Sequence record: OL362041.1
Origin: Escherichia phage vB_Eco_OMNI12
Direction: 5' to 3' (one strand)
Length of the DNA: 64,000 nt
The notes beneath the pieces were generated by a model. The model made no database searches. It had not been told where the DNA came from and saw nothing but the letters and a program-made list of their open reading frames with translations. This document shows, piece after piece, positions 1 through 64,000 of the stretch. Both the position numbers and the translations under genes were made by a program. Within the stretch, counting starts at the first letter, position 1. Each line of letters starts with the position of its first letter.

Positions 1-165
1 CCAAGCTTCATTCCTGTTGGACATTATTTTCGTATATTCTGATTTAAATGCATTCTTAAGCATAGATTCAGTAACTATATGCTCTTCATTAGAAAAATTA
101 TTTCTCAGAATATATCGTTTTATTTCAGGAACAGTTAATAGATGCTGTCCAGTTGAATATTCCAT
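1..165 (-). CDS. hypothetical protein, partial (gene downstream of 46, runs off window)
   Basis: Minus-strand ATG at 165-163 with GGAGG 6 nt upstream; frame open to window edge. Confidence 0.4.
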   Translation of the reverse strand, partial: MEYSTGQHLLTVPEIKRYILRNNFSNEEHIVTESMLKNAFKSEYTKIMSNRNEAW

Positions 166-220
166 GTTTTTCCTCCATAGAGATTATACTCTAATAAATT
201 AAAGCATAATCTCTTATAAA

Positions 221-1903
221 TTAAACCATTACAGTAAACCGACCAACTTTCTTCATTTGAAGATGCTGACCATATGCTTGTGGGTCATGGTCTCTATGCG
301 AAATAACAAAAACGTTAGTATTTTTTAAACTATCTAAAATAGTTGAAATAGCTTTTACACCTTCAACATCAGTTGCTGAATCAAAAACTTCATCAAGAAT
401 TAGTGTGTTTATTTTAACACCTGAAACTTTTTCAGCAATATCACGCCAAGTAAATAAAAGCGCAATATCAATTCGTGCTTTTTCACCTTGACTAAATGAA
501 GCATAACTAAAATCTTCACGACCACGGGATTTAATTGTCTCATTAAATTCTTCATCTAATGTAAACACATAATCCGCTTCCATTATTTTAAGATAATGGT
601 TAATCTGCTTATTAAATAATGGAATGTACTTTTTAATAATAGCACCTTTAATACCAGAATCTTTGAGCATGTCAGTCAAAATTCCTCTGTGGTATTTTTC
701 CATTACTAAATTAGTTTTTGTCTTAACAATTTTATCAAGTTCTTCTTGAAGCAGTGCTATTTCATCAGCATGGTCAATAAACTCAGATGATGCTTTTTCT
801 ATAGCCGCTTTAACTTTTTTAGCTTTATCTACCGTCGTGATTAAGGATTGCTTTTTATTGCGAATATCATTCGCCAACGTCTGCTGGGTTTTAATATTAT
901 CTCGGTATTCATCAACAAGAACTTTTAAATTATCACGATGTGTTGAAAGCTGTTCAAACGAATGCGTGCATTCAGAAACTTTATCTTTAATTTTAGAAAC
1001 AACTTTATCACCGGAACTTAATTGTGACAAACAGGTTGGACATAATCCACCTTCGTGATACATATTAATGACTTTATTATACGAGTCAATTTTTGATTTA
1101 ATTAAAAATGCTTCTTGACCGATTTTATTAAATGCATCAGTTGGGTCTTCATCCAAAACAATATTAACTAATCTTTCGTTAGCTTCTTCTATTTCCGATT
1201 TTAGCGTTCTAGCTTCTTTTGCCAAATCATCATACATATTTTGTAGACGAGTAAGGTTGTCACCCGTTAATTTTTTCTGGCGTTCAACGTTATCATTATA
1301 TATTTTAATTTGTTGGATAATACTATCTTTTTTAACATCAAGCACTTGGTTTTGTGAATTTAATTCACGTATTAGTGCTTTATTAAGCTTATCCATTTCA
1401 GCTAATGTTCCTACCTCAAGCAGGTCTTCCACAAGCTTTCTTCGCGCCGGGGTCGACAAACCCATGAAAGGGGTATACCCTGCTGTACCAAGGACAACAA
1501 TCTGCTTGAAACTGGCATATGACATTCCGATAAGCTGTTCAAATTCTGCTTGGAAATCTTTACTGCTGGCAGATTCATTAAGACGTGTACCGTTAACGGT
1601 GATTTCGAAAACGTTTGGTTTTTGTCCTCTTTTGATATAGTACTTTTTCTCATCATATTCCATCCACAGTTCAACTAAAAGTTCTTTCTTATTTGTGCTG
1701 TTTATTAATTGACCTTTCTTTACATCACGAAATGGCTTGCCAAAAAGCCCAAATGTGATGGCTTCTAACATAGTAGACTTACCACCGCCATTTCGTCCAG
1801 TAATAAGAGTTTTTTGAACCTTATCTAATTGAATGTCAACTCCATTTTGACCAACTGACATTATATTTTTATATTTTACTCTATTAAGTTTAAATGATTT
1901 CAT
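221..1903 (-). CDS. 46: recombination endonuclease subunit gp46 (Rad50/SbcC-like ATPase)
   Basis: 560 aa ORF; Walker A GRNGGGKST; long central coiled coil; length equals T4 gp46. Confidence 0.9.
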   Translation of the reverse strand: MKSFKLNRVKYKNIMSVGQNGVDIQLDKVQKTLITGRNGGGKSTMLEAITFGLFGKPFRDVKKGQLINSTNKKELLVELWMEYDEKKYYIKRGQKPNVFEITVNGTRLNESASSKDFQAEFEQLIGMSYASFKQIVVLGTAGYTPFMGLSTPARRKLVEDLLEVGTLAEMDKLNKALIRELNSQNQVLDVKKDSIIQQIKIYNDNVERQKKLTGDNLTRLQNMYDDLAKEARTLKSEIEEANERLVNIVLDEDPTDAFNKIGQEAFLIKSKIDSYNKVINMYHEGGLCPTCLSQLSSGDKVVSKIKDKVSECTHSFEQLSTHRDNLKVLVDEYRDNIKTQQTLANDIRNKKQSLITTVDKAKKVKAAIEKASSEFIDHADEIALLQEELDKIVKTKTNLVMEKYHRGILTDMLKDSGIKGAIIKKYIPLFNKQINHYLKIMEADYVFTLDEEFNETIKSRGREDFSYASFSQGEKARIDIALLFTWRDIAEKVSGVKINTLILDEVFDSATDVEGVKAISTILDSLKNTNVFVISHRDHDPQAYGQHLQMKKVGRFTVMV

Positions 1904-1918
1904 TTTGTATCCAATTGT

Positions 1919-2773
1919 TCACAATGAAGAAAATTCTTTAACTAAAGCCTGTAATGAAGCCTCTATTGGATATCCATTCTTAACTAACATTTTCCTAAAC
2001 ATTACATGTTTAGGACGATTATATGATATCCACAATTCATACAATTTATCTTTATTATCCCAATGATAGCCTTTTCGTCGAGATGCTATATGAGCTTTTC
2101 TAATCTCCGGATTTTTCCAACTAGCAGCTACTGAATTTGATATAGCTATTTTATATTCAGGTTTTGATAAAGCAGCACGAACAGCCTTTTGGTGTTTAAT
2201 TTTATTTTCTTCGTTATTAAACCATTCCCTTGAAGCCATTGAAATTTTTTGTTTTGTTTTAAAATTATTTAATCTTTCTTTATTATCTTTCCTATTTTTT
2301 GCTACTGAAAAATATTTTAATGCCCTTTCTCTAGCAGCATTTCTATTTTGCGGATTTGAATAATACTGTTGAAGCCTTTTTGATATTGTGTCACTTACAT
2401 CTTGTTTTATAAAACTATATTCAGCAGCTATTAAATCAACTTCGGCTAAAGATAAATTTTTATATGTTTTTCCTGACATCATTCTGTTTAAAGCATTTAA
2501 CATTTTTCCATTTTTACCTTTTGCTAATAAGAAGTGTGCTTTAAAATGATTAAAATGACTTAAATTAACTAAATTCCATGTAGATTTTAAATATTCAGGA
2601 AATATTGATTTAGGAAGCACGTGGTGTGCTTCCGTTTTACCTGGAGTTTTAACAGTTGAATTCACAGAAATAAAATTAATGTAAGACTTGGCGTCTTCTT
2701 CACTCAACGCTAATTTTTCAACTAATTCCTTTATTAAAAATTCATCATTAATGTCAAGTTTAAAATTCTTCAC
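1919..2773 (-). CDS. freestanding HNH homing endonuclease (mob-like)
   Basis: 284 aa; motif KTEAHHVLPKSIFPEY...NLVNLSHFNH; repeated basic C-terminal modules; paralog of ORF 10417-11256. Confidence 0.7.
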   Translation of the reverse strand: MKNFKLDINDEFLIKELVEKLALSEEDAKSYINFISVNSTVKTPGKTEAHHVLPKSIFPEYLKSTWNLVNLSHFNHFKAHFLLAKGKNGKMLNALNRMMSGKTYKNLSLAEVDLIAAEYSFIKQDVSDTISKRLQQYYSNPQNRNAARERALKYFSVAKNRKDNKERLNNFKTKQKISMASREWFNNEENKIKHQKAVRAALSKPEYKIAISNSVAASWKNPEIRKAHIASRRKGYHWDNKDKLYELWISYNRPKHVMFRKMLVKNGYPIEASLQALVKEFSSL

Positions 2774-3033
2774 AAAAGATTCCTTTTAATGTATCTTTTA
2801 GACCATTCTATCATATCATCATAATCTAAAAAGTATTCATCAAATTCAGCCATGCAAACAACACCTTGTGCTGCTTTTGATGTGATATAAATTATTCCAA
2901 CATATCTAGAATCTTCTTCGGTGTATTCAATATTTGCTATGAATTCATCGTTAATGTCAAATGTCGAAAACTTCACAGTATGCATCCTTAATACAAGATA
3001 CGGCCATATCTCGCAATGATTTAGGTGTGTCAT
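2770..3033 (-). CDS. hypothetical protein
   Basis: ORF track 87 aa; start uncertain (overlaps next ORF). Confidence 0.35.
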   Translation of the reverse strand: MTHLNHCEIWPYLVLRMHTVKFSTFDINDEFIANIEYTEEDSRYVGIIYITSKAAQGVVCMAEFDEYFLDYDDMIEWSKRYIKRNLL

Positions 3034-3220
3034 TATCTAAAATGTTGAAGTTAAAAGATACAGCCCAATCTGTACAGACCGTAACTTTTTTAATACAATT
3101 ATCTTCAACCTCTAGCGGTTCAAACCAATATTCAATAATTTCTTTATGCCCAATATCATCTTTTACTTCACATTCAAAATGCTGACTCATCATAACATTT
3201 TTAAATTCATCAAAAGTCAT
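2957..3220 (-). CDS. hypothetical protein
   Basis: ORF track 87 aa; 4-nt overlap with gene 47 stop. Confidence 0.45.
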   Translation of the reverse strand: MTFDEFKNVMMSQHFECEVKDDIGHKEIIEYWFEPLEVEDNCIKKVTVCTDWAVSFNFNILDNDTPKSLRDMAVSCIKDAYCEVFDI

Positions 3221-4236
3221 TGTGTTGCCTCTACATATAACTGATTTGCATATTGAATAAGTGCTTCACGGTCAGAATCAGTGATGTCTGGAATTGCATT
3301 AATGTATTCTTCCATCAACGTCTGAAGAGATTGAACTTCAACTTCTTCACTGTCATCTGACTCGACAGAGTTATCAATCTTTGACACAACTCGTAATGAA
3401 TGCACAACTTTTTCTAGTTCAGATTCGAACTTCGTTAGATTTTTGTCTACTTCAGTTACTATAACACGTACTGATAGATTTGTAAAATCTTTATAGTCAA
3501 TTTTTCCTTTAAATGGATAATGAATTCTACGATGCCAGGTAGTGTTGTTTGGAATAAATTCCATTCGTTCTGTTTCTGTATCAAACATCCAGAACCCACG
3601 AGGGTCATTCTCGTCACCTGCAGTTAGTGTCCATGGTGTCCCAATATATCTGACGTTAGCAGCCTCAGAGATAGTATGGAAGTGACCAGACCACACCTCT
3701 TTATAAGTCTTAAGGAAATCAGGTTCAAGACCGTGAGATTTCATTCCTTTATAAAAATAAAATCCATTCAGTTCCCAGTGACCGACGCAAAAAGAAGCAG
3801 ATGAAGTTTTGATGTGCTCAAGAATTTCACCAGTATTTTCTTCACACATCCAAGGAATTAAATCAATTAAACATCCGTCAAAATCTACTGTAGTAGGCTT
3901 ATCATATACTTTAACATTAGGATATTTAGCCAAAAGCTCAGTAGAGGCATTTGGAGTTAAAGTATTTTTAAAGTGCATATCATGGTTTCCTACAACAGTA
4001 TGTAGGGTAATACCATCATCATCAAGCATTTGAACTATTTCACGAGCGAACTCCATAGTTTTATGCGTGATTGCTTTTCGCACATCAAAAATATCGCCGT
4101 ATTGAATCCATGTAGTAATTCCATTTTTCTTAGAATATTCTATTGCTTGTTTAATTCCATCCAACTGAATGGATTGAACCCACTCATCATCGGCTTTAAC
4201 GCCTAAATGCCAATCACCTAAATTTAAAATTTTCAT
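3217..4236 (-). CDS. 47: recombination endonuclease subunit gp47 (Mre11/SbcD-like nuclease)
   Basis: 339 aa; metallophosphatase motifs GDWHLG, GDIFD, GNHD; length equals T4 gp47. Confidence 0.9.
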   Translation of the reverse strand: MKILNLGDWHLGVKADDEWVQSIQLDGIKQAIEYSKKNGITTWIQYGDIFDVRKAITHKTMEFAREIVQMLDDDGITLHTVVGNHDMHFKNTLTPNASTELLAKYPNVKVYDKPTTVDFDGCLIDLIPWMCEENTGEILEHIKTSSASFCVGHWELNGFYFYKGMKSHGLEPDFLKTYKEVWSGHFHTISEAANVRYIGTPWTLTAGDENDPRGFWMFDTETERMEFIPNNTTWHRRIHYPFKGKIDYKDFTNLSVRVIVTEVDKNLTKFESELEKVVHSLRVVSKIDNSVESDDSEEVEVQSLQTLMEEYINAIPDITDSDREALIQYANQLYVEATQ

Positions 4237-4396
4237 ATATCAAGAACCGTCATTGAAATGCAAAATAAAATTATTGAAATAAACCCATCTGGCGTGCTAA
4301 AGAAACCAATCCAGCATGCTCTAGTGAATAGATAAAATGCAAGAAAAAGTATCACATATCCAAGAAATATCATTATATCAAACTCCGTATAAAGCT

Positions 4397-4414
4397 AAAG
4401 GGCCGAAGCCCTTT
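4397..4414 (-). terminator. GC hairpin (UUCG loop) immediately 3' of a-gt stop
   Basis: AAAGGGC-UUCG-GCCCUUU on minus-strand RNA; weak U-tract. Confidence 0.4.
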
Positions 4415-5615
4415 ATTTTGTAATAATGTCAAACTGTTCTTTAAAGCAGAAGCTTGAATCTTGATGCTGATACAAAAATTCATATGCTTTTTCTCGCTCA
4501 CGGTCATAAAGAGCTCGGTCAGATGACAGTTCTTTAATACGTTCAAACGTTGATTCCATATCATTTTCATCAAACCAAATGATACCGCTATCATGCGAGG
4601 TCAAAGGAGTATTATCAACACGGAATTTTAAATTTTCGCCAGTAGATTTCCAAAATACCGGAATTGTTCCACATGCACCAAGCTCGAGATGAGTATATTC
4701 TAAAGAACGTTGTAGATATTTTTTGTCCAACTTACTCAGCTGATAACCAAATCCGGATTTACTCATGCGTTCAAGCATTTCGCTATTTACATAACGGTCA
4801 AGAATTTGCGTTGGCAAATTAGGAGCAATTTTAATTTGGTCTACTTGATGAAGACGATAATACTCGTATGGAATTCCTTTTTCTTTAATAGGAATGAACG
4901 CTGGAGAACGTTCCAGACCTTCCATAATAGTACTTAGTCCTGCAGGTTTAAGATGTTTTTCATGAAAATCAAACATCTGATAAAAACCTTTCCATGTAGT
5001 CGTACGACCAATCCAACGGTTAACATTCATGTTAATTTCAGAAACATCTTTCCAGTAGGTTGATCGAACCTTCGCAATATCCATTGGAGGCTGAAAGTTA
5101 TATACTGTCGGTGCTTCTTCAATATCATCAAACAGAGAAACAGTTTCTGGATACCATTCTTTCATCAGAACTTTATTAAAATCACCATTATCAGAATGGC
5201 TAAAAATAACATCAGCTCGACGAACAGTTTCTTCTAATCCCAAATTTCGGCGCAAAGAAAGAGAAGAATGGTCATGTTGATAAACTACAACACGAACCGA
5301 AGGTTTAATATTATCAATAATTTTTTTATAGTTATTAATAGTGTCTTCTTCAACTGAAGTAGCAGGAACGGAATTGATAATTAGAATATCACAATCATTT
5401 ACCAGCTTAAGTGTTTTATCGTATTCTTTTGCCAATAAAACCGGAATTGAAAATGATTTATAATCATGCGCACAATTACGAGTAAATGATTTATCTTTAG
5501 CATAAACCAAAGTTACTTCATGACCATTTTTAATAAACCAATCACGCTGCTCAAGAGAAAATTTAGTTACACCGCAACCTTCAAGACCTCGAGCCATAAA
5601 AATACATACTTTCAT
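4413..5615 (-). CDS. a-gt: DNA alpha-glucosyltransferase
   Basis: 400 aa; N-terminus MKVCIFMARGLEGCGVTKFS matches remembered T4 alpha-gt; same length. Confidence 0.85.
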   Translation of the reverse strand: MKVCIFMARGLEGCGVTKFSLEQRDWFIKNGHEVTLVYAKDKSFTRNCAHDYKSFSIPVLLAKEYDKTLKLVNDCDILIINSVPATSVEEDTINNYKKIIDNIKPSVRVVVYQHDHSSLSLRRNLGLEETVRRADVIFSHSDNGDFNKVLMKEWYPETVSLFDDIEEAPTVYNFQPPMDIAKVRSTYWKDVSEINMNVNRWIGRTTTWKGFYQMFDFHEKHLKPAGLSTIMEGLERSPAFIPIKEKGIPYEYYRLHQVDQIKIAPNLPTQILDRYVNSEMLERMSKSGFGYQLSKLDKKYLQRSLEYTHLELGACGTIPVFWKSTGENLKFRVDNTPLTSHDSGIIWFDENDMESTFERIKELSSDRALYDREREKAYEFLYQHQDSSFCFKEQFDIITK

Positions 5616-5655
5616 TTAATATCCTCTTTGTTTTGGTTTATTTTACCAAAAATTT

Positions 5656-5684
5656 ATAAAGCAATATAGGAGCCGAAGCTCCTA
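5656..5684 (-). terminator. GC hairpin (UUCG loop) with U-rich tail
   Basis: AUAGGAGC-UUCG-GCUCCUAU then U-rich tail on minus RNA. Confidence 0.45.
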
Positions 5685-5873
5685 TCCACATAATACGCCA
5701 TACAGAGGCTCGTTAGAACTTTTAAATTTTATGCGCTTATATTTTATAGTTCCTTCTGCTTTAGCTTTATCATGAGACTCTTTAAAGCGTCTCATCATTT
5801 CCTCTTGAGAGGAACGAATTTTATTATAATCTATTTCAGAAGTCTGGTGTTCATCTTTCATAACTGCCACCAT
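5682..5873 (-). CDS. hypothetical protein
   Basis: ORF track 63 aa. Confidence 0.4.
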   Translation of the reverse strand: MVAVMKDEHQTSEIDYNKIRSSQEEMMRRFKESHDKAKAEGTIKYKRIKFKSSNEPLYGVLCG

Positions 5874-6064
5874 TTTTTGACTTGATAAGAATCAACCCAC
5901 ACTTTCATATTAGGGTCTGCTCTTACAATAGGAGGATTAACTTCTTTAATTGAACTATCATGGTATTCTTTTTCAGAAATTTTCACACAAAGATGACCAT
6001 TCAAAGATTCAGTAAATCCTGCATTAATTTTAAGACGCTTGAATTTTACGTGTGTAAGCATCAA
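5858..6064 (-). CDS. hypothetical protein
   Basis: ORF track 68 aa. Confidence 0.4.
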   Translation of the reverse strand: MMLTHVKFKRLKINAGFTESLNGHLCVKISEKEYHDSSIKEVNPPIVRADPNMKVWVDSYQVKKWWQL

Positions 6065-6347
6065 TCATATCCTCAATCTGCGATCTAGTAGTCTTCCAAA
6101 GAATACTGATGAGTTCATCGTTATATGGCTGTTTCAGAATATCCCGACTTTTCTTGATAGCATATTCGTATTGAGCAAAATTATTGTTTTCAGCTGCGAT
6201 CTGAGCGTGCTTATAAAGACGATTCAGTTCGCGTTTGTTTTTAGACAATAACTTATTTGCTTTTCTTTCTGCTTCAAGACGGTTCTTTTCTTCAATAGAA
6301 GAAATAAGCTTTTCCACTTCATCATTAATTTCGGGTTTATCAGTCAT
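6030..6347 (-). CDS. hypothetical protein
   Basis: ORF track 105 aa. Confidence 0.45.
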   Translation of the reverse strand: MTDKPEINDEVEKLISSIEEKNRLEAERKANKLLSKNKRELNRLYKHAQIAAENNNFAQYEYAIKKSRDILKQPYNDELISILWKTTRSQIEDMIDAYTRKIQAS

Positions 6348-6348
6348 A

Positions 6349-6567
6349 TTATTTCTCTAATATAAAATAAAAATCATCATCTGTTAAATGATACCGATAG
6401 TTTAATTCTACACCATTAGATTTAAAAGCGGTATCATACGGATTTTCTGGATCAATATCAATGTCAAGAGCTAAAACTTCCCTGAGATACATTTTAAGTA
6501 AATAGGGAATAGCTTCAACTTCAGGTATTTCTTCCAAGAATCCGGAGAGGTTAATCGTTAGCCTCAT
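6349..6567 (-). CDS. hypothetical protein
   Basis: ORF track 72 aa. Confidence 0.4.
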
Positions 6568-7108
6568 ATAAAAAATCCAAACTAGGAGAATCGTCTACAA
6601 CACTTTTCTTTTCAGCCCCCGGTGTTCTATAGGTTGATTCTTCGTAATGCGTCATTTTATCGTAGATGTCTTGAATAAAAGTTTCATCTACTAACGCAAC
6701 CATATCGTCGTCACGACTGTCATAGACATTGTGAACGAAGTAACTATATTTCTTTGCAACTTCCTTACGTTCTTTTTTAATACGTTGGACAAATGCATTA
6801 AAACAAGCTTGAGTTATATACGCATGTGGGTTTTTATATTTCGTTTCATCAAAATTGTGAAGCCCCTTAATAGAAGCTTCTATACCATCTGCAATCATTT
6901 CTTGTTTCCAAGACTGGGTGTATCCTGAAAAGTTGAAACGTTTAGATAAGCCTTCTGCAATAAGCATAATGGCTAATCCGATAGTATCATTCTGACGAAC
7001 TACTTTATTTGGGTCTTTATTATTTGCTAATTCTGTTTTCCAATCAATAATAGCTTGTAAAAGCTCTTTATTGTTTACGTAATTATATTTAGGCTTAGTT
7101 TCTGACAT
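6551..7108 (-). CDS. 55: late-transcription sigma factor gp55
   Basis: ORF 187 aa; start at third codon gives 185 aa as in T4 gp55; [11 protein letters not shown]-terminus. Confidence 0.85.
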
Positions 7109-7186
7109 TTTCACCTCTTAGCTCAATTCATAGATCTATTATATCATAATATTTGAAGATCTATCTTAAAGCATAGAGGATATCAG

Positions 7187-7456
7187 TTATCTAAGTAAGC
7201 AGTATGCTTGGAACACTTTCTCCATCATCTTTTTAAATTCATGAATATCTATGTAATGATCATTAATATCAGCGCGATATAAAAAGTCTAAAAACTTTTT
7301 ATGGGTATTAGAATATTTACTTCCAGTTAATTCAGAAACATGGCTTTCCCAATATCCAACACCAGTTTTATTTGGGAAAAATGAAATTTTCATGTATTGG
7401 TCAACATAGAAAATACCAAAATTTTCAATAGCAATAGAAATATTAATTAATTTCAT
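7187..7456 (-). CDS. hypothetical protein
   Basis: ORF track 89 aa. Confidence 0.45.
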   Translation of the reverse strand: MKLINISIAIENFGIFYVDQYMKISFFPNKTGVGYWESHVSELTGSKYSNTHKKFLDFLYRADINDHYIDIHEFKKMMEKVFQAYCLLR

Positions 7457-7668
7457 ACATTCATCAACTTAGCCGCTTCAAGAGCTGCATCTAGTGAATC
7501 AAATTGGTCAACATATTCAATCAATTCGCCGTAATTGGCATATAACCACCATTGGCTAAATTCATACTCAAGGATGAATCCGTTTCCTTCAATTTGAGTT
7601 AAACCAATGCCATTTGTATTTACTTCATATCCAGCAAGACGCAAATCGTTAATAAGAGCTTCGTTCAT
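7453..7668 (-). CDS. hypothetical protein
   Basis: ORF track 71 aa; 4-nt overlaps with neighbours. Confidence 0.45.
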   Translation of the reverse strand: MNEALINDLRLAGYEVNTNGIGLTQIEGNGFILEYEFSQWWLYANYGELIEYVDQFDSLDAALEAAKLMNV

Positions 7669-7670
7669 AA

Positions 7671-7997
7671 TTATACCTTAGTAATTTTCAGGTCTGCAAA
7701 TTTTTTCTTACGTTGATTTTTCATGCGACGAATAGTTTTATCGGAAATTTCATGCTTTTGATAAGCTTTAGATTCTACACCAAAAGCTTTAACATCAAAT
7801 TCTGACAAGATATATTGAACCAACAATTCACGGACAGTATTGCGTCCAATCTTCTGATCATTCTGTTTCATCGTCTGATGAAGCTCTTTTTCCCATTTAT
7901 CCAAAATTTGAGGAGTTACAATATCGCCTTTTTCTAGCAAAGAAACTACTTTATCATATGCGTAAGAATTGATGGCGTTTTTAATTTGAATAGTCAT
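7671..7997 (-). CDS. hypothetical protein
   Basis: ORF track 108 aa. Confidence 0.45.
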   Translation of the reverse strand: MTIQIKNAINSYAYDKVVSLLEKGDIVTPQILDKWEKELHQTMKQNDQKIGRNTVRELLVQYILSEFDVKAFGVESKAYQKHEISDKTIRRMKNQRKKKFADLKITKV

Positions 7998-8030
7998 ACA
8001 TTATCCTCAATTACGTTAAAATTTTATTAT

Positions 8031-8052
8031 CCAAAAAGGGCCGAAGCCCTTA
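8031..8052 (-). terminator. intrinsic terminator-like hairpin
   Basis: AAGGGC-UUCG-GCCCUU followed by UUUGG, directly after stop of ORF 8050-8250. Confidence 0.55.
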
Positions 8053-8250
8053 GCTAAACTTTTTGGCACCCTTCCAGCCTTCGTACATCATTGCGACTGA
8101 CAATGACAAAGCTCCTTCACATGCTGTGTACTTATTATTCCAGAACCAATTTAGAAAAACTTCGTCCTCAATACCATTGTGTTTCATGTTCTGGAAAAAT
8201 TTGGCGCGTTCTTCAGCAATTCGCTGCGATAATTTAGATTCAGGATTCAT
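8050..8250 (-). CDS. hypothetical protein
   Basis: ORF track 66 aa. Confidence 0.45.
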   Translation of the reverse strand: MNPESKLSQRIAEERAKFFQNMKHNGIEDEVFLNWFWNNKYTACEGALSLSVAMMYEGWKGAKKFS

Positions 8251-8466
8251 TTAAATTTTCCAATTACCGTTTTCATCAATGAATTTAATCCAGTCATTTA
8301 CTGACCACTTAGTTGTATCACCTTTTGGAGTAACATTTAAAGTGTATAGCCCTTGCTTAAAAAGCATTCGCTTGATATTCATATTTTCCTCAGCTGTAAC
8401 GATAACACTCGTTTGATTTACGTTTAGCAACTCGTTGAGAAGTATTATAATCAAAATCATCGTCAA
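8251..8466 (-). CDS. hypothetical protein (start possibly internal Met at 8385)
   Basis: ORF track 71 aa; overlaps ORF 8390-8722 in another frame. Confidence 0.35.
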   Translation of the reverse strand: MTMILIIILLNELLNVNQTSVIVTAEENMNIKRMLFKQGLYTLNVTPKGDTTKWSVNDWIKFIDENGNWKI

Positions 8467-8722
8467 TGTAAACTGATTTTTTCAACTTTCTTACTTCACC
8501 ACGTAATTGGCGATTTAGCTCATCTTTAACTTCTGAATCAATACCTTTCATTCTACGCCATTTATCTGAGCGAAAAATGTTTTCAACCATATCTTTATGA
8601 CTTACACCATCAGGAGCTTTACGCTTTCCGAAATAGTCATAATCACGAACTTTCAAGTCTTTACGACGATACGTTTTACCCATGGAGTTTAATTTCCTTA
8701 GCAACTGAACTAAATGCAGCAC
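8390..8722 (-). CDS. hypothetical basic protein
   Basis: ORF track 110 aa; start uncertain. Confidence 0.4.
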   Translation of the reverse strand: MLHLVQLLRKLNSMGKTYRRKDLKVRDYDYFGKRKAPDGVSHKDMVENIFRSDKWRRMKGIDSEVKDELNRQLRGEVRKLKKSVYIDDDFDYNTSQRVAKRKSNECYRYS

Positions 8723-8858
8723 GATCGCAAATCATGCGTTTATGTAACTTGAGTATAATATAGCAAACTTCAAAACTATTTACATGAGTAACACGAACAG
8801 CATTACCATTAATGAGATAATACTGTCCCTTTTTAATTTCTTTATCAACCATAACCAT
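8676..8858 (-). CDS. hypothetical protein
   Basis: ORF track 60 aa; early promoter 25 nt upstream. Confidence 0.4.
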   Translation of the reverse strand: MVMVDKEIKKGQYYLINGNAVRVTHVNSFEVCYIILKLHKRMICDRAAFSSVAKEIKLHG

Positions 8859-8882
8859 ATCAATTCCTCAAAGGCAATTCAT

Positions 8883-8917
8883 ATGTTAATAATACCACAG
8901 TTTGAGCTCGTTGTAAA
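8883..8917 (-). promoter_or_regulatory. T4-type early promoter
   Basis: Minus strand -35 TTTACA (8912-8917), 17-nt spacer, -10 TATTAT (8889-8894); upstream element TTTCACAAAGTTG. Confidence 0.6.
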
Positions 8918-8992
8918 CAACTTTGTGAAAAATATTTTAGGGAATGATAAGAAAGGAACGATAACTTAGAATGGTAATATACAGAATGTGAG

Positions 8993-9014
8993 AAAGAAAG
9001 GCCCAGAGGGCCCG
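8993..9014 (-). terminator. terminator-like hairpin 3' of nrdH
   Basis: GGCCC-UCU-GGGCC followed by UUUCUUUC. Confidence 0.45.
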
Positions 9015-9016
9015 TC

Positions 9017-9340
9017 TTAATCTTCTATGATATCTCTATCATATCCAAGTGAAATGAGAGTTTCTTTGAAGTGTTTAATGTTCTTTTGTCTAGAATCATT
9101 AATGAAAATGACTGGATAACGAATGTTAAGAGATGTGAATCCAGCGCGTTTAGCAAGAGATACAATCAGCGGACGATCATACTCAATCTTACCATTATTT
9201 GTAAGAACTTTATAGAAAGTAAAAGGAGCATTGAGCTCCTTTAGAAGTTTTGTAACTGATTGACATCCAGGACAACGACCTACTTCATCTGGAATTCCAT
9301 AGACTTCAATCTTATTCTTTAAGTTCGAGTTTTGTTCCAC
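9017..9340 (-). CDS. nrdH: glutaredoxin-like NrdH
   Basis: CPGC redox motif; ORF-track ATG start lies far upstream in a hydrophobic extension; GTG at 9340-9338 with AAGGAA upstream proposed as start (uncertain). Confidence 0.6.
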   Translation of the reverse strand: MEQNSNLKNKIEVYGIPDEVGRCPGCQSVTKLLKELNAPFTFYKVLTNNGKIEYDRPLIVSLAKRAGFTSLNIRYPVIFINDSRQKNIKHFKETLISLGYDRDIIED

Positions 9341-9623
9341 GAGAAATAATTCCTTGGTAAGCCCAATAAGGAGGATTAACAGAATCCTCGCCAGAGTTTT
9401 CTTCAGGAAAATAAACCTGGATAACAAATCCAGATGCATCAAAGGTAAAATAAACCGTAGGCAGTTCACCTAACAATTCGGCACGAGCATTAATTTCTTC
9501 GAGATCTCGTTCACGTCCAGCCCAAAAACTAGGATTTAGACTACATTCGTAAAAATAATAGTCATTACCGAACATATCAAAACCCTTCCAACTCTCTACC
9601 ACATACCGCTCAAAACTAATCAT
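9312..9623 (-). CDS. hypothetical protein
   Basis: ORF track 103 aa. Confidence 0.45.
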   Translation of the reverse strand: MISFERYVVESWKGFDMFGNDYYFYECSLNPSFWAGRERDLEEINARAELLGELPTVYFTFDASGFVIQVYFPEENSGEDSVNPPYWAYQGIISRGTKLELKE

Positions 9624-9625
9624 AA

Positions 9626-9841
9626 TTAAGCCTTTTTATCAAGAACAGAATTCAGCTTGTTAGTAATTTTATCCAGACGCTCATTGAACTCGCTAGAAGA
9701 TAAACCCTTTTCTGGAGAAATCAAACTAATCACGAAAAATATAGCAATAAAAGGAATAAGGAAAATAGCTCCAACTGCCATAAACAGAAAGAATGTTACA
9801 GTTGTAAGAAAATCAGCTAAACCTTTACGAAATTTATACAT
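9626..9841 (-). CDS. small membrane protein
   Basis: 71 aa; single long hydrophobic helix. Confidence 0.45.
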   Translation of the reverse strand: MYKFRKGLADFLTTVTFFLFMAVGAIFLIPFIAIFFVISLISPEKGLSSSEFNERLDKITNKLNSVLDKKA

Positions 9842-9956
9842 ATTTTACCCTTAATTGATTAACCAAGCATTGATAAGCACTAAACTATACTGTGAATAAA
9901 ATTCTGGACCAAAATGAAAAATCATATCATTTATAGTATCCATAATGTAATTCAAT

Positions 9957-10427
9957 TTAATCATGTTTCCACACCCCATCGGTATTTGACCAAAGCCGCT
10001 GATTATCTGATCCTCTCCACAGCTTTTTGGTCGGAAGATTTTTCTCATACTTCCCATCAATAATAACATCAACATATTTAAGCATTTCTAGTTGTTTAAT
10101 ATCTTCAAACTTATATCCTGTCCACAACCAAATGCTTTTATTTGGATAAAGATTTTTTACTGTTTGAACAATGCAATGAATAACATCTCGATTATCAGGA
10201 TAGAGAGGGTCTCCTCCAGTTATAGTTAATCCTTCTATATAATCATTATTCAAACATTCAATTAATTGTTCTAGTGTTTCACCAGTGAATGGAATACCAT
10301 TTCTAGCATTCCATGTTGATTTATTATAACACCCTTCGCATTTATGCAAACAACCTGTAACGAAAAGAACGGTCCTGCATCCAGGACCATTCACAAAGCA
10401 GCACGGGTATATTCTGTCATAATTCAT
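9957..10427 (-). CDS. nrdG: anaerobic ribonucleotide reductase activating protein NrdG (radical SAM)
   Basis: 156 aa; radical-SAM Cys cluster CLHKCEGC. Confidence 0.85.
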   Translation of the reverse strand: MNYDRIYPCCFVNGPGCRTVLFVTGCLHKCEGCYNKSTWNARNGIPFTGETLEQLIECLNNDYIEGLTITGGDPLYPDNRDVIHCIVQTVKNLYPNKSIWLWTGYKFEDIKQLEMLKYVDVIIDGKYEKNLPTKKLWRGSDNQRLWSNTDGVWKHD

Positions 10428-11256
10428 TTATATATTTCCAATTATAGCCTTCAACACTTTTACGTTCGCCATTTAAACATTTTAAAATATTTCCTTTGCT
10501 AGAAATATTAAAATATTTTGCTGCGTCTGGTATATAATTAAATGTTTTTAAAAGAACACCATCTTTATATGCGCCAAATAAATTAAGAGTATATTTTTCT
10601 CGAAGACGCTGATGTTTCCTTTTCATAACCTCAGGATTTGCATACGCCAACCTCAATGAATTTCTATGTTTTTCTTTTACTTCAGGTTTTTGCATTGCTA
10701 ACTTAGTTAGCCTGGAAATTTTATTTCTAACTTCGTCAGTTTTCATTGCATTTGACAAATTTAATAAAGTTTTATTTCTAACTTCAGGTTTTTGCATTGC
10801 TAACTTAGTTAGTTCTCTATGTCTTTTTCTAAAATCGTCATCCTTCCATATATTTTTCGATAATTTTGACATAGAGCGGTGAAATAATTCCTTTTCACTG
10901 GAATACAATTTAAAAATTTCATCCAATTCATCCGCATTAAATCTATCGGTATTCGAGTTTATCATTCTATGAAAGGCATAACACATTTTACTATTGCTTG
11001 TTTTAGCTAAATAGTAATGAGCTAACGCATGGTCATAATATGACAAATTAACAATATTCCATTTATCTGTTTTATATTCAGGAAATATAGATTTGGGAAG
11101 CACGTGATGTGCTTCCGTTTTTCCTTTTATTTTAGGATTATTATAATTTTTTGTTATCAAATCAACATATGACAATAGTAAATCATTATTTTCTTCAAAT
11201 ATTAAAGCTAATTTATCATTCACAAAATCGCAAGGATAAAATCTATCATAATTCAT
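10417..11256 (-). CDS. freestanding HNH homing endonuclease (mob-like) between nrdD and nrdG
   Basis: 279 aa; KTEAHHVLPKSIFPEY...NLSYYDHALAH; overlaps both flanking genes; internal tandem repeat. Confidence 0.7.
   Translation of the reverse strand: MNYDRFYPCDFVNDKLALIFEENNDLLLSYVDLITKNYNNPKIKGKTEAHHVLPKSIFPEYKTDKWNIVNLSYYDHALAHYYLAKTSNSKMCYAFHRMINSNTDRFNADELDEIFKLYSSEKELFHRSMSKLSKNIWKDDDFRKRHRELTKLAMQKPEVRNKTLLNLSNAMKTDEVRNKISRLTKLAMQKPEVKEKHRNSLRLAYANPEVMKRKHQRLREKYTLNLFGAYKDGVLLKTFNYIPDAAKYFNISSKGNILKCLNGERKSVEGYNWKYINEL
10681..10812. repeat. tandem duplication inside HNH endonuclease gene
   Basis: Identical 30-mer ttcaggtttttgcattgctaacttagttag at 10681-10710 and 10783-10812 (period 102 bp); encodes repeated LTKLAMQKPEV modules. 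Confidence 0.8.
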
Positions 11257-13070
11257 TGGTGTTTAACCCTATGCATGATTTCTTTATTTTTACCGAGATT
11301 AAATCCGCGTTCGTTCGGATTTCCCAAATAACCACATGTTCTTCTTATTGTATTCATCTTTTTAGGATCAGTTTCTCCACAAATAGAACAAACAAATCCG
11401 TTTTCAGTAGGAGTCATTTCATGGGTACTTCCACACGTAAAACATTTATCTACCGGCATGTTAACACCAAAATAATCTAAATGTTGTGCAGCATAATCCC
11501 ATACGGCCTCAAGACCTTTCAAGTTATTTTTCATATCAGGAAGTTCAACATAAGAAATGTGACCACCTGTCGCAATGAAATGATATGGCGCTTCACGAGA
11601 AATCTTTTCAAACGGAGTAATATTTTCTTCTACTGAGACATGGAAACTGTTAGTGTACCAGCCTTTATCGGTAACATCTTTTACGCTTCCATATTTTTCT
11701 GTATCGAGTTTACAGAAGCGATAACAAAGGTTTTCAGCAGGAGTCGAATATAAACTAAAAGCAAATCCGGTTCTTTCAGTCCACTGTTTAAGATGAGCAT
11801 TCATTTTAGTTAAAATTTCTCGTCCAATATCACGACCGACAAGAATATTCAATTCGTGAATACCAATGTATCCTAAAGACACTGAACTTCTACCGTTTTT
11901 AAATAACTCAATTATATCGTCATCAGGTTTAAGACGAACCCCAAATGCACCTTCTTGGTAAAGAATAGGAGCAACAGTAGCTTTAACTCCTTTTAAGGAA
12001 CTAATTCTACACATCAAAGCTTCAAAACATAAATCCATTCGTTCATTGAACAATTCAACAAATTTCTGTTCATTGAACTGTGTTCCAATATAAGAATCTA
12101 ACGCGATGCGAGGAAGATTCAGTGTTACAACACCAAGATTATTACGTCCATCAAGAATTTCATTACCAGTCGAATCTTTCCATACGCCCAAGAAACTACG
12201 GCAACCCATTGGAGAAACAGGAACAGATGAACCAGTGATAGCTTTATTGTTCTTAGCTGAAATAATATCAGGATACATCCTTTTGCTTGCACACTCTAGA
12301 GCAAGCTGCTTAATATCATAGTTCGGATCGTCTTTATAAAGATTAACACCTTCTTCAACGAACATAACAAGCTTAGGGAAAATAGGAGTTATTCCATCAC
12401 GACCAAGACCTTTAATACGATTTTTCAGAATTGCTTTCTGAATCATTCGTTCAGTCCAGTCAGTTCCTGTACCAAATGTAATTGTTACAAAAGGTGTTTG
12501 TCCGTTTGAACTAAAGAGAGTATTTACTTCATATTCATAAGCTTGGAATGCATCGTATACATCTTTTTCTGTTTTAGATTGAGCATAATTCAACACATCA
12601 GCGATTTGCCATTTTTCTGCATCCTCAATATGTTTTGCATAGGTGCGTTTAACATAAGGAGAAAGTACTTTATCGACATTAGCAAATGTAGTTCCGCCAT
12701 ATTGGTGAGAAGCAACCTGTGCAGTAATTTGTGCCATAATTGCAGTAGCAACGCCAATTGATTTAGGAGTTTCAATCTGTGCATTACCAAGCTTAAATCC
12801 GTTCTCAAGCATTCCTTTTAAATCTACTAAACAGCAATTAGTAAATGGAAGAGCAGGGGAATAATCAATATCATGGAAATGAATAATTCCGCTTTCATGC
12901 GCTTTCATAATAAAAGACGGGACCATATTTTTGGCAATGTGTTTAGACACAATACCAGCCATAAGGTCCCGTTGAGTTGGAAAAACACGAGAATCTTTAT
13001 TAGCATTCTCGTTTAAAAGGTCTTTATTAGTTTTATGAATCAATCCTTCAATTTCTTTTTCAATTGTCAT
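11253..13070 (-). CDS. nrdD: anaerobic ribonucleoside-triphosphate reductase NrdD (class III), intronless
   Basis: 605 aa uninterrupted; C-terminal glycyl-radical motif RRTCGYLG. Confidence 0.9.
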   Translation of the reverse strand: MTIEKEIEGLIHKTNKDLLNENANKDSRVFPTQRDLMAGIVSKHIAKNMVPSFIMKAHESGIIHFHDIDYSPALPFTNCCLVDLKGMLENGFKLGNAQIETPKSIGVATAIMAQITAQVASHQYGGTTFANVDKVLSPYVKRTYAKHIEDAEKWQIADVLNYAQSKTEKDVYDAFQAYEYEVNTLFSSNGQTPFVTITFGTGTDWTERMIQKAILKNRIKGLGRDGITPIFPKLVMFVEEGVNLYKDDPNYDIKQLALECASKRMYPDIISAKNNKAITGSSVPVSPMGCRSFLGVWKDSTGNEILDGRNNLGVVTLNLPRIALDSYIGTQFNEQKFVELFNERMDLCFEALMCRISSLKGVKATVAPILYQEGAFGVRLKPDDDIIELFKNGRSSVSLGYIGIHELNILVGRDIGREILTKMNAHLKQWTERTGFAFSLYSTPAENLCYRFCKLDTEKYGSVKDVTDKGWYTNSFHVSVEENITPFEKISREAPYHFIATGGHISYVELPDMKNNLKGLEAVWDYAAQHLDYFGVNMPVDKCFTCGSTHEMTPTENGFVCSICGETDPKKMNTIRRTCGYLGNPNERGFNLGKNKEIMHRVKHQ

Positions 13071-13540
13071 TTTAAACTCTTTCTAAGCTGCTTCTTAAAT
13101 GAAGCTATTAACTGTGTTTTGGTGTCAGATTCATTATATTCAAATCCTCTTTGAAGCATCTCGGCCATCATTTCCTCTTTTCCTAAACGAGAAAATTCCT
13201 TTGATTTATCTCCAACAAAGTTAGGGTGAATATTATTTTGGGTGTAATCGGATTTTAAATAAGTAAGTAAATTTTCTAACCATTCAAGATAATCAACACC
13301 TTGTCCCTTTAAGCCAGAACGATTAAATTTATGCTTCATTTGACCTTCTGCGGCATTGCAGAGATTACAAAGCAATCCACGTATCTTTCCTGCTTTTGGT
13401 CCATTTAATTCATGGTCATGATCAAGATGATTAGCTTGAACATCAGGATTTAGTTCTCGTTGGCAAATTAAACATTTACCGTTTTGTGCATCATAAAATT
13501 TCTGTTTTTCTTCTTTATATAATTTGCCAGTCAATAACAT
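13067..13540 (-). CDS. 49: endonuclease VII (Holliday junction resolvase) gp49
   Basis: 157 aa; Zn-binding cysteines and HLDHDH motif; length equals T4 endo VII. Confidence 0.85.
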   Translation of the reverse strand: MLLTGKLYKEEKQKFYDAQNGKCLICQRELNPDVQANHLDHDHELNGPKAGKIRGLLCNLCNAAEGQMKHKFNRSGLKGQGVDYLEWLENLLTYLKSDYTQNNIHPNFVGDKSKEFSRLGKEEMMAEMLQRGFEYNESDTKTQLIASFKKQLRKSLK

Positions 13541-13580
13541 AATAAAACCCTTACCTTAAATAGATAAGGGTATTTATTAT

Positions 13581-13866
13581 TTTTAAGTATTGTAAAACAT
13601 TCGATGCAATCGTTTATACTGTCGAATCATCTTTTTAGTAGGACGAGAATAGGTTCCTACGCAAGTTGTCATATGAGGGTCCGTAGAATGTCCTTTAATA
13701 AAAAGTTTCCAAACCTTACCGCCATTTAACTTTTCAGTATAAACCAATTCGGTTTTCATTAAAATGTCCTGTCAGAAAAAGAATTTTGAGTTTTTTCAAG
13801 TATTGTAAAACATTTGATGCAATCGCTTATATTGCCGAATCTTTTGGTCAGAAAAAGAAATTTGAG
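13581..13866. repeat. diverged direct repeats around two adjacent genes
   Basis: About 53-bp repeat at 13581-13634 and 13793-13845 (about 90 percent identity); 20-bp repeat gtcagaaaaagaa(t/a)tttgag at 13771-13790 and 13847-13866. Confidence 0.8.
13583..13759 (-). CDS. small ORF (58 aa) sharing its C-terminal 15 residues with upstream gene
   Basis: Hand-translated: MKTELVYTEKLNGG...IRQYKRLHRMFYNT; not in ORF track (under 60 aa). Confidence 0.4.
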   Translation of the reverse strand: MKTELVYTEKLNGGKVWKLFIKGHSTDPHMTTCVGTYSRPTKKMIRQYKRLHRMFYNT

Positions 13867-14299
13867 TTTCAAGCCATTCAATGTACTCTGCGGCAGCTTG
13901 CATCAGGTTACCTTCATAGCCATCGTTATTTTCTTGCGCAGCTAATTTAGCTAATGCGTATGAAATACGTTCACCTTGAAAAGCGGCTTTAGGCTTCTGA
14001 ACATCTTGGCTAGTTCTCTCTACAACTTCTTCAATTTCACCATTTTCAACGGATTCAGTATTCCACAAACACCAGTATGTAATTGGCTTATCATAGATGT
14101 TAATAATCTTTCCGTCGGAAAGTTCAATTTCAATAATTCCAGTATCAGGTTCTATATCATCTTCACATTCTTTTACAAGTTCACGAACTTTAAAGACAGT
14201 ACCTGCACTAAGTTCCGGCCAGTAATTACATAGCCCTGTATCAACACGATTAATTCTAAACCACTTATCTACTGTAATCATGTCCCATCTCCATATCAA
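13796..14299 (-). CDS. hypothetical protein (position of T4 pin/49.x genes)
   Basis: 167 aa; ends IRQYKRLHQMFYNT. Confidence 0.55.
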   Translation of the reverse strand: MIWRWDMITVDKWFRINRVDTGLCNYWPELSAGTVFKVRELVKECEDDIEPDTGIIEIELSDGKIINIYDKPITYWCLWNTESVENGEIEEVVERTSQDVQKPKAAFQGERISYALAKLAAQENNDGYEGNLMQAAAEYIEWLETQISFSDQKIRQYKRLHQMFYNT

Positions 14300-14403
14300 T
14301 TAAGTCATTTATCGTTGGTTCATTATATACTGTTTCTTCATCAGTGTAAACCGGTTCTTCCGGCTCTGGCTCTACAGTTTCCCATCTAGCCGCCCACCAA
14401 GGT

Positions 14404-14613
14404 TTAACCCCGAAGCTTATTAAGTTCTTCATAATCAATCCAGGATTCTAATCCTGATGGCAAATCAGATTCAATTTCCCAAAGAAGCTCTTCAATTTTC
14501 TGAAGACGATCTAGTTCTTCGGCTGGAATAGTAACCATTGACGGAGCTCGTGATACATTAATATCGTAAATCATATTTACCCCAGTTTGACCATGCAATC
14601 GCCGTATTTCCAC
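14404..14613 (-). CDS. hypothetical protein
   Basis: ORF track 69 aa. Confidence 0.4.
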   Translation of the reverse strand: MEIRRLHGQTGVNMIYDINVSRAPSMVTIPAEELDRLQKIEELLWEIESDLPSGLESWIDYEELNKLRG

Positions 14614-14792
14614 TTAGAAATAGACTTTTCGCCATTAGAATAATAAACTTCGAGTTTAGCACGATTATTTTTAATTTGAATAACCTTGGCTGTCATCAAA
14701 GTTCCATACCCATAATAAACTGCAACTTCATCACCTACATATACCGCGCTTCCGCGATAATCATGAATATAGTCAGTTCCTTCGAGCATCAT
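14577..14792 (-). CDS. hypothetical protein
   Basis: ORF track 71 aa. Confidence 0.45.
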   Translation of the reverse strand: MMLEGTDYIHDYRGSAVYVGDEVAVYYGYGTLMTAKVIQIKNNRAKLEVYYSNGEKSISKWKYGDCMVKLG

Positions 14793-15052
14793 TTAAAATA
14801 TTCTCGCAGTTGGTCAAATCCACCAATATGACTTCCATCAGGAGCAAATACCTGAGGCATTGTTAAGCCGATTTGAGTATCACGACCTAGTTTAGTCAGA
14901 AGCTCAGCGATTTTCTCATCATCAAAAACACCTTTTTCCGGCATAATGTTGATAAATTCAAACGGCTGTTTCTTCACAGTCAAAAGACGTTTTGCATTAT
15001 CACAATACACACATTTGTGGATGTTGCTATCATAACCATATACTTTAAACAT
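14789..15052 (-). CDS. nrdC: thioredoxin/glutaredoxin NrdC
   Basis: 87 aa; CVYC redox motif; length equals T4 thioredoxin. Confidence 0.85.
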   Translation of the reverse strand: MFKVYGYDSNIHKCVYCDNAKRLLTVKKQPFEFINIMPEKGVFDDEKIAELLTKLGRDTQIGLTMPQVFAPDGSHIGGFDQLREYFK

Positions 15053-15053
15053 A

Positions 15054-15296
15054 TTATTCCTTAATTCCTAGTACTTGTTTAAAAGTCTCGTCGTAATCAA
15101 GACTTTGACCTGTTTGTTCTTTATGTTTGTATATAATATCACTTACTTCTGATAGCATATTTTTATATGAACGAGTTAAAGCAGATTTAAGCACGCTGTA
15201 TCTATCAGGAAATTTACCATGTTCATTATAATAAGCTATTGCTAATTCACGGACTGCCTTTTCAGCAGCCTCCATATATTCTTTACGCTTGGTCAT
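15054..15296 (-). CDS. hypothetical protein
   Basis: ORF track 80 aa. Confidence 0.5.
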
Positions 15297-15298
15297 TT

Positions 15299-15688
15299 TT
15301 AATCCAAAATATTATTAGGCATTGGTTGAACACTCACAAGTTCTTTAAAGAACTCAGTAGAGTCAGGCAATTTAACCATTTCCGGAGCATGCTTACTGAA
15401 TTTATGTTTACATTGACGGCATTTATATTCAAGCTCTGGTTTACGCCAGTTAATCAACTGAACTTGTTCAGTACCGCATTCAGGGCAATTAGGAACGTTT
15501 TTAGAAGCTCTTTCACGTCGTTCAACCATAGCCATAATAGCATCCCATGCTGGAGGTTTAAAATCTAAATCGTCGCAGCCGTGAATCTTTCCACGCATTT
15601 CCATATCATCTTCCTCACCAGCCATAATAATTTTAATTAAACTGGAATTACTTGAAGCTGCAATGTCTTCTAATAAACGCTTTTTCAT
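15299..15688 (-). CDS. zinc-ribbon protein
   Basis: 129 aa; CPECG...CRQCKH four-Cys ribbon. Confidence 0.5.
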
Positions 15689-16614
15689 TTCAATACCTCA
15701 ATAGCATTACGTAAACCATTTGCTTTTGCATTAAGAGCTTTTAACAATTTGGTGTGTTCTGCAATTTGGGCTTCAACTTCAATCAAACGGGCATTGAGAT
15801 ATTCACGTTCTTCACTCAGATTATCAACCTTTTCTACTTTAGGCTCTTTTACAACTGTCTTATATGTATTAGGGTTCTTCAGTTTAATTAGAATGCGTGA
15901 ACTGTATAACATTGAACCATTATCTTCGGTTTCGTCATACATTTCCACTACGTCCATAATTTTTAACATCATGCGGAGTTTATAAGACAACGAACGAATA
16001 GTTTTGTTGTGCTTATTAATTTCTTTAGCTGTCATGGTGCCAAGATTACGTGAGTAATAATAAGGAACCTGGATATTAATTAATACTGATGAACCACCTG
16101 GCTTGTGTGTTACTTCATCAGCAATAACCCAGTCCTTAACATGAACTGTATTTGTACGGTCATCGCCCGCGGTAAATAGTTTGCGAGCATGCTTAAAAAG
16201 CATATTCACTTGGTCATTGAATTGACAAGCAAATTTATCAGCAAATTTAGTTTCAGGAATGGTAGAAAACCAATCAGCCAAATGAGTCTTTTTAACATCA
16301 TTAACAATAGTAAATTCAACCAAATCGGTTATAGATGTCTCAGATTTAATGAAGCTCGGCTTCATAAAGTTTTTAATGTTCTCATGAGCTACAGTAGAAG
16401 ATAACATACGAGAACGTTTAAACCATTCAAGCAAATTGCCTAACGAATGAGAATACGCATTTTGTGTATCTTTACAAATATGGTTTTCCCATCCAATATA
16501 GTCTAAAAAATCACGAAGAATATTATTGATTACTGCTCTGTGTCCTATCTGATAATTACGATGTTTAGTAATAAGACTGTCAAAATAATCAATATAATGT
16601 TTACGAGTTTTCAT
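15685..16614 (-). CDS. hypothetical protein with C-terminal coiled coil (paralog family member 1)
   Basis: 309 aa; N-terminus MKTRKHYIDY; C-terminal heptad-rich 40 aa. Confidence 0.55.
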   Translation of the reverse strand: MKTRKHYIDYFDSLITKHRNYQIGHRAVINNILRDFLDYIGWENHICKDTQNAYSHSLGNLLEWFKRSRMLSSTVAHENIKNFMKPSFIKSETSITDLVEFTIVNDVKKTHLADWFSTIPETKFADKFACQFNDQVNMLFKHARKLFTAGDDRTNTVHVKDWVIADEVTHKPGGSSVLINIQVPYYYSRNLGTMTAKEINKHNKTIRSLSYKLRMMLKIMDVVEMYDETEDNGSMLYSSRILIKLKNPNTYKTVVKEPKVEKVDNLSEEREYLNARLIEVEAQIAEHTKLLKALNAKANGLRNAIEVLK

Positions 16615-16666
16615 GTTCTTCTCACTTGGTTAATGATTTATACTCCGAGCCATCCTTGGCTTTAAA

Positions 16667-17668
16667 TTACTTAATTAACTGTAAAGCTTGTTCCAGACGA
16701 TCCAGGCGATTAACAGATTCTTCCCAAATCCTTTTAGACTGCTCATATTCTTTCTGTGCTTTATTAGAAATTTCTAGAACTTCTTTATAAGCTTTTTCTA
16801 ATGCAATAACTTCTGGACGAATTTCTACCGGTTCAGGTGAATCGTCAAGACATTCCATTAGTTCCTCAAGGGTGGTTTCTTCTTTAGGAGTATTCACAAT
16901 TTCATCACATTTTTGCTGGTAAATTTCTTTATCAGTCGGTGAGTACGCACACTTTACTTCACGAAGACTAACTACAATTTTATATCCTTCCCAGCCGCAT
17001 ATATTCTTAAAAGGATAAGTATGAATATTTTCTACTGTTTCCATACAAAGTAATGCGGTCTCTAATTGACGAGTTATAGTGCTAGCAATTGAGAAAAATT
17101 TATTAATGTTCTTTTGGTTAGTTTCTGGTGTAAAAAATCCATAATTCACAAAAAAGCTTACTTTATTTTTATCAAGTTCATATTCTTTTATGATAATCAT
17201 ATCAGAAGCCAAAGGATGAATTTGACGATAATCGCCATAACATAATTTAGAAGCTGATTTTAGAATCTGTCCTTTGAAAAGTCTGAAATTACTAATCCAA
17301 CGACGAGTAAAAATATTCTCAGGGTCTTCTTTATTATTAAGATGATAAGAATTAACATCACCGAACCAATTATATCCTACTACATCTTTGGTTCGTTTAA
17401 TTTCTTTCCCAAAATTACCAAGAATATCCCGATTAACCAAATATGAAAGAAGACGAGACTCTTTAAAGGTTTTCTTGATAACATCTTTATCTACACGGCT
17501 AGAAATTTTACGAATTTCATGAATAAATTTAGTAGAAGAAACAATACTTGCATCAACACTATTGAGCCATTGATTGATAATAGAAAGAACGCTATTTTGG
17601 CCAAACATCGGTATAGCTTTATCATCAATAACGCTATTGAATGATTTGATATATTCGTTACGAGTCAT
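16667..17668 (-). CDS. hypothetical protein with C-terminal coiled coil (family member 2)
   Basis: Start moved to Met 18 (ATG 17668-17666, GAGGAG upstream) because ORF-track start lies in promoter; 333 aa. Confidence 0.55.
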   Translation of the reverse strand: MTRNEYIKSFNSVIDDKAIPMFGQNSVLSIINQWLNSVDASIVSSTKFIHEIRKISSRVDKDVIKKTFKESRLLSYLVNRDILGNFGKEIKRTKDVVGYNWFGDVNSYHLNNKEDPENIFTRRWISNFRLFKGQILKSASKLCYGDYRQIHPLASDMIIIKEYELDKNKVSFFVNYGFFTPETNQKNINKFFSIASTITRQLETALLCMETVENIHTYPFKNICGWEGYKIVVSLREVKCAYSPTDKEIYQQKCDEIVNTPKEETTLEELMECLDDSPEPVEIRPEVIALEKAYKEVLEISNKAQKEYEQSKRIWEESVNRLDRLEQALQLIK

Positions 17669-17690
17669 AATAATCTCCTCAGTAGAAAGT

Positions 17691-17725
17691 AAGAACATTA
17701 TACCACATCCTTGTGGCAAAGTAAA
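17691..17725 (-). promoter_or_regulatory. T4-type early promoter
   Basis: -35 TTTACT (17720-17725), 17-nt spacer, -10 TATAAT (17697-17702). Confidence 0.6.
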
Positions 17726-18751
17726 CTAGTTCAGTGCATTTAGTGCATTGTTCAGTTTAGAACGTTGCTTTGTCAGATTTTGAACCCTTGACTGAGCTTG
17801 TTCTAACGCCTTTTCAACTTCTAGCATTTCATTGGTCGCTTTAACGAGTTCATCATCTACTGCCTTAAGAGACTTTTCAATCGCATCAGCGTGCCATTTT
17901 TCTACAGGTTTAAAATTTGAATTTTCAGTAGGAAGAAAACTCACTTTATTAAGTTTACATGCATCTATGTTACTTGAACTGTACATCCAACATTTAGGAT
18001 CGTTTGATAAGTAATTGGATAAATTTAAATTTAAGGTATCTTGCACTTCCTGCTTTTTCTCTTGAACAATTTCATCCTTTCTCAAAAATTCATATTTAAA
18101 TGAAACGATCATATCAAGTTCATATGTTGTTGTATGTTCCCAATTTCGCTCAAAACGAGGTAAAATCTTAGATTGAACAGCGGCAACAACATCCATATAC
18201 TTAAATGCTTCTGTCAACTGTGATTTAAGGCATTCACAAATTGAAAGAGAATTTTTTGTATTAGGTTTAAAGCTAATTCGTGCAGTTCTGTTATTTTCTT
18301 TTAATGGTCTTACTTCCATCTGAAGAGTATAACCATCAAATTTCAGGTTCTTTAAGTTAATATCAGAACCTTTTAATCGACTAGCCGTCGACAAAATTTG
18401 CTTTAATTGTCTACGGAACAGAGCAATAAATCTCCATTCAATACGATAATGATTTGGATTAAAAAATCCAGATGATAAATTAACCTTACTCTGACCAACG
18501 CCTTGAACAAATAGAGGATTTTTATAATCAATAGTTTTACCGAAATCGGTGAGCTGCTCACGAGCAGTCATTTGTGTAATATACCCCGCTTTACTAAAAT
18601 GACGTAACCATTCACTGCTATTCATATATTTAAAGTGAATATCACGATTAACTTTATCAGGGTCTAAATTATTTTGGCACAAAAATGTCATAACATCACG
18701 AGTATAGCTGGCATTACGAACCATATCTTCAATTTGAGAACGAGTTTTCAT
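17726..18751 (-). CDS. hypothetical protein with C-terminal coiled coil (family member 3)
   Basis: 341 aa; N-terminus MKTRSQIEDM similar to member 1. Confidence 0.55.
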   Translation of the reverse strand: MKTRSQIEDMVRNASYTRDVMTFLCQNNLDPDKVNRDIHFKYMNSSEWLRHFSKAGYITQMTAREQLTDFGKTIDYKNPLFVQGVGQSKVNLSSGFFNPNHYRIEWRFIALFRRQLKQILSTASRLKGSDINLKNLKFDGYTLQMEVRPLKENNRTARISFKPNTKNSLSICECLKSQLTEAFKYMDVVAAVQSKILPRFERNWEHTTTYELDMIVSFKYEFLRKDEIVQEKKQEVQDTLNLNLSNYLSNDPKCWMYSSSNIDACKLNKVSFLPTENSNFKPVEKWHADAIEKSLKAVDDELVKATNEMLEVEKALEQAQSRVQNLTKQRSKLNNALNALN

Positions 18752-18759
18752 AGTGTTCC

Positions 18760-19647
18760 TTAAGATTTAAGTAAATCAACAATTTTAATTAACTTTTCAC
18801 GCTCAGATTTAGCTTTACTACTCAGTCCAGATAGTCTGAAAATTTCATCATCATATTGCTGAATAGAAATATTCAGCTCTTCAATCTGCTTATTAAAATA
18901 ATCAATTTGTTCAGAATGTTTTTCGTTACTACGAACTGGTACAGGTTTTGTAGGTAATTTAGATGAACTGGATTCATCCTGGCGATAAATTAAAATACAA
19001 CTTGAACCAATTGGACATTTTGCACCAGATGAATATTCTAATGTTCCAGCTTCTTTTAAAACTTCAAAAGCTAAACAGAGATGATGCCCCATATTGACAT
19101 AATCTGTAGAGCGAGCTCTGACGTAATAATCATCTCCGCGAATACTAAATTTAAAGCATTTAAGGTCTTCTGTATTATTGGTCTTAAAAATCATTTGTTT
19201 ATCTAGACCCTTAGCTAATCGAGCGCCTAATGCTAATAATCGTCGTTGATTTTCCCACAAATCCTCAATCATTTGATCGAATGATAATTTTGGCATTAGT
19301 CGACCATAAAGGTCATATCCTTTATTATAATTACGAAGGATTTCACTCGCGTTAATACGAGACAACGCTCCAATTTTATTAAGGGCTTTCATGATGCGAT
19401 TAGATAAACCCATTCCAGACCCGTTTGTTCGTTGTAAATGTTTTTCTAATCCAAACCCAATATCAACTTTAAATTTATCTAAAATTTCAGCATGAACGTC
19501 TCTGTCAATAACATTCAAATCCAAAGTTGGGTTAAATCTATGAAAAAATTTATCTGGCTCTCCACGACGAAGTACAGTCCATTCATTCAATTTTTTATTA
19601 ACTAAAGATTTAATTACTGCATTGACATTATTAATTACTACTGACAT
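18760..19647 (-). CDS. hypothetical protein with C-terminal coiled coil (family member 4)
   Basis: Start at Met 13 (ATG 19647-19645, GAGGAA upstream); 295 aa. Confidence 0.5.
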   Translation of the reverse strand: MSVVINNVNAVIKSLVNKKLNEWTVLRRGEPDKFFHRFNPTLDLNVIDRDVHAEILDKFKVDIGFGLEKHLQRTNGSGMGLSNRIMKALNKIGALSRINASEILRNYNKGYDLYGRLMPKLSFDQMIEDLWENQRRLLALGARLAKGLDKQMIFKTNNTEDLKCFKFSIRGDDYYVRARSTDYVNMGHHLCLAFEVLKEAGTLEYSSGAKCPIGSSCILIYRQDESSSSKLPTKPVPVRSNEKHSEQIDYFNKQIEELNISIQQYDDEIFRLSGLSSKAKSEREKLIKIVDLLKS

Positions 19648-19654
19648 ATTTTCC

Positions 19655-20062
19655 TCACTCAATTTCAATTTTACTAAATACACAGAATAAGATAGAACAG
19701 ACTATATAAGCACCACACACAGATTGAACTAATACCATTCCAAAGAACCAAACAATATTATCAAACAATGTCTGTTTTACGTCGAAAGGACGTAAACTTA
19801 CAGTAATATTATCGCCTTTTTCTATTGATGAATACATCTCTGGTGAAATATATTCGCTAAATCTATAACCGTCTTTGAGTTCATATACGGCAATAAACGA
19901 TAAACTAGACCCCTTTCCTTGAGTTCCTGTAAGGGTATTAACTACAGTAACATCATAATCTTTATAATGCATATAATCATTAATAGCATAATAACCATAT
20001 GCAACTACTACACATAAACAGCATATCAATAAATTCAATCTTTTAATTATCAACTGTTTCAT
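19655..20062 (-). CDS. membrane protein
   Basis: 135 aa; hydrophobic helices at both ends. Confidence 0.5.
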   Translation of the reverse strand: MKQLIIKRLNLLICCLCVVVAYGYYAINDYMHYKDYDVTVVNTLTGTQGKGSSLSFIAVYELKDGYRFSEYISPEMYSSIEKGDNITVSLRPFDVKQTLFDNIVWFFGMVLVQSVCGAYIVCSILFCVFSKIEIE

Positions 20063-20085
20063 AATAATCTCAATTAAAAGGGCTT

Positions 20086-20116
20086 AGAACCATTATACCA
20101 TCCTTGGTATAAAGCG
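20086..20116 (-). promoter_or_regulatory. middle (MotA-type) promoter candidate
   Basis: Minus strand CGCTTTA (MotA-box-like, 20110-20116), 12-nt gap, extended -10 TGGTATAAT (20092-20100). Confidence 0.45.
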
Positions 20117-20117
20117 G

Positions 20118-20645
20118 TTATGCGAGTACCGTCTTTAACCGTTCTTCAAACTTCCGAAGAGTATTCTGGCGTTCAGCTCTTTGCTTTTTGTAAGTTTCAA
20201 TACGCTCTGAAATGAGAGTGTATCGTTCATTTACTGATTCTTTCATAAAATCAGGAATTTCACGAGAAGCTTTAATCTCGTCAAATTTATCAATAACAGC
20301 TTGCTCTTCAGCAATTAAGTTATCATACATCAAAATATCTTTCTTGATGAACTCAATATCTTCTTGAGTTACACGAGATAATTTAGATGCTTTATCCTTT
20401 TTGTACTGTTCGTTAGTATCACGAGACCAGTGTAATGTACGATTTTTATTCGTATTCTTATAAATTTCTACAATACCAATCTCATCAATAATAACGATCC
20501 AATTCCAACGGGATTTGTAAATTTGTCCTCCATCAACCGTGATTTCACCTCCGATTGAGATGTCATTAAAGAACTTGCTTTGTGCTTCAGATTTAAATTT
20601 ACCATCGTTGTAATTTACCAGGTTGAAAATATCTTTAGCGTTCAT
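20118..20645 (-). CDS. hypothetical protein
   Basis: Start moved to Met 21 (ATG 20645-20643, GGAGG upstream); 175 aa. Confidence 0.5.
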   Translation of the reverse strand: MNAKDIFNLVNYNDGKFKSEAQSKFFNDISIGGEITVDGGQIYKSRWNWIVIIDEIGIVEIYKNTNKNRTLHWSRDTNEQYKKDKASKLSRVTQEDIEFIKKDILMYDNLIAEEQAVIDKFDEIKASREIPDFMKESVNERYTLISERIETYKKQRAERQNTLRKFEERLKTVLA

Positions 20646-20667
20646 TTTGTGTTCCTCCGTAGTTGAT

Positions 20668-20702
20668 AGTTGTATAGTACCACAGAGGAACGGTCTTGTA
20701 AA
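20668..20702 (-). promoter_or_regulatory. T4-type early promoter
   Basis: -35 TTTACA (20697-20702), 17-nt spacer, -10 TACTAT (20674-20679). Confidence 0.6.
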
Positions 20703-20705
20703 CAA

Positions 20706-21020
20706 CTAAAAGAAACTTCTTTCACAATTTTTTCCACTGAACCACGCACTCACTGCTTTCTTAGTCTCAGGAGCAGTGTTATCCATAAACCATTCAAAGG
20801 CAGCCTTTTTATGATTCTGGAGGGCTTCTCGGGCTTTAATCTGCTCACGGTCTATTAACACTAACATATGAGCCTTTCTTGTCACCAAGGGCTTCTTATG
20901 ATTTTTTGAATATTCCCAATCATTTGTCCAGCGCATCGTTGTTGCGAACTGAAATACTGCTTCTTTAATTTTAGTTTCGTAAATTTCACGAGCCTTTGAG
21001 TATAACATCATTACCTCCAT
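20706..21020 (-). CDS. hypothetical protein
   Basis: ORF track 104 aa. Confidence 0.45.
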   Translation of the reverse strand: MEVMMLYSKAREIYETKIKEAVFQFATTMRWTNDWEYSKNHKKPLVTRKAHMLVLIDREQIKAREALQNHKKAAFEWFMDNTAPETKKAVSAWFSGKNCERSFF

Positions 21021-21110
21021 TTACCAGTTTAATTCTAGTCATCTTTTTGATGGCAGTCCATATAATCTATTTCTGAACTGCCTTTTTGTCTTAGAAGGCC
21101 TCTTATGAAT

Positions 21111-22079
21111 TTATTTCAGAAGAGTAACCTCAGCGATTTCTTGCCAACCGTTTTTGTCGGTCATAATAAAGTCAGCAAGATAAAGTGCAGTACGCAGTGA
21201 AACATTGCGTAAACGATTAACATTGACTTTCATCCATGATAATGCTTTATAAGTTTCTTCATCAGAAAGACCGCGCTTTTGCATCATGTCGGTTGAAAGA
21301 ATAACATCTTCAACCCTGACCATAATTTCTTCATTAGTGTGAACACCCAAATCTAAATAAACTGAGCGGGACACTAATGCTTGTAAATGTGGAGCAAGTT
21401 TAGTACCACGGTCTAATTCGCGGTCAATGTCAACGTTTGTGATAAAAACAATCGTTCCTTTAAATTCAAACTCACGCTCAATGCCTTTTTCTTCTAAGTA
21501 AGAAGATGCAGTGCTCCAGCAGACTTTACGGGTCTCTCCAGTGTCCAGAGCAGCTTTCAGAAGATTAAGAATGTCCATATCAGAGAAAACATCCACATCA
21601 TCAATCAAAAGGACAGAATTCTCTTCACGATTATTCCAAAGTTGTTCATAAAGACCGATACCGGAGATTTTACCGTTAATGCTTTTATATTCAATGTATC
21701 CATTATCATTTGCTTTATTCAAAGCTTTATCTAAAGAATACGTTTTACCAATACCCGCCGCACCAGAGATAATTAATGAACGAATGTTTCCGTTAATAAT
21801 ACCATTCGTCATCATTCCCATAACATTAAATCTTTTATTAATGCGGGTTTTCATATCTTCATATGATTCTTTAACTTCTTCAACTTTTACACCATCATAT
21901 GAAATGTCTGATTTGTAAACCCAAACACCGCGACGCTTACCGTCAATTTCAACAAAAACTTTACCATCTCCTTGTGCATCTACCGGAGCATTATCTGGGA
22001 ACCATTCACCTAAGAGCTCAAAAGTTCCAGAGATTTCTTTACCGAAGTAGATACCCTTATTGATAGTTACAGTTTTCAT
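21111..22079 (-). CDS. P-loop ATPase (AAA+-like)
   Basis: Walker A SGAAGIGKT, Walker B VLLIDDVD, sensor-like TIVFITN; start at Met 7 with GGAG upstream. Confidence 0.6.
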   Translation of the reverse strand: MKTVTINKGIYFGKEISGTFELLGEWFPDNAPVDAQGDGKVFVEIDGKRRGVWVYKSDISYDGVKVEEVKESYEDMKTRINKRFNVMGMMTNGIINGNIRSLIISGAAGIGKTYSLDKALNKANDNGYIEYKSINGKISGIGLYEQLWNNREENSVLLIDDVDVFSDMDILNLLKAALDTGETRKVCWSTASSYLEEKGIEREFEFKGTIVFITNVDIDRELDRGTKLAPHLQALVSRSVYLDLGVHTNEEIMVRVEDVILSTDMMQKRGLSDEETYKALSWMKVNVNRLRNVSLRTALYLADFIMTDKNGWQEIAEVTLLK

Positions 22080-22109
22080 TTTATTCTCCAATCTCACATT
22101 TGTTTTGAT

Positions 22110-22144
22110 AGGGTAATAGTATCACACTACTACCCTTCTGTAAA
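22110..22144 (-). promoter_or_regulatory. T4-type early promoter with embedded palindrome
   Basis: -35 TTTACA (22139-22144), 17-nt spacer, -10 TACTAT (22116-22121); palindrome agggta...taccct. Confidence 0.6.
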
Positions 22145-22148
22145 CAAT

Positions 22149-22412
22149 TTATTTTAACGTTCGCCAAATTTTTACTGCTTCACGGCGAGATACTTCTACA
22201 GCTCCAAGTTCTACAGCTTTTTGGCGTCGGCGAGCGTGTAAGTCATAATGTTTAATGCGTTTATCTTGAAACCAAGAACGTTTCATTCCTATTGCTTCTG
22301 CCATTTCATGAAGCTCTTCAATATCTCCATCAGTGAACATATGACAATTTTTAGTTGGATGACCGCGAAGTTTCCATCCATGATTCATTAAAACATCTAC
22401 GTAAACTGTCAT
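22149..22412 (-). CDS. conserved hypothetical protein (possibly DUF4031-like)
   Basis: 87 aa; MTVYVDV...CHMFTD...KRSWFQ...HYDL pattern; family assignment from memory, low certainty. Confidence 0.45.
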   Translation of the reverse strand: MTVYVDVLMNHGWKLRGHPTKNCHMFTDGDIEELHEMAEAIGMKRSWFQDKRIKHYDLHARRRQKAVELGAVEVSRREAVKIWRTLK

Positions 22413-22558
22413 TGATTCTTCTCCAAATAAGTTTCGATAATTTTCTGAGCGAGATAAACTGCATTATCTTCAGTTGCATCTTCTAAGAAACTTTCAAAAC
22501 ACTCTGAAATTTCTTCTGTGTCAATCAACTTTTTTACTTCAATTGGTGTAATTTTCAT
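22409..22558 (-). CDS. small hypothetical protein
   Basis: ORF-track N-terminus is translation of promoter; real start likely ATG 22558-22556 (49 aa). Confidence 0.3.
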   Translation of the reverse strand: MKITPIEVKKLIDTEEISECFESFLEDATEDNAVYLAQKIIETYLEKNQ

Positions 22559-22589
22559 TTTGTTTTTCCGTTTAAGTGTTTGTTTTGAT

Positions 22590-22624
22590 AGTTGTATAGT
22601 ACCATAAAGCTTTATGCTTGTAAA
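22590..22624 (-). promoter_or_regulatory. T4-type early promoter
   Basis: -35 TTTACA (22619-22624), 17-nt spacer, -10 TACTAT (22596-22601). Confidence 0.6.
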
Positions 22625-22648
22625 CAATTTTGTGAAAAATTTTTGAAA

Positions 22649-22674
22649 TAAAAAAAGGGAGCCCGAAGGCTCCC
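22649..22674 (-). terminator. rho-independent terminator
   Basis: GGGAGCC-UUCG-GGCUCCC followed by UUUUUUU, 3 nt after stop of ORF 22677-23690. Confidence 0.75.
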
Positions 22675-22676
22675 TA

Positions 22677-23690
22677 TCATTTATAATAACTTCGGTGGTT
22701 TTCAAGATAAACCCTCTCAAGGAAGTCATCCCAGAAACCCATGTCTACTTTTTGCTGCATACCGTTCTTAGAAGCTTCAGTAGATGCTGCTTCTACTTGA
22801 TCGACCACATCTTCCAAAAACTCTTGAACCGTTTTAAATGGATGTTTACCCAACTTCACGTCGAGAATAAATGGAGCATCTTGGAGTGGATAAACCAAGT
22901 CACCAGTTTTGTAAATTTCCAATAGTTGGAGTCCACCACGGCAAGCATGACTCAGAGCTTTCCAGTCAATGCCCTCATTCGCTTCAGCCTTACGAGCACG
23001 TTCACCGTATTCAGCATCTAATTTGTTCAGTGACTGCTTAAGCTCAATAAGAGAAAGCGTTGTCTGATATTTACGACCCAACACTGTGTAGAACGTCTGT
23101 GGGCCTGTTTTCTCATGATTATGGAACACCCATTCACAGAATTCGTTTTCTGGAAGACGATGCTTAATATCTTCAACTTTAGTACGACGCTGCTTAATAG
23201 AACCATCTTCTTGGTAATCAACCCATTGCTCAGGGATTTCATTAACTACTTTCAATACATCACGTAATGCAGCCAAACGAGAACCCTTAACGCCGTATTT
23301 AGAAGCTTGCTTACGGACATATCCTAAATAGGATTTCATGTTAGTCGTATAAAAACGAGAACGGTTGTCTTGAATAAACTTCCACACATCAGGCAAATCA
23401 GATTTAACCACTAACTCAGGTGGAGTGTGAAGCATATCTAACGCTACAGTTTCACCATCTGCTGCTAATTTAAAGAAATATTTAAGACTGTATAGTTCAT
23501 GGTCAATATCATCTTTAGTGTTTTTAGATGATGTGTTGTTAGTGTTTTTACTCATGTGCTCTTTAACATTTCCAATAAGAATATCACGAGCAGGAGGAAC
23601 AAAGATTTCTTTAAAATCTACATCAGATTCTGGGGTAGAAGTTCCATAAAGATGACTACCAAAATAGCTTTTCATTACTGTTTTCATCAT
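22677..23690 (-). CDS. putative Pol-beta-superfamily nucleotidyltransferase
   Basis: 337 aa; N-terminal YFGSHLYGTSTPESDVDF fits the G[GS]x9-13DxD signature. Confidence 0.55.
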   Translation of the reverse strand: MMKTVMKSYFGSHLYGTSTPESDVDFKEIFVPPARDILIGNVKEHMSKNTNNTSSKNTKDDIDHELYSLKYFFKLAADGETVALDMLHTPPELVVKSDLPDVWKFIQDNRSRFYTTNMKSYLGYVRKQASKYGVKGSRLAALRDVLKVVNEIPEQWVDYQEDGSIKQRRTKVEDIKHRLPENEFCEWVFHNHEKTGPQTFYTVLGRKYQTTLSLIELKQSLNKLDAEYGERARKAEANEGIDWKALSHACRGGLQLLEIYKTGDLVYPLQDAPFILDVKLGKHPFKTVQEFLEDVVDQVEAASTEASKNGMQQKVDMGFWDDFLERVYLENHRSYYK

Positions 23691-24148
23691 TCAGCCTTAT
23701 ATTCAATAACAGGACATACTTTAGCTTTACGCGCTTTTAAAAATTCGACGATAATAGATTTCTTGGGTTGAATAGGAGGTAAACCTTTATACGCCCTATC
23801 AATATTTTCTACATGTAAAGCATAATCCTTTTTCCATTTATAATCTTTATATTTTTCACGCAAGTGTGCAGGAATAACAAATGAACCGATAATAAGTAAA
23901 ACAACCAAAAGTGCAAGTATAAATGCCGATGGAAGAAGAGTCCATAAACTACCAAAAATAAGCCATTTCTGTATGATTTCTGCACAGATAATAGTTAGAC
24001 CTGCGAGTATAGTACATCCGAAAAAAGAAACGAAAAATGTAGGGATAACAATAGACCAAAAGTATGCACACAGTGTCTTAGGTCGTTTCCATTCGTCGTT
24101 AAACAGTTTGAATAATTTATAGTGCCAAGAGTTTTCATTAATAATCAT
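23687..24148 (-). CDS. membrane protein
   Basis: 153 aa; three hydrophobic helices. Confidence 0.5.
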   Translation of the reverse strand: MIINENSWHYKLFKLFNDEWKRPKTLCAYFWSIVIPTFFVSFFGCTILAGLTIICAEIIQKWLIFGSLWTLLPSAFILALLVVLLIIGSFVIPAHLREKYKDYKWKKDYALHVENIDRAYKGLPPIQPKKSIIVEFLKARKAKVCPVIEYKAE

Positions 24149-24150
24149 AA

Positions 24151-24672
24151 TTATCCTTTCATTGAAGGTGTAACAGTTGTTAAATACTTAATCATAGCTT
24201 CAGCTTCTGATTTTGATAATGAAATTTCTTCATTGTTTTGACGAATAGAAATAAAATCCGGATGACGGTCACCACCAGCTTTTAAAACACACATATAAGT
24301 ATCAGTTTCATCTTCAATATCTGAAATGATTGAAGCAGTTCCACATGAATGTGGTTTTTGATAAATCAATACAGCTTTTCTTCCACCGTTTGACTGTTCA
24401 TAAACTTTTAACACATCAAACAAATCGCTTCTTTTATCAATAGCTAAGATGTTGTTTTCATCTTCAATATTAAATCCTTCGGATACTTCATAAAGTGTCA
24501 CCCATAAATCACCAATATCAATAACAGCGTTCACTTTTCCATGACTTTCAAGAGCATTACAAATTTTCTTAATTTCATCATAACTCATTTTAATAATATC
24601 ATCTCCTTGAATAAGGAAGATGTCATTTTTAAATTCAACACGAATTAAACCACTTCCACTTGAAATAAACAT
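24151..24672 (-). CDS. hypothetical protein (paralog of 24679-25236)
   Basis: 173 aa; C-terminus SKSEAEAMIKYLTTVTPSM resembles neighbour. Confidence 0.5.
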   Translation of the reverse strand: MFISSGSGLIRVEFKNDIFLIQGDDIIKMSYDEIKKICNALESHGKVNAVIDIGDLWVTLYEVSEGFNIEDENNILAIDKRSDLFDVLKVYEQSNGGRKAVLIYQKPHSCGTASIISDIEDETDTYMCVLKAGGDRHPDFISIRQNNEEISLSKSEAEAMIKYLTTVTPSMKG

Positions 24673-24678
24673 ATTTCC

Positions 24679-25236
24679 TCACTTTGAAATCATAGTTGGA
24701 ATGACAGAATCGAGATAAGTCTTTAGCGCAATAGCTTCGTCTTTGGTAAATGTGACAATATGTGATCGAAAATCGTCGATTTGGCGAATAGTTAAGACAT
24801 CTCCCTCTTCATAACATTTTGATACGTTTAAAACAGTTTCATCATTCTGATTGCAAGCGTTAGTAATAATAGCATTGCAATTTTTGAGCCATTTTAAACT
24901 ATGTTTTCTTTCATTAGAATAATAAAAATATTTAATCTTATCTATAAAACTATCCCAATGGATAACTGATAAACACATTGACTCACTTTTAATATTAAAT
25001 CCTGGGCATGAAGAATAAAAATGAATTTTGTGCTCATCATTGATGCTTACTATTTTATCAGTATAAGGATATTCAATTTGGGTTAAATGAATGATTTCAC
25101 TAGGCGTAAAATATAGCATATCGTCTTCTTGTGTCAAACAATACATATTATTTACTTTTTCTATAGCTAATTCACCAAAAAGCGGACTAACTTCTAATAC
25201 TAATCGTTTCATATTGATTCTCTTCGACTCACTCAC
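24679..25236 (-). CDS. hypothetical protein (paralog of 24151-24672)
   Basis: 185 aa; C-terminus TKDEAIALKTYLDSVIPTM. Confidence 0.5.
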   Translation of the reverse strand: MSESKRINMKRLVLEVSPLFGELAIEKVNNMYCLTQEDDMLYFTPSEIIHLTQIEYPYTDKIVSINDEHKIHFYSSCPGFNIKSESMCLSVIHWDSFIDKIKYFYYSNERKHSLKWLKNCNAIITNACNQNDETVLNVSKCYEEGDVLTIRQIDDFRSHIVTFTKDEAIALKTYLDSVIPTMISK

Positions 25237-25365
25237 AATTACATACTCCTTTGAATAATATCAATAATGTTGTTCACCAGATTATAAGTAAACATTGGAT
25301 AATTATATTGAATCATCACATACACAACAAACAAAACTTTCATTCTCTTCTCCTTGGCAGTTGAC

Positions 25366-25400
25366 AAGATTACTATACCATAACCTTGCCAACTTGTAAA
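25366..25400 (-). promoter_or_regulatory. T4-type early promoter
   Basis: -35 TTTACA (25395-25400), 17-nt spacer, -10 TATAGT (25372-25377). Confidence 0.55.
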
Positions 25401-25404
25401 CCGT

Positions 25405-25578
25405 TAAATGTTGTTTTCAATAAAATTCTGAAGCTTTGTGTGAGCATCAACCATGATTTTCATTTCTTCTTTGGCGAAAGCTGTACCTCTTTCCCGAGAA
25501 GAACACTCATAGTCAGAAACTGCATTAGCATATTCTTCAATTAGTTTCATTAAAAACATCTGCTTTTCAGTTTTCATT
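25405..25578 (-). CDS. small ORF (57 aa), not in ORF track
   Basis: Hand-translated MKTEKQMFLMKLIEEY...; AGGUGG 6 nt upstream of ATG 25578-25576. Confidence 0.35.
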
Positions 25579-25761
25579 GTTCCACCTAATCATTTCAAGA
25601 TATTGAACTAACTTAGCTTTAGATTTATCCAAATCCTTTTTAGCTGCTTCTATACCATCGTATGAATATCCTTCACAATGCTCAACTGCTAATTGATATG
25701 AATCTATTTCAATATCACGTGCTAATTTAATGATTTTTTCAAACTGTTCGCGTGTTAGCAT
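25567..25761 (-). CDS. hypothetical protein
   Basis: ORF track 64 aa. Confidence 0.4.
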   Translation of the reverse strand: MLTREQFEKIIKLARDIEIDSYQLAVEHCEGYSYDGIEAAKKDLDKSKAKLVQYLEMIRWNNEN

Positions 25762-25763
25762 AC

Positions 25764-26003
25764 TTACACTCTCGTATTATGATCGATAATTTCATCAAGA
25801 AACATATCTAACGCTTCTATAGCATTATCCACTTTAGTTTCAAAGTCTTTAATGCCTTTATTCGAAATACCCGATGAATACCAAGCAAAGTCAATCAGCT
25901 CTTCATCTGCTTTGCGAATTGAAGCCACTAATTCCTTAATTTTATCTGCTTGTTCAATGCTAGTCATTATTCCACCACATATGAAAGAGAGAATATTGCA
26001 CAC
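25764..26003 (-). CDS. hypothetical protein
   Basis: ORF track 79 aa. Confidence 0.4.
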
Positions 26004-26155
26004 GCCATATGAGTTGCAGCTTCATCACACATATCATAACGTTTCTTAAGAAGTTCTACAAGTTCTTCACTAGTAACTTCATCCATGTCGACGAAAAAAT
26101 CACCATTAATGATGACGTAGATATTTCCTTCTTGATTGAGTGCTTCAATTTTCAT
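25967..26155 (-). CDS. hypothetical protein
   Basis: ORF-track start lies in promoter; start moved to ATG 26155-26153 (GAGGAG upstream), 62 aa. Confidence 0.4.
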
Positions 26156-26177
26156 GATGTTCTCCTCTTTATCCGAT

Positions 26178-26212
26178 GGTTGTATAGTATCACAGCTCAA
26201 ATTGAAAGTAAA
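26178..26212 (-). promoter_or_regulatory. T4-type early promoter
   Basis: -35 TTTACT (26207-26212), 17-nt spacer, -10 TACTAT (26184-26189). Confidence 0.55.
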
Positions 26213-26222
26213 CTGGTAAAAT

Positions 26223-26246
26223 GAAAAAAGTCTCCCGAAGGAGACT
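26223..26246 (-). terminator. rho-independent terminator
   Basis: AGUCUCC-UUCG-GGAGACU followed by UUUUUU, directly after stop of ORF 26251-26637. Confidence 0.75.
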
Positions 26247-26250
26247 AATG

Positions 26251-26637
26251 TTATTCGAGGGAAAGAAGATATTTGCTCTGGTAAAACATCCCAGTAATAT
26301 CATCTATCGTGCTTTGAATGGCTGGAGGCATTTCTTTATAAATGCTGTTAGATTGGTCTAGTATGCGATCAATCATTTTAATTGTGTCGGTAGGAAGTTT
26401 ACTGGCATCTGGAATAGAAGGCGTGTATTTTCTACCAGAATACCCCAAATATTGCTCACCAAATTTATCAATCAAATCTGGCAACTCAGAGAAAATAAAA
26501 TCGTATGCTTTGTGTCTAGCATAACTTTTAGTTTCAAAATGCGCAGAATGAAAATAAGCTTGTGCAGCCATTAATAAACCTAAGTATTCATCTGCCTTTG
26601 AAGGTTTTCCACTTTGTGAAAAGTCGCTGAATTTCAT
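26251..26637 (-). CDS. hypothetical protein
   Basis: ORF track 128 aa. Confidence 0.5.
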
Positions 26638-26927
26638 TCAGTCTCCAATTTAATGTTCATAATTCTAGCGTATGATTGTGCCATCTCCGCGCCTCGCTCT
26701 ATACATTCAAAATCGGAAGAGCACGGGTCATTTTTATAAGTCGTTCGCATAAAACTATAGAACTGTTCAGATGATTCTACGCTTTTGTTTTCAAAAAGCA
26801 TATAAACGTGTCTAATACCAGATTCCATAAATTTATCAAAATGAGGATCGACATTCGCTTCAATTGGTGGAGATAAAGCAAACGCTAATCCTAGCATGGC
26901 AAATAGTGCCGTTGCTTTTAAGGCCAT
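26634..26927 (-). CDS. rI: lysis-inhibition regulator rI
   Basis: 97 aa; N-terminal signal-anchor MALKATALFAMLGLAFALS; length equals T4 RI. Confidence 0.75.
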   Translation of the reverse strand: MALKATALFAMLGLAFALSPPIEANVDPHFDKFMESGIRHVYMLFENKSVESSEQFYSFMRTTYKNDPCSSDFECIERGAEMAQSYARIMNIKLETE

Positions 26928-26939
26928 AAAGGCCTCCTA

Positions 26940-27152
26940 TCATTTTTGTCCTGTATTTACTTTATGCCGATGCACGGCCTTAACTTTATCAAGGTATTTT
27001 TCAAAATTTCGCAATCTAGTATAGTCTGCCGGAGATTGGTTGAGTGATACTTCTCGACGCAAAGCTGAAATGATATTTCCAACTTCCCTACGAATTTCAT
27101 CTAATTGAAGAACAGTAAGATTGCGAAGTTGCTTTTCAGTTAATTGTAGCAT
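26940..27152 (-). CDS. hypothetical protein
   Basis: ORF track 70 aa. Confidence 0.45.
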
Positions 27153-27194
27153 ATATACCCCTTTAGTTAGATAAACCTATTTATAACTTTTGCA

Positions 27195-27776
27195 CTAACC
27201 GAGCTTTTTAGTTAATTCATTCCAATGTTTTCTACACAAAGAAACATAAATTTCATCACCAATACAGATTTGATTACCTTCTTTAACTGGTGTTCCATCT
27301 TCCATTAATCGAGCTGTCATAATAGCTTTTTTACCACAATGACAAACTGCCTTTAGTTCAATAAGTTTATCTGCAATCGCCAAAAGTTCTTTAGAACCTT
27401 CAAATAATTTTCCAGCGAAATCAGTCCTTAGCCCATAAGCCATAACAGGAACATTATATGTATCAACAATTCGACTTAATTGATGCACCTGTTCAGTTTT
27501 TAAAAACTGAGCTTCATCTACAAATACACAATGAATATCTTTTTGTGCTTCAGCCCATTTATAGAACTCAAAAATATCCATATCATCCGTAATAATATTC
27601 GCTTCCTGCTTAATTCCAATGCGAGAAACGACTTCACAGACAGAATCGCGAGTATCAATAGCAGGCTTAAGAACTAATACACCCATTCCGCGTTCTTTAT
27701 AATTATGTGCAGCAGTCAAAAGAGAAGCAGATTTTCCAGCATTCATTGCTGCGTAAGTAAAAATTAAACTCGCCAT
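27195..27776 (-). CDS. tk: thymidine kinase
   Basis: 193 aa; P-loop AMNAGKS, Zn-ribbon CHCGKKA...CRKH. Confidence 0.9.
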   Translation of the reverse strand: MASLIFTYAAMNAGKSASLLTAAHNYKERGMGVLVLKPAIDTRDSVCEVVSRIGIKQEANIITDDMDIFEFYKWAEAQKDIHCVFVDEAQFLKTEQVHQLSRIVDTYNVPVMAYGLRTDFAGKLFEGSKELLAIADKLIELKAVCHCGKKAIMTARLMEDGTPVKEGNQICIGDEIYVSLCRKHWNELTKKLG

Positions 27777-27785
27777 ATCACCTTC

Positions 27786-27971
27786 TTAAAGCATATTCAC
27801 ATAAGCTATTAATTCGTTTTCTTTCTTATCAAACCGATCAGCAAATTCTTCTTGCTGTTCGGGAGATAGCGGGCCGTATTCATCATAAAAGGTGTTTGCT
27901 TCTGTATGCTCATCTAGAAGTTCATGGATAAGCTCAAACAATTTATCTTTTTGTTCTTTACTCAGACTCAT
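27786..27971 (-). CDS. hypothetical protein
   Basis: ORF track 61 aa. Confidence 0.45.
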   Translation of the reverse strand: MSLSKEQKDKLFELIHELLDEHTEANTFYDEYGPLSPEQQEEFADRFDKKENELIAYVNML

Positions 27972-28141
27972 ATATTAATTTCCAGGAGTTTTAAAATAAT
28001 TCGCTTTTGCTTAAATATTTCCATAGTTAAATGACCAGTATCTTTTTGACCGATTCCAATGGCAAAACCTTTATTGACAGCGAGTTCAATTAAATTATCA
28101 AGCTCACGTAACACTTCATACTGTAACTCAAAACTATTCAT
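27968..28141 (-). CDS. small ORF (57 aa), not in ORF track
   Basis: Hand-translated MNSFELQYEVLRELDN...; ATGA start/stop overlaps with both neighbours. Confidence 0.4.
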   Translation of the reverse strand: MNSFELQYEVLRELDNLIELAVNKGFAIGIGQKDTGHLTMEIFKQKRIILKLLEINI

Positions 28142-28365
28142 TTCGGTTTACCTTCTTTAACGAAATCAGGATAAGGATAAAATCCTGAATAAAATCCTTC
28201 ACCTTTATGATTGATGCATCCTTTATTAGAACAATAGCACCAATAATCGAAATCACAAGCCATTTCATCATTACATAAAGCAAAAACAACTGGCCATTCA
28301 CACTTTTCACAATGGGCATTTTTAAGAATACTAGTTTGGCTCATAACCATGTAACCTTTAAACAA
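28138..28365 (-). CDS. cysteine-rich small protein
   Basis: 75 aa; 10 Cys (CEKCEW...CNDEMACDFDYWCYCSNKGC). Confidence 0.5.
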   Translation of the reverse strand: MFKGYMVMSQTSILKNAHCEKCEWPVVFALCNDEMACDFDYWCYCSNKGCINHKGEGFYSGFYPYPDFVKEGKPK

Positions 28366-28553
28366 TATTCTTCTACATGTTGTTTACGACCTTTCCTATC
28401 AATAAAGGTATATTCAACGAATGTTCCAATATAGTCTTTATCTACATCATGTGGACTATTAATTGGGCATTTAGTACGGCAAATGCGTTCCCATTGACGA
28501 ATAATTTCCACTTTGTTTTTAGGATCAAACGGATGCGGGTAATGTACTTTCAT
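28341..28553 (-). CDS. hypothetical protein
   Basis: ORF track 70 aa. Confidence 0.45.
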   Translation of the reverse strand: MKVHYPHPFDPKNKVEIIRQWERICRTKCPINSPHDVDKDYIGTFVEYTFIDRKGRKQHVEEYCLKVTWL

Positions 28554-29004
28554 AATCCACCACTATTAAATCAATATCAGGAGTAAACATGTCGATTAAT
28601 TTAGAAACCTTATCCCAATCGCCGCCAGCAATACCGCAACCTATGCGTGGAATGTAAATTACTGGTTTAAACAAAAGGGTTTCTGCCTGTAGATTTAATT
28701 CTATCATGCAGTTTACTAAAGCACCATAATCAAGATTAGGACCCGGTTCGTATTGTGTATACAGGTTATAGCATATACCAAATCCCGTAGGGCTATGTTT
28801 AAAAACAATAGACATATCGCCTAATTTATCACGAGAACCGTACTCGGTAGTGGTTTTATCTATTTCTAAAATTTTGGGATAGGCTCTTGCTAATTGACCC
28901 GCTACGCCAGAGCCCATTGTGTGGAAGCAATTGCACCCGTGCGCAATAATATTACCTTGAAGAAATAGGGCGACAATATCGCCCTTGATATATTTTACAA
29001 TCAT
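28525..29004 (-). CDS. macro-domain protein (putative ADP-ribose binding/hydrolase)
   Basis: 159 aa; GDIVALF..GNIIAHGCNC..GSGVAGQL and IGCGIAGGDW match macro-domain signature motifs. Confidence 0.6.
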   Translation of the reverse strand: MIVKYIKGDIVALFLQGNIIAHGCNCFHTMGSGVAGQLARAYPKILEIDKTTTEYGSRDKLGDMSIVFKHSPTGFGICYNLYTQYEPGPNLDYGALVNCMIELNLQAETLLFKPVIYIPRIGCGIAGGDWDKVSKLIDMFTPDIDLIVVDYESTLPASV

Positions 29005-29342
29005 CTAGTACTCAATCCTCGATTATAAGAATCTACTAAACGGTCAACCATTGAATGACAAGCGGCTTTATCTTTCTCCTCCGCAACTGAACATTCTAAG
29101 GTATTCCACTTTTTAGCATATCGTTTTAACAATGTATCATTTTTGTATCTGCTTGATTTATCTCTTTCTCCGTCTTTATATGCATATATTAATTTCTGCG
29201 CAAATTCAGCTTGGCATGCTTTATTTTTCCCGCAATAATCCGCTGCAGTACGGTTTACATACTCTCTAATTTCAGTATATGATGTATCTGCTAACACAGA
29301 AAATGAAATTAATCCTATACATAAAACCAAAATTTTAGTCAT
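29001..29342 (-). CDS. secreted Cys-containing protein
   Basis: 113 aa; signal peptide MTKILVLCIGLISFSVLA. Confidence 0.5.
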   Translation of the reverse strand: MTKILVLCIGLISFSVLADTSYTEIREYVNRTAADYCGKNKACQAEFAQKLIYAYKDGERDKSSRYKNDTLLKRYAKKWNTLECSVAEEKDKAACHSMVDRLVDSYNRGLSTR

Positions 29343-29880
29343 TTACTATTTCCAAAAGTTTATTATTTTTAAGGTAATTAGCCTTTTCTAGGACTTCAGA
29401 AGCATATTTAGAACCTGCTTTAACATTCCATCCCGAATTATAAGATGATATTGCTTTTCTTATATCACCCTTATGTATATTTAACCAATAAGAAAGTTCA
29501 ATGTACGCCCAGGAAGCTGAATTGGACCGTTTATTCAACATTCTTTTTATTTCAGCATCGGTCATATTATAACCAAGTTCCTTGACTCTCGCTCGCATAG
29601 TAGGCAAATAATTTTGGAACATTCCATAAGCGTGATGCTTTGGTTTAGATTTTAAATTAACTCCGCCAGAGCTTTCTTGCCATAAAATAGCAGCCATTAT
29701 ATGACCTAATCCGCTCTTGTGGATATTTTTGTGTGTTTTATATTTTCCATCCTTAGAAAATTGTTCCCCGAATTGATACGCGTAACGCATGTTATCGAGT
29801 TGGACATTACTGAAAGTATGCTCGGAGCTATGTGCCATCATTGAAATGGCCAATAGACCAGCGAGTAGTGCTTTTCTCAT
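29335..29880 (-). CDS. secreted lytic-transglycosylase-like protein
   Basis: 181 aa; signal peptide; ILWQESSGG...GMFQ...SYNSG pattern resembles SLT domain. Confidence 0.5.
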   Translation of the reverse strand: MRKALLAGLLAISMMAHSSEHTFSNVQLDNMRYAYQFGEQFSKDGKYKTHKNIHKSGLGHIMAAILWQESSGGVNLKSKPKHHAYGMFQNYLPTMRARVKELGYNMTDAEIKRMLNKRSNSASWAYIELSYWLNIHKGDIRKAISSYNSGWNVKAGSKYASEVLEKANYLKNNKLLEIVND

Positions 29881-29887
29881 GCTTACC

Positions 29888-30349
29888 TCATTGAGTTTTA
29901 ATTACTGCTTTAGAAGCCTTTCCTGGTAAACGACGACTATTGATAATTGCCATCCTGCATTGAAGCGACGGGTCTTTGAACTTCGCATTAGGTTTACAAA
30001 CTGTAAATCCAAGCCAAAGATTTCCATCTGTGATTTCTAAACGTCCAGGACGGTATTCAACCCCATCAATAAAATCCTCATCAATGTCAGGACGCGGAGG
30101 CATACTCAGGAATTCATTAACTTCTAAAACATGGTCTTTTATTTTGTGGAATAATTCAAAAACATATGTCTCATCAATCTCCCGTTGAATTGCACGATCA
30201 AGAAGATGCTGAGAATATTTTAGATGAAACGATGAGACCCCTGCTGCTTTTGATGCCTCACGAATCTCATTGTTAATTTGACGAAACTCCGACTCAAAGT
30301 GACGACGAAGCTTATTTCGACGGATAAAAACTTCTGTATTGATAGTCAT
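29888..30349 (-). CDS. regB: endoribonuclease RegB
   Basis: 153 aa; MTINTEVFIRRN N-terminus; same length as T4 RegB (identification from memory). Confidence 0.65.
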   Translation of the reverse strand: MTINTEVFIRRNKLRRHFESEFRQINNEIREASKAAGVSSFHLKYSQHLLDRAIQREIDETYVFELFHKIKDHVLEVNEFLSMPPRPDIDEDFIDGVEYRPGRLEITDGNLWLGFTVCKPNAKFKDPSLQCRMAIINSRRLPGKASKAVIKTQ

Positions 30350-30370
30350 GTTGTTCTCCTCTTAACTGAT

Positions 30371-30405
30371 AGAAAAATTATACCACAGTCAAGAGGAAAA
30401 GTAAA
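30371..30405 (-). promoter_or_regulatory. T4-type early promoter
   Basis: -35 TTTACT (30400-30405), 17-nt spacer, -10 TATAAT (30377-30382). Confidence 0.6.
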
Positions 30406-30408
30406 CAG

Positions 30409-30729
30409 TTATTCTTTAAATCTAATCAATTTATTCATAGACTTTGAAACTTCTGCACGAACCTCATGTAGATTTTTGAGCTGTTCAAGACGCTGCTCAT
30501 AGTAAGCAATTTCATCTTCTTCGAGACAGTCCTGTGAATCTTCTTTAAGATACCGTGCATAGTCCTGGAAAGCGTTACGGACTACTTCCTGGAAGTCATC
30601 AAGACTTTGAATTTTCTTAGGAGCAGCAGACACACGACGAGGGGCAGTATAATACTCATAACCAAACCCTGCGCTTAATTGAGCCATTAATATTTTTCCT
30701 CTGGTTGGAACACAGCACGACAAGCCCAC
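30409..30729 (-). CDS. hypothetical protein
   Basis: ORF track 106 aa. Confidence 0.4.
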
Positions 30730-30989
30730 ATACTAGCTTCTTTGAGTTTCGTTTTAGCAATAGCTAACTGATCGAGGCTTTCAGCATAATTCTTCGCGAG
30801 TTCAAAGTCTTCGCAATTATCTAGTGCTTCCCAGAATTCATCATATAAAGCATCAAAGATAAGTCCTAAACGAACTTCAGCGTCTTTAATAGCATTTACT
30901 TTACCGATTTTTTCGTCGGTATGTGGCTTATAACCTTTAATATCTTCAATCATATTTGACTTCCTCACCAGTACATAAATCGTATTCAA
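30687..30989 (-). CDS. hypothetical protein
   Basis: ORF track 100 aa. Confidence 0.4.
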
Positions 30990-31167
30990 CTAAACGAATA
31001 GGTTCATGAATGCCATATCCCTGAACAGAAATTTCTGTCGTAGGATAAATTCCACTAATATCACCCATATTCCACGCTTCATTAAATTGCTGTTCGCCTG
31101 AATTACTAAACCATTCTGCGAAAGCATTTAACACATCTTTAGAACCTTCAATAATTATCTTTGCCAT
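30946..31167 (-). CDS. hypothetical protein
   Basis: ORF track 73 aa. Confidence 0.4.
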   Translation of the reverse strand: MAKIIIEGSKDVLNAFAEWFSNSGEQQFNEAWNMGDISGIYPTTEISVQGYGIHEPIRLVEYDLCTGEEVKYD

Positions 31168-31529
31168 TACAAGCTCTCAGTAAAGGTACGAGCGATAACG
31201 TCGCGCTGCTGTTCCGGAGTCAGAGAGTTAAAGCGAACTGCATAACCGGATACACGGATGGTCAGCTGCGGATATTTTTCCGGATGCTTAACTGCATCTT
31301 CCAGAGTTTCACGACGCAGAACGTTAACGTTCAGGTGTTGACCACCTTCAATTTTAACTGTAGGCTGTTGCTCAATTTCAATTTCACGGGCATGCAAACC
31401 ATAGAAAATTTCTGGGTCTACAAAAGAGTCCTCTTTAAAGGTTTTAGAGACAATAATTCGTGCTTGAATACCATCTTCAAAATAAATAGTACCTTTATGT
31501 GTGCCTTCAAGAATTTGATATGCTTTCAT
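31167..31529 (-). CDS. autonomous glycyl-radical cofactor (GrcA/YfiD-like)
   Basis: 120 aa; C-terminal [33 protein letters not shown] glycyl-radical signature; 3' half GC-rich. Confidence 0.75.
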
Positions 31530-31535
31530 ATAACC

Positions 31536-31916
31536 TCAATTAGAAAATAATTTTATCCAAGATTGTTCTTTAATTAAAAATGGCTCAGAATCATATGCCA
31601 TTAAACTTTGAGTAATTAATCCTTTAAATGGTCCATCAATAAATTCCATGGTAAAATATGGAATTTTATTCATTAATCTTGCATTAGGAGCAGTGCACAA
31701 AACTCTGCATCCTTTGAATACACCTTTTTGTAATTTGTATTGCTTGGGATAAAATTCGCTCAAGACGTTGTTATTTGCCAAAATTTCAAAATGATTCACC
31801 AATTTATTTTTAATAGTTTTTGGCGAAAAATAAAGATATTCGAAAAGTTGCGTATCTGTCATCATTGCATTCCAATTACGAAAAACTGCGGACGAGTAAT
31901 ACCGCCAATGCAGCAT
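31536..31916 (-). CDS. hypothetical protein
   Basis: ORF track 126 aa. Confidence 0.45.
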   Translation of the reverse strand: MLHWRYYSSAVFRNWNAMMTDTQLFEYLYFSPKTIKNKLVNHFEILANNNVLSEFYPKQYKLQKGVFKGCRVLCTAPNARLMNKIPYFTMEFIDGPFKGLITQSLMAYDSEPFLIKEQSWIKLFSN

Positions 31917-32401
31917 TTACTATTGCAGCAGTGTTGCACAGTTTCAATATGAATATCGTAAATCTTATCCATATCAGGAGATTTGACAGGCTCATCAATT
32001 ATATACAAAATTCGCGAAAGCGATAAACCTCTGAACTTGCTTCCTTTATTACCAATAAAACTGCGCACAGAATCAGTAAATAAACGAAAACGTATATCAT
32101 CATTAGAATAACGCGAAAATTCCTTTTTAATATTATCTGCGGAAATTTTAGCGTAAGCTGAAGTATTAGAAAGAACAATAACTGTTCCGCCATCATACAA
32201 CCAATTAGCAGCAAAGTTAGTCACAGCAATTGATTTACCAGATTGACGCCCACCATCTAGTCGAAGTGTACAATACTGTTTAAGTAAGTCTTCAAATGGC
32301 GGGATATATTCGTTTTTACAAATTTCTTCTACTCTAGCATCAGAATGGTGTGTAAAAGCATTCATCAGGGATAGATAAGGACCAGTTAAAAATGTTCTCA
32401 T
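31862..32401 (-). CDS. P-loop NTPase, hypothetical
   Basis: Walker A GGRQSGKS, Walker B LYIIDEP; start uncertain (Met 1, 7 or 17 of ORF track). Confidence 0.45.
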   Translation of the reverse strand: MRTFLTGPYLSLMNAFTHHSDARVEEICKNEYIPPFEDLLKQYCTLRLDGGRQSGKSIAVTNFAANWLYDGGTVIVLSNTSAYAKISADNIKKEFSRYSNDDIRFRLFTDSVRSFIGNKGSKFRGLSLSRILYIIDEPVKSPDMDKIYDIHIETVQHCCNSKCCIGGITRPQFFVIGMQ

Positions 32402-32546
32402 TTTGTTCTCTCTAGGTTTGGGCCATTCCATGGCGCATGAATTGTCCATTTCTGTATTTACCCATTACCGCACTTGGGCTCGACCTTATTACAGGTTGGC
32501 GGGAATCCCTCACAGAATCATGAGGTCCAGGTTATTCCCATGTTAT

Positions 32547-32963
32547 TTAAATGTAAATATTTTTGCCGTAATACTTATACCAGTGTGGCTTCATTAAAAT
32601 TTTTTCATCGAGTCGTTGTTGACTCAACTTAATAGCTGATTTGCATGGATTATAATCATTTTTTCATTCTACTGGAATATCGCTGATGTCAGGAACTTCA
32701 GTATCTTTTATACTGAACCCGCGTTTTAAGCATTCCGTTATAATGTCCGATTGACGCTTTCGCAAAAATTCTAACTTATCGTAAAAGAAAGTAACATGAC
32801 CAGAACCTAAAATAAATTTAGAAGATATTTTAAAATCTTTAACGCGCTTACCGTTTGCCACATGCTTACGAACTATACCAAAAACACGCGGCAATTCACG
32901 GTATTCTGCGATTAAATGTTGATCAGCAAGTTCAGATACTAAAGTCAAATTAATACGAGTCAT
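32547..32963 (-). pseudogene. denV: denV (pyrimidine-dimer glycosylase, endonuclease V) interrupted by in-frame TGA
   Basis: 99-codon ORF ends at TGA (32666-32664); same frame continues 38 codons ending WYKYYGKNIYI, collinear with remembered T4 endo V (138 aa). Confidence 0.7.
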
Positions 32964-32982
32964 TTTATCCCTCCAAGTAACT

Positions 32983-33017
32983 GTGAATATACTATCACAA
33001 TTCTAGGAGAAAGTAAA
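32983..33017 (-). promoter_or_regulatory. T4-type early promoter upstream of denV
   Basis: -35 TTTACT (33012-33017), 17-nt spacer, -10 TAGTAT (32989-32994). Confidence 0.5.
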
Positions 33018-33022
33018 CAACT

Positions 33023-33553
<531 letters not shown>

Positions 33554-34009
33554 TTAAAAGAGGTTGTTCATTATTCGGTAAAGTGAAGGACCCATCACAT
33601 ATTGCCACTGAGTACGAGGAATAAGAGCAAAAGCATCCATCTCTGGAATCATAACGCCATCTTTATTTTCAAAATAAGACTCACAATAGCAATTTCTGAA
33701 CATCTCATGCTCTACTGGAATCGTATAATAAAATAACTGTAAGTCTTTATTACTAGAATATTTAAATACACCTAGGTCTTCTAGAAGGTCTGGATTATAA
33801 TTGCTAAAACCAGTCTCTTCTAAGCATTCTCTTCGTGCTGCATCTAGTGCGCTTAAATCAGAATTTTCTACGCGGCCCTTTGGAATATCCCAACGATGTG
33901 CCATCATTCCAGGCTTACGAGAACCAGTAACCCGACCCATAAATAAATCTTTATCTTCTGTCATAAAGATAATACCAGCTGATAATGTTTTCATTTTAAT
34001 TTCCTGCAT
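33554..34009 (-). CDS. nudE: Nudix hydrolase NudE
   Basis: 151 aa; Nudix box GRVENSDLSALDAARRECLEETGF. Confidence 0.8.
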   Translation of the reverse strand: MQEIKMKTLSAGIIFMTEDKDLFMGRVTGSRKPGMMAHRWDIPKGRVENSDLSALDAARRECLEETGFSNYNPDLLEDLGVFKYSSNKDLQLFYYTIPVEHEMFRNCYCESYFENKDGVMIPEMDAFALIPRTQWQYVMGPSLYRIMNNLF

Positions 34010-34479
34010 TCAGTGATAAAGTTATTTAAATTTTGAGCATATTTCTTTTCATCAAAAATCTTTTGTTGTCTGCGTAACCGCCATGGCATTTCAATGAACA
34101 CACACCATATTCCGGATAATATTGCTGCAGTAAAAATATTAACAAATATAGTACAAAGAGCCCAATCTCCTATTCTGTCCATTGGATTTTTTCCAAAGAA
34201 GTAAAATACGAATGATGACGCAGGAAGACTAATGATATACCACAGAAGCATATTCTTATCCGTAAACCATTCAGCGTTCGTTAACTTAGCACGACCGTTT
34301 TGAATACATACGAACTTATCATCTGTTACAGTAAATGGCTTAGCTGCTTGATATCCCATTCTAAACTCCCTAATTAATCGTTTCTTTGTATCTTCAGAAC
34401 AGCCGCTCCAGTCAACTCTATCAACTGAAATGCCATCGTCCCCATCATCTAAATCATACCAGCGAGTTTTTAAAATCAT
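33991..34479 (-). CDS. membrane protein (2 TM), tandem paralog family
   Basis: 162 aa; two hydrophobic helices; C-terminus FITECRKLK. Confidence 0.5.
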   Translation of the reverse strand: MILKTRWYDLDDGDDGISVDRVDWSGCSEDTKKRLIREFRMGYQAAKPFTVTDDKFVCIQNGRAKLTNAEWFTDKNMLLWYIISLPASSFVFYFFGKNPMDRIGDWALCTIFVNIFTAAILSGIWCVFIEMPWRLRRQQKIFDEKKYAQNLNNFITECRKLK

Positions 34480-34838
34480 TTAATTTTCCTACAATCACTC
34501 ACAAACTCTTCCATTGATTCTTTTTCAATATAAGACATGTAGTTATTATATTCTTTTAATTGTATTTTGTAATCCTTTTTTCTTTGCCAATTTATTTTAA
34601 AATTATCATAATGAAAATATAACATGGTACCAAAGAATGAAAATAATGAAATCGCTATAGTATAACAAAGCTCACTCCAAACTTCTGTTATATTTACTGT
34701 GCCGTCGATGTTTAAAATAAGACAGTCAATCATTAATCCAATAAGACTACCTGCAAGAGCTGCAAATGCTGATATGGCAAGAATTAATAGTGCCTCTGGA
34801 AACGAATATTTGACTTTATTTAGTTTTGGCTTTTGCAT
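34476..34838 (-). CDS. membrane protein (2 TM), tandem paralog family
   Basis: 120 aa; C-terminus FVSDCRKIK. Confidence 0.5.
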   Translation of the reverse strand: MQKPKLNKVKYSFPEALLILAISAFAALAGSLIGLMIDCLILNIDGTVNITEVWSELCYTIAISLFSFFGTMLYFHYDNFKINWQRKKDYKIQLKEYNNYMSYIEKESMEEFVSDCRKIK

Positions 34839-35233
34839 CGTGATTCCTTAACAAATTTCATAATTTCATTAAATTCATACGCAGCAAGTTTAAGCTGATG
34901 TTCCTTTTTAATCTTTTTACACTGAGCTTTCCATTCGCGTACGCGTTTACGATAATGTCTTCCTTGATACCAGTATCCTACCCAATTTACAGGTACTAAT
35001 AAAAATGGAACTACTAATGGAAGAATTAATACTAACAGAAATACTGCGTCTGATTCAATATCAGTAGTAACATCTATAACTATTCCAATAATCATTAGGA
35101 TTATAAATGATACAGCTGTCACAGGACCTACTAATACATCAGTAGGAATTAGCTGGCGCTTTAATTCATACTTCAACGGTTTACTTGGAAGGTATAGTGA
35201 TGGTTTTGACATATTCTCTACATTCCTTAACAA
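34820..35233 (-). CDS. membrane protein (2 TM), tandem paralog family
   Basis: 137 aa; C-terminus FVKESRCKSQN; start may be Met 8. Confidence 0.5.
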   Translation of the reverse strand: MLRNVENMSKPSLYLPSKPLKYELKRQLIPTDVLVGPVTAVSFIILMIIGIVIDVTTDIESDAVFLLVLILPLVVPFLLVPVNWVGYWYQGRHYRKRVREWKAQCKKIKKEHQLKLAAYEFNEIMKFVKESRCKSQN

Positions 35234-35795
35234 ATTTTTCTAGTAATAAATCGCTTTCAAAATTGGGATTTTCTACGAATTTATCAAAAAGATCATCAAC
35301 AATAGTTAAGATATTCTTTTTACTAAGAATACGTTTATTTTCATGCTTCGTTTCAGAATCAACTATAAGAGTAAAGAAATATTTCTTGCCCTGAAATTTT
35401 ACAGTAGTATCAATATAAAATAAATTTGACTTTTGTAAATTACGTTTAAACCATGCGTCACTTAAACTATAAACACCGAGATAATCAAAATCGTCGTTTA
35501 AATAACAAACCGTCCATTCAGGAGAAATGAAATCAGTAAATTCAACATCAAAATCACACGTCAATGAATGAATTGATTCAATACTGTTAATGAGTATTCC
35601 AGGACGTATTAAAGACTTTTTACCTCTAGAAAATCTTCCGGAAAGGCTTTCATCAGTTTCATATGAAGACCCCCAATAGTAATTACGTCCTTCTGCCATG
35701 CGTTTAAGAGCATTTAGTAATTGGTCTGGAACATCAACCTGTCTTTGGAACTCTTCAAACATTGAATTGAAATCACTTTGCATTTTCATTTTCAT
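35181..35795 (-). CDS. hypothetical protein
   Basis: 204 aa; C-terminal KFVKECREY motif shared with downstream membrane proteins. Confidence 0.5.
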   Translation of the reverse strand: MKMKMQSDFNSMFEEFQRQVDVPDQLLNALKRMAEGRNYYWGSSYETDESLSGRFSRGKKSLIRPGILINSIESIHSLTCDFDVEFTDFISPEWTVCYLNDDFDYLGVYSLSDAWFKRNLQKSNLFYIDTTVKFQGKKYFFTLIVDSETKHENKRILSKKNILTIVDDLFDKFVENPNFESDLLLEKFVKECREYVKTITIPSK

Positions 35796-35811
35796 TCCTA
35801 TTTACTCCAGT

Positions 35812-35833
35812 ATAAGGGGCCGAAGCCCCTTAT
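35812..35833 (-). terminator. stable GC hairpin (UUCG loop) 3' of ORF 35836-36429; no U-tract
   Basis: AUAAGGGGC-UUCG-GCCCCUUAU on minus RNA. Confidence 0.4.
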
Positions 35834-35835
35834 CA

Positions 35836-36429
35836 TTATTTCAGAGAATTAATGTATTCCTGAACATCGGCAGAGGTAGTTTCAACCCCAGAAATATTAC
35901 CGTTAAAGGTTTCAACTCGAGCAAGGGTATCTTCAATATCAACCTTAGTCAGTGCTGCAATTTCAACTACATCATCAGCAGTACTAATTCCAAGGGCATT
36001 TGCTGCACGAGTTTCACGGATATATTCCAATTTAACCGCAAGTTCTTGACGAGCATCATCTAACTCAACTACTTTCTTGGCGATTTCAATTCGCATTTCA
36101 GCATAACCGTCAGCCTTAGTAGTCAACTGCTCAGCTGTTCGACGATATAGTAAACCGAGTTTAGCATGCATTGTTACATCTTGGCCTTCGGAAAGAAGTT
36201 TACGAATTTCACGCTCTTTTGATTCGGCCTGTCGATTCTTTTCGATAACAAGTTCACGAATACGTTTTTCTTCGTTAATAGATTTAACAGAAGCAGTTTT
36301 TAGATCTTTAATTTTATCAAGTAGTTTTGCTGCTGCAGCAGTATACTGTTCTTCGACAGATAGATTTTTAGCCATAGCAGAACCAAGTTTAGTGCGAATA
36401 AACTCAACAATTTTCTTCAGTGTGTTCAT
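35836..36429 (-). CDS. coiled-coil protein, hypothetical
   Basis: 197 aa; heptad-rich, alanine-rich. Confidence 0.5.
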
Positions 36430-36530
36430 AGTATTTCCTTAGGTTAATTGAGATTTAAAATCCGTAGGAGTATAATACTCTATCGTCAAATTATAGGCTC
36501 ATAATATCTCAATCATGAGCCTGCGTAAAC

Positions 36531-36794
36531 TTATTTCATATTATTGAAATATTCTTCTGCGATTTCGTCGTTATCATGGTAAACTTTAGAAGACAGTTTA
36601 ACATAACCTTCTGCTGTGAACATATTAATCACAACTTTTACAGTATACCACTGACCGTCTTCATTACCCATTACTGCGTAAGTTTCAAACATCGGATGAT
36701 CAGGACCGATAACTTTAATATCATTCACTGTACGACCGAAATCTTCTGAAACGCATTTCATAAAGAAGTTGAACAGTTCGCCGTAATTATCCAT
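36531..36794 (-). CDS. hypothetical protein
   Basis: ORF-track N-terminus (..FFHGTIQLSTT..) is translated promoter; start moved to ATG 36794-36792, 87 aa. Confidence 0.45.
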   Translation of the reverse strand: MDNYGELFNFFMKCVSEDFGRTVNDIKVIGPDHPMFETYAVMGNEDGQWYTVKVVINMFTAEGYVKLSSKVYHDNDEIAEEYFNNMK

Positions 36795-36831
36795 TTCATT
36801 CTCCAAGTTGTTTTCTGTATCAGTAGTTGAT

Positions 36832-36866
36832 AGTTGTATAGTACCATGGAAGAACAGAGATGTAAA
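36832..36866 (-). promoter_or_regulatory. T4-type early promoter
   Basis: -35 TTTACA (36861-36866), 17-nt spacer, -10 TACTAT (36838-36843). Confidence 0.6.
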
Positions 36867-36989
36867 CAGTTTTGTGAAAAAATTTTTAGGGAATTCTAGG
36901 GCAGGGATGGGCAATTAAAGGATAGGATAATATATTATAAAGGGTATAAACTAAATGATGCCTAGAGAGGTCCAGAAAGGCCTAGATAC

Positions 36990-37016
36990 CAAAAAGCCCT
37001 ATCATTTAGATAGGGA
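36990..37016 (-). terminator. intrinsic terminator
   Basis: CCCUAUC-loop-GAUAGGG followed by CUUUUUGG, after stop of ORF 37024-37587. Confidence 0.6.
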
Positions 37017-37023
37017 TTTAAAA

Positions 37024-37587
37024 TTATTTACCTAGTTTACTTATTATAGCTTCTGCAGCAGCTTTTAGCTTAGATGCAGTGTTAATACGATTTTTAATTT
37101 CAGTATACGCATCGCCAAGAACATCAAGGCTATCAGAATAAACACTTACACTATTGCGTTCGCTATTTGAAATAGAACCTTTAGTTTTGCGGTCAAAATC
37201 GGTGTACACGTCTTGAAGATCGCGGGCTGCCTTCTTTGCATCATCCAATGCATCAAGAGCTTTATTCAAAGCATTAACGTATTTTTTAGTGTCGAACATA
37301 TTCTTAGAAATTTTAACAGGTGCGCGTTCAGGAGTAGCTAACACAGATTTAGGAACCTGAGCGCCAGATGCCAATTTCTTAGAAATTTTGAAAAATGCTT
37401 TATTGAATTTATTTTCTTGACTCATTGTAAAAGAACTATTATCGATGTTGTACATTTCAATAGCTTTAGCTTTCCACTTAAGAAAATCGCCGCGGTCTTT
37501 TGGGTCCAATTGGAAGAATACTTTAGTAAGATCTGCTTCAGATGGTAATTTTGCTGCTTCGGTTAAAAATTCGGCATAGGTTTTCAT
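37024..37587 (-). CDS. internal-protein-like head protein (capsid-targeting N-terminus)
   Basis: 187 aa; N-terminus MKTYAEFLTE-A matches T4 internal-protein targeting/cleavage motif; Lys/Ala-rich. Confidence 0.55.
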   Translation of the reverse strand: MKTYAEFLTEAAKLPSEADLTKVFFQLDPKDRGDFLKWKAKAIEMYNIDNSSFTMSQENKFNKAFFKISKKLASGAQVPKSVLATPERAPVKISKNMFDTKKYVNALNKALDALDDAKKAARDLQDVYTDFDRKTKGSISNSERNSVSVYSDSLDVLGDAYTEIKNRINTASKLKAAAEAIISKLGK

Positions 37588-37676
37588 TTAAAATCCTTGA
37601 AATAATTTATCGGTTGGTTATTAATTATTTATTACTTTGTTACTATCCGTAACAGCGTTATCCGAGTGATTCAAAC

Positions 37677-37705
37677 TAAAAAGCCCCAACCTTTCGGTCG
37701 GGGCT
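37677..37705 (-). terminator. rho-independent terminator (GNRA loop)
   Basis: AGCCCCGACC-GAAA-GGUUGGGGCU followed by UUUUU. Confidence 0.75.
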
Positions 37706-37712
37706 AAGAATG

Positions 37713-38186
37713 TCATTTGATTTGTTTAGCAGACCAAATGCGGTCTTTAATAATTTTTTGGATGTCTTCAACATACTCAAGAGAGTGAACATGTGGATTA
37801 TCTTTGAAACTATAAGCACGGGCTAACTTTTGGCCTTCGGTTTTGATTACTAAAAGCTCTTTAAGGATAGCTTCATATTTAGCGATAATTCCTTTAACGA
37901 TATTTTTTTCTTGTGCCGCTTTAGGATCTGCTTTAGGAGCAGGTTTACCCGAAGCCTTTGCAAAAGCAGCGCCAGTAGCAACTAAACTTTTCCAGGCCAT
38001 ACTAACTGCATTTCCCGTAAATCCTTCCGCTTTCATGTCGCGTGCAAACTGGAATCGCGATTCATCAGAAGCATCTTTATAGGAATATTTACCCGCGGCA
38101 ATGGCAGCTTTTGCAACAGCTTGAATTTCGGTGCTAGATGCTTCATTTAACACCGCTTCATTTAAAAATTGAGTATATGATTTCAT
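37713..38186 (-). CDS. internal-protein-like protein (capsid-targeting N-terminus)
   Basis: ORF-track start lies in RNA/terminator region; start moved to ATG 38186-38184 (AGGAA upstream); 157 aa; N-terminus MKSYTQFLNE-A. Confidence 0.5.
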   Translation of the reverse strand: MKSYTQFLNEAVLNEASSTEIQAVAKAAIAAGKYSYKDASDESRFQFARDMKAEGFTGNAVSMAWKSLVATGAAFAKASGKPAPKADPKAAQEKNIVKGIIAKYEAILKELLVIKTEGQKLARAYSFKDNPHVHSLEYVEDIQKIIKDRIWSAKQIK

Positions 38187-38224
38187 CTTATTTCCTGTTT
38201 TAATTTGTAGATTTAATATACTAA

Positions 38225-38232
38225 TATTTATA
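38225..38232 (-). promoter_or_regulatory. late promoter (TATAAATA)
   Basis: Minus-strand TATAAATA 39 nt upstream of ATG 38186. Confidence 0.5.
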
Positions 38233-38234
38233 CC

Positions 38235-38262
38235 AAAAAGCCCCAACCTTTCGGTCGGGGCT
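38235..38262 (-). terminator. rho-independent terminator ending tRNA/stable-RNA transcription unit
   Basis: Same hairpin as 37677-37705 followed by UUUUU. Confidence 0.75.
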
Positions 38263-38269
38263 AAGCCTT

Positions 38270-38580
38270 GCGGCAACCTTGTCGGGGTTCCACCTGCTAA
38301 GACAAGTGTTTGTACGAAACGCCGGGATTCGAACCCGGTTATTAAGTAGTTGACGCTACTCAATATTTTTAAAAGGCCATATCTCGACCATATCCGAACG
38401 TTCCGTCAAAAACGCTACTCGGCTTACGGCAAAGATATTTCCTCGAATCGATAATTCGGTGCGCCGTTTCTGCTGTGGTGTAAGAGGGCATCAACAAATC
38501 ATAAAGATTTATTAACGCAATTCCTTACCCAGGGAACATCAGTCCGACGACTTACCGGTAGCGACCCGGTTTCTTGTCTG
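38270..38580 (-). ncRNA. tRNA-like small stable RNAs (T4 species 1/2, rnaC/rnaD-like); boundaries approximate
   Basis: No ORF; T-arm-like CCGGGUUCGAAUCCCGG element; lies between tRNA-Arg and terminator as in T4. Confidence 0.5.
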
Positions 38581-38581
38581 G

Positions 38582-38655
<74 letters not shown>

Positions 38656-38658
38656 TAA

Positions 38659-39324
38659 TTAAAATTTCATTTTTCGACCTTTAAACCATCCTTCTGGAAT
38701 TGGGTCAGTTTTCTTAATACGTTTAGAAACTTTTTCATCTAATGAATGAATCCACATCATACCAAATTGGGAATTCTTTTCACCTTGTTGGTGTTTATTT
38801 TTGGCGTGAGATTCTTTCATTTTATTAATAGTTTCAAGAGTATGGGTCTTACCCAAGAAAGATTTAATATTTAAAAATTTCTCTCTATACTTAGGATTAT
38901 CCCAAAGCTGTTTAAACCTTTCTGAACCCATTTTACGATATTTTTCTTTAAGGTCTGGGTCGTTCTCAAATCTGGTTTTAAAAGCAGCAGCCCCTTTTAA
39001 GGAAGCTTCTTTCTTTTTATCCAAATATTCTTTAGTGTTTAAATGGTCCCAACCACCTTCACCACCTAATTTCAAATTATAAACATCAGGGCGCTTTAAA
39101 AACTCTTCAGTCACAATATTCTTTTCTGACTCAAACATAGAGGTTTTATCGTCAAAGAACTCTAATATTTCTTTAGAGAAATTTTCTATACCATACTTGT
39201 CTTGGGCTCTTTTTAATAATTTACCAGAACCCATATATCCATCATCTAAATTTTCGGTAGAATGAGCGCCTATATAGATTTTATTATTAATTTTATTTGT
39301 TATTTTATAAGTGTAATGGAACAT
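38659..39324 (-). CDS. segB: GIY-YIG homing endonuclease SegB
   Basis: 221 aa; GIY-YIG motif YKITNKINNKIYIGAHS; sits inside tRNA cluster as in T4. Confidence 0.8.
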   Translation of the reverse strand: MFHYTYKITNKINNKIYIGAHSTENLDDGYMGSGKLLKRAQDKYGIENFSKEILEFFDDKTSMFESEKNIVTEEFLKRPDVYNLKLGGEGGWDHLNTKEYLDKKKEASLKGAAAFKTRFENDPDLKEKYRKMGSERFKQLWDNPKYREKFLNIKSFLGKTHTLETINKMKESHAKNKHQQGEKNSQFGMMWIHSLDEKVSKRIKKTDPIPEGWFKGRKMKF

Positions 39325-39365
39325 AAATATCTCCTATTTCTAAGAGTATTTATGTTCCCAAAATA

Positions 39366-39437
39366 TGGCCCTGGGTGGAATTGAACCACCATCTGGCGAT
39401 TATGAGTCGCTTGCTTGAACCTTCCAGCTACAGGGCC
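39366..39437 (-). tRNA. tRNA-Ile (anticodon CAU, lysidine-type)
   Basis: 72 nt; anticodon loop CU-CAU-AA; T-arm GGUGGUUCAAUUCCACC. Confidence 0.8.
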
Positions 39438-39443
39438 TTGATA

Positions 39444-39516
39444 TGCTGATTGACGGAATCGAACCGCCGACATCCTCATTACAAGTGAGGTGCTCTACCT
39501 ACTGAGCTAAATCAGC
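39444..39516 (-). tRNA. tRNA-Thr (anticodon UGU)
   Basis: 73 nt; D-arm GCUCAGUAGGUAGAGC; anticodon loop CU-UGU-AA. Confidence 0.85.
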
Positions 39517-39523
39517 GAAATTA

Positions 39524-39610
39524 CGGAGGCGATAGGATTTGAACCTATGAGTCACCGGAGCGACTGCCGGTTTTCAAGACCGGTGCATTAAACCACTCTG
39601 CCACGCCTCC
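39524..39610 (-). tRNA. tRNA-Ser (anticodon UGA)
   Basis: 87 nt with long variable arm; anticodon loop CU-UGA-AA. Confidence 0.85.
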
Positions 39611-39612
39611 AG

Positions 39613-39686
39613 TCTCCGCGGCAGGATTTGAACCTGCGACATTCTGCTCCCAAAGCAGACGCTCTACCAAACTGAGCTACACGGAG
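39613..39686 (-). tRNA. tRNA-Pro (anticodon UGG)
   Basis: 74 nt; anticodon stem UCUGC/GCAGA, loop UU-UGG-GA. Confidence 0.85.
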
Positions 39687-39698
39687 TAAATTAAATTT

Positions 39699-39770
<72 letters not shown>

Positions 39771-39776
39771 AAACTT

Positions 39777-39863
39777 TGGTACGAGAAGTGGGACTCGAAC
39801 CCACAAGGAAATCATTCCGCAGCATTTTAAGTGCTGTGCCTTTACCAATTTGACCATTCTCGC
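39777..39863 (-). tRNA. tRNA-Leu (anticodon UAA)
   Basis: 87 nt with long variable arm; anticodon loop CU-UAA-AA; CCA encoded. Confidence 0.85.
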
Positions 39864-39864
39864 G

Positions 39865-39937
39865 CTGGGAATAAAGGACTCGAACCTTTGCATCTAGCAG
39901 TCAAAGTGCTATGCCTTACCAACTTGGCTAATTCCCA
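39865..39937 (-). tRNA. tRNA-Gln (anticodon UUG)
   Basis: 73 nt; anticodon loop CU-UUG-AC; 1-nt spacer to tRNA-Leu. Confidence 0.85.
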
Positions 39938-40023
39938 ATTATTAACAAAGGCTCTCAGGAAAGAACCCTTGATGATAGAGGGTATTAATCAGTGCGATAT
40001 GAGTTAATAATAACACATAATTC

Positions 40024-40539
40024 TTAAAGCAAATCAATCATTTTAACGGTTGGCAAAACAATTTCTTTTTCAATATAAGCAAATTCGACACGTTCAACTA
40101 CACGCAAGAAATCGTAATCATAGTATTCAGAAGCATAGCCAAGAATATCAATAAGTCCTTGAGATATCTCATCGCCTTTCACAAAGAACAGGTCGAATAC
40201 GCGGGCTTCGTCTTCTTCAGATTTATCACCAAGGTCTACTTCGATACCAAAGACCTTTTTAATAAATTCCGGTTGGAGTTGGTCTGAGAACAGTCCTTCA
40301 ACCAGATATTCGTAGATAATAAGCGAGCAACGACCGAATGGTGTATTACCGCAATAACGTTCGGCTTTGGTGCTAGAATGACGGCTCTTAAATTTCTTCA
40401 AGAGATATTTAAACTGTTGGAGCTCATGCTCTTCCACTTCAAACAATGTTTTGGTTTTATAGTTGTCACCATCACTTTCATAGGTAGTGACATCAATTAC
40501 GTAGCCCTTAGGAATTGTACTGCCTAAACGAATATTCAT
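40024..40539 (-). CDS. hypothetical protein
   Basis: ORF track 171 aa. Confidence 0.5.
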   Translation of the reverse strand: MNIRLGSTIPKGYVIDVTTYESDGDNYKTKTLFEVEEHELQQFKYLLKKFKSRHSSTKAERYCGNTPFGRCSLIIYEYLVEGLFSDQLQPEFIKKVFGIEVDLGDKSEEDEARVFDLFFVKGDEISQGLIDILGYASEYYDYDFLRVVERVEFAYIEKEIVLPTVKMIDLL

Positions 40540-40543
40540 TTAA

Positions 40544-40834
40544 TCACCATACCATATTAATGTAAGTATACTCAATACATTCAAGATTTAAAGGATTCTT
40601 GAAAATATCATATTCAAGAGGGCCTTTTTCTGTTTCAATAAAGAAATCAAAGTTAACTGTGTTAAATTTACGGTCTTCCTTCACTAATTTAACTTGAGAA
40701 GATGAACGGTCAATGTAAACCTTTTCAACTTCAAAACATGTTAAAATGCCATAATCATCAATCAAAGCTTTAGCCGCGTCTTGATCATATTTATATCCAT
40801 TTTCAATGGATGATACTTTCGCATAAAGAATCAT
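40544..40834 (-). CDS. hypothetical protein
   Basis: ORF track 96 aa. Confidence 0.45.
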   Translation of the reverse strand: MILYAKVSSIENGYKYDQDAAKALIDDYGILTCFEVEKVYIDRSSSQVKLVKEDRKFNTVNFDFFIETEKGPLEYDIFKNPLNLECIEYTYINMVW

Positions 40835-40836
40835 TA

Positions 40837-41235
40837 TCAGCCTTCATCAACAATAGTGTGAGTATTAGCATTTACGATTTGCCACCAATCAAAGCGATTA
40901 GAATCCATCGGTTTGTTTTCATTTTCTTTGATAATGTCACGGAGTTCATCTTCAGAGAATGCTTTAGCGATTAAATCGGTATACCCACCACGTGGATAAT
41001 AATTATCACCTGCAAACAAAAGGAAATTTACCTTCCCGGAAGGAACATACGCTTCCTTAGGATACTTGTTTCCTGCGTGGTCAACCACTTCAATATAACG
41101 GTAAGGAATATCGGTTCTTTCAACCCATTGCCATGCCGCCGCAGGGGAATCGAAAGCATCTACACCTAAACGATTATCTTCATCTTTAGACGGATTATTT
41201 TCGTAATCCGCATATACATAATATTCAACGTTCAT
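40837..41235 (-). CDS. hypothetical protein
   Basis: ORF track 132 aa. Confidence 0.5.
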   Translation of the reverse strand: MNVEYYVYADYENNPSKDEDNRLGVDAFDSPAAAWQWVERTDIPYRYIEVVDHAGNKYPKEAYVPSGKVNFLLFAGDNYYPRGGYTDLIAKAFSEDELRDIIKENENKPMDSNRFDWWQIVNANTHTIVDEG

Positions 41236-41420
41236 TATTCACCTTTAGAAATTTTATCCATAACAATAGCAATTAAACCAATTAAAAATGCTACTACAAG
41301 TGAAAAAACATTTTCTGCCGTAGTCAATAATCCGCATATAAATCCAACAAACATTGAAAAACTGAAAGCGGAAGCAGAAATTGCAATAGCAACATTTCGA
41401 ATTAATTCACAACGTTTCAT
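41235..41420 (-). CDS. small membrane protein
   Basis: 61 aa; two hydrophobic helices; own early promoter. Confidence 0.5.
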   Translation of the reverse strand: MKRCELIRNVAIAISASAFSFSMFVGFICGLLTTAENVFSLVVAFLIGLIAIVMDKISKGE

Positions 41421-41442
41421 TTTATTCTCCTCAGTAGTAGAT

Positions 41443-41477
41443 AGGGTAATAGTATCACTACCCTATCTAAAAGTAAA
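41443..41477 (-). promoter_or_regulatory. T4-type early promoter with 11-bp-arm palindrome
   Basis: -35 TTTACT (41472-41477), 17-nt spacer, -10 TACTAT (41449-41454); palindrome tagatagggta/taccctatcta around -10. Confidence 0.6.
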
Positions 41478-41478
41478 C

Positions 41479-41712
41479 TTATTTTTTACGAAAAATTGAT
41501 TTATTTTCTGCTGCCCATTTTTCAATAACTGCAGCAGGACCAGTAACAACAATTTTATCACCGTAATCTTCTGCGGCGAGTTGACCGAAATTATCTAATG
41601 CATCACGAAGAACTCCATGAGGCATTTCACCCATTTTATCTTTCTTGCCAGTGTAAATAAACTCAACTTTTACATCAGCAGTTTCAGCAATAAATTCTTG
41701 GTAAGTTTTCAT
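41479..41712 (-). CDS. ipI: internal protein I-like (capsid-targeted, putative anti-restriction)
   Basis: Start at Met 5 of ORF track; N-terminus MKTYQEFIAE is the T4 internal-protein capsid-targeting sequence; adjacent to 57B as ipI in T4. Confidence 0.6.
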   Translation of the reverse strand: MKTYQEFIAETADVKVEFIYTGKKDKMGEMPHGVLRDALDNFGQLAAEDYGDKIVVTGPAAVIEKWAAENKSIFRKK

Positions 41713-41740
41713 TTTGATTTCCATTTGGTTTTGTTTTGAT

Positions 41741-41775
41741 AGGGTAATAGTATCACAACTAAAACCCTATGTAAA
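41741..41775 (-). promoter_or_regulatory. T4-type early promoter with palindrome
   Basis: -35 TTTACA (41770-41775), 17-nt spacer, -10 TACTAT (41747-41752). Confidence 0.6.
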
Positions 41776-41788
41776 CAACTTTGTGAAA

Positions 41789-42046
41789 TTATTTTAAATC
41801 TTCTAATCGTTTCTTCATCTTAGAACCATTTTTAGCAATTTCTCCTGCATCGGAGCATAATGCTAAAAGTGCTTTAACTTTAGTTTGGTCTCCTTTAAAA
41901 GATGAAGGATCGACCGCAGCAGCAAGTTCTTTAATACGAGAGAAAAGACGCTCAGCTTCAGCTAAAGCCATTCCAAGCTTTACTTCCATACCGTGGGAAG
42001 ATTCAGTGATAGTAGTTTTTGTAGCAAACTCTTTGAAAGTTTTCAT
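41789..42046 (-). CDS. internal-protein-like small protein
   Basis: 85 aa; N-terminus MKTFKEFATK resembles capsid-targeting sequence; AGGAAAA SD. Confidence 0.5.
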   Translation of the reverse strand: MKTFKEFATKTTITESSHGMEVKLGMALAEAERLFSRIKELAAAVDPSSFKGDQTKVKALLALCSDAGEIAKNGSKMKKRLEDLK

Positions 42047-42071
42047 TTTTATTTTCCTAATTAATTTTGAT

Positions 42072-42106
42072 GAGGTAATAGTATCACTACCTCATCAGTA
42101 TGTAAA
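42072..42106 (-). promoter_or_regulatory. T4-type early promoter with 9-bp-arm palindrome
   Basis: -35 TTTACA (42101-42106), 17-nt spacer, -10 TACTAT (42078-42083); palindrome gatgaggta/tacctcatc. Confidence 0.6.
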
Positions 42107-42119
42107 CAACTTTGTGAAA

Positions 42120-42804
<685 letters not shown>

Positions 42805-42805
<1 letters not shown>

Positions 42806-43530
42806 TATAGTACCTTTAGTGTATTTTTAATTTTAGAAAAAAGTTCTTCAAGAGAACCATCGTTTGTAATTACTAAATCGCCATCACGAATTGGCAATCC
42901 AGCTTCTGTAATATGTGTATCATTGGATTTTTGACCAGGACGAACTACATGAATTACTGTAGCACCCATCGCCCTAGCCGCATCCATTTCATGATCTTGA
43001 CGGGTATCAGGAACGATATAATAATCATAACCTGAGTTAAATTTATCAAGATAATCTAAAGCAAATAATTTTACCCAGTACATGCGGTCGAAGTTATTAA
43101 CAATCAAATCCGTACCTAGGGCTTGCATCAGACGACGGACTGACCATTGATCTTCAATATTATTTATAACGTCAATAATCTTGTTAAATGCTACGGAATT
43201 AACTGATTCTTGTCCTTCGTCATCAAAAACAAACACACCTTTAATTGGGCTTTTACCATTAAGATAGCAAAATGCTTGTTCCATAATCGTGATTACTTCT
43301 AATTTAGTTAGATTTAAATTAGTCTCACGATCATAGTCAATTCCTTCAAACTCTTTACGAGTTAAGCAAGGATAGTCGGTATTTGCTGCAAATACTCCCC
43401 ATGCATAAGCCAATGCATCCTTAATAGGACCAGCAAGTTGGTATTTAACTGCAGAATAATTGCTCATGATAAAATCAGCAGTAGTATCTTTTCCACTACG
43501 CTTTACACCGCTTAAAAAGATTAGTTTCAT
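42805..43530 (-). CDS. 1: deoxynucleoside monophosphate kinase gp1
   Basis: 241 aa; P-loop GVKRSGKDT; length equals T4 gp1. Confidence 0.85.
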
Positions 43531-43579
43531 ATGTTTCTCCTCAAATTTAGTTAAGATTATAACACATGAAACTGAAGCA

Positions 43580-44110
43580 TTAAACTTCCGCTATAATTTT
43601 TCCATCTTTTTCTACTTGAAAATACGTATAAGGAATCGTTGCTGTACATACTAAAGCCGGGTCTGAATCTTCTGTGTAGCTAAATTCTACTTCAGACAGG
43701 TCAGAAACCCAAGGCTTATAAAAATTTATTGACATCACGATTTCAGTTTTGCTATTATCTAAAATGTAAAGCGTAATGTATTCAGGACCTGTTTTTTGGG
43801 CAGTATTTTCACCTGTAAGATAGTTGCTAGTTCCTAGCATCCATTCATACATTCCTATCCATGACTTAAGTTCTTCATCAACTATAAATCTCACGATGAG
43901 TGGATCGTACTCAAATGTAGCACCTGGACGTTGTGCTCGGCCCAGTCCAAACGGCCCAGTCACGGTATCAGTAACAGGTATTCTAATTCCTGGAATAGGA
44001 ACTGACTGAGCATTTAAAGTAAAAGCAGATGTAGTATTACTATGTGGTATTGATACTACAAAGTTAGTTGTATTTGCTTGGTTAAAAATTTGTTGCAGTG
44101 CTTGCGACAT
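43580..44110 (-). CDS. 3: tail completion / sheath stabiliser gp3
   Basis: ORF track 203 aa; start at Met 28 gives 176 aa as in T4 gp3. Confidence 0.7.
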   Translation of the reverse strand: MSQALQQIFNQANTTNFVVSIPHSNTTSAFTLNAQSVPIPGIRIPVTDTVTGPFGLGRAQRPGATFEYDPLIVRFIVDEELKSWIGMYEWMLGTSNYLTGENTAQKTGPEYITLYILDNSKTEIVMSINFYKPWVSDLSEVEFSYTEDSDPALVCTATIPYTYFQVEKDGKIIAEV

Positions 44111-44216
44111 ATATTCCTCATAATGCTTTATAACTGTTGGTGGTATAATGGGTCTAAGTCCCTTCCATTCAATTCCAATTAGAACAAACAATAGAAAAGA
44201 ATGGAAGATAATAGAA

Positions 44217-45041
44217 TTAAATATTTGACCAGACTTTGTTTGCAGAGAAACGTTTTCCTTTTGAAACGAACTGCTGAAGTGGCATTAACACAACGTTCGC
44301 CCAGTCTTTCGGGGCGATTTCAACAAGGCTACCCATAATATTACCAGGTATATATGCCTTAATCATTTGGTCTGCACCCCTAAATCCTTTCACTTGACTC
44401 CAATCAATTTTTAATTTCGTTTTATTAGTAATAGTAGGTGTATTTGAATATTGCTTTAAAAGCTCTTCTAGGAATTGCTGGCGAGCTTTAGGTGGAATAT
44501 AGTGCAAGTTCAATCCGTACATTAAATTATGCTTACCTAAACCAAGGTAAATTATCAAAGGAAATTTATCCCAGTAAGGAAGAGTTTCCTTGTGTTTAGC
44601 ATCATAAGCAAAAGCATATATTCGTCCCGGCTGCGGGCGAACAACTTTATGTCCTTTTACTTGCTTAATAGTTTCAGCAAACCACTTTCTGGTTTTATTA
44701 TTAATTGCTGCGCCTTCATTACGAATTTTATCACGTAATGTTTGCCTGAATGAATTTATCATAAGCAGTTGTCTTTCTTGCTTATTGAGTTTATTCATTG
44801 GTTTTGATTCAAGCTTTTGAATCTTTTCAGCCGTTTTAATTCCTGAAGCATATTTTGACATTGCTGAAGTAAACGTAGAGTATTTGATTCCTCTTTCTTC
44901 AGCAAATTGCTTTCCGGTCATTCCTTTTGCTTTGGCCTTTTTATATTCAAGACCTATCTGAATCCATTTCTTTTCGTTTAATGATTGCTTAACCTTTGGA
45001 ACTTGGGGAGTGCTTTCATTAATTATTTGAAAAATAGCCAT
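44217..45041 (-). CDS. 2: DNA end protector gp2
   Basis: 274 aa; length and position equal T4 gp2. Confidence 0.8.
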
Positions 45042-45493
45042 TATGCCCCCTTAAAGCCAAGAGCTCGTAATCCATCTTCTGTTAAAATTCTAAATTTTAT
45101 TCCACGCTTTTCAGCTAAAGCTTGAGCTGCTTTCCATTTGTCAGTATTAACGGAATATGTATAAATTTCATTCATAAATCTTTTCTTCGCTGCAGTTGTT
45201 AGATGTGCTGGTTTAACTGGTGGTTGTGTTTCTTTTTTAGGTTTTATTTCAATAAAAAATTCTTGTCCAGAAGAATCTTTCATCCAAATATCCATGAAGT
45301 ATCTACGTTTTTTCCCTTCTGCATTACAAAAATAAGGAATTACTGCTGTTTCACTACCCCATGCAATAATTTCTGGATTTTTATCTAACCATTCAAAAAA
45401 GAATTTTTCCCAATTTGATCTATACGTAATTTTTTTAGGGTCACCTCTATACTTTGATATATTTTTAGGAACCCATTTTCCAGAATATGCCAT
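45041..45493 (-). CDS. 4: head completion protein gp4
   Basis: 150 aa; length and position equal T4 gp4. Confidence 0.8.
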
Positions 45494-45504
45494 TGGATTC
45501 TCCT

Positions 45505-45512
45505 TATAAATA
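45505..45512 (+). promoter_or_regulatory. late promoter (TATAAATA) for gene 53
   Basis: Plus-strand TATAAATA 29 nt upstream of ATG 45541. Confidence 0.6.
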
Positions 45513-45519
45513 GATAATA

Positions 45520-45527
45520 TATTTATA
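45520..45527 (-). promoter_or_regulatory. late promoter (TATAAATA) for gene 4
   Basis: Minus-strand TATAAATA 27 nt upstream of ATG 45493. Confidence 0.6.
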
Positions 45528-45540
45528 AACAGGAGGGCCC

Positions 45541-46131
45541 ATGCTCTTTACATTTTTTGATCCGATTGAATATGCGGCCAAAACGGTGAATAAAAACGCG
45601 CCGACTATTCCTATGACAGATATTTTTAGAAACTATAAAGACTATTTTAAACGCGCTCTTGCGGGATACCGCTTACGTACTTATTATATCAAAGGTTCAC
45701 CACGCCCGGAAGAATTAGCAAATACTATATATGGAAATCCACAGTTGTATTGGGTTTTATTGATGTGTAATGATAATTATGACCCGTATTATGGATGGAT
45801 TACTTCACAAGAAGCAGCTTATCAAGCATCTATACAAAAATACAAAAATGTAGGTGGAGACCAAATAGTATATCATGTGAATGAGAACGGTGAAAAATTT
45901 TATAATTTAATATCATACGATGATAATCCATATGTTTGGTATGATAAAGGTGATAAAGCTAGAAAATATCCTCAATATGAAGGAGCACTTGCTGCTGTTA
46001 ATACGTATGAAGATGCTGTTCTTGAAAATGAAAAACTTCGTCAAATAAAAATAATAGCAAAATCAGACATTAATTCATTTATGAACGACCTTATACGTAT
46101 AATGGAGAAATCTTATGGAAATGATAAGTAA
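45541..46131 (+). CDS. 53: baseplate wedge protein gp53
   Basis: 196 aa; length and position equal T4 gp53. Confidence 0.85.
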   Translation: MLFTFFDPIEYAAKTVNKNAPTIPMTDIFRNYKDYFKRALAGYRLRTYYIKGSPRPEELANTIYGNPQLYWVLLMCNDNYDPYYGWITSQEAAYQASIQKYKNVGGDQIVYHVNENGEKFYNLISYDDNPYVWYDKGDKARKYPQYEGALAAVNTYEDAVLENEKLRQIKIIAKSDINSFMNDLIRIMEKSYGNDK

Positions 46132-47842
46132 TAACCTTAATTGGTTTGTTGGTGTTGTTGAAGATAGAATGGACCCATTAAAATTAGGTCGTGTTCGTGT
46201 TCGTGTGGTTGGTCTGCATCCACCTCAAAGAGCACAAGGCGATGTAATGGGTATTCCAACTGAAAAATTACCATGGATGTCAGTTATTCAACCTATAACT
46301 TCTGCAGCAATGTCTGGAATTGGAGGTTCTGTTACTGGACCGGTAGAAGGAACTAGAGTTTATGGTCATTTTTTAGACAAATGGAAAACTAACGGAATTG
46401 TCCTTGGCACGTATGGTGGAATAGTTCGCGAAAAACCGAATAGACTTGAAGGATTTTCTGACCCAACTGGGCAATATCCTAGACGTTTAGGAAATGATAC
46501 TAATGTATTAAACCAAGGCGGAGAAGTAGGATATGATTCGTCTTCTAACATTATCCAAGATAGTAACTTAGACACTGCAATAAATCCCGATGATAGACCA
46601 CTATCAGAGATTCCAACCGATGATAATCCAAATTTGTCAATGGCTGACATGCTTCGCCGTGATGAAGGATTAAGACTAAAAGTTTATTGGGATACTGAAG
46701 GATATCCGACAATTGGTATTGGTCATCTTATCATGAAGCAGCCAGTTCGTGATATGGCTCAAATTAATAAAGTTTTATCAAAACAAGTTGGTCGTGAAAT
46801 TACTGGAAACCCAGGTTCTATTACGATGGAAGAGGCGACGACTTTATTTGAACGTGATTTGGCTGATATGCAACGGGACATTAAATCACATTCTAAAGTA
46901 GGACCAGTCTGGCAAGCTGTCAACCGTTCTCGTCAAATGGCGTTAGAAAATATGGCATTTCAAATGGGTGTTGGCGGTGTAGCTAAATTTAACACAATGT
47001 TAACTGCTATGTTAGCCGGAGATTGGGAAAAAGCATATAAAGCCGGTCGTGATTCATTGTGGTATCAACAAACAAAAGGCCGTGCATCCCGTGTTACCAT
47101 GATTATTCTTACGGGGAATTTGGAATCATATGGTGTTGAAGTGAAAACCCCAGCTAGGTCTCTATCAGCAATGGCTGCTACTGTAGCTAAATCTTCTGAC
47201 CCGGCTGACCCTCCTATTCCAAATGACTCGAGAATTTTATTCAAAGAACCAGTTTCTTCATATAAAGGTGAATATCCTTATGTGCATACAATGGAAACTG
47301 AAAGCGGACATATTCAGGAATTTGATGATACTCCTGGGCAAGAACGATACAGATTAGTTCATCCGACTGGAACTTATGAAGAAGTATCACCGTCAGGAAG
47401 AAGAACAAGAAAAACTGTCGATAATTTGTATGATATAACCAACGCTGATGGTAATTTTTTGGTAGCCGGTGATAAAAAGACTAACGTCGGTGGATCAGAA
47501 ATTTATTACAACATGGATAATCGTCTTCACCAAATAGATGGAAGCAATACAATATTTGTACGTGGCGATGAAACTAAGACAGTTGAAGGCAATGGAACTA
47601 TCCTAGTTAAAGGTAATGTTACTATTGTAGTTGAAGGTAATGCTGACATTACAGTTAAAGGAGATGCTACCACTTTAGTTGAAGGAAATCAAACTAACAC
47701 AGTAAATGGAAATCTTTCTTGGAAAGTTGCTGGGACAGTTGATTGGGACGTTGGTGGTGATTGGACAGAAAAAATGGCATCTATGAGTTCTATTTCATCT
47801 GGTCAATACACAATTGATGGATCGAGGATTGACATTGGCTAA
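46115..47842 (+). CDS. 5: baseplate hub / tail lysozyme gp5
   Basis: 575 aa; lysozyme domain ADMLRRDEGLRLKVYWDTEGYPTIGIGHL; C-terminal VxGxxxxx beta-helix repeats. Confidence 0.95.
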   Translation: MEMISNNLNWFVGVVEDRMDPLKLGRVRVRVVGLHPPQRAQGDVMGIPTEKLPWMSVIQPITSAAMSGIGGSVTGPVEGTRVYGHFLDKWKTNGIVLGTYGGIVREKPNRLEGFSDPTGQYPRRLGNDTNVLNQGGEVGYDSSSNIIQDSNLDTAINPDDRPLSEIPTDDNPNLSMADMLRRDEGLRLKVYWDTEGYPTIGIGHLIMKQPVRDMAQINKVLSKQVGREITGNPGSITMEEATTLFERDLADMQRDIKSHSKVGPVWQAVNRSRQMALENMAFQMGVGGVAKFNTMLTAMLAGDWEKAYKAGRDSLWYQQTKGRASRVTMIILTGNLESYGVEVKTPARSLSAMAATVAKSSDPADPPIPNDSRILFKEPVSSYKGEYPYVHTMETESGHIQEFDDTPGQERYRLVHPTGTYEEVSPSGRRTRKTVDNLYDITNADGNFLVAGDKKTNVGGSEIYYNMDNRLHQIDGSNTIFVRGDETKTVEGNGTILVKGNVTIVVEGNADITVKGDATTLVEGNQTNTVNGNLSWKVAGTVDWDVGGDWTEKMASMSSISSGQYTIDGSRIDIG

Positions 47843-48371
47843 TATACTTCCAATGAGCGCTGATTTAGGAGAATCCATGGAAGGTTCTTCTATCGACGTC
47901 ACCTTTACCGCTCAATTAGAAACAGGTGAAACGTTAGTATCTATAAATATAACTAGTTACGAAGAAACTCCTGGGGTTTTAGTAGAAGAAAATCGCTTAT
48001 ACGGAACATATGAATCTGTGTTTGGATTTGGAAATGACGCGTTGAAATATCGTTTAGGCGATGAATTTAAAACTGCTGCTTCATGGGAAGAACTTCCTAC
48101 TGATTCTGATACTCAGTTGTATTTATGGAAAGCTCCTCAAAACCTCCAGAAGACATTCACTTACGAAGTAACATTAATATATGACTACCAAGAACAAAGT
48201 GAATCTGGAGGTTCTGGCAGTAATTCTAGGTCATCTTCTGATACTACTGAACCGACGGATCCTCCTGCTCCAGTAAGAAAAACTCTCGTTAAAAATTATA
48301 CTAAAACTATAGTTGGAAATTGGAGTCGTTGGGCTAATAAATTAAGAAGCTATGTGTATGAGAGGTCATAG
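47814..48371 (+). CDS. 5.1: gp5.1-like protein
   Basis: ORF track 185 aa; start may be Met at 47853. Confidence 0.55.
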
Positions 48372-48665
48372 ATGTCAGGATTAAGTTATGATAAGTGTGT
48401 TACTGCTGGCCATGAAGCATGGCCTCCAACAGTTGTGAATGCAACACAAAGTAAAGTATTCACTGGAGGAATTGCTGTTCTCGTAGCAGGTGATCCAATT
48501 ACAGAACATACAGAAATTAAAAAGCCATATGAAACACATGGCGGAGTGACACAACCCAGAACTTCTAAGGTATATGTCACTGGAAAGAAAGCTGTTCAAA
48601 TGGCTGATCCAATATCATGCGGTGATACTGTGGCTCAGGCATCATCTAAAGTATTCATTAAATAG
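48372..48665 (+). CDS. 5.4: PAAR-like spike tip protein gp5.4
   Basis: 97 aa as T4 gp5.4; directly follows gene 5 region. Confidence 0.7.
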
Positions 48666-48673
48666 GATTTAAA

Positions 48674-50656
48674 ATGGCAAATACCCCTGTAAATTATCAA
48701 TTAACAAGAACAGCAAATGCTATTCCCGAGATATTCGTCGGGGGTACGTTTGCTGAAATAAAACAAAACCTCATTGAATGGCTTAATGGCCAAAATGAAT
48801 TTTTGGATTATGATTTTGAAGGCTCAAGATTAAACGTTCTGTGTGACCTTTTGGCTTATAATACATTGTACATTCAGCAGTTTGGTAATGCTGCTGTGTA
48901 TGAAAGCTTTATGCGTACTGCTAACTTACGAAGTTCAGTTGTTCAAGCTGCACAAGATAACGGATATTTACCTACTTCAAAATCCGCTGCGCAGACCGAA
49001 ATTATGTTAACATGCACCGACGCATTGAATAGGAATTACATTACAATTCCTCGCGGAACTCGCTTTTTAGCATATGCAAAAGATACTTCTGTTAATCCAT
49101 ATAACTTCGTTTCTACCGAAGACGTTATTGCTATTCGTGATAAAAATAACCAATATTTTCCGCGTTTAAAATTGGCCCAGGGACGTATAGTAAGAACTGA
49201 AATCATTTATGATAAATTAACACCTATTATCATTTATGATAAAAATATTGATAGAAACCAGGTTAAATTATACGTTGATGGAGCAGAATGGATTAACTGG
49301 ACAAGAAAGTCAATGGTTCATGCTGGTTCTACATCGACAATTTACTACATGCGTGAAACTATTGATGGAAATACTGAATTCTATTTTGGTGAAGGTGAAA
49401 TTTCTGTTAATGCTTCTGAAGGAGCTTTGACTGCTAATTATATCGGAGGTCTTAAACCTACTCAGAACTCTACGATTGTTATTGAGTACATCAGTACTAA
49501 TGGTGCTGACGCGAACGGAGCAGTCGGATTTTCATACGCAGATACATTAACAAATATAACTGTCATCAATATTAATGAAAATCCAAACGATGACCCAGAT
49601 TTTGTTGGGGCAGATGGCGGCGGTGATCCAGAAGATATTGAGCGTATCCGCGAATTGGGTACTATTAAACGCGAAACCCAGCAACGCTGCGTAACTGCGA
49701 CTGACTATGATACATTCGTTTCAGAGAGATTTGGTTCTATTATTCAAGCAGTTCAGACTTTCACTGATTCTACTAAACCTGGTTATGCATTTATTGCTGC
49801 TAAACCTAAATCAGGTCTGTATTTAACTACTGTACAGCGTGAAGATATTAAAAATTATCTCAAAGACTATAATTTAGCTCCTATTACGCCATCAATTATT
49901 TCTCCTAATTACCTTTTTATTAAGACTAATTTAAAAGTCACATATGCTTTAAATAAACTACAAGAATCCGAGCAGTGGCTTGAAGGTCAAATAATTGATA
50001 AAATTGATCGCTATTATACCGAAGATGTAGAAATTTTTAACTCGTCTTTCGCTAAATCTAAGATGTTAACTTATGTAGATGATGCAGATCATTCTGTCAT
50101 TGGTTCATCAGCGACTATTCAAATGGTTCGTGAAGTACAAAACTTCTATAAAACACCTGAAGCAGGTATTAAATACAATAATCAAATAAAAGATCGTTCT
50201 ATGGAATCTAATACGTTTTCATTTAATTCTGGACGAAAGGTTGTAAATCCTGATACTGGTTTAGAAGAAGATGTATTATATGATGTTCGTATAGTATCAA
50301 CAGACCGAGATTCTAAAGGAATTGGTAAAGTTATTATTGGTCCATTTGCTTCTGGCGATGTTACAGAAAATGAAAACATTCAGCCATATACAGGCAATGA
50401 TTTTAATAAATTAGCAAATTCTGATGGACGCGACAAATACTATGTTATCGGTGAAATAAATTATCCGGCTGACATGATTTATTGGAATATCGCTAAAATT
50501 AATTTAACATCTGAAAAATTTGAGGTTCAGACTATTGAATTATATTCTGACCCAACCGATGATGTTATCTTTACCCGTGATGGTTCACTGATTGTATTTG
50601 AAAATGATTTACGTCCGCAATACTTAACTATCGATTTGGAGCCTATATCACAATGA
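48674..50656 (+). CDS. 6: baseplate wedge protein gp6
   Basis: 660 aa; length and order equal T4 gp6. Confidence 0.85.
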   Translation: MANTPVNYQLTRTANAIPEIFVGGTFAEIKQNLIEWLNGQNEFLDYDFEGSRLNVLCDLLAYNTLYIQQFGNAAVYESFMRTANLRSSVVQAAQDNGYLPTSKSAAQTEIMLTCTDALNRNYITIPRGTRFLAYAKDTSVNPYNFVSTEDVIAIRDKNNQYFPRLKLAQGRIVRTEIIYDKLTPIIIYDKNIDRNQVKLYVDGAEWINWTRKSMVHAGSTSTIYYMRETIDGNTEFYFGEGEISVNASEGALTANYIGGLKPTQNSTIVIEYISTNGADANGAVGFSYADTLTNITVININENPNDDPDFVGADGGGDPEDIERIRELGTIKRETQQRCVTATDYDTFVSERFGSIIQAVQTFTDSTKPGYAFIAAKPKSGLYLTTVQREDIKNYLKDYNLAPITPSIISPNYLFIKTNLKVTYALNKLQESEQWLEGQIIDKIDRYYTEDVEIFNSSFAKSKMLTYVDDADHSVIGSSATIQMVREVQNFYKTPEAGIKYNNQIKDRSMESNTFSFNSGRKVVNPDTGLEEDVLYDVRIVSTDRDSKGIGKVIIGPFASGDVTENENIQPYTGNDFNKLANSDGRDKYYVIGEINYPADMIYWNIAKINLTSEKFEVQTIELYSDPTDDVIFTRDGSLIVFENDLRPQYLTIDLEPISQ

Positions 50657-53600
50657 CAGTAAAAGCACCTTCAGTCACTAGTCTCAGAATTTCCAAGTTA
50701 TCCGCAAATCAGGTGCAAGTACGCTGGGATGACGTTGGTGCTAATTTCTACTATTTTGTAGAAATCGCTGAGACAAAAACAGACTCGGGGGAAAATCTCC
50801 CGAGTGATCAATATCGTTGGATTAATTTAGGATATACAGCAAACAATAGTTTCTTTTTTGATGATGCTGATCCACTAACATCATACATCATTAGAGTAGC
50901 TACAGCTGCGCAAGATTTTGAGCAGTCTGATTGGATTTATACCGAAGAGTTTGAAACTTTTGCTACAAATGCTTATACATTTCAAAACATGATTGAAATG
51001 CAATTAGCCAATAAATTCATTCAGGAAAAATTTACTCTTAATAATTCTGATTATGTTAATTTTAACAATGACACTATAATGGCTGCATTGATGAATGAAT
51101 CATTTCAATTCAGCCCATCGTATGTTGATGTTTCATCAATAAGTAATTTTATTATTGGTGAAAATGAGTATCATGAAATACAAGGTTCTATTCAGCAAGT
51201 ATGTAAGGATATTAACCGAGTTTATTTGATGGAATCAGAAGGAATTCTATATCTTTTTGAGCGCTATCAACCTGTAGTTAAAGTATCCAATGATAAAGGA
51301 CAAACCTGGAAAGCTGTAAAGCTCTTCAATGACCGTGTAGGATATCCTTTATCTAAGACAGTATATTACCAATCTGCGAACACAACATACGTTCTAGGAT
51401 ACGACAAGATTTTCTACGGCCGTAAATCTACTGATGTTAGATGGTCAGCAGATGATGTCAGATTTAGTTCGCAGGATATAACATTTGCTAAACTTGGTGA
51501 CCAATTGCATCTAGGATTTGATGTAGAAATTTTTGCCACTTATGCGACTTTACCAGCGAATGTATACCGCATTGCAGAAGCTATTACTTGCACCGATGAT
51601 TACATTTACGTTGTCGCCAGAGATAAAGTTAGATACATAAAAACGAGTAATGCACCTATAGATTCTGATCCATTATCTCCAACATATTCGGAAAGACTTT
51701 TTGAACCTGATACAATGACTATAACTGGAAATCCTAAAGCAGTATGCTATAAAATGGATTCTATTGGTGATAAAGTTTTTGCTCTTATTATCGGTGAAGT
51801 TGAAACATTAAATGCTAATCCTAGAACGTCAAAAATAATTGATTCTGCTGATAAAGGAATATATGTTTTAAATCATGACACAAAAACGTGGAAAAGAGTT
51901 TTTGGCAACACTGAAGAAGAAAGAAGACGTATTCAACCTGGATACGCAAACATGTCAACTGACGGTAAATTAGTTTCTCTGTCTTCGAGTAATTTTAAAT
52001 TTTTAAATGATAACGTTGTTAATGACCCTGAAACTATGGTGAAATATCAGTTAATCGGTGCCGTTAAATATGAATTTCCTCGTGAATGGTTAGCTGATAA
52101 GCATTATCATATGATGGCATTTATAGCAGATGAAAAGTCTGATTGGGAAACTTTTACGCCTCAGCCAATGAAATACTATGCAGAACCGTTCTTTAACTGG
52201 TCTAAAAAGTCTAATACACGGTGCTGGATAAACAACTCTAATAGGGCTGTGGTAGTTTATGCTGATTTAAAATACACTAAAGTTATTGAAAATTTTCCAG
52301 AAACATCGCCAGATAGATTAGTTCATGAATACTGGGATGATGGTGATTGTACGATAGTAATGCCAAATGTTAAATTCACGGGATTTAAAAAATATGCGTC
52401 TGGGATGCTTTTTTATAAATCTTCTGGTGAAATAATTTCTTACTATGATTTTAACTATCGTGTGAGAGATACAGTAGAAATTATTTGGAAGCCGACTGGA
52501 GTATTTTTAAAAGCATTTTTACAAAACCAAGAGCATGAGACTCCTTGGTCACCAGAAGAAGAGCATGGATTAGCTGATCCTGATTTAAGACCATTAATTG
52601 GCACAATGATGCCTGATTCTTATTTGTTGCAGGATTCGAATTTTGAGGCATTTTGCGAAGCATATATTCAGTATCTTTCTGATGGATATGGAACTCAGTA
52701 TAACAATTTACGAAATTTAATTCGTAACCAATATCCACGAGAAGAGCATGCGTGGGAATATTTGTGGTCAGAGATATATAAAAGAAACATTTATTTAAAT
52801 GCTGATAAACGTGATGCTGTTGCGAGATTCTTTGAATCACGTAGCTATGATTTTTATTCTACTAAAGGAATTGAAGCATCATACAAGTTTCTTTTTAAAG
52901 TTCTTTATAATGAAGAAGTTGAAATTGAAATTGAATCTGGGGCCGGTACTGAATATGACATAATCGTTCAATCTGATTCTTTGACTGAAGATTTAGTAGG
53001 ACAAACGATTTATACAGCCACAGGAAGATGTAATGTTACTTATATAGAAAGAAGTTATTCTAATGGTAAATTGCAATGGACCGTAACTATTCATAATCTT
53101 TTGGGAAGATTAATTGCTGGTCAAGAAGTTAAAGCAGAAAGACTCCCTAGTTTTGAAGGCGAAATTATTCGTGGAGTTAAAGGAAAGGATTTGCTTCAAA
53201 ACAATATAGACTATATTAATAGAAGTAGATCATACTATGTAATGAAAATTAAATCCAATTTACCTTCTTCCCGCTGGAAATCTGACGTTATTCGTTTTGT
53301 TCATCCAGTAGGATTTGGATTTATAGCAATTACCCTTTTAACGATGTTTATTAATGTTGGTTTAACTCTTAAACACACAGAGACAATAATTAATAAATAT
53401 AAAAACTATAAATGGGATTCTGGATTGCCTACTGAATATGCTGATAGAGTAGCTAAATTAACTCCAACCGGTGAAATTGAGCATGATTCAGTAACAGGCG
53501 AAGCAATTTATGAGCCTGGCCCAATGGCTGGTGTAGAATATCCTCTTCCTGATGACTATAATGCTGAAAATAATAATTCAATATTTCAAGGTCAATTGCC

Positions 53601-53751
53601 GTCTGAACGACGTAAATTAATGAGTCCTTTATTTGATGCATCTGGAACAACATTTGCGCAATTTAGAGATTTAGTTAATAAACGTCTAAAAGATAATATA
53701 GGAAATCCAAGAGACCCTGAAAATCCAACACAGGTTAAAATAGATGAATGA
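50653..53751 (+). CDS. 7: baseplate wedge protein gp7
   Basis: 1032 aa; length and order equal T4 gp7. Confidence 0.85.
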   Translation: MTVKAPSVTSLRISKLSANQVQVRWDDVGANFYYFVEIAETKTDSGENLPSDQYRWINLGYTANNSFFFDDADPLTSYIIRVATAAQDFEQSDWIYTEEFETFATNAYTFQNMIEMQLANKFIQEKFTLNNSDYVNFNNDTIMAALMNESFQFSPSYVDVSSISNFIIGENEYHEIQGSIQQVCKDINRVYLMESEGILYLFERYQPVVKVSNDKGQTWKAVKLFNDRVGYPLSKTVYYQSANTTYVLGYDKIFYGRKSTDVRWSADDVRFSSQDITFAKLGDQLHLGFDVEIFATYATLPANVYRIAEAITCTDDYIYVVARDKVRYIKTSNAPIDSDPLSPTYSERLFEPDTMTITGNPKAVCYKMDSIGDKVFALIIGEVETLNANPRTSKIIDSADKGIYVLNHDTKTWKRVFGNTEEERRRIQPGYANMSTDGKLVSLSSSNFKFLNDNVVNDPETMVKYQLIGAVKYEFPREWLADKHYHMMAFIADEKSDWETFTPQPMKYYAEPFFNWSKKSNTRCWINNSNRAVVVYADLKYTKVIENFPETSPDRLVHEYWDDGDCTIVMPNVKFTGFKKYASGMLFYKSSGEIISYYDFNYRVRDTVEIIWKPTGVFLKAFLQNQEHETPWSPEEEHGLADPDLRPLIGTMMPDSYLLQDSNFEAFCEAYIQYLSDGYGTQYNNLRNLIRNQYPREEHAWEYLWSEIYKRNIYLNADKRDAVARFFESRSYDFYSTKGIEASYKFLFKVLYNEEVEIEIESGAGTEYDIIVQSDSLTEDLVGQTIYTATGRCNVTYIERSYSNGKLQWTVTIHNLLGRLIAGQEVKAERLPSFEGEIIRGVKGKDLLQNNIDYINRSRSYYVMKIKSNLPSSRWKSDVIRFVHPVGFGFIAITLLTMFINVGLTLKHTETIINKYKNYKWDSGLPTEYADRVAKLTPTGEIEHDSVTGEAIYEPGPMAGVEYPLPDDYNAENNNSIFQGQLPSERRKLMSPLFDASGTTFAQFRDLVNKRLKDNIGNPRDPENPTQVKIDE

Positions 53752-54748
53752 TTCAAGTGTTATCTATCGTGCGATAGTTACTTCAAAATTTAGAACAGAA
53801 AAAATGTTGAATTTTTATAATTCAATTGGAAGTGGTCCGGATAAAAACACTATCTTTATCACATTTGGAAGATCAGAACCGTGGTCATCAAATGAAAATG
53901 AGGTGGGCTTTGCCCCACCTTATCCAACCGATTCTGTATTAGGCGTAACTGACATGTGGACGCATATGATGGGAACAGTAAAGGTTCTTCCATCAATGCT
54001 TGACGCAGTTATTCCTCGTCGAGATTGGGGAGATACTAGATATCCGGATCCATACACATTTAGAATTAACGATATTGTAGTGTGTAACTCAGCTCCTTAC
54101 AACGCTACTGAATCAGGCGCAGGCTGGTTAGTATATCGTTGTTTAGATGTTCCTGATACTGGAATGTGTTCAATCGCATCTTTAACTGATAAGGATGAAT
54201 GCCTTAAATTAGGCGGAAAATGGACACCTTCTGTTAGGTCAATGACTCCTCCTGAAGGTCGAGGAGATGCTGAAGGAACAATTGAACCTGGGGACGGGTA
54301 TGTATGGGAATATCTTTTTGAGATTCCACCCGATGTATCTATAAATAGATGCACGAATGAATATATTGTGGTTCCTTGGCCTGAGGAATTAAAAGAAGAC
54401 CCGACTAGATGGGGATATGAAGATAATCTCACTTGGCAACAAGATGATTTTGGATTAATTTACCGGGTTAAGGCAAATACTATCCGTTTTAAAGCATATT
54501 TAGATTCAGTTTATTTTCCTGATGCTGCATTGCCAGGAAATAAAGGATTTAGACAAATATCAATAATCACGAATCCTCTTGAAGCTAAAGCTCATCCAAA
54601 TGACCCAAACGTTAAAGCTGAAAAGGATTATTATGACCCAGAAGATTTAATGAGGCATTCGGGCGAAATGATTTATATGGAAAATAGGCCACCTATTATT
54701 ATGGCAATGGATCAAACAGAAGAAATCAATATTCTGTTTACATTTTAA
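53744..54748 (+). CDS. 8: baseplate wedge protein gp8
   Basis: 334 aa; length and order equal T4 gp8. Confidence 0.85.
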   Translation: MNDSSVIYRAIVTSKFRTEKMLNFYNSIGSGPDKNTIFITFGRSEPWSSNENEVGFAPPYPTDSVLGVTDMWTHMMGTVKVLPSMLDAVIPRRDWGDTRYPDPYTFRINDIVVCNSAPYNATESGAGWLVYRCLDVPDTGMCSIASLTDKDECLKLGGKWTPSVRSMTPPEGRGDAEGTIEPGDGYVWEYLFEIPPDVSINRCTNEYIVVPWPEELKEDPTRWGYEDNLTWQQDDFGLIYRVKANTIRFKAYLDSVYFPDAALPGNKGFRQISIITNPLEAKAHPNDPNVKAEKDYYDPEDLMRHSGEMIYMENRPPIIMAMDQTEEINILFTF

Positions 54749-54753
54749 ATTAA

Positions 54754-54780
54754 GGGAGCCCATGGGCTCCCTTTTTCTTT
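54754..54780 (+). terminator. rho-independent terminator after gene 8
   Basis: GGGAGCCC-AUGG-GCUCCC followed by UUUUUCUUU. Confidence 0.75.
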
Positions 54781-54787
54781 ATAAATA
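54780..54787 (+). promoter_or_regulatory. late promoter (TATAAATA) for gene 9
   Basis: TATAAATA 24 nt upstream of ATG 54812. Confidence 0.65.
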
Positions 54788-54811
54788 CTATAAACTCATA
54801 AGGAAACCGCT

Positions 54812-55678
54812 ATGTTCATTCAAGAACCAAAGAAATTGATTGATACCGGCGAAATTGGTAACGCTTCTACTGGTGATATCTTATTCGACGGTGGTAATAA
54901 AATTAATAGTGATTTTAACGCAATTTATAATGCGTTTGGCGATCAGCGTAAAATGGCAGTAGCAAATGGCACTGGAGCAGATGGTCAAATTATCCATGCT
55001 ACTGGGTATTATCAAAAACACTCTATTACAGAGTACGCAACTCCAGTGAAAGTTGGCACTAGACATGATATTGATACCTCTACTGTAGGTGTTAAAGTTA
55101 TTATTGAAAGAGGCGAACTCGGCGATTGTGTTGAATTCATTAACTCTAATGGATCAATATCAGTTACTAATCCTTTAACAATTCAAGCTATTGATTCAAT
55201 TAAAGGTGTTTCAGGTAATTTAGTAGTAACTAGCCCATATAGTAAAGTAACTTTACGCTGTATTTCATCTGATAATTCTACATCGGTTTGGAATTATTCT
55301 ATTGAAAGTATGTTTGGACAAAAGGAATCACCAGCTGAAGGTACATGGAATATTTCTACATCCGGATCAGTTGATATTCCACTATTTCATCGCACTGAAT
55401 ACAATATGGCTAAATTGTTAGTTACGTGCCAATCGGTAGATGGAAGAAAAATTAAAACGGCAGAAATAAATATTCTTGTAGATGCTGTTAATTCAGAAGT
55501 CATTTCTTCTGAATATGCTGTCATGCGGGTTGGAAATGAAACAGAAGAAGACGAAATCGCTAATATTGCATTTAGTATTAAAGAAAATTATGTAACGGCA
55601 ACTATAAGTTCTTCAACTGTCGGTATGAGAGCAGCAGTTAAAGTTATCGCTACGCAGAAAATCGGGGTGGCTCAATAA
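54812..55678 (+). CDS. 9: baseplate wedge / long-tail-fibre socket gp9
   Basis: 288 aa; length and order equal T4 gp9. Confidence 0.85.
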   Translation: MFIQEPKKLIDTGEIGNASTGDILFDGGNKINSDFNAIYNAFGDQRKMAVANGTGADGQIIHATGYYQKHSITEYATPVKVGTRHDIDTSTVGVKVIIERGELGDCVEFINSNGSISVTNPLTIQAIDSIKGVSGNLVVTSPYSKVTLRCISSDNSTSVWNYSIESMFGQKESPAEGTWNISTSGSVDIPLFHRTEYNMAKLLVTCQSVDGRKIKTAEINILVDAVNSEVISSEYAVMRVGNETEEDEIANIAFSIKENYVTATISSSTVGMRAAVKVIATQKIGVAQ

Positions 55679-57483
55679 TGAAACAAAATATTAATATCGG
55701 TAATGTTGTAGATGATGGTACCGGTGACTACCTGCGTAAAGGTGGTATAAAAATAAATGAAAACTTTGATGAACTTTATTATGAACTTGGCGATGGAGAT
55801 GTTCCATATTCAGCCGGTGCCTGGAAAACTTATAATGCTTCATCCGGTCAAACATTAAAAGCTAAGTGGGGAAAATCATACGCTATTAATACCTCTTCTG
55901 GAAGAGTAACTTTACAACTTCCTAAAGGAACTGTTAATGATTATAATAAAGTAATTAGAGCTAGGGATGTATTTGCAACATGGAACATTAATCCAGTTAC
56001 TTTAGTAGCTGCTTCTGGGGATACAATTAAAGGGTCGTCATCGTCAGTTGAAATTAATATTCAATTTAGTGATTTAGAGCTCGTTTATTGCGCTCCAGGA
56101 CGTTGGGAGTATGTCAAAAACAAACAAATTGATAAAATTATTAGTTCAGATATTAGTAATGTAGCTCGCAAAGAATTTTTAGTAGAAGTTCAAGGACAAA
56201 CTGACTTTTTAGATGTTTTCCGCGGAACTAGCTATAATGTTAATAACATCCGAGTAAAACACCGTGGTAATGAATTATATTACGGCGATGTATTTAGTGA
56301 AAACAGTGACTTTGGCTCTCCCGGAGAAAATGAAGGAGAATTGATTCCTCTTGATGGATTTAATATTAGGTTAAGACAGCCTTGTAATATTGGTGACACT
56401 GTTCAAATTGAAACATTTATGGATGGTGTATCACAATGGAGAAGTTCATATACAAGACGCCAAATAAAAGTATTAGATTCAAAACTAACGTCAAAAACGT
56501 CTTTAGAAGGAAGTATTTACGTTACTGATTTATCAACAATGAAATCAATTCCATTTTCTGCATTTGGATTAATTCCTGGAGAACCTATTAATCCTAATTC
56601 TCTTGAAGTTCGTTTTAATGGAATTTTACAACAACAAGCTGGAACAGCAGGATATCCTCTGTTTTTGTGTGAAGGTGCTAACTCAGATACGCAAGCAGGA
56701 TGTATATCTCTTGGTGGTGAATGGAAAGAATCGAACACAGATTATTCTATAGAATATGAAGATGGAAAACCTGTCAGTCTTTTATTTGATAGAAAATTTG
56801 AATCAGGTGATATAATCGTTATAACATGGTTTAATAATGATTTAGGAACTCTTTTAGAAAAAGATGACATTATTGAATTAACTGATGACCGTTATGTTAG
56901 TAAAGGATCATCTACTGAAGTTACTGGGGATGTAGCCTTAACAGATTTTGATAAAATCGGTTGGCCAAATGTTGAAAAAGTTGATTCTTATACTAGAACG
57001 TATAATTCAATATCATCTATTTTCGACAGCATTTATCCTGTTGGTTCAATTTATGAAAATGCTATAAATCCAAATAATCCGGTGACTTATATGGGATTTG
57101 GTTCATGGAAATTATTTGGTAAAGGACAAGTTTTAGTAGGATGGAATGATGATGTTACGGATCCAAACTTTGCTTTAAACAATAATGATTTAGATTCTAG
57201 CGGAAATCCTTCACATACTGCCGGTGGAACAGTTGGAACAACATCGGTGACACTTGAGAACGCAAATCTTCCTGCGACTAAAACTGATGAAAAAGTTTTA
57301 ATTGAAGATGAAAACGGATCAGTTATTATTGGAGGTTGTCAATATGACCCAGACGAAACTGGTCCTATATATACAAAATATCGTGAAGACTACGCAACAA
57401 CAAACTCTTCACATACTCCTCCTACTAATATTAGTAATATTCAACCGTCTATTACTGTATACCGTTGGATAAGGATTGCATAA
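55678..57483 (+). CDS. 10: baseplate wedge protein gp10
   Basis: 601 aa (T4 gp10 602). Confidence 0.85.
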
Positions 57484-58142
57484 TGAGTTTACTTAATAAT
57501 AAAGCGGGAGTTATTTCCCGCTTAGCAGATTTTCTTGGTTTTAGAACTAAGAAAAATGATATTTCGGTTATGAATAATCAGCCAGTAGGCGCTGTAACAA
57601 TTTCACAAATAGCAAAAGGTTTTTATGACCCGAATGTAGAATCTGCTATCAATGATGTTAGAAATATGGCAGAGCAACCGGTTGGAGCTGTATTAGTTAA
57701 TATAAGCGGCGTATCTCCTACTGGCGTGCAACAAACCGACTATTGGTCATTTGAAGGAACTGTTACTGATACTTCAGTCAAATCAGGTGACCCAGTTATT
57801 GTTAACATGTTTGGTATTCCAGTTAAAGCTACTAATGGAATGACTTCAATTGAATTTACTAGTGCTGTTAGAACAGCTCTACAGGAAATGGTTGTAAAAT
57901 TTATTGCAATTGATTCATTTGAAGACCATCCTACTATAGGGAATAAAATACAAGTTAAGTATTTAGATAACCAAGAACATATCTTAGAGCAATACTCTGA
58001 TAAAGGAATTACTTTCAAACAAGAAATAATTTCTCCTTCTAAACCCGGGTATGGAACTTGGCAATTATTAGGTGCGCAAACTGTTACGCTAGATAGTCAT
58101 ACACAACCTACAGTATTTTATTATTTTGAGAGAATAGCATGA
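57483..58142 (+). CDS. 11: baseplate wedge / short-tail-fibre connector gp11
   Basis: ORF track starts upstream; ATG at 57483 overlapping gp10 stop gives 219 aa as in T4. Confidence 0.8.
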
Positions 58143-59689
58143 GTAACAATACATATCAGCACGTATCAAATGAATCAAAATATGTTAAATTCGATCCTAC
58201 TGGATCGAATTTTCCTGGCACTGTTACGACAGTACAGTCTGCATTATCAAAAATAAGTAATATCGGCGTAAATGGTATTCCTGATGCAACTATGGAAGTT
58301 AAAGGAATAGCAATGATTGCATCAGAGCAAGAGGTTTTAGATGGAACAAATAATTCTAAAATCGTTACACCAGCTACATTAGCAACAAGATTATTGTATC
58401 CAAATGCTACTGAAACTAAATATGGTTTAACGCGCTATTCAACAAATGAAGAAACATTAGAAGGCTCAGATAATAATTCATCAATAACGCCGCAAAAACT
58501 GAAATACCATACTGATGATGTGTTCCGAAATAGATATTCATCTGAGTCATCAAACGGGGTTATTAAAATATCATCTACGCCTGCGGCTTTGGCTGGTGTT
58601 GATGATACTACGGCGATGACTCCGCTAAAAACCCAAAAACTCGCAATAAAATTAATTTCACAAATAGCTCCTTCCGAAGATACTGCATCAGAATCTGTGA
58701 GAGGTGTGGTTCAATTATCAACTGTTGCGCAAACTCGTCAAGGAACTCTCCGCGAAGGATATGCAATTTCTCCGTATACCTTTATGAATTCTGTTGCAAC
58801 ACAAGAATATAAGGGTGTTATACGTTTAGGAACACAATCGGAAATTAACAGTAATTTAGGAGATGTTGCAGTAACAGGTGAAACACTAAATGGTCGAGGA
58901 GCTACTGGTTCTATGCGTGGAGTAGTTAAATTAACGACGCAAGCCGGTATTGCCCCTGAAGGTGATAGCTCTGGAGCATTAGCATGGAACGCAGATGTAA
59001 TTAATACTCGTGGTGGACAAACTATTAATGGTTCTTTAAATTTAGACCATCTTACAGCAAATGGAATTTGGTCACGCGGTGGAATGTGGAAAAATGGCGA
59101 TCAACCTGTTGCCACTGAAAGATATGCGTCCGAACGAGTTCCGGTTGGAACTATTATGATGTTTGCGGGTGATTCAGCACCTCCAGGTTGGATTATGTGT
59201 CATGGTGGAACCGTGTCAGGTGACCAATTTCCTGATTATAGAAACGTAGTTGGAACAAGATTTGGTGGCGATTGGAATAATCCTGGCGTTCCTGATATGC
59301 GGGGTCTTTTCGTCAGAGGAGCCGGCACAGGCGGTCATATTTTAAATCAACGTGGACAAGATGGCTATGGAAAGGATAGACTGGGCGTAGGATGTGACGG
59401 AATGCATGTTGGTGGTGTTCAGGCACAACAAATGTCATACCATAAACATGCTGGTGGTTGGGGTGAATATAACAGAAGTGAAGGCCCATTTGGCGCGTCA
59501 GTTTATCAAGGATATCTTGGAACTAGAAAATATTCCGACTGGGATAATGCTTCATACTTCACTAATGATGGATTTGAATTAGGTGGACCGAGAGATGCTC
59601 ATGGTACACTTAATCGTGAAGGATTAATTGGTTATGAAACTAGACCATGGAATATATCATTAAACTATATTATTAAAGTTCATTACTAA
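58139..59689 (+). CDS. 12: short tail fibre gp12
   Basis: 516 aa (T4 527); position between 11 and wac. Confidence 0.85.
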
Positions 59690-59698
59690 GGATTACAA

Positions 59699-61156
59699 AT
59701 GATTGAATTAAAAGAGTTACCTTTTGTTGATAGCGTTCCTGACGAAGGTCAGGAACGTATTTCATGGATTAAAAATGGTGAAGAAATATTAGGAGCTAGT
59801 ACTAAGTATGGAAATGATGGATCAATGAATAGACCAATTGTTTCCGTGTTTAAAAACGTCGAAGTTCTTGATGAAAATGTGGGAATTCTTAAAACTGCCA
59901 TTGAAACATCACAGAAAGATATTAAAACAATTCAAGGAGTTTTAGATGTATCAGGAGATATAGAAGCACTATCGCAGATCAGTGTTAATAAAAATGACAT
60001 ATCGAATTTAAAGACACTTACCAGTGAACACACTGATATATTAACTGGAACTAATAATACAGTTGACAAAATTATTGCTGATATAGGTCCATTTAATGAT
60101 GAAGAAAACTCTGTTTATAGAACAATTAGAAATGATTTATTGTGGATTAAACAGGAATTAGGACAATATTCTGGCCAAGACATTAACGGTCTTCCTGTTG
60201 TTGGTAATGCTAGCACAGGAATGAAACACAGAATAATAACAAATAGTACATTATTATCTTCACAAGGCATTCGTTTAAGTGAATTAGAAAATAAATTTAC
60301 TGAATCTGACGTAGGATCATTAACTGTTGAAGTTGGTAAATTACGTGATGAACTTGGTAATAAACCAGTAGATTTTGGGCCAAATATTTATAATAGATTA
60401 AACACCATAGATGATAAACAAACTTTAATAATTTCTGATATAGCAGAAATTAAATCTTCTATTGGATACCCAGAAAATGTTTCTATAATAACAGAAATTA
60501 ATAATAACAAAAGTAGCATTGAAGCTATTAATAATGAATTAAATCAGAGTGAAGGTGTTAAACAGCGCTTAACGGCTATTGAAACTTCTATAGGTTCAGA
60601 TGATATTCCTTCTAGTATTAAAGGAAAAATTAAAAATCACACAACTTCTATTGAGTCTTTAAACGGAATTGTTGGTGAAAACACTTCGTCTGGTTTAAGA
60701 GCGAATGTTTCGTGGTTAAATCAAATTGTTGGAACTGACTCCAGCGGAGGACAACCGTCTCCTTCTGGATCTCTATTAAATAAAGTTTCAGTGCTTGAAG
60801 GAGAAGTTTCAGTTTTAAACAATAATGTTCAAAATATACAAGTTGAAATAGGAAATAATAGAACAGGAATTAAAGGTCAAGTTATTGAACTTACTTCACT
60901 TATAAATGGAAATAATCCTGACGGATCAACTGTTGAAGAACGAGGATTAACTAATTCTATAAAAACGAATGAAACTAACATTGCGGCAGTCACGCATGAA
61001 GTAAATACAGCTAAAGACAATATATCCTCTTTACAGAGCAGCGTTCAAGCTCTACAAGAAGCGGGTTATATTCCTGAAGCTCCAAAAGATGGCCAAGCTT
61101 ACGTTCGTAAAGACGGCGAATGGGTACTACTTTCTACCTTTTTATCACCAGCATAA
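59699..61156 (+). CDS. wac: fibritin (whisker) wac
   Basis: 485 aa; heptad coiled coil; C-terminal foldon [27 protein letters not shown]. Confidence 0.9.
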
Positions 61157-61159
61157 CAT

Positions 61160-61175
61160 GGGGCCGCAAGGCCCC
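61160..61175 (+). terminator. GC hairpin (GCAA loop) after wac; no U-tract
   Basis: GGGGCC-GCAA-GGCCCC. Confidence 0.35.
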
Positions 61176-61187
61176 AAAGGATTTTAA

Positions 61188-62889
<1,702 letters not shown>

Positions 62890-62930
62890 TAAATATTATA
62901 AACTAATTAAAGCCCAGATTAGGAGAAATC

Positions 62931-64000
<1,070 letters not shown>

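Follow-up and report, generated by a model that had tools for sequence, protein, structure and literature searches.

The phi29 pRNA, a phage RNA of ~120 nt, is built on a three-way junction with a covarying loop-loop pairing, whereas put of HK022 is a cis-acting antitermination RNA composed of two stem-loops. Phage RNA decoys and anti-defence RNAs (pseudo-ToxI, RNA anti-CRISPRs, PARIS-neutralising tRNAs) act by binding a component of host defence. In T4, the classical set of stable RNAs includes, to our knowledge, only tRNAs plus rnaC and rnaD. The last two, whose 3' ends are tRNA-like (rnaD ends in CCA), have been called RNAs of as yet unknown function (PMC9697503).

The element described here was found in a window of 64,000 nt from Escherichia phage vB_Eco_OMNI12 (OL362041.1), in the 145-nt gap (32402-32546) between the ATG of the vs.8 homolog and the stop codon of denV (32549-32547). 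A preliminary description had singled out this gap as a GC-richer spacer, possibly foreign DNA or a structured RNA, next to a broken denV. The gap is real and its composition was confirmed (GC 0.462, which ranks at the 98.1st percentile among 145-nt windows, against an overall 0.348), and within it the structured part (32420-32540) reaches 0.496. The proposal of a structured RNA was strongly supported, a conserved, covarying and pseudoknotted RNA being present in about 1,050 phage genomes. That of foreign DNA was not, in the sense meant: the spacer shares 95% identity with T4 like its neighbours and is absent from cellular genomes. The same RNA module is nevertheless common to unrelated phage families. 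As for denV, it is interrupted by a single in-frame change (TGG to TGA), and neither truncated nor frameshifted. Contrary to an earlier view, the spacer does not exceed its flanks in conservation: only denV is divergent (73% identity with T4), and within Tequatrovirus the RNA is not more conserved than vs.8 or e, all three standing at 95% to T4. The main features of the locus are:

32547..32963, minus strand: denV (endonuclease V), 138 codons, intact but for the in-frame TGA (opal) that replaces codon 100 (32666-32664)
32422..32539, minus strand: whole structured RNA, P1 to P6, ~118 nt, from pair counts over 30 aligned, distinct T4-like copies
32399..32412, minus strand: Shine-Dalgarno-like GAGAG and true vs.8 ATG, a start kept in all homologs
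31862..32401, minus strand: vs.8 homolog, 179 aa, standalone ATPase of the P-loop (ASCE/RecA-like) type

Like rnaC and rnaD, the spacer RNA is a small phage non-coding RNA of unassigned role, linked to and co-oriented with tRNA clusters. Yet, it lacks a CCA end, spans several phage families and displays no sequence or structure relation to them (with the junction-core model R1, the rnaC/rnaD region of T4, L102, scored 8 bits or less). A parallel with phi29 pRNA may be drawn from the fact that the T4-like RNA adjoins a small ATPase whose modelled fold resembles the N-domain of the phi29 packaging ATPase (5hd9), but no Rfam pRNA match was obtained and vs.8 is missing from other RNA-carrying phages; moreover, T4 packaging is not known to us to need RNA. 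With riboswitch aptamers and orphan candidates the element shares its size, an invariant junction core, a fold-closing pseudoknot, occasional tandem copies and, in T4-like phages, a site just 5' of an ORF. It differs from them by being restricted to phages and by the lack of a shared downstream gene class, a recognisable expression platform and an Rfam match; a conserved structured aptamer-like domain is thus present, but not a consistent site 5' of functionally related genes. Like put, it stands early in a transcription unit and is followed, in some phages, by a terminator and then genes; its architecture is different, put is not among the Rfam results, and binding to RNA polymerase would be purely hypothetical. 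Finally, phage RNA decoys are likewise non-coding RNAs found only in virulent phages, but the spacer RNA shows no ToxI-like repeats and no resemblance to CRISPR repeats or tRNAs, and a defence partner is hypothetical. Its tRNA-cluster neighbourhood would fit the countering of tRNA-targeting defences such as PARIS (PMC11464382).

Rfam 15 (4,227 models, those of riboswitches, ribozymes, tRNA-like RNAs, pRNA and Y RNAs among them) was scanned with both gathering and lax thresholds. With E values allowed up to 10, the element had no match in its window, type-B or rV5-like versions, and 9 other loci were likewise without one for E up to 0.1; ARAGORN reported no tRNA or tmRNA at 32400-32550. Two tRNA-cluster RNAs (L064 and L065), possibly related to the element, displayed half the core only, with 15.5 and 10.5 bits. 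Possible similarities between GUGCGGUAA and the RNase P S-domain, a UAA/GAN motif, CsrA-type GGA sites and a tRNA-Tyr-like P3 loop are taken as leads; the P3 loop is not conserved as GUA. No description was found in the openly accessible full texts searched, exact-sequence searches included. The RNA belongs to a large phage-only family with no detectable relation to described RNA families, and is new in this sense.

Fold of the spacer RNA

On its 5' side the RNA lies 7 nt from the stop codon of denV, and on its 3' side 20 nt from the vs.8 ATG. In T4 it corresponds to the complement of about 64,821-64,938 (NC_000866). Its predicted fold is made of a hairpin P1/P1b, a three-way junction P2-P3-P4, a pseudoknot, which joins the P1 internal loop to the segment just 3' of the junction, and, added on the 3' side of T4-like copies, two hairpins with GGA loops. 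About 30 nt are near-invariant; in particular, the junction core ACCUGUAAnAAGGUCGAGC-N5-6-GCGGUAA recurs across unrelated phages. The covariance model of this core recognised 32502-32458 (68.6 bits, E about 5e-22), the sole copy in the window. From 5' to 3' along the RNA, the elements are:

32534..32539, minus strand: P1 5' strand GGGAAU, paired with 32506-32501
32528..32530, minus strand: X, pseudoknot 5' strand, CUG in the P1 internal loop AACCUGGA, paired with 32454-32452
32508..32525, minus strand: P1b hairpin CCUCA-UGAUUCUG-UGAGG, from the minimum free energy (MFE) fold and compensatory changes
32501..32506, minus strand: P1 3' strand AUUCCC, on the same basis as the 5' strand
32498..32500, minus strand: P2 5' strand GCC, closing the three-way junction, from the fixed-offset test
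32483..32496, minus strand: P3 hairpin ACCU-GUAAUA-AGGU, stem nearly invariant, loop consensus RURRNA
32469..32482, minus strand: P4 hairpin C-GA-GC-CCAAGU-GC-G, with GA bulge, variable loop and almost no covariation
32463..32468, minus strand: junction strand GUAAUG, GGUAA being invariant in alignments A3 and A5
32460..32462, minus strand: P2 3' strand GGU, from the fixed-offset test
32452..32454, minus strand: X', pseudoknot 3' strand CAG, paired with X
32437..32449, minus strand: P5 hairpin AUG-GACAAUU-CAU, with a conserved GGA, T4-like phages only, weakly supported
32422..32434, minus strand: P6 hairpin GCCA-UGGAA-UGGC, GGAA loop, in T4-like phages

Among the 30 distinct T4-like copies, 84.3% of cells were paired versus 27-44% in slid controls, a comparison that favours the structure since it was derived from the same sequences as those tested; none of 500 shuffles scored as high. 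Likewise, the covariation score was 0.181 against at most 0.103 in controls, with 16 pairs changed on both sides. Single-sequence folding energies were not better than those of shuffles (z about 0).

P1 was recovered both by RNAalifold and by the single-sequence MFE fold. Its six pairs (A3 columns 5-10/55-61) all displayed changes on both sides, for example GC 22/AU 8 or GC 15/AU 8/CG 5, and a dozen or more different helix sequences occur among copies. Across families, a stem of at least 5 bp was present in 93% of copies, compared to 48% of shuffled upstream sequence. In P1b, L121 has a compensatory pair (CCUUA/UAAGG), and L021 and L036 have lost one pair in a compensatory manner. In the fixed-offset test of P2, run over 50 different junction contexts that represent all phage families, the pairing beat every shifted register, and 'register 1' was dropped for register 2: the inner pairs were formed in 50/50 contexts (CG 39, UA 5, GC 4, AU 1, GU 1) and in 49/50 (CG 39, GC 10). 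An alternative hairpin of the MFE fold (GCCCA/UGGGU) was discarded, being broken in JD18/ATK48-type copies whereas P2 holds throughout.

For P3, P4 and P6 covariation is uninformative because these helices are nearly invariant. P3, also found by RNAalifold, was paired in 30/30 copies, with one exchange of GC for AU at the closing pair. At the position of P4, divergent tandem second copies keep a bulged hairpin of other sequence (CCAGUC-CGC-GACGG). P6 showed 93% of cells paired and is essentially invariant; a P6-like AUGGAAU loop was also noticed in rV5-like type A. In P5, 88% of cells were paired, with GC 16/GU 8 at one pair.

For the pseudoknot, A3 columns 14-16/111-113 were 100% paired in type-B copies, with up to four pair types; the central pairs (CG/AU/UA/GC and GC/CG/AU) had no unpaired cell, and cognate pairing exceeded non-cognate pairing (13/2000 permutations). 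In type A, to which the OMNI12 window belongs, it is limited to 3 bp and was read by eye because type-A rows are gapped in those columns. Further pairs read by eye were CUCCGG/CCGGAG in Ivi, CGCCGA/UCGGUG in L020, CACAC/GUGUG in L041, CCUGA/UCAGG in L007, CGGA(A)/(U)UCCG in the 46-kb phages and AAACCA/UGGUUU in L056. G-U pairs arise on one strand only, which designates the minus strand as the functional one. It is highly probable that the spacer encodes a functional structured RNA.

Carriers of the RNA and its neighbourhood

The 45-nt core was found in ~1,050 of 50,697 phage genomes, T4 included, and nearly all copies are unannotated; the whole spacer was matched by 1,118 phage records. Carriers comprise Straboviridae (T4-like), Vequintavirinae (rV5-like), 46-kb Klebsiella siphoviruses and others, and are restricted to phages of Enterobacterales. 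Metagenome matches were all genuine (35/35). By contrast with these phage collections, 5,426 E. coli genomes gave no match and 185,579 cellular genomes no true one, the 33 matches in genome collections being chance half-matches; one 'plasmid' match was probably a phage. A host, prophage or plasmid origin was ruled out by these searches.

Of the 26 non-T4 loci, 19 have a tRNA cluster on the strand of the RNA, in most cases not more than about 0.7 kb away. In L116 the RNA is located within the cluster itself, and in L137 a tRNA precedes it by 47 nt. ARAGORN placed eight tRNAs at 38579-39937 of the OMNI12 window. Its orientation is always that of local transcription and of the tRNAs. In every T4-like phage a start codon, in most cases the one of vs.8, follows it at 12-30 nt, and the upstream gene varies; JD18 has an additional ORF between RNA and vs.8. 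A coupling with vs.8 and vs.7 outside this group was rejected, the two genes accompanying the RNA only in T4-like phages, and so was a shared downstream gene, those found being unrelated across families. The RNA lies between two terminators in Ivi and precedes one in L056, and some phages carry tandem copies. Together, the unrelated downstream genes, the flanking or following terminators, the tandem copies and the confinement of vs.8/vs.7 to T4-like phages suggest an autonomous RNA.

Readings of the spacer element

It is very likely that the spacer harbours a phage-only structured RNA domain, for which the favoured, if tentative, role is that of an autonomous partner-binding module. In OMNI12, the RNA would be made as an intercistronic part of the early transcript running from denV to vs.8, since the two genes are not separated by any promoter or terminator; elsewhere among the carriers, its source would be a transcription unit of its own or the precursor transcripts of tRNAs. 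The invariant junction, positioned by the pseudoknot, could form a recognition surface for one conserved partner, hypothetically a protein or an RNA of the Enterobacterales host that probably has to do with tRNA processing or with tRNA-targeting defence. The RNA might then serve as a stable decoy, sponge or cofactor rather than as a switch for one particular gene. Such a trans-acting mechanism, with its hypothetical partner, is put forward tentatively.

A cis-acting leader or riboswitch is a lesser possibility. The RNA would be the 5' UTR of vs.8 (and of other genes elsewhere), sense a ligand or protein and control translation or termination. The start codon a short way downstream in T4-like phages, which belongs to vs.8 in nearly every case, would suit such a role, as would the resemblance of the pseudoknot and invariant-core junction to riboswitch aptamers, the intrinsic terminators preceding the next genes in L056 and Ivi, and an upstream stop codon that abuts P1, by which upstream translation could modulate folding. 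Yet, downstream genes are unrelated, several phages have tRNAs, repeats or a separate promoter next to the RNA, the JD18 ORF separates it from vs.8, and inspection by eye revealed neither a conserved anti-Shine-Dalgarno nor a conserved terminator/antiterminator alternative; a metabolite riboswitch would also be expected in bacteria, where the RNA is absent. A self-cleaving ribozyme, or an RNase processing signal cutting polycistronic or tRNA-precursor transcripts, is less likely still. Compact pseudoknotted folds with about 30 near-invariant nucleotides, as seen here, are typical of small ribozymes, the intercistronic location extends to tRNA clusters with heavily processed transcripts, and direct repeats that may be processing sites flank rV5-like type-B copies; but no Rfam ribozyme class was matched at E up to 10 and no cleavage-site signature was identified.

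Readings that dispense with an RNA fare worse. A DNA-level element is very improbable, be it a conserved linker through which cassettes are exchanged by recombination where the hypervariable ip/denV region ends, or a mobile-element footprint. The spacer element does lie exactly at the border between the variable cassette (divergent denV; ipII and ipIII absent) and the conserved vs genes (95%), and the same core in unrelated phages implies horizontal transfer; recombination anchors, however, require identity and not compensatory changes, whereas here the helices covary with G-U on one strand only, the orientation is constant, and neither terminal repeats nor an associated endonuclease gene are held in common. 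A DNA-level role could be a side effect of RNA conservation, not its cause. Protein coding has the smallest chance of all, either as an N-terminal extension of vs.8 (219 aa, or 195 aa from 32449) or as a 33-aa GTG ORF (32513-32412). A single open frame does cross the element in T4 and four other type-A copies, the 1986 T4 record gives ORF 64.0 with two alternative starts, and the 195-aa form, also adopted in a mechanical ORF list (ATG at 32449), is picked by many gene callers (P0001, 1,051 members). But the frame is closed in the OMNI12 window and in most homologs, the T4 and OMNI12 lineages differ by an 8-nt indel, the 33-aa ORF has no PHROG match, helix substitutions are compensatory, and the element occurs in phages without any ORF around it. 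In most spacer homologs each of the three frames is interrupted by stops, and lengths (117-174 nt) differ by non-multiples of 3. The case that the preliminary description had itself raised against a special spacer, a missed coding frame of ordinary composition, was examined and did not hold, frames being closed and GC atypical.

These observations indicate a particular function at the RNA level, under strong selection, which several unrelated phage lineages would have acquired independently. T4 is the best-studied virulent phage, and the element is annotated there as protein and in most relatives as nothing. Somewhat short of an even chance is given to the broader view of an unrecognised functional RNA class in T4 and ~1,000 virulent Enterobacterales phages, horizontally exchanged and tied to tRNA clusters, which would act as a new ribozyme or as a host-factor decoy or cofactor. 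If true, an RNA-based layer of phage-host conflict has been hidden in a mis-annotated T4 ORF since 1986. The question why phages retain non-coding RNAs associated with tRNA clusters has been open since the description of rnaC and rnaD; T4, T2 and the RB phages offer a genetically tractable handle on it, which may reveal a new ribozyme, aptamer or anti-defence RNA.

The vs.8 homolog

The P-loop ORF was borne out, LDGGRQSGKS and ILYIIDEP corresponding to Walker A and Walker B. The statement that it belongs to no recognisable family holds for Pfam only: it is the known T4 gene vs.8 (PHROG 1488; E = 1.9e-79, residues 3-179 versus profile positions 2-177 of 177), with a RecA-like fold of helicase/terminase ATPase type, and the synteny vs.8-vs.7-vs.6(grcA) is the same as in T4. 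PHROG 1488 is a small phage-only family with a single RecA-like P-loop domain and no assigned role. GGRQSGKS and IIDEP are invariant or nearly so. An AlphaFold2 model (pLDDT 81.5) matched helicase domain 1 and the phi29 ATPase N-domain (5hd9) in Foldseek with TM 0.4-0.5. With its Walker motifs and a modelled alpha/beta RecA-like fold, the protein is assigned to the P-loop ASCE/RecA-like ATPases.

The T4 record gives vs.8 219 aa, in contrast to 179 aa for the OMNI12 form, which over this short length is 95% identical in DNA to T4 vs.8; in most relatives, too, the protein has 173-181 aa. PHROG 1488 and nearly all full-length relatives, distant ones included, start at the short-form ATG, nearly all measuring 160-185 aa and aligning from residue 1 of the short form. 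The 195-aa and 219-aa extensions, both into the spacer, are not supported by these alignments and the T4 annotation is regarded as an artefact; the gene model of vs.8 is hereby corrected in T4 and hundreds of records.

A terminase large subunit was rejected for this protein of only 179 aa, such subunits having roughly 400-600 aa (ATPase plus C-terminal nuclease domain), and terminase matches were weak and partial (Pfam Terminase_6N, E = 0.13; phrog_2, E = 5e-6 over about 105 residues). The RegB endoribonuclease was likewise rejected, no RegB match being obtained in Pfam (E up to 1) or PHROGs. Some GenBank records carry a RegB label on vs.8/vs.7; the true regB is located at 29888-30349 of the window.

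The locus and its spacer

The window belongs to a Tequatrovirus (T4-like) genome and displayed 99% identity to Yersinia phage fPS-65 across 31500-33100. Every gene of the locus lies on the minus strand, in the following order:

33517-33023, minus strand: e
32963-32547, minus strand: denV
32546-32402: spacer, with the RNA at 32539-32422, minus strand
32401-31862, minus strand: vs.8
between vs.8 and regB, minus strand: vs.7, vs.6/grcA and vs.5-vs.3
30349-29888, minus strand: regB

Genes ipII and ipIII, which both separate e from denV in T4, were not present between them here. The preliminary description had regarded denV as broken. An interruption indeed exists, but not a truncated or frameshifted remnant: codon 100 (32664-32666, minus strand) displayed a lone in-frame TGG to TGA (opal) change relative to T4, fPS-65 and vB_SsoM_113. 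Since the remainder is intact and in frame, the lesion is a nonsense one, and is either a recent mutation or a sequencing error. Further downstream, vs.6 (31167-31529, minus strand) codes for a homolog of GrcA, the autonomous glycyl-radical cofactor (Pfam Gly_radical, E = 2.5e-18) that appears identical to E. coli GrcA in its C-terminal part.

The 145-nt spacer (32402-32546) was, as first described, GC-rich (0.462 vs 0.348 for the window; 98.1st percentile among all 145-nt windows). A coding origin had been considered, and the T4 annotation does extend vs.8 to 219 aa with a start within the spacer, the 1986 record giving two alternative starts. This extended frame is shut by an 8-nt indel in the window lineage, and most of the 30 distinct spacer homologs displayed stops in all frames and lengths of 117-174 nt whose differences are not multiples of three. 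Judged from these sequences, the spacer is non-coding, and a missed coding frame is extremely improbable.

A conserved, pseudoknotted RNA fold

Foreign DNA and structured RNA had both been proposed for the spacer, and it was the latter that found support. The RNA (about 118 nt) adopts a conserved pseudoknotted fold, specific to one strand and built around an invariant junction. It occurs in phages alone, has moved between their families and is linked to tRNA clusters. The model, comprising helices P1, P1b and P2-P6 with P2-P3-P4 forming a three-way junction, was drawn by eye from alignments and then tested on the same sequences. In the alignment of 30 distinct T4-like copies, 84.3% of cells were paired, against 27-44% in controls with partners slid 1-3 columns. 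The covariation score was 0.181 (at most 0.103 in slid controls) and was reached by none of 500 shuffles, and 16 pairs changed on both sides vs at most 8 in controls. RNAalifold, run independently, predicted P1 and P3.

Both-side changes affected all six P1 pairs in this alignment. The helix occurred in a dozen or more distinct sequences, and a stem of at least 5 bp at a fixed end position was found in 93% of copies, compared with 48% when upstream sequence was shuffled. For P2, with offsets fixed relative to the invariant core and nothing optimised, the two inner pairs formed in 50/50 contexts (5 pair types) and 49/50 (2 pair types), the contexts being distinct and drawn from all families; every shifted register did worse. 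The pseudoknot joins strand X, in the P1 internal loop, to X', about 8 nt past the junction. Among the T4-like copies, its two central pairs left no cell unpaired and comprised four and three pair types, and other carriers had their own versions (CUCCGG/CCGGAG in Ivi, CGGA(A)/(U)UCCG in 46-kb phages, AAACCA/UGGUUU in locus L056, GCCAG/CUGGU in rV5-like phages). A noisy test of cognate against non-cognate X/X' pairing agreed (13/2000 permutations). The window copy, of type A, has just CUG/CAG. As P3, P4 and P6 hardly vary at all, covariation speaks neither for nor against them. G-U pairs were confined to the minus strand, indicating that the structured strand is the transcribed one. Minimum free energy folding of the window copy recovered P1, P1b and P3, with a stability not above that of shuffles.

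Distribution and relatives of the RNA

The spacer matched 1,118 phage records, and its 45-nt centre 1,050/50,697, the sequence beneath being almost always unannotated. T4-like carriers included Tequatrovirus, Mosigvirus, Jiaodavirus, Winklervirus and others; beyond them, the RNA occurred in rV5-like Vequintavirinae, complete 46-kb Klebsiella siphoviruses, 70-kb Pylas, 45-kb Ivi and 75-96 kb contigs. Its location was in every case a gap of 170-340 nt, and it was invariably co-oriented with flanking genes. Pattern scans yielded 38 genuine viral loci, then more variants, and 35/35 genuine metagenome loci, for a total of 81 distinct copies. None of the 5,426 complete E. coli genomes gave a match; the 33 matches in 185,579 species genomes all lacked the remaining core and fell below our chance expectation for a 17-base pattern. 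The sole plasmid match (CP057073.1:100818-100862) places the RNA core in a 137.6-kb E. coli "non-mobilizable plasmid", a replicon that is probably a misfiled rV5-like phage genome. Likewise, 18 "Campylobacter phage" records (e.g. MG065652, phage C11, 58.8 kb) contain the enterobacterial-phage core at about 93% identity and may be mislabelled or contaminated.

The denV allele displayed 73% identity to T4, vs 95% for its neighbours. The idea that the RNA is more conserved than its flanks held only against denV and was rejected, its 95% being the same as for vs.8, vs.7 and e; the case thus rests on cross-family conservation and covariation.

Some variants had a peculiar organization. Two tandem copies occur in PG7-like T4-type phages (L025 at about 567 and 680, minus strand; L060 at 9028 and 9142; L133 at 370 and 484), the first without P5/P6 and the second, adjoining vs.8, with a divergent P4 (CCAGUCCGCGACGG or UCAGCCCGCGGCGG). 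In rV5-like type B loci (L037, L039, L044, L112, L119), a direct repeat, CCCWUAGAGGGCUUGAWAGUGC, lies on either side of the RNA and may serve in processing or regulation.

No Rfam 15 family matched any version, even at E = 10. A junction-core covariance model found a single copy in the window (68.6 bits); it matched neither T4 rnaC nor rnaD, and a relation to these was rejected. Sequences resembling both occur downstream of tRNA-Arg in the window, as in T4. Another conserved RNA of about 135 nt was found immediately upstream of tRNA clusters in 166-kb and 235-kb phage contigs (L064:2440-2580, L065:176-330). It ends in CACCA, has no Rfam match and shares only AAGGUCGAGC-N5-GCGGUAAGG with our element; core-model scores were 15.5 and 10.5 bits, and it may be a relative, either distant or permuted. 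Outside subscription literature and supplementary catalogues, no description of the RNA emerged when 8.3 million full texts were searched by exact sequence and by keyword, nor from a T4 transcriptome study, a 10,006-candidate phage RNA catalogue or a 2026 intergenic-feature preprint.

The vs.8 protein and possible roles of the RNA

The Walker A (GGRQSGKS) and Walker B (IIDEP) motifs reported for ORF 31862-32401 were confirmed in translation. Its supposed lack of a recognisable family was only partly upheld: Pfam gave AAA/terminase hints, all below threshold, but residues 3-179 span positions 2-177 of the 177 in PHROG 1488 (E = 1.9e-79), listed as "unknown function". By sequence, the ORF is thus the T4 vs.8 homolog. 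PADLOC and PDB sequence searches gave no meaningful match. An AlphaFold2 model (18 homologs; pLDDT 81.5, pTM 0.82) displayed one RecA-like alpha/beta domain, whose best PDB matches, with TM-scores of only 0.4-0.5, were first ATPase domains of SF1/SF2 helicases (SLFN11, DSH9, RadD, UvsW, RecD) and the phi29 packaging ATPase N-domain. It also resembled many uncharacterised 140-180-aa proteins from large myoviruses in a viral structure library. An exhaustive profile search of 1.84 billion proteins gave just 50 representative clusters, full-length relatives being nearly all 160-185 aa and aligned from residue 1. Accordingly, vs.8 is a member of a small, already known but uncharacterised phage ATPase family. 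A terminase was rejected, no nuclease domain being present.

In T4-like phages, vs.8 nearly always lies downstream of the RNA and the upstream gene varies. The window RNA begins 7 nt past the denV stop and ends 20 nt ahead of the vs.8 ATG; no promoter-like or terminator-like site was found on the minus strand of the denV-vs.8 interval, so that the RNA would belong to an early denV to vs.8 transcript. A cis leader or riboswitch of vs.8 would suit this arrangement; outside T4-like phages, vs.8 and vs.7 were not present and downstream genes had nothing in common, and we consider this role rather unlikely. Likewise, T4-like phages recall phi29 pRNA in placing an RNA beside a phi29-ATPase-like protein, but such adjacency is not general among carriers. 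In Ivi, the RNA lies between two terminators, and in L056 it is followed by one. A ribozyme or processing signal appears less probable still, and a spacer acting at the DNA level as a recombination linker is very improbable.

Same-strand tRNA clusters accompanied 19/26 non-T4 loci, mostly within about 0.7 kb; among the seven loci lacking tRNAs, several are cut off by a contig end. The RNA is flanked by two tRNAs in L116 and lies 47 nt downstream of one in L137; in the window, 6 kb separate the RNA from an upstream tRNA cluster of the same strand. Since carrier phages have hosts (Enterobacterales) in common, not genes, and tRNA genes accompany the RNA, we tentatively favour an RNA acting autonomously, which would bind a host factor tied to tRNA processing or tRNA-targeting defence, the invariant junction possibly being the surface that one conserved partner recognises.

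Within the window tRNA cluster, an ORF (about 38662-39323, minus strand) between tRNA-Met(cat) and tRNA-Arg occupies the position of T4 segB, a GIY-YIG homing endonuclease. In 46-kb Klebsiella siphoviruses (L012, L018, L027, L033, L110, L134; e.g. VLCpiS13d, BUCT541), the tRNA region is interspersed with repeated GUGCYCUUWYCGUUGUG boxes and their complement, of which one pair is able to form a long stem around the entire RNA. Finally, some records label vs.8 as RegB, which was rejected, the true regB lying at 29888-30349; in OK274152, OQ944321 and protein clusters P0004 and P0007, vs.8 and/or vs.7 are called "endoribonuclease" or "RegB domain-containing", labels to which Pfam and PHROG lend no support.

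Follow-up and report, generated by a model that had tools for sequence, protein, structure and literature searches.

The denV gene of Escherichia phage vB_Eco_OMNI12 most probably carries a real and very recent opal mutation, which changed codon 100 from TGG (Trp) to TGA and left a 99-residue open reading frame (ORF) at the locus for endonuclease V. OMNI12 (vB_EcoM_OMNI12; GenBank OL362041) is T4-like and was obtained in Sydney in 2019, from sewage or pond water; its whole-genome data are deposited under BioProject PRJNA764821 (PMC9603335). The analysis covered a stretch of 64,000 nucleotides of this phage, referred to here as the window. The deposited product of the 99-aa ORF is UGC97568.1, named 'endonuclease [Escherichia phage vB_Eco_OMNI12]', and is identical to it in sequence. 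The parts of the locus are listed in Table 1.

Table 1. Features of the interrupted denV locus of OMNI12 (positions in the window)
Feature	Position	Strand	Description	Basis
Possible T4-early-type promoter	32989..33018	-	GTTTAC, 18 nt, TGaTAGTAT	By-eye reading; weak, inferred
Shine-Dalgarno sequence	32969..32974	-	GGAGGG, intact, 5 nt upstream of the denV ATG	Read from the sequence; same in Pinarejo
denV codons 1-99	32667..32963	-	N-terminal part of a T4-type endonuclease V, with Thr2 and Glu23; 99 sense codons from the ATG at 32963-32961	ORF and translation, Pfam, PHROG
Premature opal codon TGA	32664..32666	-	In place of Trp100 (TGG)	Sole difference in 451 nt from Pinarejo; likewise from Ptacy1496
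denV codons 101-138	32550..32663	-	38 codons in frame, cut off from translation, encoding KNDYNPCKSAIKLSQQRLDEKILMKPHWYKYYGKNIYI	Translation; DNA as in the intact allele
Content of codons 101-138	32550..32663	-	Helix 3 (108-124), R117, K121 and the WYKYY C-terminal segment	
Original denV stop TAA	32547..32549	-	Closes the frame	Sequence and translation

Counting the TGA as one codon, the frame comprises 138 codons and has the same length as T4 denV. The changed base is at window position 32664 (A on the coding strand, T on the plus strand). The candidate promoter is situated in the interval from the gene e stop (33023) to denV; it was likened to the consensus of T4 early promoters, and a scan for the sigma-70 consensus called no promoter directly upstream of denV.

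The gene was identified by comparison with profile families and with the T4 enzyme. The 99-aa ORF scored 52.1 bits against Pfam family PF03013 (Pyr_excise), above the curated cut-off of 23, and covered positions 1 to 97 of the 139-position PHROG 1183, 'endonuclease V N-glycosylase UV repair enzyme' (E = 8.4e-48). A 138-aa reconstruction with Trp at position 100 aligned without gaps to residues 1 to 137 of the solved T4 endonuclease V (DenV, T4-Pdg; 2END, 1VAS; E = 1.8e-69), with ~78% aa identity over these 137 residues and the same length. In this alignment, Phe100 (TTC) of T4 stands opposite the premature stop. Residues Thr2 and Glu23 are shared by the two proteins: the OMNI12 product starts with MTRINL and contains E23, and the two columns are invariant in a 38-sequence alignment. 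Thr2, which provides the alpha-amino nucleophile, and Glu23 are the catalytic residues of the T4 enzyme. The OMNI12 counterparts of R117, K121 and the WYKYYGK motif are encoded past the stop. Comparison of the T4 annotation with the window ORFs and with identical contigs places denV downstream of the lysozyme gene e and upstream of vs.8, as in T4. By these comparisons, the window ORF is homologous to denV and not a chance resemblance, 450 of 451 DNA positions being shared with an intact allele. The original prediction, which had named the gene denV, interrupted by an in-frame TGA after 99 codons and followed by a 38-codon continuation collinear with the C-terminus of T4 EndoV including WYKYYGK, for a total of 138 codons, was borne out by the Pfam, PHROG and 2END results, and its coordinates and frame were exact.

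The locus differs from that of T4 in two respects. Codon 100 is a stop in OMNI12, whereas it encodes Phe in T4 and Trp in the closest alleles, so that a single ORF yields a product of 99 aa and an uninterrupted ORF of ~138 aa containing helix 3 and WYKYY is not found. As read from the DNA, the locus is a disrupted member of the endonuclease V family, either a pseudogene or a leaky allele, with C-terminal codons that can be reached only by readthrough. The gene order also differs, since T4 has e, ipIII, ipII, denV and vs.8, whereas the window has e, denV and vs.8, without ipII and ipIII between e and denV. The spacer between e and denV (32964-33022) is only 59 nt long in the window, and its T4 counterpart (L010 2857-4003) holds ipIII and ipII.

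Among the intact alleles compared base by base, the closest was that of Escherichia phage Pinarejo, which encodes a 138-aa 'endonuclease V N-glycosylase UV repair enzyme' and shares 450 of 451 aligned bases with the window, gene and flanks included. The sole difference in these 451 nt is the G-to-A transition on the coding strand that converts TGG (Trp100) into TGA. Extension of the comparison to 701 nt added four differences, which are confined to the last part (3') of lysozyme gene e. The 38-codon tail has undergone no decay relative to the intact allele, and the Shine-Dalgarno sequence GGAGGG is intact, indicating that the lesion is very young. The closest relatives of the window (97-99% identical) all have an intact denV.

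The distribution of the TGA allele was determined by a megablast search of 50,697 phage records with an 81-mer centered on the stop. None of the 275 phage records covering at least 80% of the query contained the exact TGA 81-mer, and among the matches listed the best ones were one base off. An exact TGA 35-mer had no match in IMG/VR, the JGI metagenome contigs or the GTDB genomes, and the control 35-mer with TGG matched once in IMG/VR and three times in the metagenomes. In the collections searched, the TGA is private to one phage and is not a lineage trait.

Such a singleton could arise as a sequencing or assembly artifact, in which case the phage would really have TGG, and the A at the boundary between the G and the run of A residues would be a base-calling or consensus error. 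The changed base borders this run (TGGAAAAA to TGAAAAAA; TGG AAA AA), and the edge of an A-run is a context in which some platforms err systematically. The occurrence of the TGA in no other record or contig searched also fits this explanation, as errors look like singleton differences. However, Logan read assemblies of SRR16571691 (contig present in two samples) and SRR16571700 also yielded this 99-aa gene, on contigs that are 100% identical to the window over 4,668 and 1,810 nt. A random consensus error is unlikely, because separately made assemblies of at least two runs and three samples reproduce the TGA. These runs most likely trace back to a single laboratory and a single phage stock and hence speak for reproducibility, not for independence of origin. 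The change is moreover a substitution, whereas homopolymer errors typically are indels. In a six-frame comparison with Ptacy1496 spanning ~49 kb of the window, no annotated conserved coding sequence other than denV was broken by an in-frame stop in the window, indicating that the assembly is not error-ridden. On balance, we regard an artifact as improbable. The original prediction had left open a natural null allele, readthrough or a sequencing error; these were the right options, and the evidence favors a real nonsense allele with possible low-level readthrough.

The consequences of the truncation were deduced from conservation among 38 full-length homologues (54-80% identical to the query) and from an AlphaFold2 model of the intact allele. 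Position 100 is always occupied by a large hydrophobic residue (W in 21 sequences, F in 15 and L in 2). Past the stop, S114, R117, E120, P126 and Y129 are invariant in 38 of 38 sequences, and K121 (37/38), P106 (37/38) and W128 (34/38) are nearly so. The model (mean pLDDT of 90.8) comprises three long helices (residues 14-36, 64-80 and 108-124) and a short one (56-59); this three-helix fold agrees with that published for the T4 enzyme. The stop at codon 100 therefore costs the protein one of its three core helices together with the C-terminal aromatic segment. In the T4 enzyme, R117 and K121 are DNA contacts, and dimer-specific binding requires the WYKYY segment. Judging from structure and conservation, the 99-aa fragment should be inactive although it retains Thr2 and Glu23, because helix 3, R117, Y129 and the WYKYY tail are gone.

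We examined whether the TGA acts as a genuine stop. TGA terminates 22 of the 63 window ORFs of at least 120 aa and is a normal stop in this DNA. The window encodes eight phage tRNAs with the anticodons tct, cat, tgt, tga, tgg, tcc, taa and ttg (Arg, Met, Thr, Ser, Pro, Gly, Leu and Gln, respectively), and none of the eight has the UGA-reading anticodon UCA. A suppressor tRNA or an alternative genetic code was rejected on these two grounds. The RNA after the stop had a folding z score of -1.39, with 21 of 200 shuffled sequences folding equally well; the 146-nt spacer downstream of denV (32401-32546) had a z score of +0.30, which is not significant, and like the surroundings of denV it matched no Rfam family. 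A structured RNA or recoding signal after the stop or in the downstream spacer received no support from these values.

Maintenance of the TGA for programmed or regulated readthrough, or for another form of recoding that provides low or conditional amounts of full-length DenV or a functional 99-aa coproduct, would be favored by three properties of the locus. The base after the premature stop is A (UGA-A), the sole candidate for a stimulatory context at this position, and an A in this place makes UGA comparatively permissive for tRNA-Trp. The residue inserted by readthrough would be the ancestral Trp, and the 38-codon tail is perfectly kept. An intact tail is, however, equally expected of a mutation that is days to years old. 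Programmed readthrough predicts a conserved stop, but the relatives all have TGG or TTC at this codon, and the TGA was present in 0 of the 275 close records and in no IMG/VR, metagenome or genome contig. The lack of a significant structure after the stop, of an Rfam match and of a suppressor tRNA also argues against recoding, and the 99-aa fragment lacks a core helix. We therefore consider this explanation very unlikely. UGA decoding in the Q-beta coat/A1 system and in an E. coli reporter (PMC10570021) resembles what OMNI12 may do in that Trp-tRNA(Trp) competes at a low level with RF2. The OMNI12 stop differs in displaying no sign of conservation or selection, pointing to incidental leakiness and not to a programmed event.

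For a recent nonsense mutation, the reading that we prefer, the expected sequence of events is as follows. Transcription and translation of denV would persist, and most ribosomes would end at codon 100. The resulting 99-residue fragment would be unable to fold and to bind pyrimidine dimers, and the phage would then resemble a T4 v- mutant, being ~2-fold more UV-sensitive in the dark and otherwise without defect. denV is non-essential, as established with classical T4 v mutants, and a viable phage without any other defect is expected for this reason. Since the ancestral codon 100 specified Trp, readthrough by tRNA-Trp would yield authentic wild-type DenV, and the full-length enzyme would reach a few percent of its normal level. 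In E. coli K-12, readthrough of UGA by Trp-tRNA(Trp) in competition with RF2 amounts to ~2% at 37°C and ~4% at 25°C (PMC10570021), as determined with a K-12 reporter; values may differ at this codon, in cells infected by T4 and in hosts of clinical origin. We therefore class the allele as null to strongly hypomorphic; its leakiness would depend on the host.

A more speculative view, to which we give little credence, is that the opal codon works as a host-dependent dimmer and not as an off-switch, leaving a few percent of authentic DenV and maybe measurable dimer repair. If so, the amount of DenV would shift with the RF2 allele, the temperature and the growth state of the host, and OMNI12 would offer a natural example of a phage accessory gene whose dose is kept low by a leaky stop. 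In practical terms, the annotation of the 99-aa 'endonuclease' deposited for this therapy candidate should state that it is a truncated denV. UV or sunlight is also predicted to inactivate OMNI12 more easily than its relatives, with consequences for handling, environmental persistence and UV-based inactivation.

T2 is more UV-sensitive than T4 in classical genetics. The original prediction had ascribed this property to a defective v allele and had suggested that OMNI12 could be a T2-like phage of this kind. In the complete genome of T2 (AP018813), tblastn with the T4 and window proteins detected nothing at E values of 1 or less, and the positive control of the same search on the window gave E values of 1e-72 to 1e-91. 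T2 and the window cease to be homologous at window positions 32551 and 32974, the two ends of denV. Between these breakpoints (AP018813 62429-62902; L002 17430-17903), T2 has a 157-aa ORF starting with MKTYQEF that matches an internal virion protein family (PHROG 3155; E = 6e-102). On the AP018813 record, the classical UV sensitivity of T2 would result from absence of the gene and not from a defective allele. Although T2 is UV-sensitive and natural loss of denV occurs in the group, inheritance by OMNI12 of a lineage-wide defective v allele of the T2 type is scarcely credible, since T2 has no denV at all but an internal-protein gene in its position, the TGA is private to OMNI12, the closest relatives are all denV-intact and secondary decay is nil. 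The T2 internal-protein gene and denV are placed as if they were alternative cassettes, and in this part of the genome OMNI12 does not resemble T2.

A denV match was obtained in 1,106 phage records, and in 1,061 of them it spans at least 80% of the protein. Other disrupted forms of denV occur in the protein collections. In vB_EcoM_G2540 (MK327936.1 63066-63650), residues 1 to 97 of denV are fused to a vs.4-like 92-aa protein, giving a 195-aa chimera. This chimera maps to window positions 30412-30711 and 32670-32963, which implies a deletion of ~1.96 kb in window coordinates that takes out the denV tail and the region of vs.8, vs.7, vs.6 (GrcA) and vs.5. Clustering of the 99-aa product at 90% with unrelated 92-aa proteins is due to the G2540 chimera. 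A 122-aa form (P0007, five contigs) ends with ...NEKF and fits the loss of one nucleotide from the A-run GAAAAAATT, which occupies window positions 32598-32609 (denV codons 119-122). This form is a second truncation of denV, either real or produced by a homopolymer sequencing error. N-terminally short forms of 121 aa, in a T4 record (P0070), and of 115 aa (P0031) were called without the first 17 or 23 residues, respectively; they could represent N-terminal lesions or mis-called starts.

Going by these records, denV is dispensable and has been repeatedly lost, in at least four ways, in T4-like coliphages, which indicates that selection for the gene would be weak or intermittent. In T2, vB_EcoM_G2540 and the 122-aa form, as in OMNI12, either denV as a whole or the C-terminal part of its product is lost. 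These losses involve cassette-level absence, a ~1.96-kb deletion and a probable 1-nt deletion in an A-run, respectively, whereas a single substitution in an otherwise intact gene is responsible in OMNI12. The laboratory v- nonsense mutants of T4 resemble the OMNI12 allele in being point nonsense mutations in a non-essential repair gene for which a UV-sensitive, viable phage is expected. Unlike these mutants, the OMNI12 allele arose naturally or during stock propagation of an environmental isolate, and its opal codon replaces a Trp codon, so that misreading by tRNA-Trp restores the wild-type residue. As a natural allele the OMNI12 denV is new; its kind is very well known and will not surprise the specialist.

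Other observations were made in the window. The 146-nt spacer downstream of denV is comparatively G+C-rich by eye and is shared by T2; it contains a 33-codon ORF that is annotated as a gene in some records. Farther downstream, the vs.8-like gene (31862-32401) is intact and belongs to PHROG 1488. Its product has a GxxxxGKS P-loop-like motif and weakly matches PHROG 2, the family of terminase large subunits (E = 5e-6). The T2 counterpart of this gene (L002 16754-17289) is split into several short ORFs. The tRNA cluster (38579-39937) comprises 8 genes versus 11 in the close relative Ptacy1496, those for His, Asn and Tyr being missing, and has a gap of ~710 nt between tRNA-Arg and tRNA-Met. In the nrdC region, the ORF at 15057-15543 aligned with Ptacy1496 in two separate pieces only, revealing a locally divergent or rearranged patch.

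Follow-up and report, generated by a model that had tools for sequence, protein, structure and literature searches.

A conserved C-terminal motif on the e.2–e.5 proteins of T4-type phages, possibly a shared docking or oligomerisation tail on fast-evolving membrane proteins

The DNA analysed here (the window) is a stretch of 64,000 nucleotides from Escherichia phage vB_Eco_OMNI12 (OL362041.1). The whole 64-kb window is of Tequatrovirus type, with 98% DNA identity to Escherichia phage Paracelsus, and comparison of its open reading frames with the T4 and Paracelsus annotation revealed that the order from e.2 to e.6 matches T4 gene for gene. The locus contains the following features.

33554..34009, minus strand: nudE, Nudix hydrolase (Pfam NUDIX, E = 1.5e-13), last gene of the coupled chain
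33991..34479, minus strand: e.2 (T4 Y06M), 162 aa; homologues carry PF26896
34476..34838, minus strand: e.3 (T4 Y06N), 120 aa; PHROG 2330, E = 2e-58
34820..35212, minus strand: e.4 (T4 Y06O), 130 aa, ending in MKFVKESRCKSQN and the stop codon; homologues carry PF26873
35181..35795, minus strand: e.5 (T4 Y06P), 204 aa, soluble; PHROG 2607, E = 9e-110
35812..35833, no strand assigned: GC-rich hairpin between e.6 and e.5, with the core GGGGCTTCGGCCCC on the coding strand
35836..36429, minus strand: e.6 orthologue, 197 aa, conserved; lies upstream of the array

The minus-strand genes of the array are the orthologues of T4 e.2, e.3, e.4 and e.5, as synteny, PHROG and Pfam assignments showed in the comparison with the T4 e.x reading frames that the preliminary description of this DNA had proposed. 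Gene order, overlaps and neighbours (nudE, e and e.6) are those of T4, and in T4 and Paracelsus alike e.2–e.5 lie between e.6 and nudE/e on one strand and in overlapping frames. PHROG 2203, 2330, 2604 and 2607 matched window e.2–e.5 with E values from 2e-58 to 9e-110, PF26896 and PF26873 were present on homologues, and PF26876 (Phage_T4_Y06P) was assigned to the e.5 orthologue, which it marks. The window proteins are 79–99% identical to hundreds of Tequatrovirus entries; the e.2 of T4 itself is frameshifted, with a 102-aa product, whereas window e.2 is intact. Translation of e.4 starts at the same ATG as in T4 and every homologue, and a 137-aa version from a TTG at 35233 is an over-extension. 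The start of nudE is probably the second ATG, at 33994, and not that at 34009, because the upstream ATG is absent from both the annotation and the sequence of PP01. Neighbouring genes overlap by 4 nt at e.3/e.2 (ATGA), 19 nt at e.4/e.3 and 32 nt at e.5/e.4, and e.5-e.4-e.3-e.2-nudE is a translationally coupled, early-transcribed chain with e.5 at its head.

Two Kyte–Doolittle hydrophobic segments were present in each of e.2, e.3 and e.4, in agreement with the two transmembrane (TM) helices originally described, and e.5 has no hydrophobic segment. Lysine and arginine number 0–2 in the inter-helix loop versus 9–15 in the tail, a distribution that fits an N-in/C-in topology, and the three proteins are predicted to be inner-membrane helical hairpins of that orientation. 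In all three, a short basic N-terminus leads into two TM helices separated by an acidic or neutral loop, and a basic helical tail follows; e.2 has an additional N-terminal domain. In e.4, TM1 spans approximately residues 27–46, the acidic loop 47–56, TM2 57–77 and the basic helical tail 78–130; the corresponding segments of e.3 are TM1 at approximately 15–41, loop 42–54, TM2 55–75 and tail 76–120. In e.2, a 75-residue cytoplasmic N-domain precedes TM1 (76–96), TM2 (105–129) and the tail (130–162). TM2 is predicted to continue as a basic cytoplasmic helix of 35–55 residues. The AlphaFold2 model of e.4 (pLDDT 76) consists of helices 24–49 and 54–129, that is, a hairpin with a continuous second helix, and the poor model of e.2 (pLDDT 50) has helices 69–96 and 99–161. 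Local Pfam-A, NCBIfam and PADLOC profiles gave nothing meaningful for e.2–e.5; among PADLOC defence and effector families only a generic 4TM effector model matched, to e.4 (13 bits, E = 0.0085), and we did not take this as membership. A PDB sequence search with e.5 returned no match.

Class II holins such as S21 of phage 21 have two TM helices, an N-in/C-in orientation and a charged C-terminal tail. The predicted layout of e.2, e.3 and e.4 resembles theirs, and the array lies approximately 0.5–2.3 kb upstream of the endolysin gene e, so that these proteins might be lysis-timing factors of the holin, antiholin or pinholin type, as the preliminary description suggested. Expression data argued against this role. 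In T4, the RNA of e.2–e.5 is classed as early (PMC9697503, supplements 4 and 6), all four proteins have been detected, e.4 and e.5 as early proteins (PMC9697503, supplements), and CRISPRi-ART knock-downs of e.2–e.5 were scored 'Not Fit', that is, without a fitness effect (PMC11879866, supplement 15). Class II holins, in contrast, are expressed late, and a holin made early would kill the cell; early RNA and the lack of a knock-down effect therefore argue against holins. Furthermore, e.2–e.5 matched no holin family in Pfam, PHROGs or NCBIfam, and a Foldseek search of BFVD with the e.4 model found orthologues alone, the one holin that it matched being non-significant (E = 1.8). Lysis and lysis inhibition in T4 are explained by t, rI and rIII, and T4's own holin T is unrelated to e.2–e.5. 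The holin reading was rejected on expression timing, and a role in lysis timing as a whole appears extremely unlikely.

The membrane proteins share a C-terminal motif, which reads NNFITECRKLK in e.2 (encoded at 34003–34020) and EEFVSDCRKIK in e.3 (34488–34505), both directly before the stop codon, and FVKESRCKSQN in e.4 (34838–34855). The open reading frames and their translations confirmed that small two-TM proteins with a common C-terminal motif are encoded in tandem by overlapping genes, as had been described. The upstream 204-aa protein, e.5, likewise carries the motif, as claimed, but not as its terminus: EKFVKECREY is followed by nine further residues, and FVKECR, encoded at 35217–35234, stands eleven residues ahead of the stop. 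In a six-frame translation of the window, the pattern F[IV]x[ED][CS]R, which like the relaxed motif used below was defined post hoc after inspection of the data, gave five matches against 0.32 expected from shuffles, and four of the five were the C-termini of the four consecutive genes e.2–e.5. The stricter form [FW][IVL]xxC[RK], placed at most 14 residues from the stop, was restricted, among 162 window ORFs, to e.2, e.3 and e.5, and none of 128 ORFs in T4 1–50 kb carried it. Within the window, the motif is limited to the e.2–e.5 cluster.

The distribution of the motif was further assessed in 25 related loci, which were collected with e.6 as the anchor or from annotated T4-type records and in which ORFs were called by a simple first-ATG rule. 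The relaxed motif occurred in the last 16 residues of 59 of 75 TM ORFs versus 20 of 206 non-TM ORFs. It is carried by membrane ORFs and by an e.5-type protein at the same locus in seven phage groups, six of them Tevenvirinae (Tequatrovirus, Mosigvirus, Dhakavirus, Jiaodavirus, Mosugukvirus and the Enterobacter phage CIP9-like group) and the seventh Marfavirus, and in phages CIP9, Marfa, PM2 and KPV15 the array begins with an e.5 homologue that has this motif. The extended motif is hydrophobic-x-x-F-[I/V]-K-E-C-R, usually 1–11 residues from the stop, with a hydrophobic residue at position -3 in 87% of instances, a heptad-like extension. In e.4, the usual Cys slot is occupied by Ser or Ile and a Cys follows two residues later, which indicates that the Cys is not strictly positional. 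A prohead-protease cleavage site (I/L-x-E) was considered as a reading of the motif and rejected, as roughly one instance in two lacks Glu at position 4 and the proteins are membrane proteins.

The motif DNA partly doubles as the Shine-Dalgarno (SD) sequence of the next gene, as noted in the preliminary description. The motif could in principle be a DNA-level by-product of tight packing, in which the last codons of one gene supply the SD and start of the next and alike C-termini have neither protein meaning nor common ancestry. AAGGAA or AGGAAA lies within the motif 5–10 nt ahead of the next ATG at four of four window junctions, the most frequent ending across the loci, seen in 14 distinct cases, combines C-R-K-stop with a start/stop overlap of sequence AAATGA, and the motif region of e.4, which overlaps e.3, is without synonymous change. 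The ribosome-binding site nevertheless does not account for the motif. Among 59 distinct instances from the seven groups, Arg was encoded by AGA (21), AGG (14), CGT (14), CGC (5), CGA (2) and CGG (1), thus from both codon families and including the SD-unlike CGT and CGC, and the motif Cys by TGC (26) and TGT (22). The use of all six Arg and both Cys codons indicates that the motif is selected as protein. Moreover, the SD falls on different residues in different genes (K-E in e.4 and e.5, R-K in e.2 and e.3), and F, I/V and C fall outside any SD. The distance between the motif Cys codon and the downstream ATG varies from -1 to +37 nt and can be larger, and the motif is retained where the next start is 16–37, 67–88 or 378 nt away. 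In addition, the e.2 motif shows six synonymous versus no non-synonymous differences, the motif is tied to TM proteins, and its strict form is missing from the remaining 159 window ORFs and from the 128 T4 ORFs despite other tightly packed overlapping genes. The by-product explanation is largely refuted by codon usage, and we regard it as very improbable.

Selection acts differently on the membrane core and the cytoplasmic parts of these proteins. Pairwise identity was 0.57–0.66 in TM1 or the loop versus 0.89–0.98 in the tail and motif, and dN/dS was 0.45–0.80 in the membrane core versus 0.12–0.18 in the cytoplasmic parts at similar dS, so that non-synonymous change was 4–5-fold faster in TM1-loop-TM2. 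The cytoplasmic parts are under strong purifying selection. Such a pattern might be expected of superinfection-exclusion or immunity factors of the Imm type, which block DNA entry and whose variable loop tracks competitors. Like e.2, e.3 and e.4, T4 Imm is small, early and dispensable and sits in the inner membrane with two hydrophobic helices; in e.2, e.3 and e.4, variation is greatest in the periplasmic loop and TM1, and copy number differs between related phages. However, Imm, whose function is known, has no long basic helical tail, no F-I-K-E-C-R end and no sequence similarity to these proteins, and BLASTP of e.2, e.3 and e.4 against T4 Imm, Sp, 47.1, 55.8 and gp40 gave a best E value of 3.4. 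The strongest conservation is cytoplasmic, for which an entry blocker has no obvious need. The dN/dS of the membrane part, moreover, stays below 1, and relaxed constraint, which is common for TM helices, explains the core values as well as diversifying selection does. An Imm-type function of this kind seems unlikely.

DNA repeats coincide with the motif codons at the gene junctions, as listed here.

34843..34858, minus strand: 16-mer copy 1, AAATTTGTTAAGGAAT (coding strand), encoding K-F-V-K-E of e.4, with AAGGAA 5 nt upstream of the e.3 ATG
35222..35237, minus strand: 16-mer copy 2, AAATTTGTTAAGGAAT, encoding K-F-V-K-E of e.5, with AAGGAA 10 nt upstream of the e.4 ATG
34476..34493, minus strand: e.3/e.2 junction TGTAGGAAAATTAAATGA, encoding C-R-K-I-K-stop of e.3, with the SD AGGAAA and the e.2 ATG in an ATGA overlap
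33991..34008, minus strand: e.2/nudE junction TGCAGGAAATTAAAATGA, which repeats the e.3/e.2 junction in direct orientation

The repeated DNA that the preliminary description had placed in the motif region exists, starts at 34843 and supplies AAGGAA, but it is a 16-mer and not a 15-mer, and its second copy starts at 35222 and not 35221; these are the only two exact copies in the 64 kb. The 16-mer resembles the RegA SELEX consensus at 12 of 15 positions; it is exact only twice and is not preserved between genera. We attribute to chance two near-repeats of 16 nt that lie in TM segments (family D11). Alignment of the four junctions showed that the likeness between e.2/nudE and e.3/e.2 runs approximately 40 nt further downstream, including GCTGGTAT.

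Related phages revealed what has happened at such repeats. In the T2-type phage PP01 and locus L006, e.2 is absent and e.3 is joined to nudE exactly at the junction repeat, leaving a hybrid CRKLK end on e.3; e.4 is present or absent among Dhakavirus-type loci (L005, L011–L018); and phage UFV05 carries an in-frame e.4N::e.2C hybrid. The motif-coding repeats thus act as recombination breakpoints that remove or fuse cassettes. One may therefore ask whether the tail-coding repeat is mainly a recombination linker, a coding analogue of intergenic PeSL elements, kept because unrelated cassettes can be swapped, gained and lost in a hyperplastic region, with proteins that need neither kinship nor a common partner. 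PeSLs (promoter-early stem-loops) mediate modular shuffling in the hyperplastic regions of T4-like phages (PMC4122927, which makes no mention of the e.2–e.5 genes), and the array resembles them in its short repeats at cassette boundaries, its hyperplastic region and its coincident indel breakpoints. The deletion breakpoints of e.2 in T2-type phages fall inside the 18-nt junction repeats, the e.3/e.2 and e.2/nudE junctions share approximately 60 nt, partly within the unrelated nudE, and the tail occurs on membrane and soluble proteins alike. PeSLs, however, are intergenic promoter/terminator composites conserved as DNA, whereas the e.2–e.5 repeat lies inside coding sequence and is conserved across genera only as amino acids, so the array does not qualify as a PeSL-type cassette; nor were promoter-like sites enriched in the region (24 versus 23.8 expected). 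DNA that is unconserved across genera cannot serve as recombination homology between distant phages. Furthermore, the motif residues are under purifying selection, and among the membrane proteins the long helix that follows TM2 invariably terminates in the motif, a position suggestive of a structural role. A mainly linker function is distinctly unlikely, and the linker activity is better understood as a by-product with influence on the array than as the reason why the motif exists.

The array had been proposed to reflect tandem duplication of a membrane-protein gene, a proposal to be given up if masking of the overlapping ribosome-binding-site region left no detectable paralogy. With the motif masked, window e.2, e.3 and e.4 indeed showed none: Smith-Waterman z scores for the three proteins were 1.7, -1.0 and 0.5, and pairwise BLASTP gave nothing significant, only a 14-residue tail match between e.2 and e.3. 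Profile–profile comparison by hhalign of masked cross-genus profiles gave scores no higher than reversed-sequence controls, except for the e2–c6 pair (30.5 versus a control maximum of 28.6). Unmasked cross-genus profiles gave probabilities of 65–95% (e3–e4, 79%; e2–c6, 95%), with matches extending 34–85 columns into the tail. The family alignments are shallow (Neff approximately 1.2–2.2), which limits positive and negative profile results alike, and those of Tequatrovirus only (Neff 1.2–1.8) were too shallow to help. An exhaustive HMM search with the e.4 profile reached seven cluster representatives and no bridge to other families. In contrast to the window trio, adjacent members in Pectobacterium phage PM2 remained significantly similar after motif masking (z = 5.8 and 5.2), and a KPV15/Marfa cross-type pair gave z = 4.6. 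Alternatively, unrelated genes may have gained a short tail by convergence or exchanged the DNA that encodes it. Because the PM2 neighbours are similar and the architecture, an N-terminal M-x-K-P and the tail are common to array members, ancient duplication is the likeliest origin, and ancient tandem duplication of e.2, e.3 and e.4 is plausible, although the similarity outside the motif that duplication would leave was not detected in the window trio.

Taken together, the explanation that we slightly favour is that of diverged tandem paralogues with a common docking or oligomerisation tail in a recombining array with an accessory conflict role. The membrane members would be ancient, heavily diverged tandem paralogues, and the array would grow and shrink through recombination at the conserved tail-coding repeats. 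We would tentatively regard the motif as a common tail by which fast-evolving accessory membrane proteins dock or oligomerise. In an a-d-e-a' pattern, F, I, C and the hydrophobic residue would share one face of the helix, and the tail would bring all members, e.5 included, to one partner or to each other, with specificity carried by the variable membrane or periplasmic face. The most speculative part is the role, which would be an accessory, membrane-level conflict function and not lysis; candidates are the exclusion of rival phages and escape from an envelope-linked defence of the host.

A more specific form of this idea, which we consider rather doubtful, holds that an F-I-K-E-C-R tag zips e.5 and the two-TM proteins into a modular early membrane complex for exclusion or defence evasion. 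The soluble e.5 and the membrane proteins e.2, e.3 and e.4, or their paralogues in other genera, would join through their cytoplasmic tails, the aligned cysteines might form a shared metal or redox site, and recombination at the repeats that encode the tag would exchange the membrane or periplasmic face cassette by cassette. If true, this would be a modular, evolvable phage membrane device for competitor exclusion or evasion of host envelope defence.

T4 is the best-studied large lytic phage. Its e.2–e.5 genes are nevertheless without assigned function in the 2025 functional-genomics tables (PMC11879866), databases keep them in separate families equally lacking one (Pfam Phage_T4_Y06M, Y06O and Y06P), and no mention of the common tail motif was found in the libraries searched. 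Practical importance is moderate: the genes are dispensable in the laboratory, and any role is likely to be visible only in phage–phage competition or in hosts with particular defences. The locus offers a concrete case of coding-sequence repeats that serve as cassette breakpoints in a hyperplastic region. Moreover, one selected cytoplasmic tail across at least seven T4-related groups would turn four orphan genes into a single testable module.

The region at 33.5-36.5 kb matched Escherichia phage Paracelsus at 98% identity and T4-type records at about 94%, and was near-fully covered in 497 of 518 matching phage genomes. Gene identities were taken from the annotated T4 and Paracelsus records and each was backed by PHROG models (E 1e-56 to 1e-110), and the comparison with the T4 e.x ORFs proposed in the preliminary description identifies the array as e.2-e.5.

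Genes of the region, named after the T4 and Paracelsus annotation
33023-33517, minus strand, lysozyme gene e
33554-34009, minus strand, nudE
33991-34479, minus strand, e.2
34476-34838, minus strand, e.3
34820-35212, minus strand, e.4
35181-35795, minus strand, e.5
35836-36429, minus strand, e.6

The observation of an array stands, apart from small corrections of coordinates and lengths. The translations and C-termini agreed with those described, as did the two hydrophobic segments apiece in e.2, e.3 and e.4. The upstream e.5 protein does carry the motif, but not at its very end, since nine residues still follow, and the repeated DNA, reported as a 15-mer, is a 16-mer (AAATTTGTTAAGGAAT) with exact copies in the window only at 34843-34858 and 35222-35237. 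The start codon of e.4 is the ATG at 35212 (130 aa), which T4 and every homologue also use; the TTG to which the ORF lister extended the frame was rejected on this ground. nudE probably starts at its second ATG (33994; 146 aa, with an ATGA overlap with the e.2 stop) rather than at the T4-style 34009 (151 aa); the upstream ATG is missing in T2-type phages, and nudE of other genera starts MK(E/T)LSAGI. Homologues carried the precomputed Pfam labels Phage_T4_Y06M (e.2), Phage_T4_Y06O (e.4) and Phage_T4_Y06P (e.5), which Pfam keeps as separate families of unknown function, and searches of Pfam (local copy), NCBIfam and PADLOC gave no meaningful match to the array proteins. In GenBank or PGAP-derived records, e.3 and e.4 homologues variously bear the names 'sulfurtransferase' and 'DNA primase', and 'host specificity protein' is given to a neighbour, labels that found no backing in the family searches made. 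Beyond the array, codon 100 of denV (window 32450-32963) is an in-frame stop, after which the same frame runs on to a normal DenV C-terminus (DenV has 138 aa in T4), and ipII and ipIII, which lie between denV and e in T4, are absent from the window.

The tail motif was specific to this locus. In a six-frame translation of the window, F[IV]x[ED][CS]R occurred five times against 0.32 expected, and four of these matches were the C-termini of the consecutive genes e.2-e.5. The fifth (FINDSR, ~9037-9106, minus strand) is probably due to chance because it lacks the Cys and, with 23 residues between it and the stop of its ORF (150 residues from stop to stop), is not near the end. A stricter Cys-containing form near the stop picked out e.2, e.3 and e.5 alone from the 162 ORFs of the window, and the 128 ORFs of T4 1-50 kb had none.

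Moreover, 21 loci were fetched from viral contigs using the conserved neighbour e.6 as anchor, and the annotated T4, PP01, AlbertHofmann and JS10 records were added, covering Tequatrovirus, Mosigvirus, Dhakavirus, Jiaodavirus (KPV15), Mosugukvirus (Pectobacterium phage PM2), Marfavirus (Klebsiella phage Marfa) and the Enterobacter phage CIP9-like group. In every locus, the gene immediately after e.6 encoded a soluble protein of the e.5 type whose motif lay close to the C-terminus, all of these proteins being mutually homologous, and one to six small two-TM proteins with the terminal motif lay between this gene and nudE. Among 281 ORFs from e.6 to the lysozyme gene, called greedily from the first ATG and without overlaps, a relaxed motif set post hoc after data inspection was present in the last 16 residues of 59 of 75 TM ORFs vs. 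20 of 206 non-TM ORFs. The Phe-aligned consensus is hydrophobic(-3, 87%)-x-x-F-[I/V]-K-E-C-R, and, at a spacing of i, i+3, i+4, i+7, the hydrophobic position -3 lines up with F, I and C along a single helix face. A second tandem array occupies the same interval in Mosigvirus, Dhakavirus, Marfavirus, CIP9-like and PM2 loci (L004 2867-3661, L005 2348-3592, also L010-L024) and is absent from the window; it consists, per locus, of three to five soluble proteins of only 61-118 aa, each with the ending W-[V/I]-S-S-S-x-x-C-stop.

The overlap between motif DNA and ribosome-binding site noted in the preliminary description is real but secondary. In the window, the Shine-Dalgarno position falls on K-E in e.4 and e.5 and on R-K in e.2 and e.3. 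The 59 distinct motif DNAs used diverse codons for Arg (AGA 21, AGG 14, CGT 14, CGC 5, CGA 2, CGG 1), Cys (TGC 26, TGT 22) and Phe (TTT 44, TTC 10), with Phe replaced by Trp in five cases, and the distance from the Cys codon to the next ATG ranged from -1 to +37 nt, with some of 67-378 nt. In addition, the e.2 motif showed six synonymous and no non-synonymous differences among Tequatrovirus genes. Therefore, selection on the motif acts at the amino-acid level. The protein and ribosome-binding constraints are made compatible in the most frequent ending, C-R-K-stop, where start and stop codons overlap in AAATGA. The 16-mer is not conserved beyond Tequatrovirus and Mosigvirus; as RNA (AAAUUUGUUAAGGAAU) it agrees with the RegA SELEX consensus, AAAAUUGUUAUGUAA, in 12 of 15 positions.

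In e.2, e.3 and e.4, the K+R count was 4-13 ahead of TM1, 0-2 within the loop and 9-15 following TM2, and the positive-inside rule predicts a cytoplasmic location for both ends. An AlphaFold2 model from the e.4 alignment (pLDDT 76) folded as a hairpin of helices 24-49 and 54-129 joined by a turn, and its TM2 extends unbroken into a ~50-residue cytoplasmic helix with the motif at its end; the e.2 model was poor (pLDDT 50) but had the same secondary structure. Foldseek with the e.4 model against viral models returned orthologues only. Orthologue alignments showed a nearly invariant N-terminus and tail, and substitutions and indels fell in TM1 and the loop, with mean pairwise identities of 0.57-0.66 (e.3 loop; e.4 TM1 and loop) vs. 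0.89-0.98 (tails and motifs). Nei-Gojobori analysis of seven Tequatrovirus sequences (four for e.2) gave dN/dS of 0.12-0.18 for cytoplasmic parts vs. 0.45-0.80 for TM1-loop-TM2 at similar dS. Thus the cytoplasmic face is conserved and the membrane face is fast-evolving. The four- to five-fold excess in the membrane core shows either relaxed or diversifying selection, the latter not being proven because dN/dS stays below 1.

Tandem duplication, as proposed in the preliminary description, was not demonstrated for e.2, e.3 and e.4 under the criterion set there. Pairwise BLASTP among them matched the tail only. Unmasked profile-profile matches from shallow cross-genus family alignments reached 34-85 columns into the tail, with probabilities of 79% (e3-e4), 86% (e2-e3), 95% (e2-c6) and 86% (e2-c8), c6 and c8 being further profiles. 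After removal of the last ~10-12 residues, no score but that of e2-c6 (30.5) rose above the reversed-profile controls, whose maximum was 28.6. Since E-values from the small all-against-all searches are relative to tiny databases, we relied on Smith-Waterman z-scores against a block shuffle keeping local hydrophobicity. The three motif-masked window pairs gave z = 1.7, -1.0 and 0.5; the test was clearly positive in other phages, where adjacent PM2 genes gave 5.8 (ORFs 8371/8702) and 5.2 (12796/13181), PM2 12796 vs. window e.2 gave 6.4, and KPV15 8539 vs. Marfa 8205, joining e.2-type and e.4-type cores, gave 4.6. An M-x-K-P start is common to e.3 and e.4. An exhaustive HMM search of 1.8 billion representatives with the e.4 profile returned only seven matches and no distant bridge. 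We infer that the membrane members form one old, fast-diverging family, to which the window trio would belong by architecture, motif and analogy, without significant alignment.

The array is also variable in content. T2-type phages (PP01, L006) have no e.2; their e.3 has the e.2-type ending CRKLK and directly adjoins the second nudE ATG via TGCAGGAAATTAAAATGA. Because an e.2-like gene precedes nudE, directly or one small ORF apart, in five of the six other phage groups sampled, the loss of e.2 is a deletion between junction repeats corresponding to window 34476-34493 and 33991-34008. The e.3/e.2 and e.2/nudE junctions are alike over ~60 nt, including GCTGGTAT within the unrelated nudE. Presence of e.4 varies across Dhakavirus-type loci (L005, L011-L018). 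Furthermore, Escherichia phage vB_EcoM-UFV05 (OP555981.1; L028 2501-2821) encodes a natural in-frame e.4N::e.2C hybrid with e.3 deleted, in which the N-terminus of e.4 is fused to the C-terminal half of e.2 through an S-F microhomology within TM1; the hybrid, seen on five contigs, still has two TM segments and overlaps the genes on both sides. Thus, the motif-coding repeats serve as recombination breakpoints. Intergenic PeSL elements of T4-like phages act in the same way (PMC4122927), whereas the motif repeats are coding, with amino acids rather than DNA conserved across genera. Two identical 24-nt GC-rich hairpins (AGCCCCGACCGAAAGGTTGGGGCT then a T run; window 38239-38262 and 37682-37705, minus strand), 557 nt apart on either side of a 187-aa ORF, recall PeSL-type repeated terminator elements. 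T4 e.2 has two frameshifts (frame 0, 2, 0; locus L001 2971-3470, NC_000866 67471-67970), its annotated 102-aa product ends just past TM1, and the ...FITECRKLK coding sequence persists in a 160-nt 'intergenic' gap before nudE; unlike T4's, e.2 of the window is intact.

In time-resolved omics, T4 e.2-e.6 transcripts were classed as early and all the proteins were detected, with early timing for e.4 and e.5, middle for e.2 and e.6 and late for e.3 (PMC9697503 supplements 4 and 6). CRISPRi-ART listed prior essentiality of e.2-e.6 as UNKNOWN and their knock-down as 'Not Fit' (PMC11879866 supplement 15). Therefore, e.2-e.6 are real, expressed, early genes that are dispensable in laboratory conditions. 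The suggestion that the array encodes lysis-timing factors is disfavoured by this early expression of e.2-e.5 in T4 and by knock-down without effect. Imm-like exclusion is possible, although no sequence similarity supports it. Membrane and soluble members of seven phage groups share the tail motif, on which selection acts as protein; the tail may be a common docking or oligomerisation element, in which the helix-face pattern would put the Cys in a core-like position. We speculate that the array has an accessory, conflict-related function at the inner membrane.

Follow-up and report, generated by a model that had tools for sequence, protein, structure and literature searches.

The 64,000-nucleotide (64-kb) window analyzed here, one strand of the genome of Escherichia phage vB_Eco_OMNI12 (OL362041.1), carries two small genes, A (37024–37587) and B (37713–38186). 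We read them, with a probability of roughly two in three, as two monocistronic late modules of a divergent internal-protein (IP) family, stacked at a third IP locus.

Genes A and B lie between e.8 and rnaC

The window belongs to a Tequatrovirus and shows ~97.6% identity to Yersinia phage fPS-90 across 16 kb. Both genes are on the minus strand and adjoin the tRNA/stable-RNA cluster in the order rnaC-B-A, placed between e.8 and rnaC. At one end stands the e.8 homologue (36531–36794, minus strand; 87 aa, phrog_2678), next to which the terminator/promoter scan found an early-type promoter (36838–36866, minus strand). At the other end lies the rnaC/rnaD stable-RNA region, at approximately 38310–38560 (minus strand) when transferred from the rnaC annotation of T4, where rnaC is 48 nt from the hairpin. 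A search of Rfam returned tRNAs only, with no family matching rnaC/rnaD or the hairpin. In T4, ipII and ipIII are placed between denV and e; here 59 nt separate the start of denV (32963) from the end of e (33023), so that the canonical denV-e IP locus is empty in the window. The earlier note had described two IP-like genes near the tRNAs, away from a denV-e interval of about 60 bp, and the reading frames, their leaders and the vacant locus are all as it described them.

Gene B encodes an IP-like protein of 157 aa (phrog_2280, 2e-60) that begins MKSYTQFLNEAV. The late promoter that had been claimed ahead of it is found at 38225–38232 (minus strand), where a motif match reveals the T4 consensus TATAAATA, 2 nt past the U-tract of the upstream hairpin and 38 nt before the ATG, with the SD sequence AGGAAA at about 38192–38197. 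The same TATAAATA is labelled ‘predicted late promoter’ in the fPS-90 record. Gene A encodes an IP-like protein of 187 aa (phrog_2280, 2e-53) that begins MKTYAEFLTEAA. It has no perfect TATAAATA, which counts against our reading; its putative late promoter, AATAAATA (37626–37633, minus strand), matches TATAAATA at 7 of 8 positions and stands exactly 38 nt from the ATG, equal to the spacing at B, with the SD sequence AAGGA at about 37596–37600. Many T4-like phages have either A or T at position -13 of the late promoter (PMC1524935). We infer from the motif that AATAAATA works as the late promoter of A. Between the modules we found no early-type promoter and, on the minus strand, no sigma-70-type site.

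Hairpin terminators delimit the modules

The 31-bp sequence AAAAAGCCCCAACCTTTCGGTCGGGGCTAAG is present at 37678–37708 and at 38235–38265; the two copies are identical, while the adjoining bases on each side differ. The window holds no further copy at up to 3 mismatches, and neither do 100 shuffles. Each copy folds on the minus strand into a 10-bp stem that is capped by a GAAA loop and precedes U5, with a free energy near -20.5 to -21.6 kcal/mol (z near -3.9). The proposal that identical hairpin terminators flank gene B is thereby borne out in both sequence and predicted fold.

Copy 1 (minus strand; hairpin 37682–37705) is the predicted intrinsic terminator of the gene B transcript and also marks, in the alignment, the point where modules A and B meet. 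Copy 2, likewise on the minus strand, is the predicted terminator downstream of rnaC that closes the tRNA/stable-RNA cluster. It is the sole copy present in T4, T2, T6 and PST, and 14 of the 15 Tequatrovirus loci examined have it without any change (31/31), the exception being Shigella phage A2 with 2 mismatches. Exact identity of the two copies is found in some relatives only; elsewhere the B-distal copy carries 1–7 mismatches.

The intrinsic terminator of gene A (36991–37015, minus strand), found in the terminator scan, consists of the hairpin CCCTATC-TAAAT-GATAGGG at 36997–37015 and a U-tract at 36991–36996. Its fold is weak (-12.7 kcal/mol, z -1.6). It is a 63% copy of the repeat family, has only AAAAAGCCC (plus strand) in common with the 31-bp repeat, and is kept in all A-bearing phages. 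Each module consists of the hairpin of the preceding unit, NATAAATA, 38 nt including the SD, a leader-bearing ORF and its own hairpin; every homologue examined also has NATAAATA upstream. After the last hairpin, the junction alignment continues into the conserved e.8-side flank (...GGTATCTAGGCC).

A predicted capsid-targeting leader on a divergent family

Comparison with the leader of T4 IPII and IPIII, MKTYQEFIAE, reveals that the leaders of A (MKTYAEFLTE|A) and B (MKSYTQFLNE|A) both fit the capsid-targeting pattern. Residues 8–11 match, at the level of sequence, a gp21-type site of L/I-x-E plus a small residue, with LTE|A in A and LNE|A in B compared with IAE|A in IPII and IPIII. The N-terminal targeting motif that the earlier note had attributed to both products is therefore present. 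In B, a second LNE|A occurs at residues 13–16. A strict form of the leader pattern retrieves only three ORFs from the whole window, namely A, B and an Ip6-like gene at 41479–41712, and the classical IP genes of the window bear the same leader. With a cut before Ala11, the predicted mature form of A would begin AAKLPSEADLTK and comprise 177 aa (19.6 kDa, pI 9.5), and that of B would begin AVLNEASSTEIQAVAK and comprise 147 aa (16.0 kDa, pI 9.5).

Both proteins are members of phrog_2280 (‘unknown function’ in PHROGs), to which their homologues in Tequatro-, Mosig-, Dhaka- and Jiaodavirus, in Yersinia phage fHe-Yen9-01 and in metagenomes also belong. Across these genera the leader, M-K-(S/T)-Y-x-(E/Q)-F-L-x-E|A, is kept and the remainder of the protein diverges. 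In fact, the leader persists in homologues at 24–80% identity, including those otherwise below 40%, and at 24–40% identity it is conserved at the amino-acid level despite different codons. The homologues in those phages occupy the same site, right after the tRNA/rnaC hairpin and with NATAAATA, and the more distant fHe-Yen9-01 carries A-like and B-like genes in tandem after its tRNAs (24% full-length identity between A and the A-like protein, E 1e-4). Judged from these alignments, the arrangement is old and widespread and not a recent insertion.

Pairwise BLASTP aligns A with B in the leader only, hhalign returns a weak 24-residue C-terminal match with 37% probability, and the leader DNA of the two genes is 74% similar over 42 nt. 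The shared PHROG, the shared predicted architecture and the tandem A-like and B-like genes of the distant phage make paralogy of A and B likely. In the AF2 model of A (pLDDT 59), a leader helix is followed by a small helical N-domain, a disordered linker and a long helical hairpin; the model of B has a pLDDT of 75. We rejected the idea that A and B are relocated copies of ipII and ipIII, because BLASTP matches the leader only and the PHROGs differ. Pfam and NCBIfam hold no family match for A or B, and a Foldseek search of the B model against the PDB gave no match; neither fold nor family therefore points to an anti-defence activity, which counts against our reading. A literature search for the leader sequences gave nothing relevant.

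The same data bear on the idea that A and B are not encapsidated at all and act late in the cytoplasm, their common N-terminus being a conserved translation-initiation or 5′-coding module passed on through recombination. Such a role would agree with the low similarity of the leader DNA and with the labels in databases: gene A matches 164 phage records, every one annotated ‘hypothetical’, and gene B matches 511, all unknown or hypothetical in GenBank, as the family is in PHROGs. However, what is conserved in distant homologues is the amino-acid pattern of the T4 CTS, ending in L-x-E|A, and it is shared with the classical IP genes of the window. Late-promoter placement also suits a head component, and an orthologue of B has been detected in virions. 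We consider a purely cytoplasmic role highly improbable.

The orthologue in question, g140 of phage fD1, differs from B at 3 of 157 residues and was scored as particle-associated (PPAP) by virion LC-MS/MS at a strict threshold, in a contaminated preparation (public data set PXD026812). In this preparation 113 phage proteins were scored as well, thymidine kinase, DenV and NudE among them, along with 672 host proteins; with so many non-structural and host proteins present, the PPAP flag of g140 is weak. We found no proteome data in the fPS-90 paper.

The locus occurs in four natural states

Junction probes run against 50,697 phage records reveal that the site exists empty (78 records, T4 among the matches listed), with A only (37), with B only (276) and with A+B (108–126). 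Site sizes are exactly additive, at 49 bp for the empty site, +687 bp for A, +555 bp for B and +687+557 bp for A+B. In T2, T4, T6 and PST, one hairpin and no gene lie between the e.8 flank and rnaC; in the gene-order comparison with T2, T4 and T6, the arrangement with identical repeats is thus not universal. A-only genomes have one repeat copy where A+B genomes have two. They equal A+B less both gene B and one repeat, exactly as expected for a product of recombination between the repeats, and in the alignment the indels begin and stop precisely at the hairpin. The suggestion that this region behaves as a cassette that can be gained and lost accordingly agrees with what is found among natural phages. 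From these junction sequences we infer that recombination at the hairpin repeats drives module gain and loss. The tandem A-like and B-like genes of fHe-Yen9-01 further suggest that the empty site of T4, T2 and T6 was probably derived by deletion.

Alternatively, the hairpins may be mere terminators, and the polymorphism may have spread by ordinary recombination in the conserved flanks of co-infecting T-even phages, with no exchange inside the 31 bp. Mosaic SNPs place breakpoints in coding sequence: PYps35T equals the window between 36600 and 37880 but differs from it beyond that point, its breakpoint lying inside gene B, and ESh36 is identical to the window over the entire A module. The hairpins are consequently not the sole exchange points, and we dropped the proposition that they are exclusive ones. 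Constancy of the rnaC-proximal copy, as for a selected terminator, alongside drift of the distal copy is also what this alternative would predict, and the age of the arrangement agrees with it. However, exchange in the flanks transfers existing alleles and cannot create them. Every indel end matches the hairpin to the base, the empty site retains exactly one copy, and the only gene order in the census is the one that hairpin homology permits. We therefore regard flank recombination on its own as possible but doubtful. The two routes of exchange are mutually compatible.

In our preferred reading, module B (557 bp) would be gained or lost through homologous exchange between hairpin copies, either by unequal crossover or by excision of a circle and its integration, as for PeSL elements, and A+B would arise from a cross between A-only and B-only phages within the common hairpin. 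This cross would permit the order rnaC-B-A only, since the terminator of A itself differs. Two points count against such exchange: the e.8-side junction of module A has only 9 bp in common with the hairpin, and 31 bp is a short stretch for homologous recombination in T4.

Hitch-hiking of the modules on the neighboring SegB homing endonuclease was also considered and dropped, because the presence of segB does not follow the state of the cassette. The gene is present with an empty site in T4, T6 and PST, absent from JK38, RB18, ESh36 and ECO07P1, which nevertheless carry B or A, and present together with B in SG1.

Proposed path from late transcription to injection

We propose that gp55 RNA polymerase would transcribe A and B late and that the 10-residue leader would bring their products into the scaffolding core of the prohead. 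There gp21, whose cleavage rule is L/I-x-E, would cut after Glu10, and the basic products of ~16 and 19.6 kDa would remain in the head and be injected with the DNA. Mullaney and Black are said to have worked on the CTS of T4, and Repoila et al. in 1994 (EMBO J 13:4181) reportedly described polymorphic IP loci of T-even phages with Ip4–Ip10-type variants. The proposed transcription, targeting, cleavage and injection are all extrapolated from established T4 biology (Mullaney and Black, the gp21 rule, Repoila 1994, Silas 2025). After injection, A and B would most likely neutralize host defence, by analogy with Ip1–3, each of which inhibits its own GmrSD restriction enzyme, different from those of the other two (PMC12373910).

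Strong purifying selection acts on both ORFs (dN/dS 0.08–0.12 for A and 0.03–0.07 for B). Such low values are unlike those of a fast arms-race protein, despite high presence/absence variation, and count against our reading. They would fit better if A and B were packaged in a mainly structural role, as abundant basic proteins that neutralize the DNA in the head or organize it, a role that has been proposed for IPIII-type proteins. The composition of the proteins is consistent with this: mature A and B are as basic as IPII and IPIII, A and B have 24–32 Lys+Arg, and mature A is near IPIII in size and pI. According to a review, lysines of IPs contact DNA phosphates (PMC3012670), and the phage of the window has no ipII or ipIII, so that some basic IP may be needed. 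However, A and B are dispensable in nature, as neither is present in T2, T4 or T6 and the A-only and B-only records carry just one of them. Moreover, all three T4 IPs, the basic IPII and IPIII included, are specific GmrSD inhibitors (PMC12373910). A mainly structural role thus appears unlikely to us.

Relation to known systems

Two polymorphic IP loci with flanking repeats have been described in T-even phages, with IP genes stated to be absent elsewhere (PMC2839356). Like T4 IPI, IPII and IPIII, A and B start with a capsid-targeting leader of 10 residues that closes with L/I-x-E|A, are small, basic and non-essential, and may be expected, by analogy, to act as injected inhibitors of host defence. 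In contrast to those proteins, they have no sequence similarity past the leader and fall into phrog_2280 instead of the PHROGs named ‘internal virion protein’. The locus resembles the known IP loci in its construction from single-gene modules flanked by repeats of regulatory DNA, and in its presence/absence and combinatorial variation among close relatives. Its position between e.8 and rnaC differs from that of those loci (denV-e and tRNA.4-57B), as do its flanks, where a late promoter and an intrinsic terminator rich in G+C stand in place of the ~70-bp early-promoter/inverted-repeat element. In the window, this classical element occurs at 41436, 41734 and 42065, around the ipI-locus genes.

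A further likeness is to the PeSL/PmSL cassettes (Arbiol et al. 2010, PMC2839356; Comeau et al. 2014, PMC4122927), in which a stem-loop terminator and a promoter bracket single non-essential ORFs and of which PeSL elements form mini-circles (PMC2839356). Similarly, the empty allele here retains one element, the A and B modules are transcriptionally insulated, and excision and integration are proposed to occur by recombination between the flanking elements. The promoter of PeSL/PmSL elements is early or middle, whereas here it is the late TATAAATA, at the upstream copy only; the repeated unit is the 31-bp stem-loop alone and not a composite of promoter and stem-loop; and the hairpin also terminates the stable-RNA cluster. 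By analogy only, the way in which single-ORF modules are stacked, promoter-proximally, at one site prone to recombination recalls integron gene cassettes. Unlike these, the locus has no integrase and no attC/attI, each module has its own promoter, and exchange would presumably rely on the general T4 recombination machinery.

A bolder combination of ideas, which we regard as quite unlikely to hold in full, would make the hairpin that ends the tRNA/stable-RNA cluster a dedicated capture site, a late-promoter analogue of PeSL with an integron-like effect. Capsid-tagged modules would be inserted, stacked and excised there via small circular intermediates, and phrog_2280 would comprise injected two-domain inhibitors whose N- and C-domains are swapped (B-type versus Klebsiella-type C-domains), retargeting them to host defences possibly beyond GmrSD.

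In sum, we read the region between e.8 and rnaC as a third IP locus, not annotated before and joined at hairpins, which extends known biology modestly and involves no new mechanism. It would amend the published view that IP genes are confined to two loci. The none/A/B/A+B polymorphism provides a natural four-allele system for measuring how modules of T4-type genomes may be gained and lost through short terminator repeats, and the leaders of A and B would add natural variants of the capsid-targeting tag with which foreign proteins are loaded into T4 heads. Host immunity encounters internal proteins before any other phage product. The IP-like genes of phrog_2280, all ‘hypothetical’ in ~500 sequenced therapeutic-type T-even phages, are candidates for injected anti-defence proteins and probably contribute to differences in host range.

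Organization of the A/B locus

The sequence belongs to a T4-like phage of the genus Tequatrovirus, and its closest record is that of Yersinia phage fPS-90, which is 100% identical over the 1.5 kb around genes A and B and 97.6% identical over 16 kb. The latter value makes fPS-90 a relative of the phage rather than the same isolate. All genes of the A/B region are minus-strand genes. Read in the direction of transcription, the tRNA cluster, which includes segB, and then the rnaC/rnaD region are followed by a hairpin terminator (38235-38265), a late promoter, TATAAATA (38225-38232), and gene B (38186-37713; 157 aa), behind which stands a second hairpin (37708-37678). A 44-nt spacer and AATAAATA (37633-37626) then lead into gene A (37587-37024; 187 aa), itself followed by a hairpin unlike the 31-bp repeat (37015-36997), the conserved flank GGTATCTAGGCC and, last, the e.8 early promoter and gene. 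The proposal that a late promoter precedes B and that identical 31-bp terminators bracket it therefore holds, the two copies being exact. Likewise, denV and e, described in the earlier note as 60 bp apart, are separated by 59 nt; T4 has ipII and ipIII there.

Each 31-bp copy folds into a hairpin whose 10-bp stem is closed by a GAAA loop and followed by a U5 tail (about -21 kcal/mol, z about -3.9), and no further copies with up to 3 mismatches were found in the window or in shuffled sequence. Of the 15 Tequatrovirus loci examined, 14 keep the rnaC-proximal copy without change, and Shigella phage A2 has 2 mismatches in it. Among the B-distal copies, those of the window, fPS-90, PYps35T and ESh32 have no mismatch, those of JK38, RB18, fD1, PsgM02F and A2 have 1, and those of Pu-Krd-SF4, SG1 and Mosigvirus OLB35 have 2, 4 and 7, respectively. 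Exact identity is thus restricted to a single lineage, and the duplication itself is old. About 30 nt past B's hairpin (AGTTTGAATC...GCTGTTAC; 37640-37677) are common to the window and OLB35. In the window they stand in front of gene A; in OLB35 (about 1990-2030 of its locus sequence, L010) they are followed by a perfect TATAAATA and by an unrelated gene with a non-CTS product (MSLYTELNKK). This spacer therefore moves with the hairpin and not with gene A.

Two further features of the neighborhood were noted. A SegB-type GIY-YIG homing endonuclease gene (38659-39324) lies within the tRNA cluster, about 0.5 kb from B; among the loci examined, segB presence and cassette state showed no correlation. 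The tRNA cluster and the tRNA.2-like genes are separated by a segment of about 530 bp (40046-40575) with a 171-aa ORF (40024-40539, minus strand); fPS-90 lacks this segment. ORFs of equal length (516 bp), matched by length and site alone, occur there in fD1, T2 and Mosigvirus records, and the segment may be another present-or-absent module.

A and B carry an internal-protein-like leader

As the earlier note had recognized, the N-termini of A (MKTYAEFLTE↓A; the arrow marks the predicted gp21 cut) and B (MKSYTQFLNE↓A) are of the type seen in T4 internal proteins, such as IPII and IPIII (MKTYQEFIAE↓A). Both end in L/I-x-E↓A, the cut context of the prohead protease. A search of the full 64 kb in six frames with the strict leader pattern retrieves three ORFs only, namely A, B and an Ip6-like gene at the classical ipI locus. 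The predicted mature proteins (A, 19.6 kDa; B, 16.0 kDa) both have a pI of 9.5, compared with 9.56 for T4 IPII and 9.65 for IPIII. Values of dN/dS against relatives are 0.03-0.12, so that A and B are real, constrained genes.

Homology of A and B to IPII and IPIII was considered and rejected, as no similarity extends past the leader. Neither protein matches a Pfam or NCBIfam family. Both match phrog_2280 ("unknown function") end to end (A, 2e-53; B, 2e-60), a family annotated as IP nowhere, whereas the PHROGs of T4 IPI-III and IpIV are named "internal virion protein". AlphaFold models of A (pLDDT 59) and B (pLDDT 75) are alike: the leader is helical, the N-domain consists of three helices, and a disordered Pro/Lys/Ala linker connects this domain to a long helical hairpin; a Foldseek search with the B model gave no match.

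The one experimental hint of packaging, supportive but weak, concerns the B orthologue of Yersinia phage fD1, g140, in which 3 of the 157 residues are not those of B. This protein passed the strict threshold for particle-associated proteins (Table S3, PMC8309999). The support is weak because the same preparation gave scores for 113 phage proteins, among them thymidine kinase, DenV and NudE, and for 672 host proteins (PMC8309999).

The family extends across genera

By tblastn, 511 phage records contain B and 164 contain A, and all matches listed are annotated "hypothetical". In several genera the same site, directly behind the rnaC or tRNA hairpin, is occupied by family members. Mosigvirus and Dhakavirus have B-like genes there (MKSYAEFLTE and MKTYNEFLTE, respectively), Mosigvirus PNJ-6 has a third type (MYTFNEFLAE), and in Jiaodavirus a B-type N-domain is fused to a different C-domain (MKFKEFLAE). 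In Yersinia phage fHe-Yen9-01 the order is tRNAs, hairpin, TATAAATA, an A-like gene (MLQYNEFLKE; 24% identical to A over the full length, E 1e-4), a B-like gene directly behind it (MLEYSEFLKE) and a hairpin. A profile search of 1.8 billion representatives added a few distant members only, all of phrog_2280, with leaders MLKFNEFLAE, MINFSDFLNE, MKSFSSFLNE and MISFNEFVDGNLITE. The leader is therefore kept even where identity between the protein bodies has fallen below 40%. NATAAATA lies 31-38 nt upstream of the ATG in every homologue examined; position -13 of the late promoter is A or T in many T4-like phages (PMC1524935).

The third-type gene of PNJ-6 (about 2220-2970 of its locus sequence, L011), annotated as 128 aa, ends at a poly(A) run, and the next frame resembles, by eye, the C-terminal half of the fHe-Yen9-01 A-like protein. 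A frameshift, slippage or a sequencing error could account for the break; intact, the product would have about 200 aa. fHe-Yen9-01 also has, between tRNA-Trp and tRNA-Gly (1700-1858 of its locus sequence, L024), a 52-aa ORF (MKTYIEFINE) matching part of phrog_3684, and thus a leader-bearing mini-gene within the tRNA cluster.

Four cassette states at one site

That the cassette can be gained or lost is borne out by genomes with neither gene, A, B or both, for which junctions and distances were measured. Between conserved anchors on the e.8 and rnaC sides, T4 has 49 bp with one hairpin only, the A-only phages ESh36 and ECO07P1 have 736 bp (49 + 687), the B-only phages JK38, RB18 and SG1 have 604-608 bp (49 + 555), and the window has 1293 bp (49 + 687 + 557). 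In alignment, the A-only state equals A+B less one 31-bp copy and gene B, while in B-only genomes B is flanked by a hairpin copy on both sides. The joint between the A module and the e.8 flank falls inside the hairpin tail, with AAAAAGCCC only in common.

Junction-specific 91-nt probes (at least 80% coverage), run against 50,697 phage records, found the empty site in 78 records, A only in 37, B only in 276 and A+B in 108 (126 with a 1.5-kb query); the collection is redundant, and these counts are proportions rather than independent events. T2, T4 and T6, the comparison suggested at the outset, all have the empty site, as does PST, which probably explains why the locus is missing from the classical literature. 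Escherichia phage T4_ev151 (LR597660.1), by name a T4 derivative, has an A-only junction missing in wild-type T4, which suggests that it gained module A by recombination with another T-even phage.

Proposed hairpin exchange and flank recombination

In the best-supported reading, A and B each form a late transcription unit complete in itself, and units come and go at the hairpin, which serves as their joint. Exchange between the two hairpin copies would delete B, leaving exactly the A-only structure from A+B and the T4 structure from B-only. The A+B state could be built by the reverse reaction, or by an unequal crossover between A-only and B-only genomes within the shared hairpin. Because A ends in a different terminator, the crossover route would yield the order rnaC-B-A alone, which is the only order seen. 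The same recombination logic was reportedly put forward in 1994 for the two classical IP loci. Experiments on PeSL elements have demonstrated it, excised mini-circles included (PMC2839356).

SNP maps show that ordinary homologous exchange occurs as well, breakpoints lying within gene B. PYps35T (L015) is identical to the window over 36600-37880 (1.28 kb) and then differs at 66 positions in the next 0.8 kb, the switch falling inside B; in the A-only phage ESh36 (L003), the whole A module is identical to that of the window and e.8 differs. These breakpoints, together with the 9 bp only of homology at the e.8-side joint of A and the fact that 31 bp is short for T4 recombination, temper the hairpin-exchange reading. 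Recombination in the flanks during co-infection, spreading existing alleles, is consequently at least as important as exchange at the hairpin. On this reading, the hairpin accounts for the origin of the alleles.

Classical IP loci and denV in the window

An element of about 71 nt, which we take to be the flanking element of Repoila 1994, is present in three copies (41436-41506, 41734-41804 and 42065-42135; 61-86% alike), each combining a T4 early-promoter-like sequence with an overlapping inverted repeat. The copies bracket the ipI-locus genes 41479-41712 (Ip6-like, MKTYQEFIAE) and 41789-42046 (Ip5-like, MKTFKEFATK...ITE); more distant copies lie at 8876, 22103 and 22583. Between vs.8 and denV, fPS-90 (1164-1637 of its locus sequence, L001) and PST have an IpIV gene (157 aa, MKTYQEFITE↓A) that is cleanly missing in the window at about 32546-32548, so that the CTS genes of the window are the two at the ipI locus, A and B only.

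Codon 100 of denV (32664-32666, minus strand) is an in-frame TGA, where fPS-90 has TGG (Trp), and the 138-codon gene would end after 99 residues. Since the rest of the frame is intact and differences are mostly synonymous, the TGA points to a nonsense mutation that arose recently, to a sequencing error or to a read-through codon.

Discussion

All features first noted from the sequence proved real, and the overall interpretation placed on them is supported. The locus is of a known kind, that of polymorphic, cassette-like genes for capsid-targeted injected proteins, but it departs from the published picture of IP loci (Arbiol et al., PMC2839356). It lies between e.8 and rnaC, outside the two loci to which that paper confines IP genes, and its genes belong to phrog_2280, a family without any IP annotation. 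The flanking element of the locus is a G+C-rich terminator with a late promoter, in contrast to the unit of about 70 bp with an early promoter and inverted repeat at the classical loci. The literature search found no description of the A/B genes; Comeau et al. 2007 and Repoila et al. 1994, which lay outside it, may mention them. The gene pair is apparently older than the split of the T-even genera, and in this too departs from that picture. The locus is a modest extension of well-understood T4 biology. Its practical value lies in the candidates that it supplies, across hundreds of therapeutic-type phages, for injected anti-defence proteins. As a clean natural system it can also serve to study how terminators mediate the gain and loss of modules.
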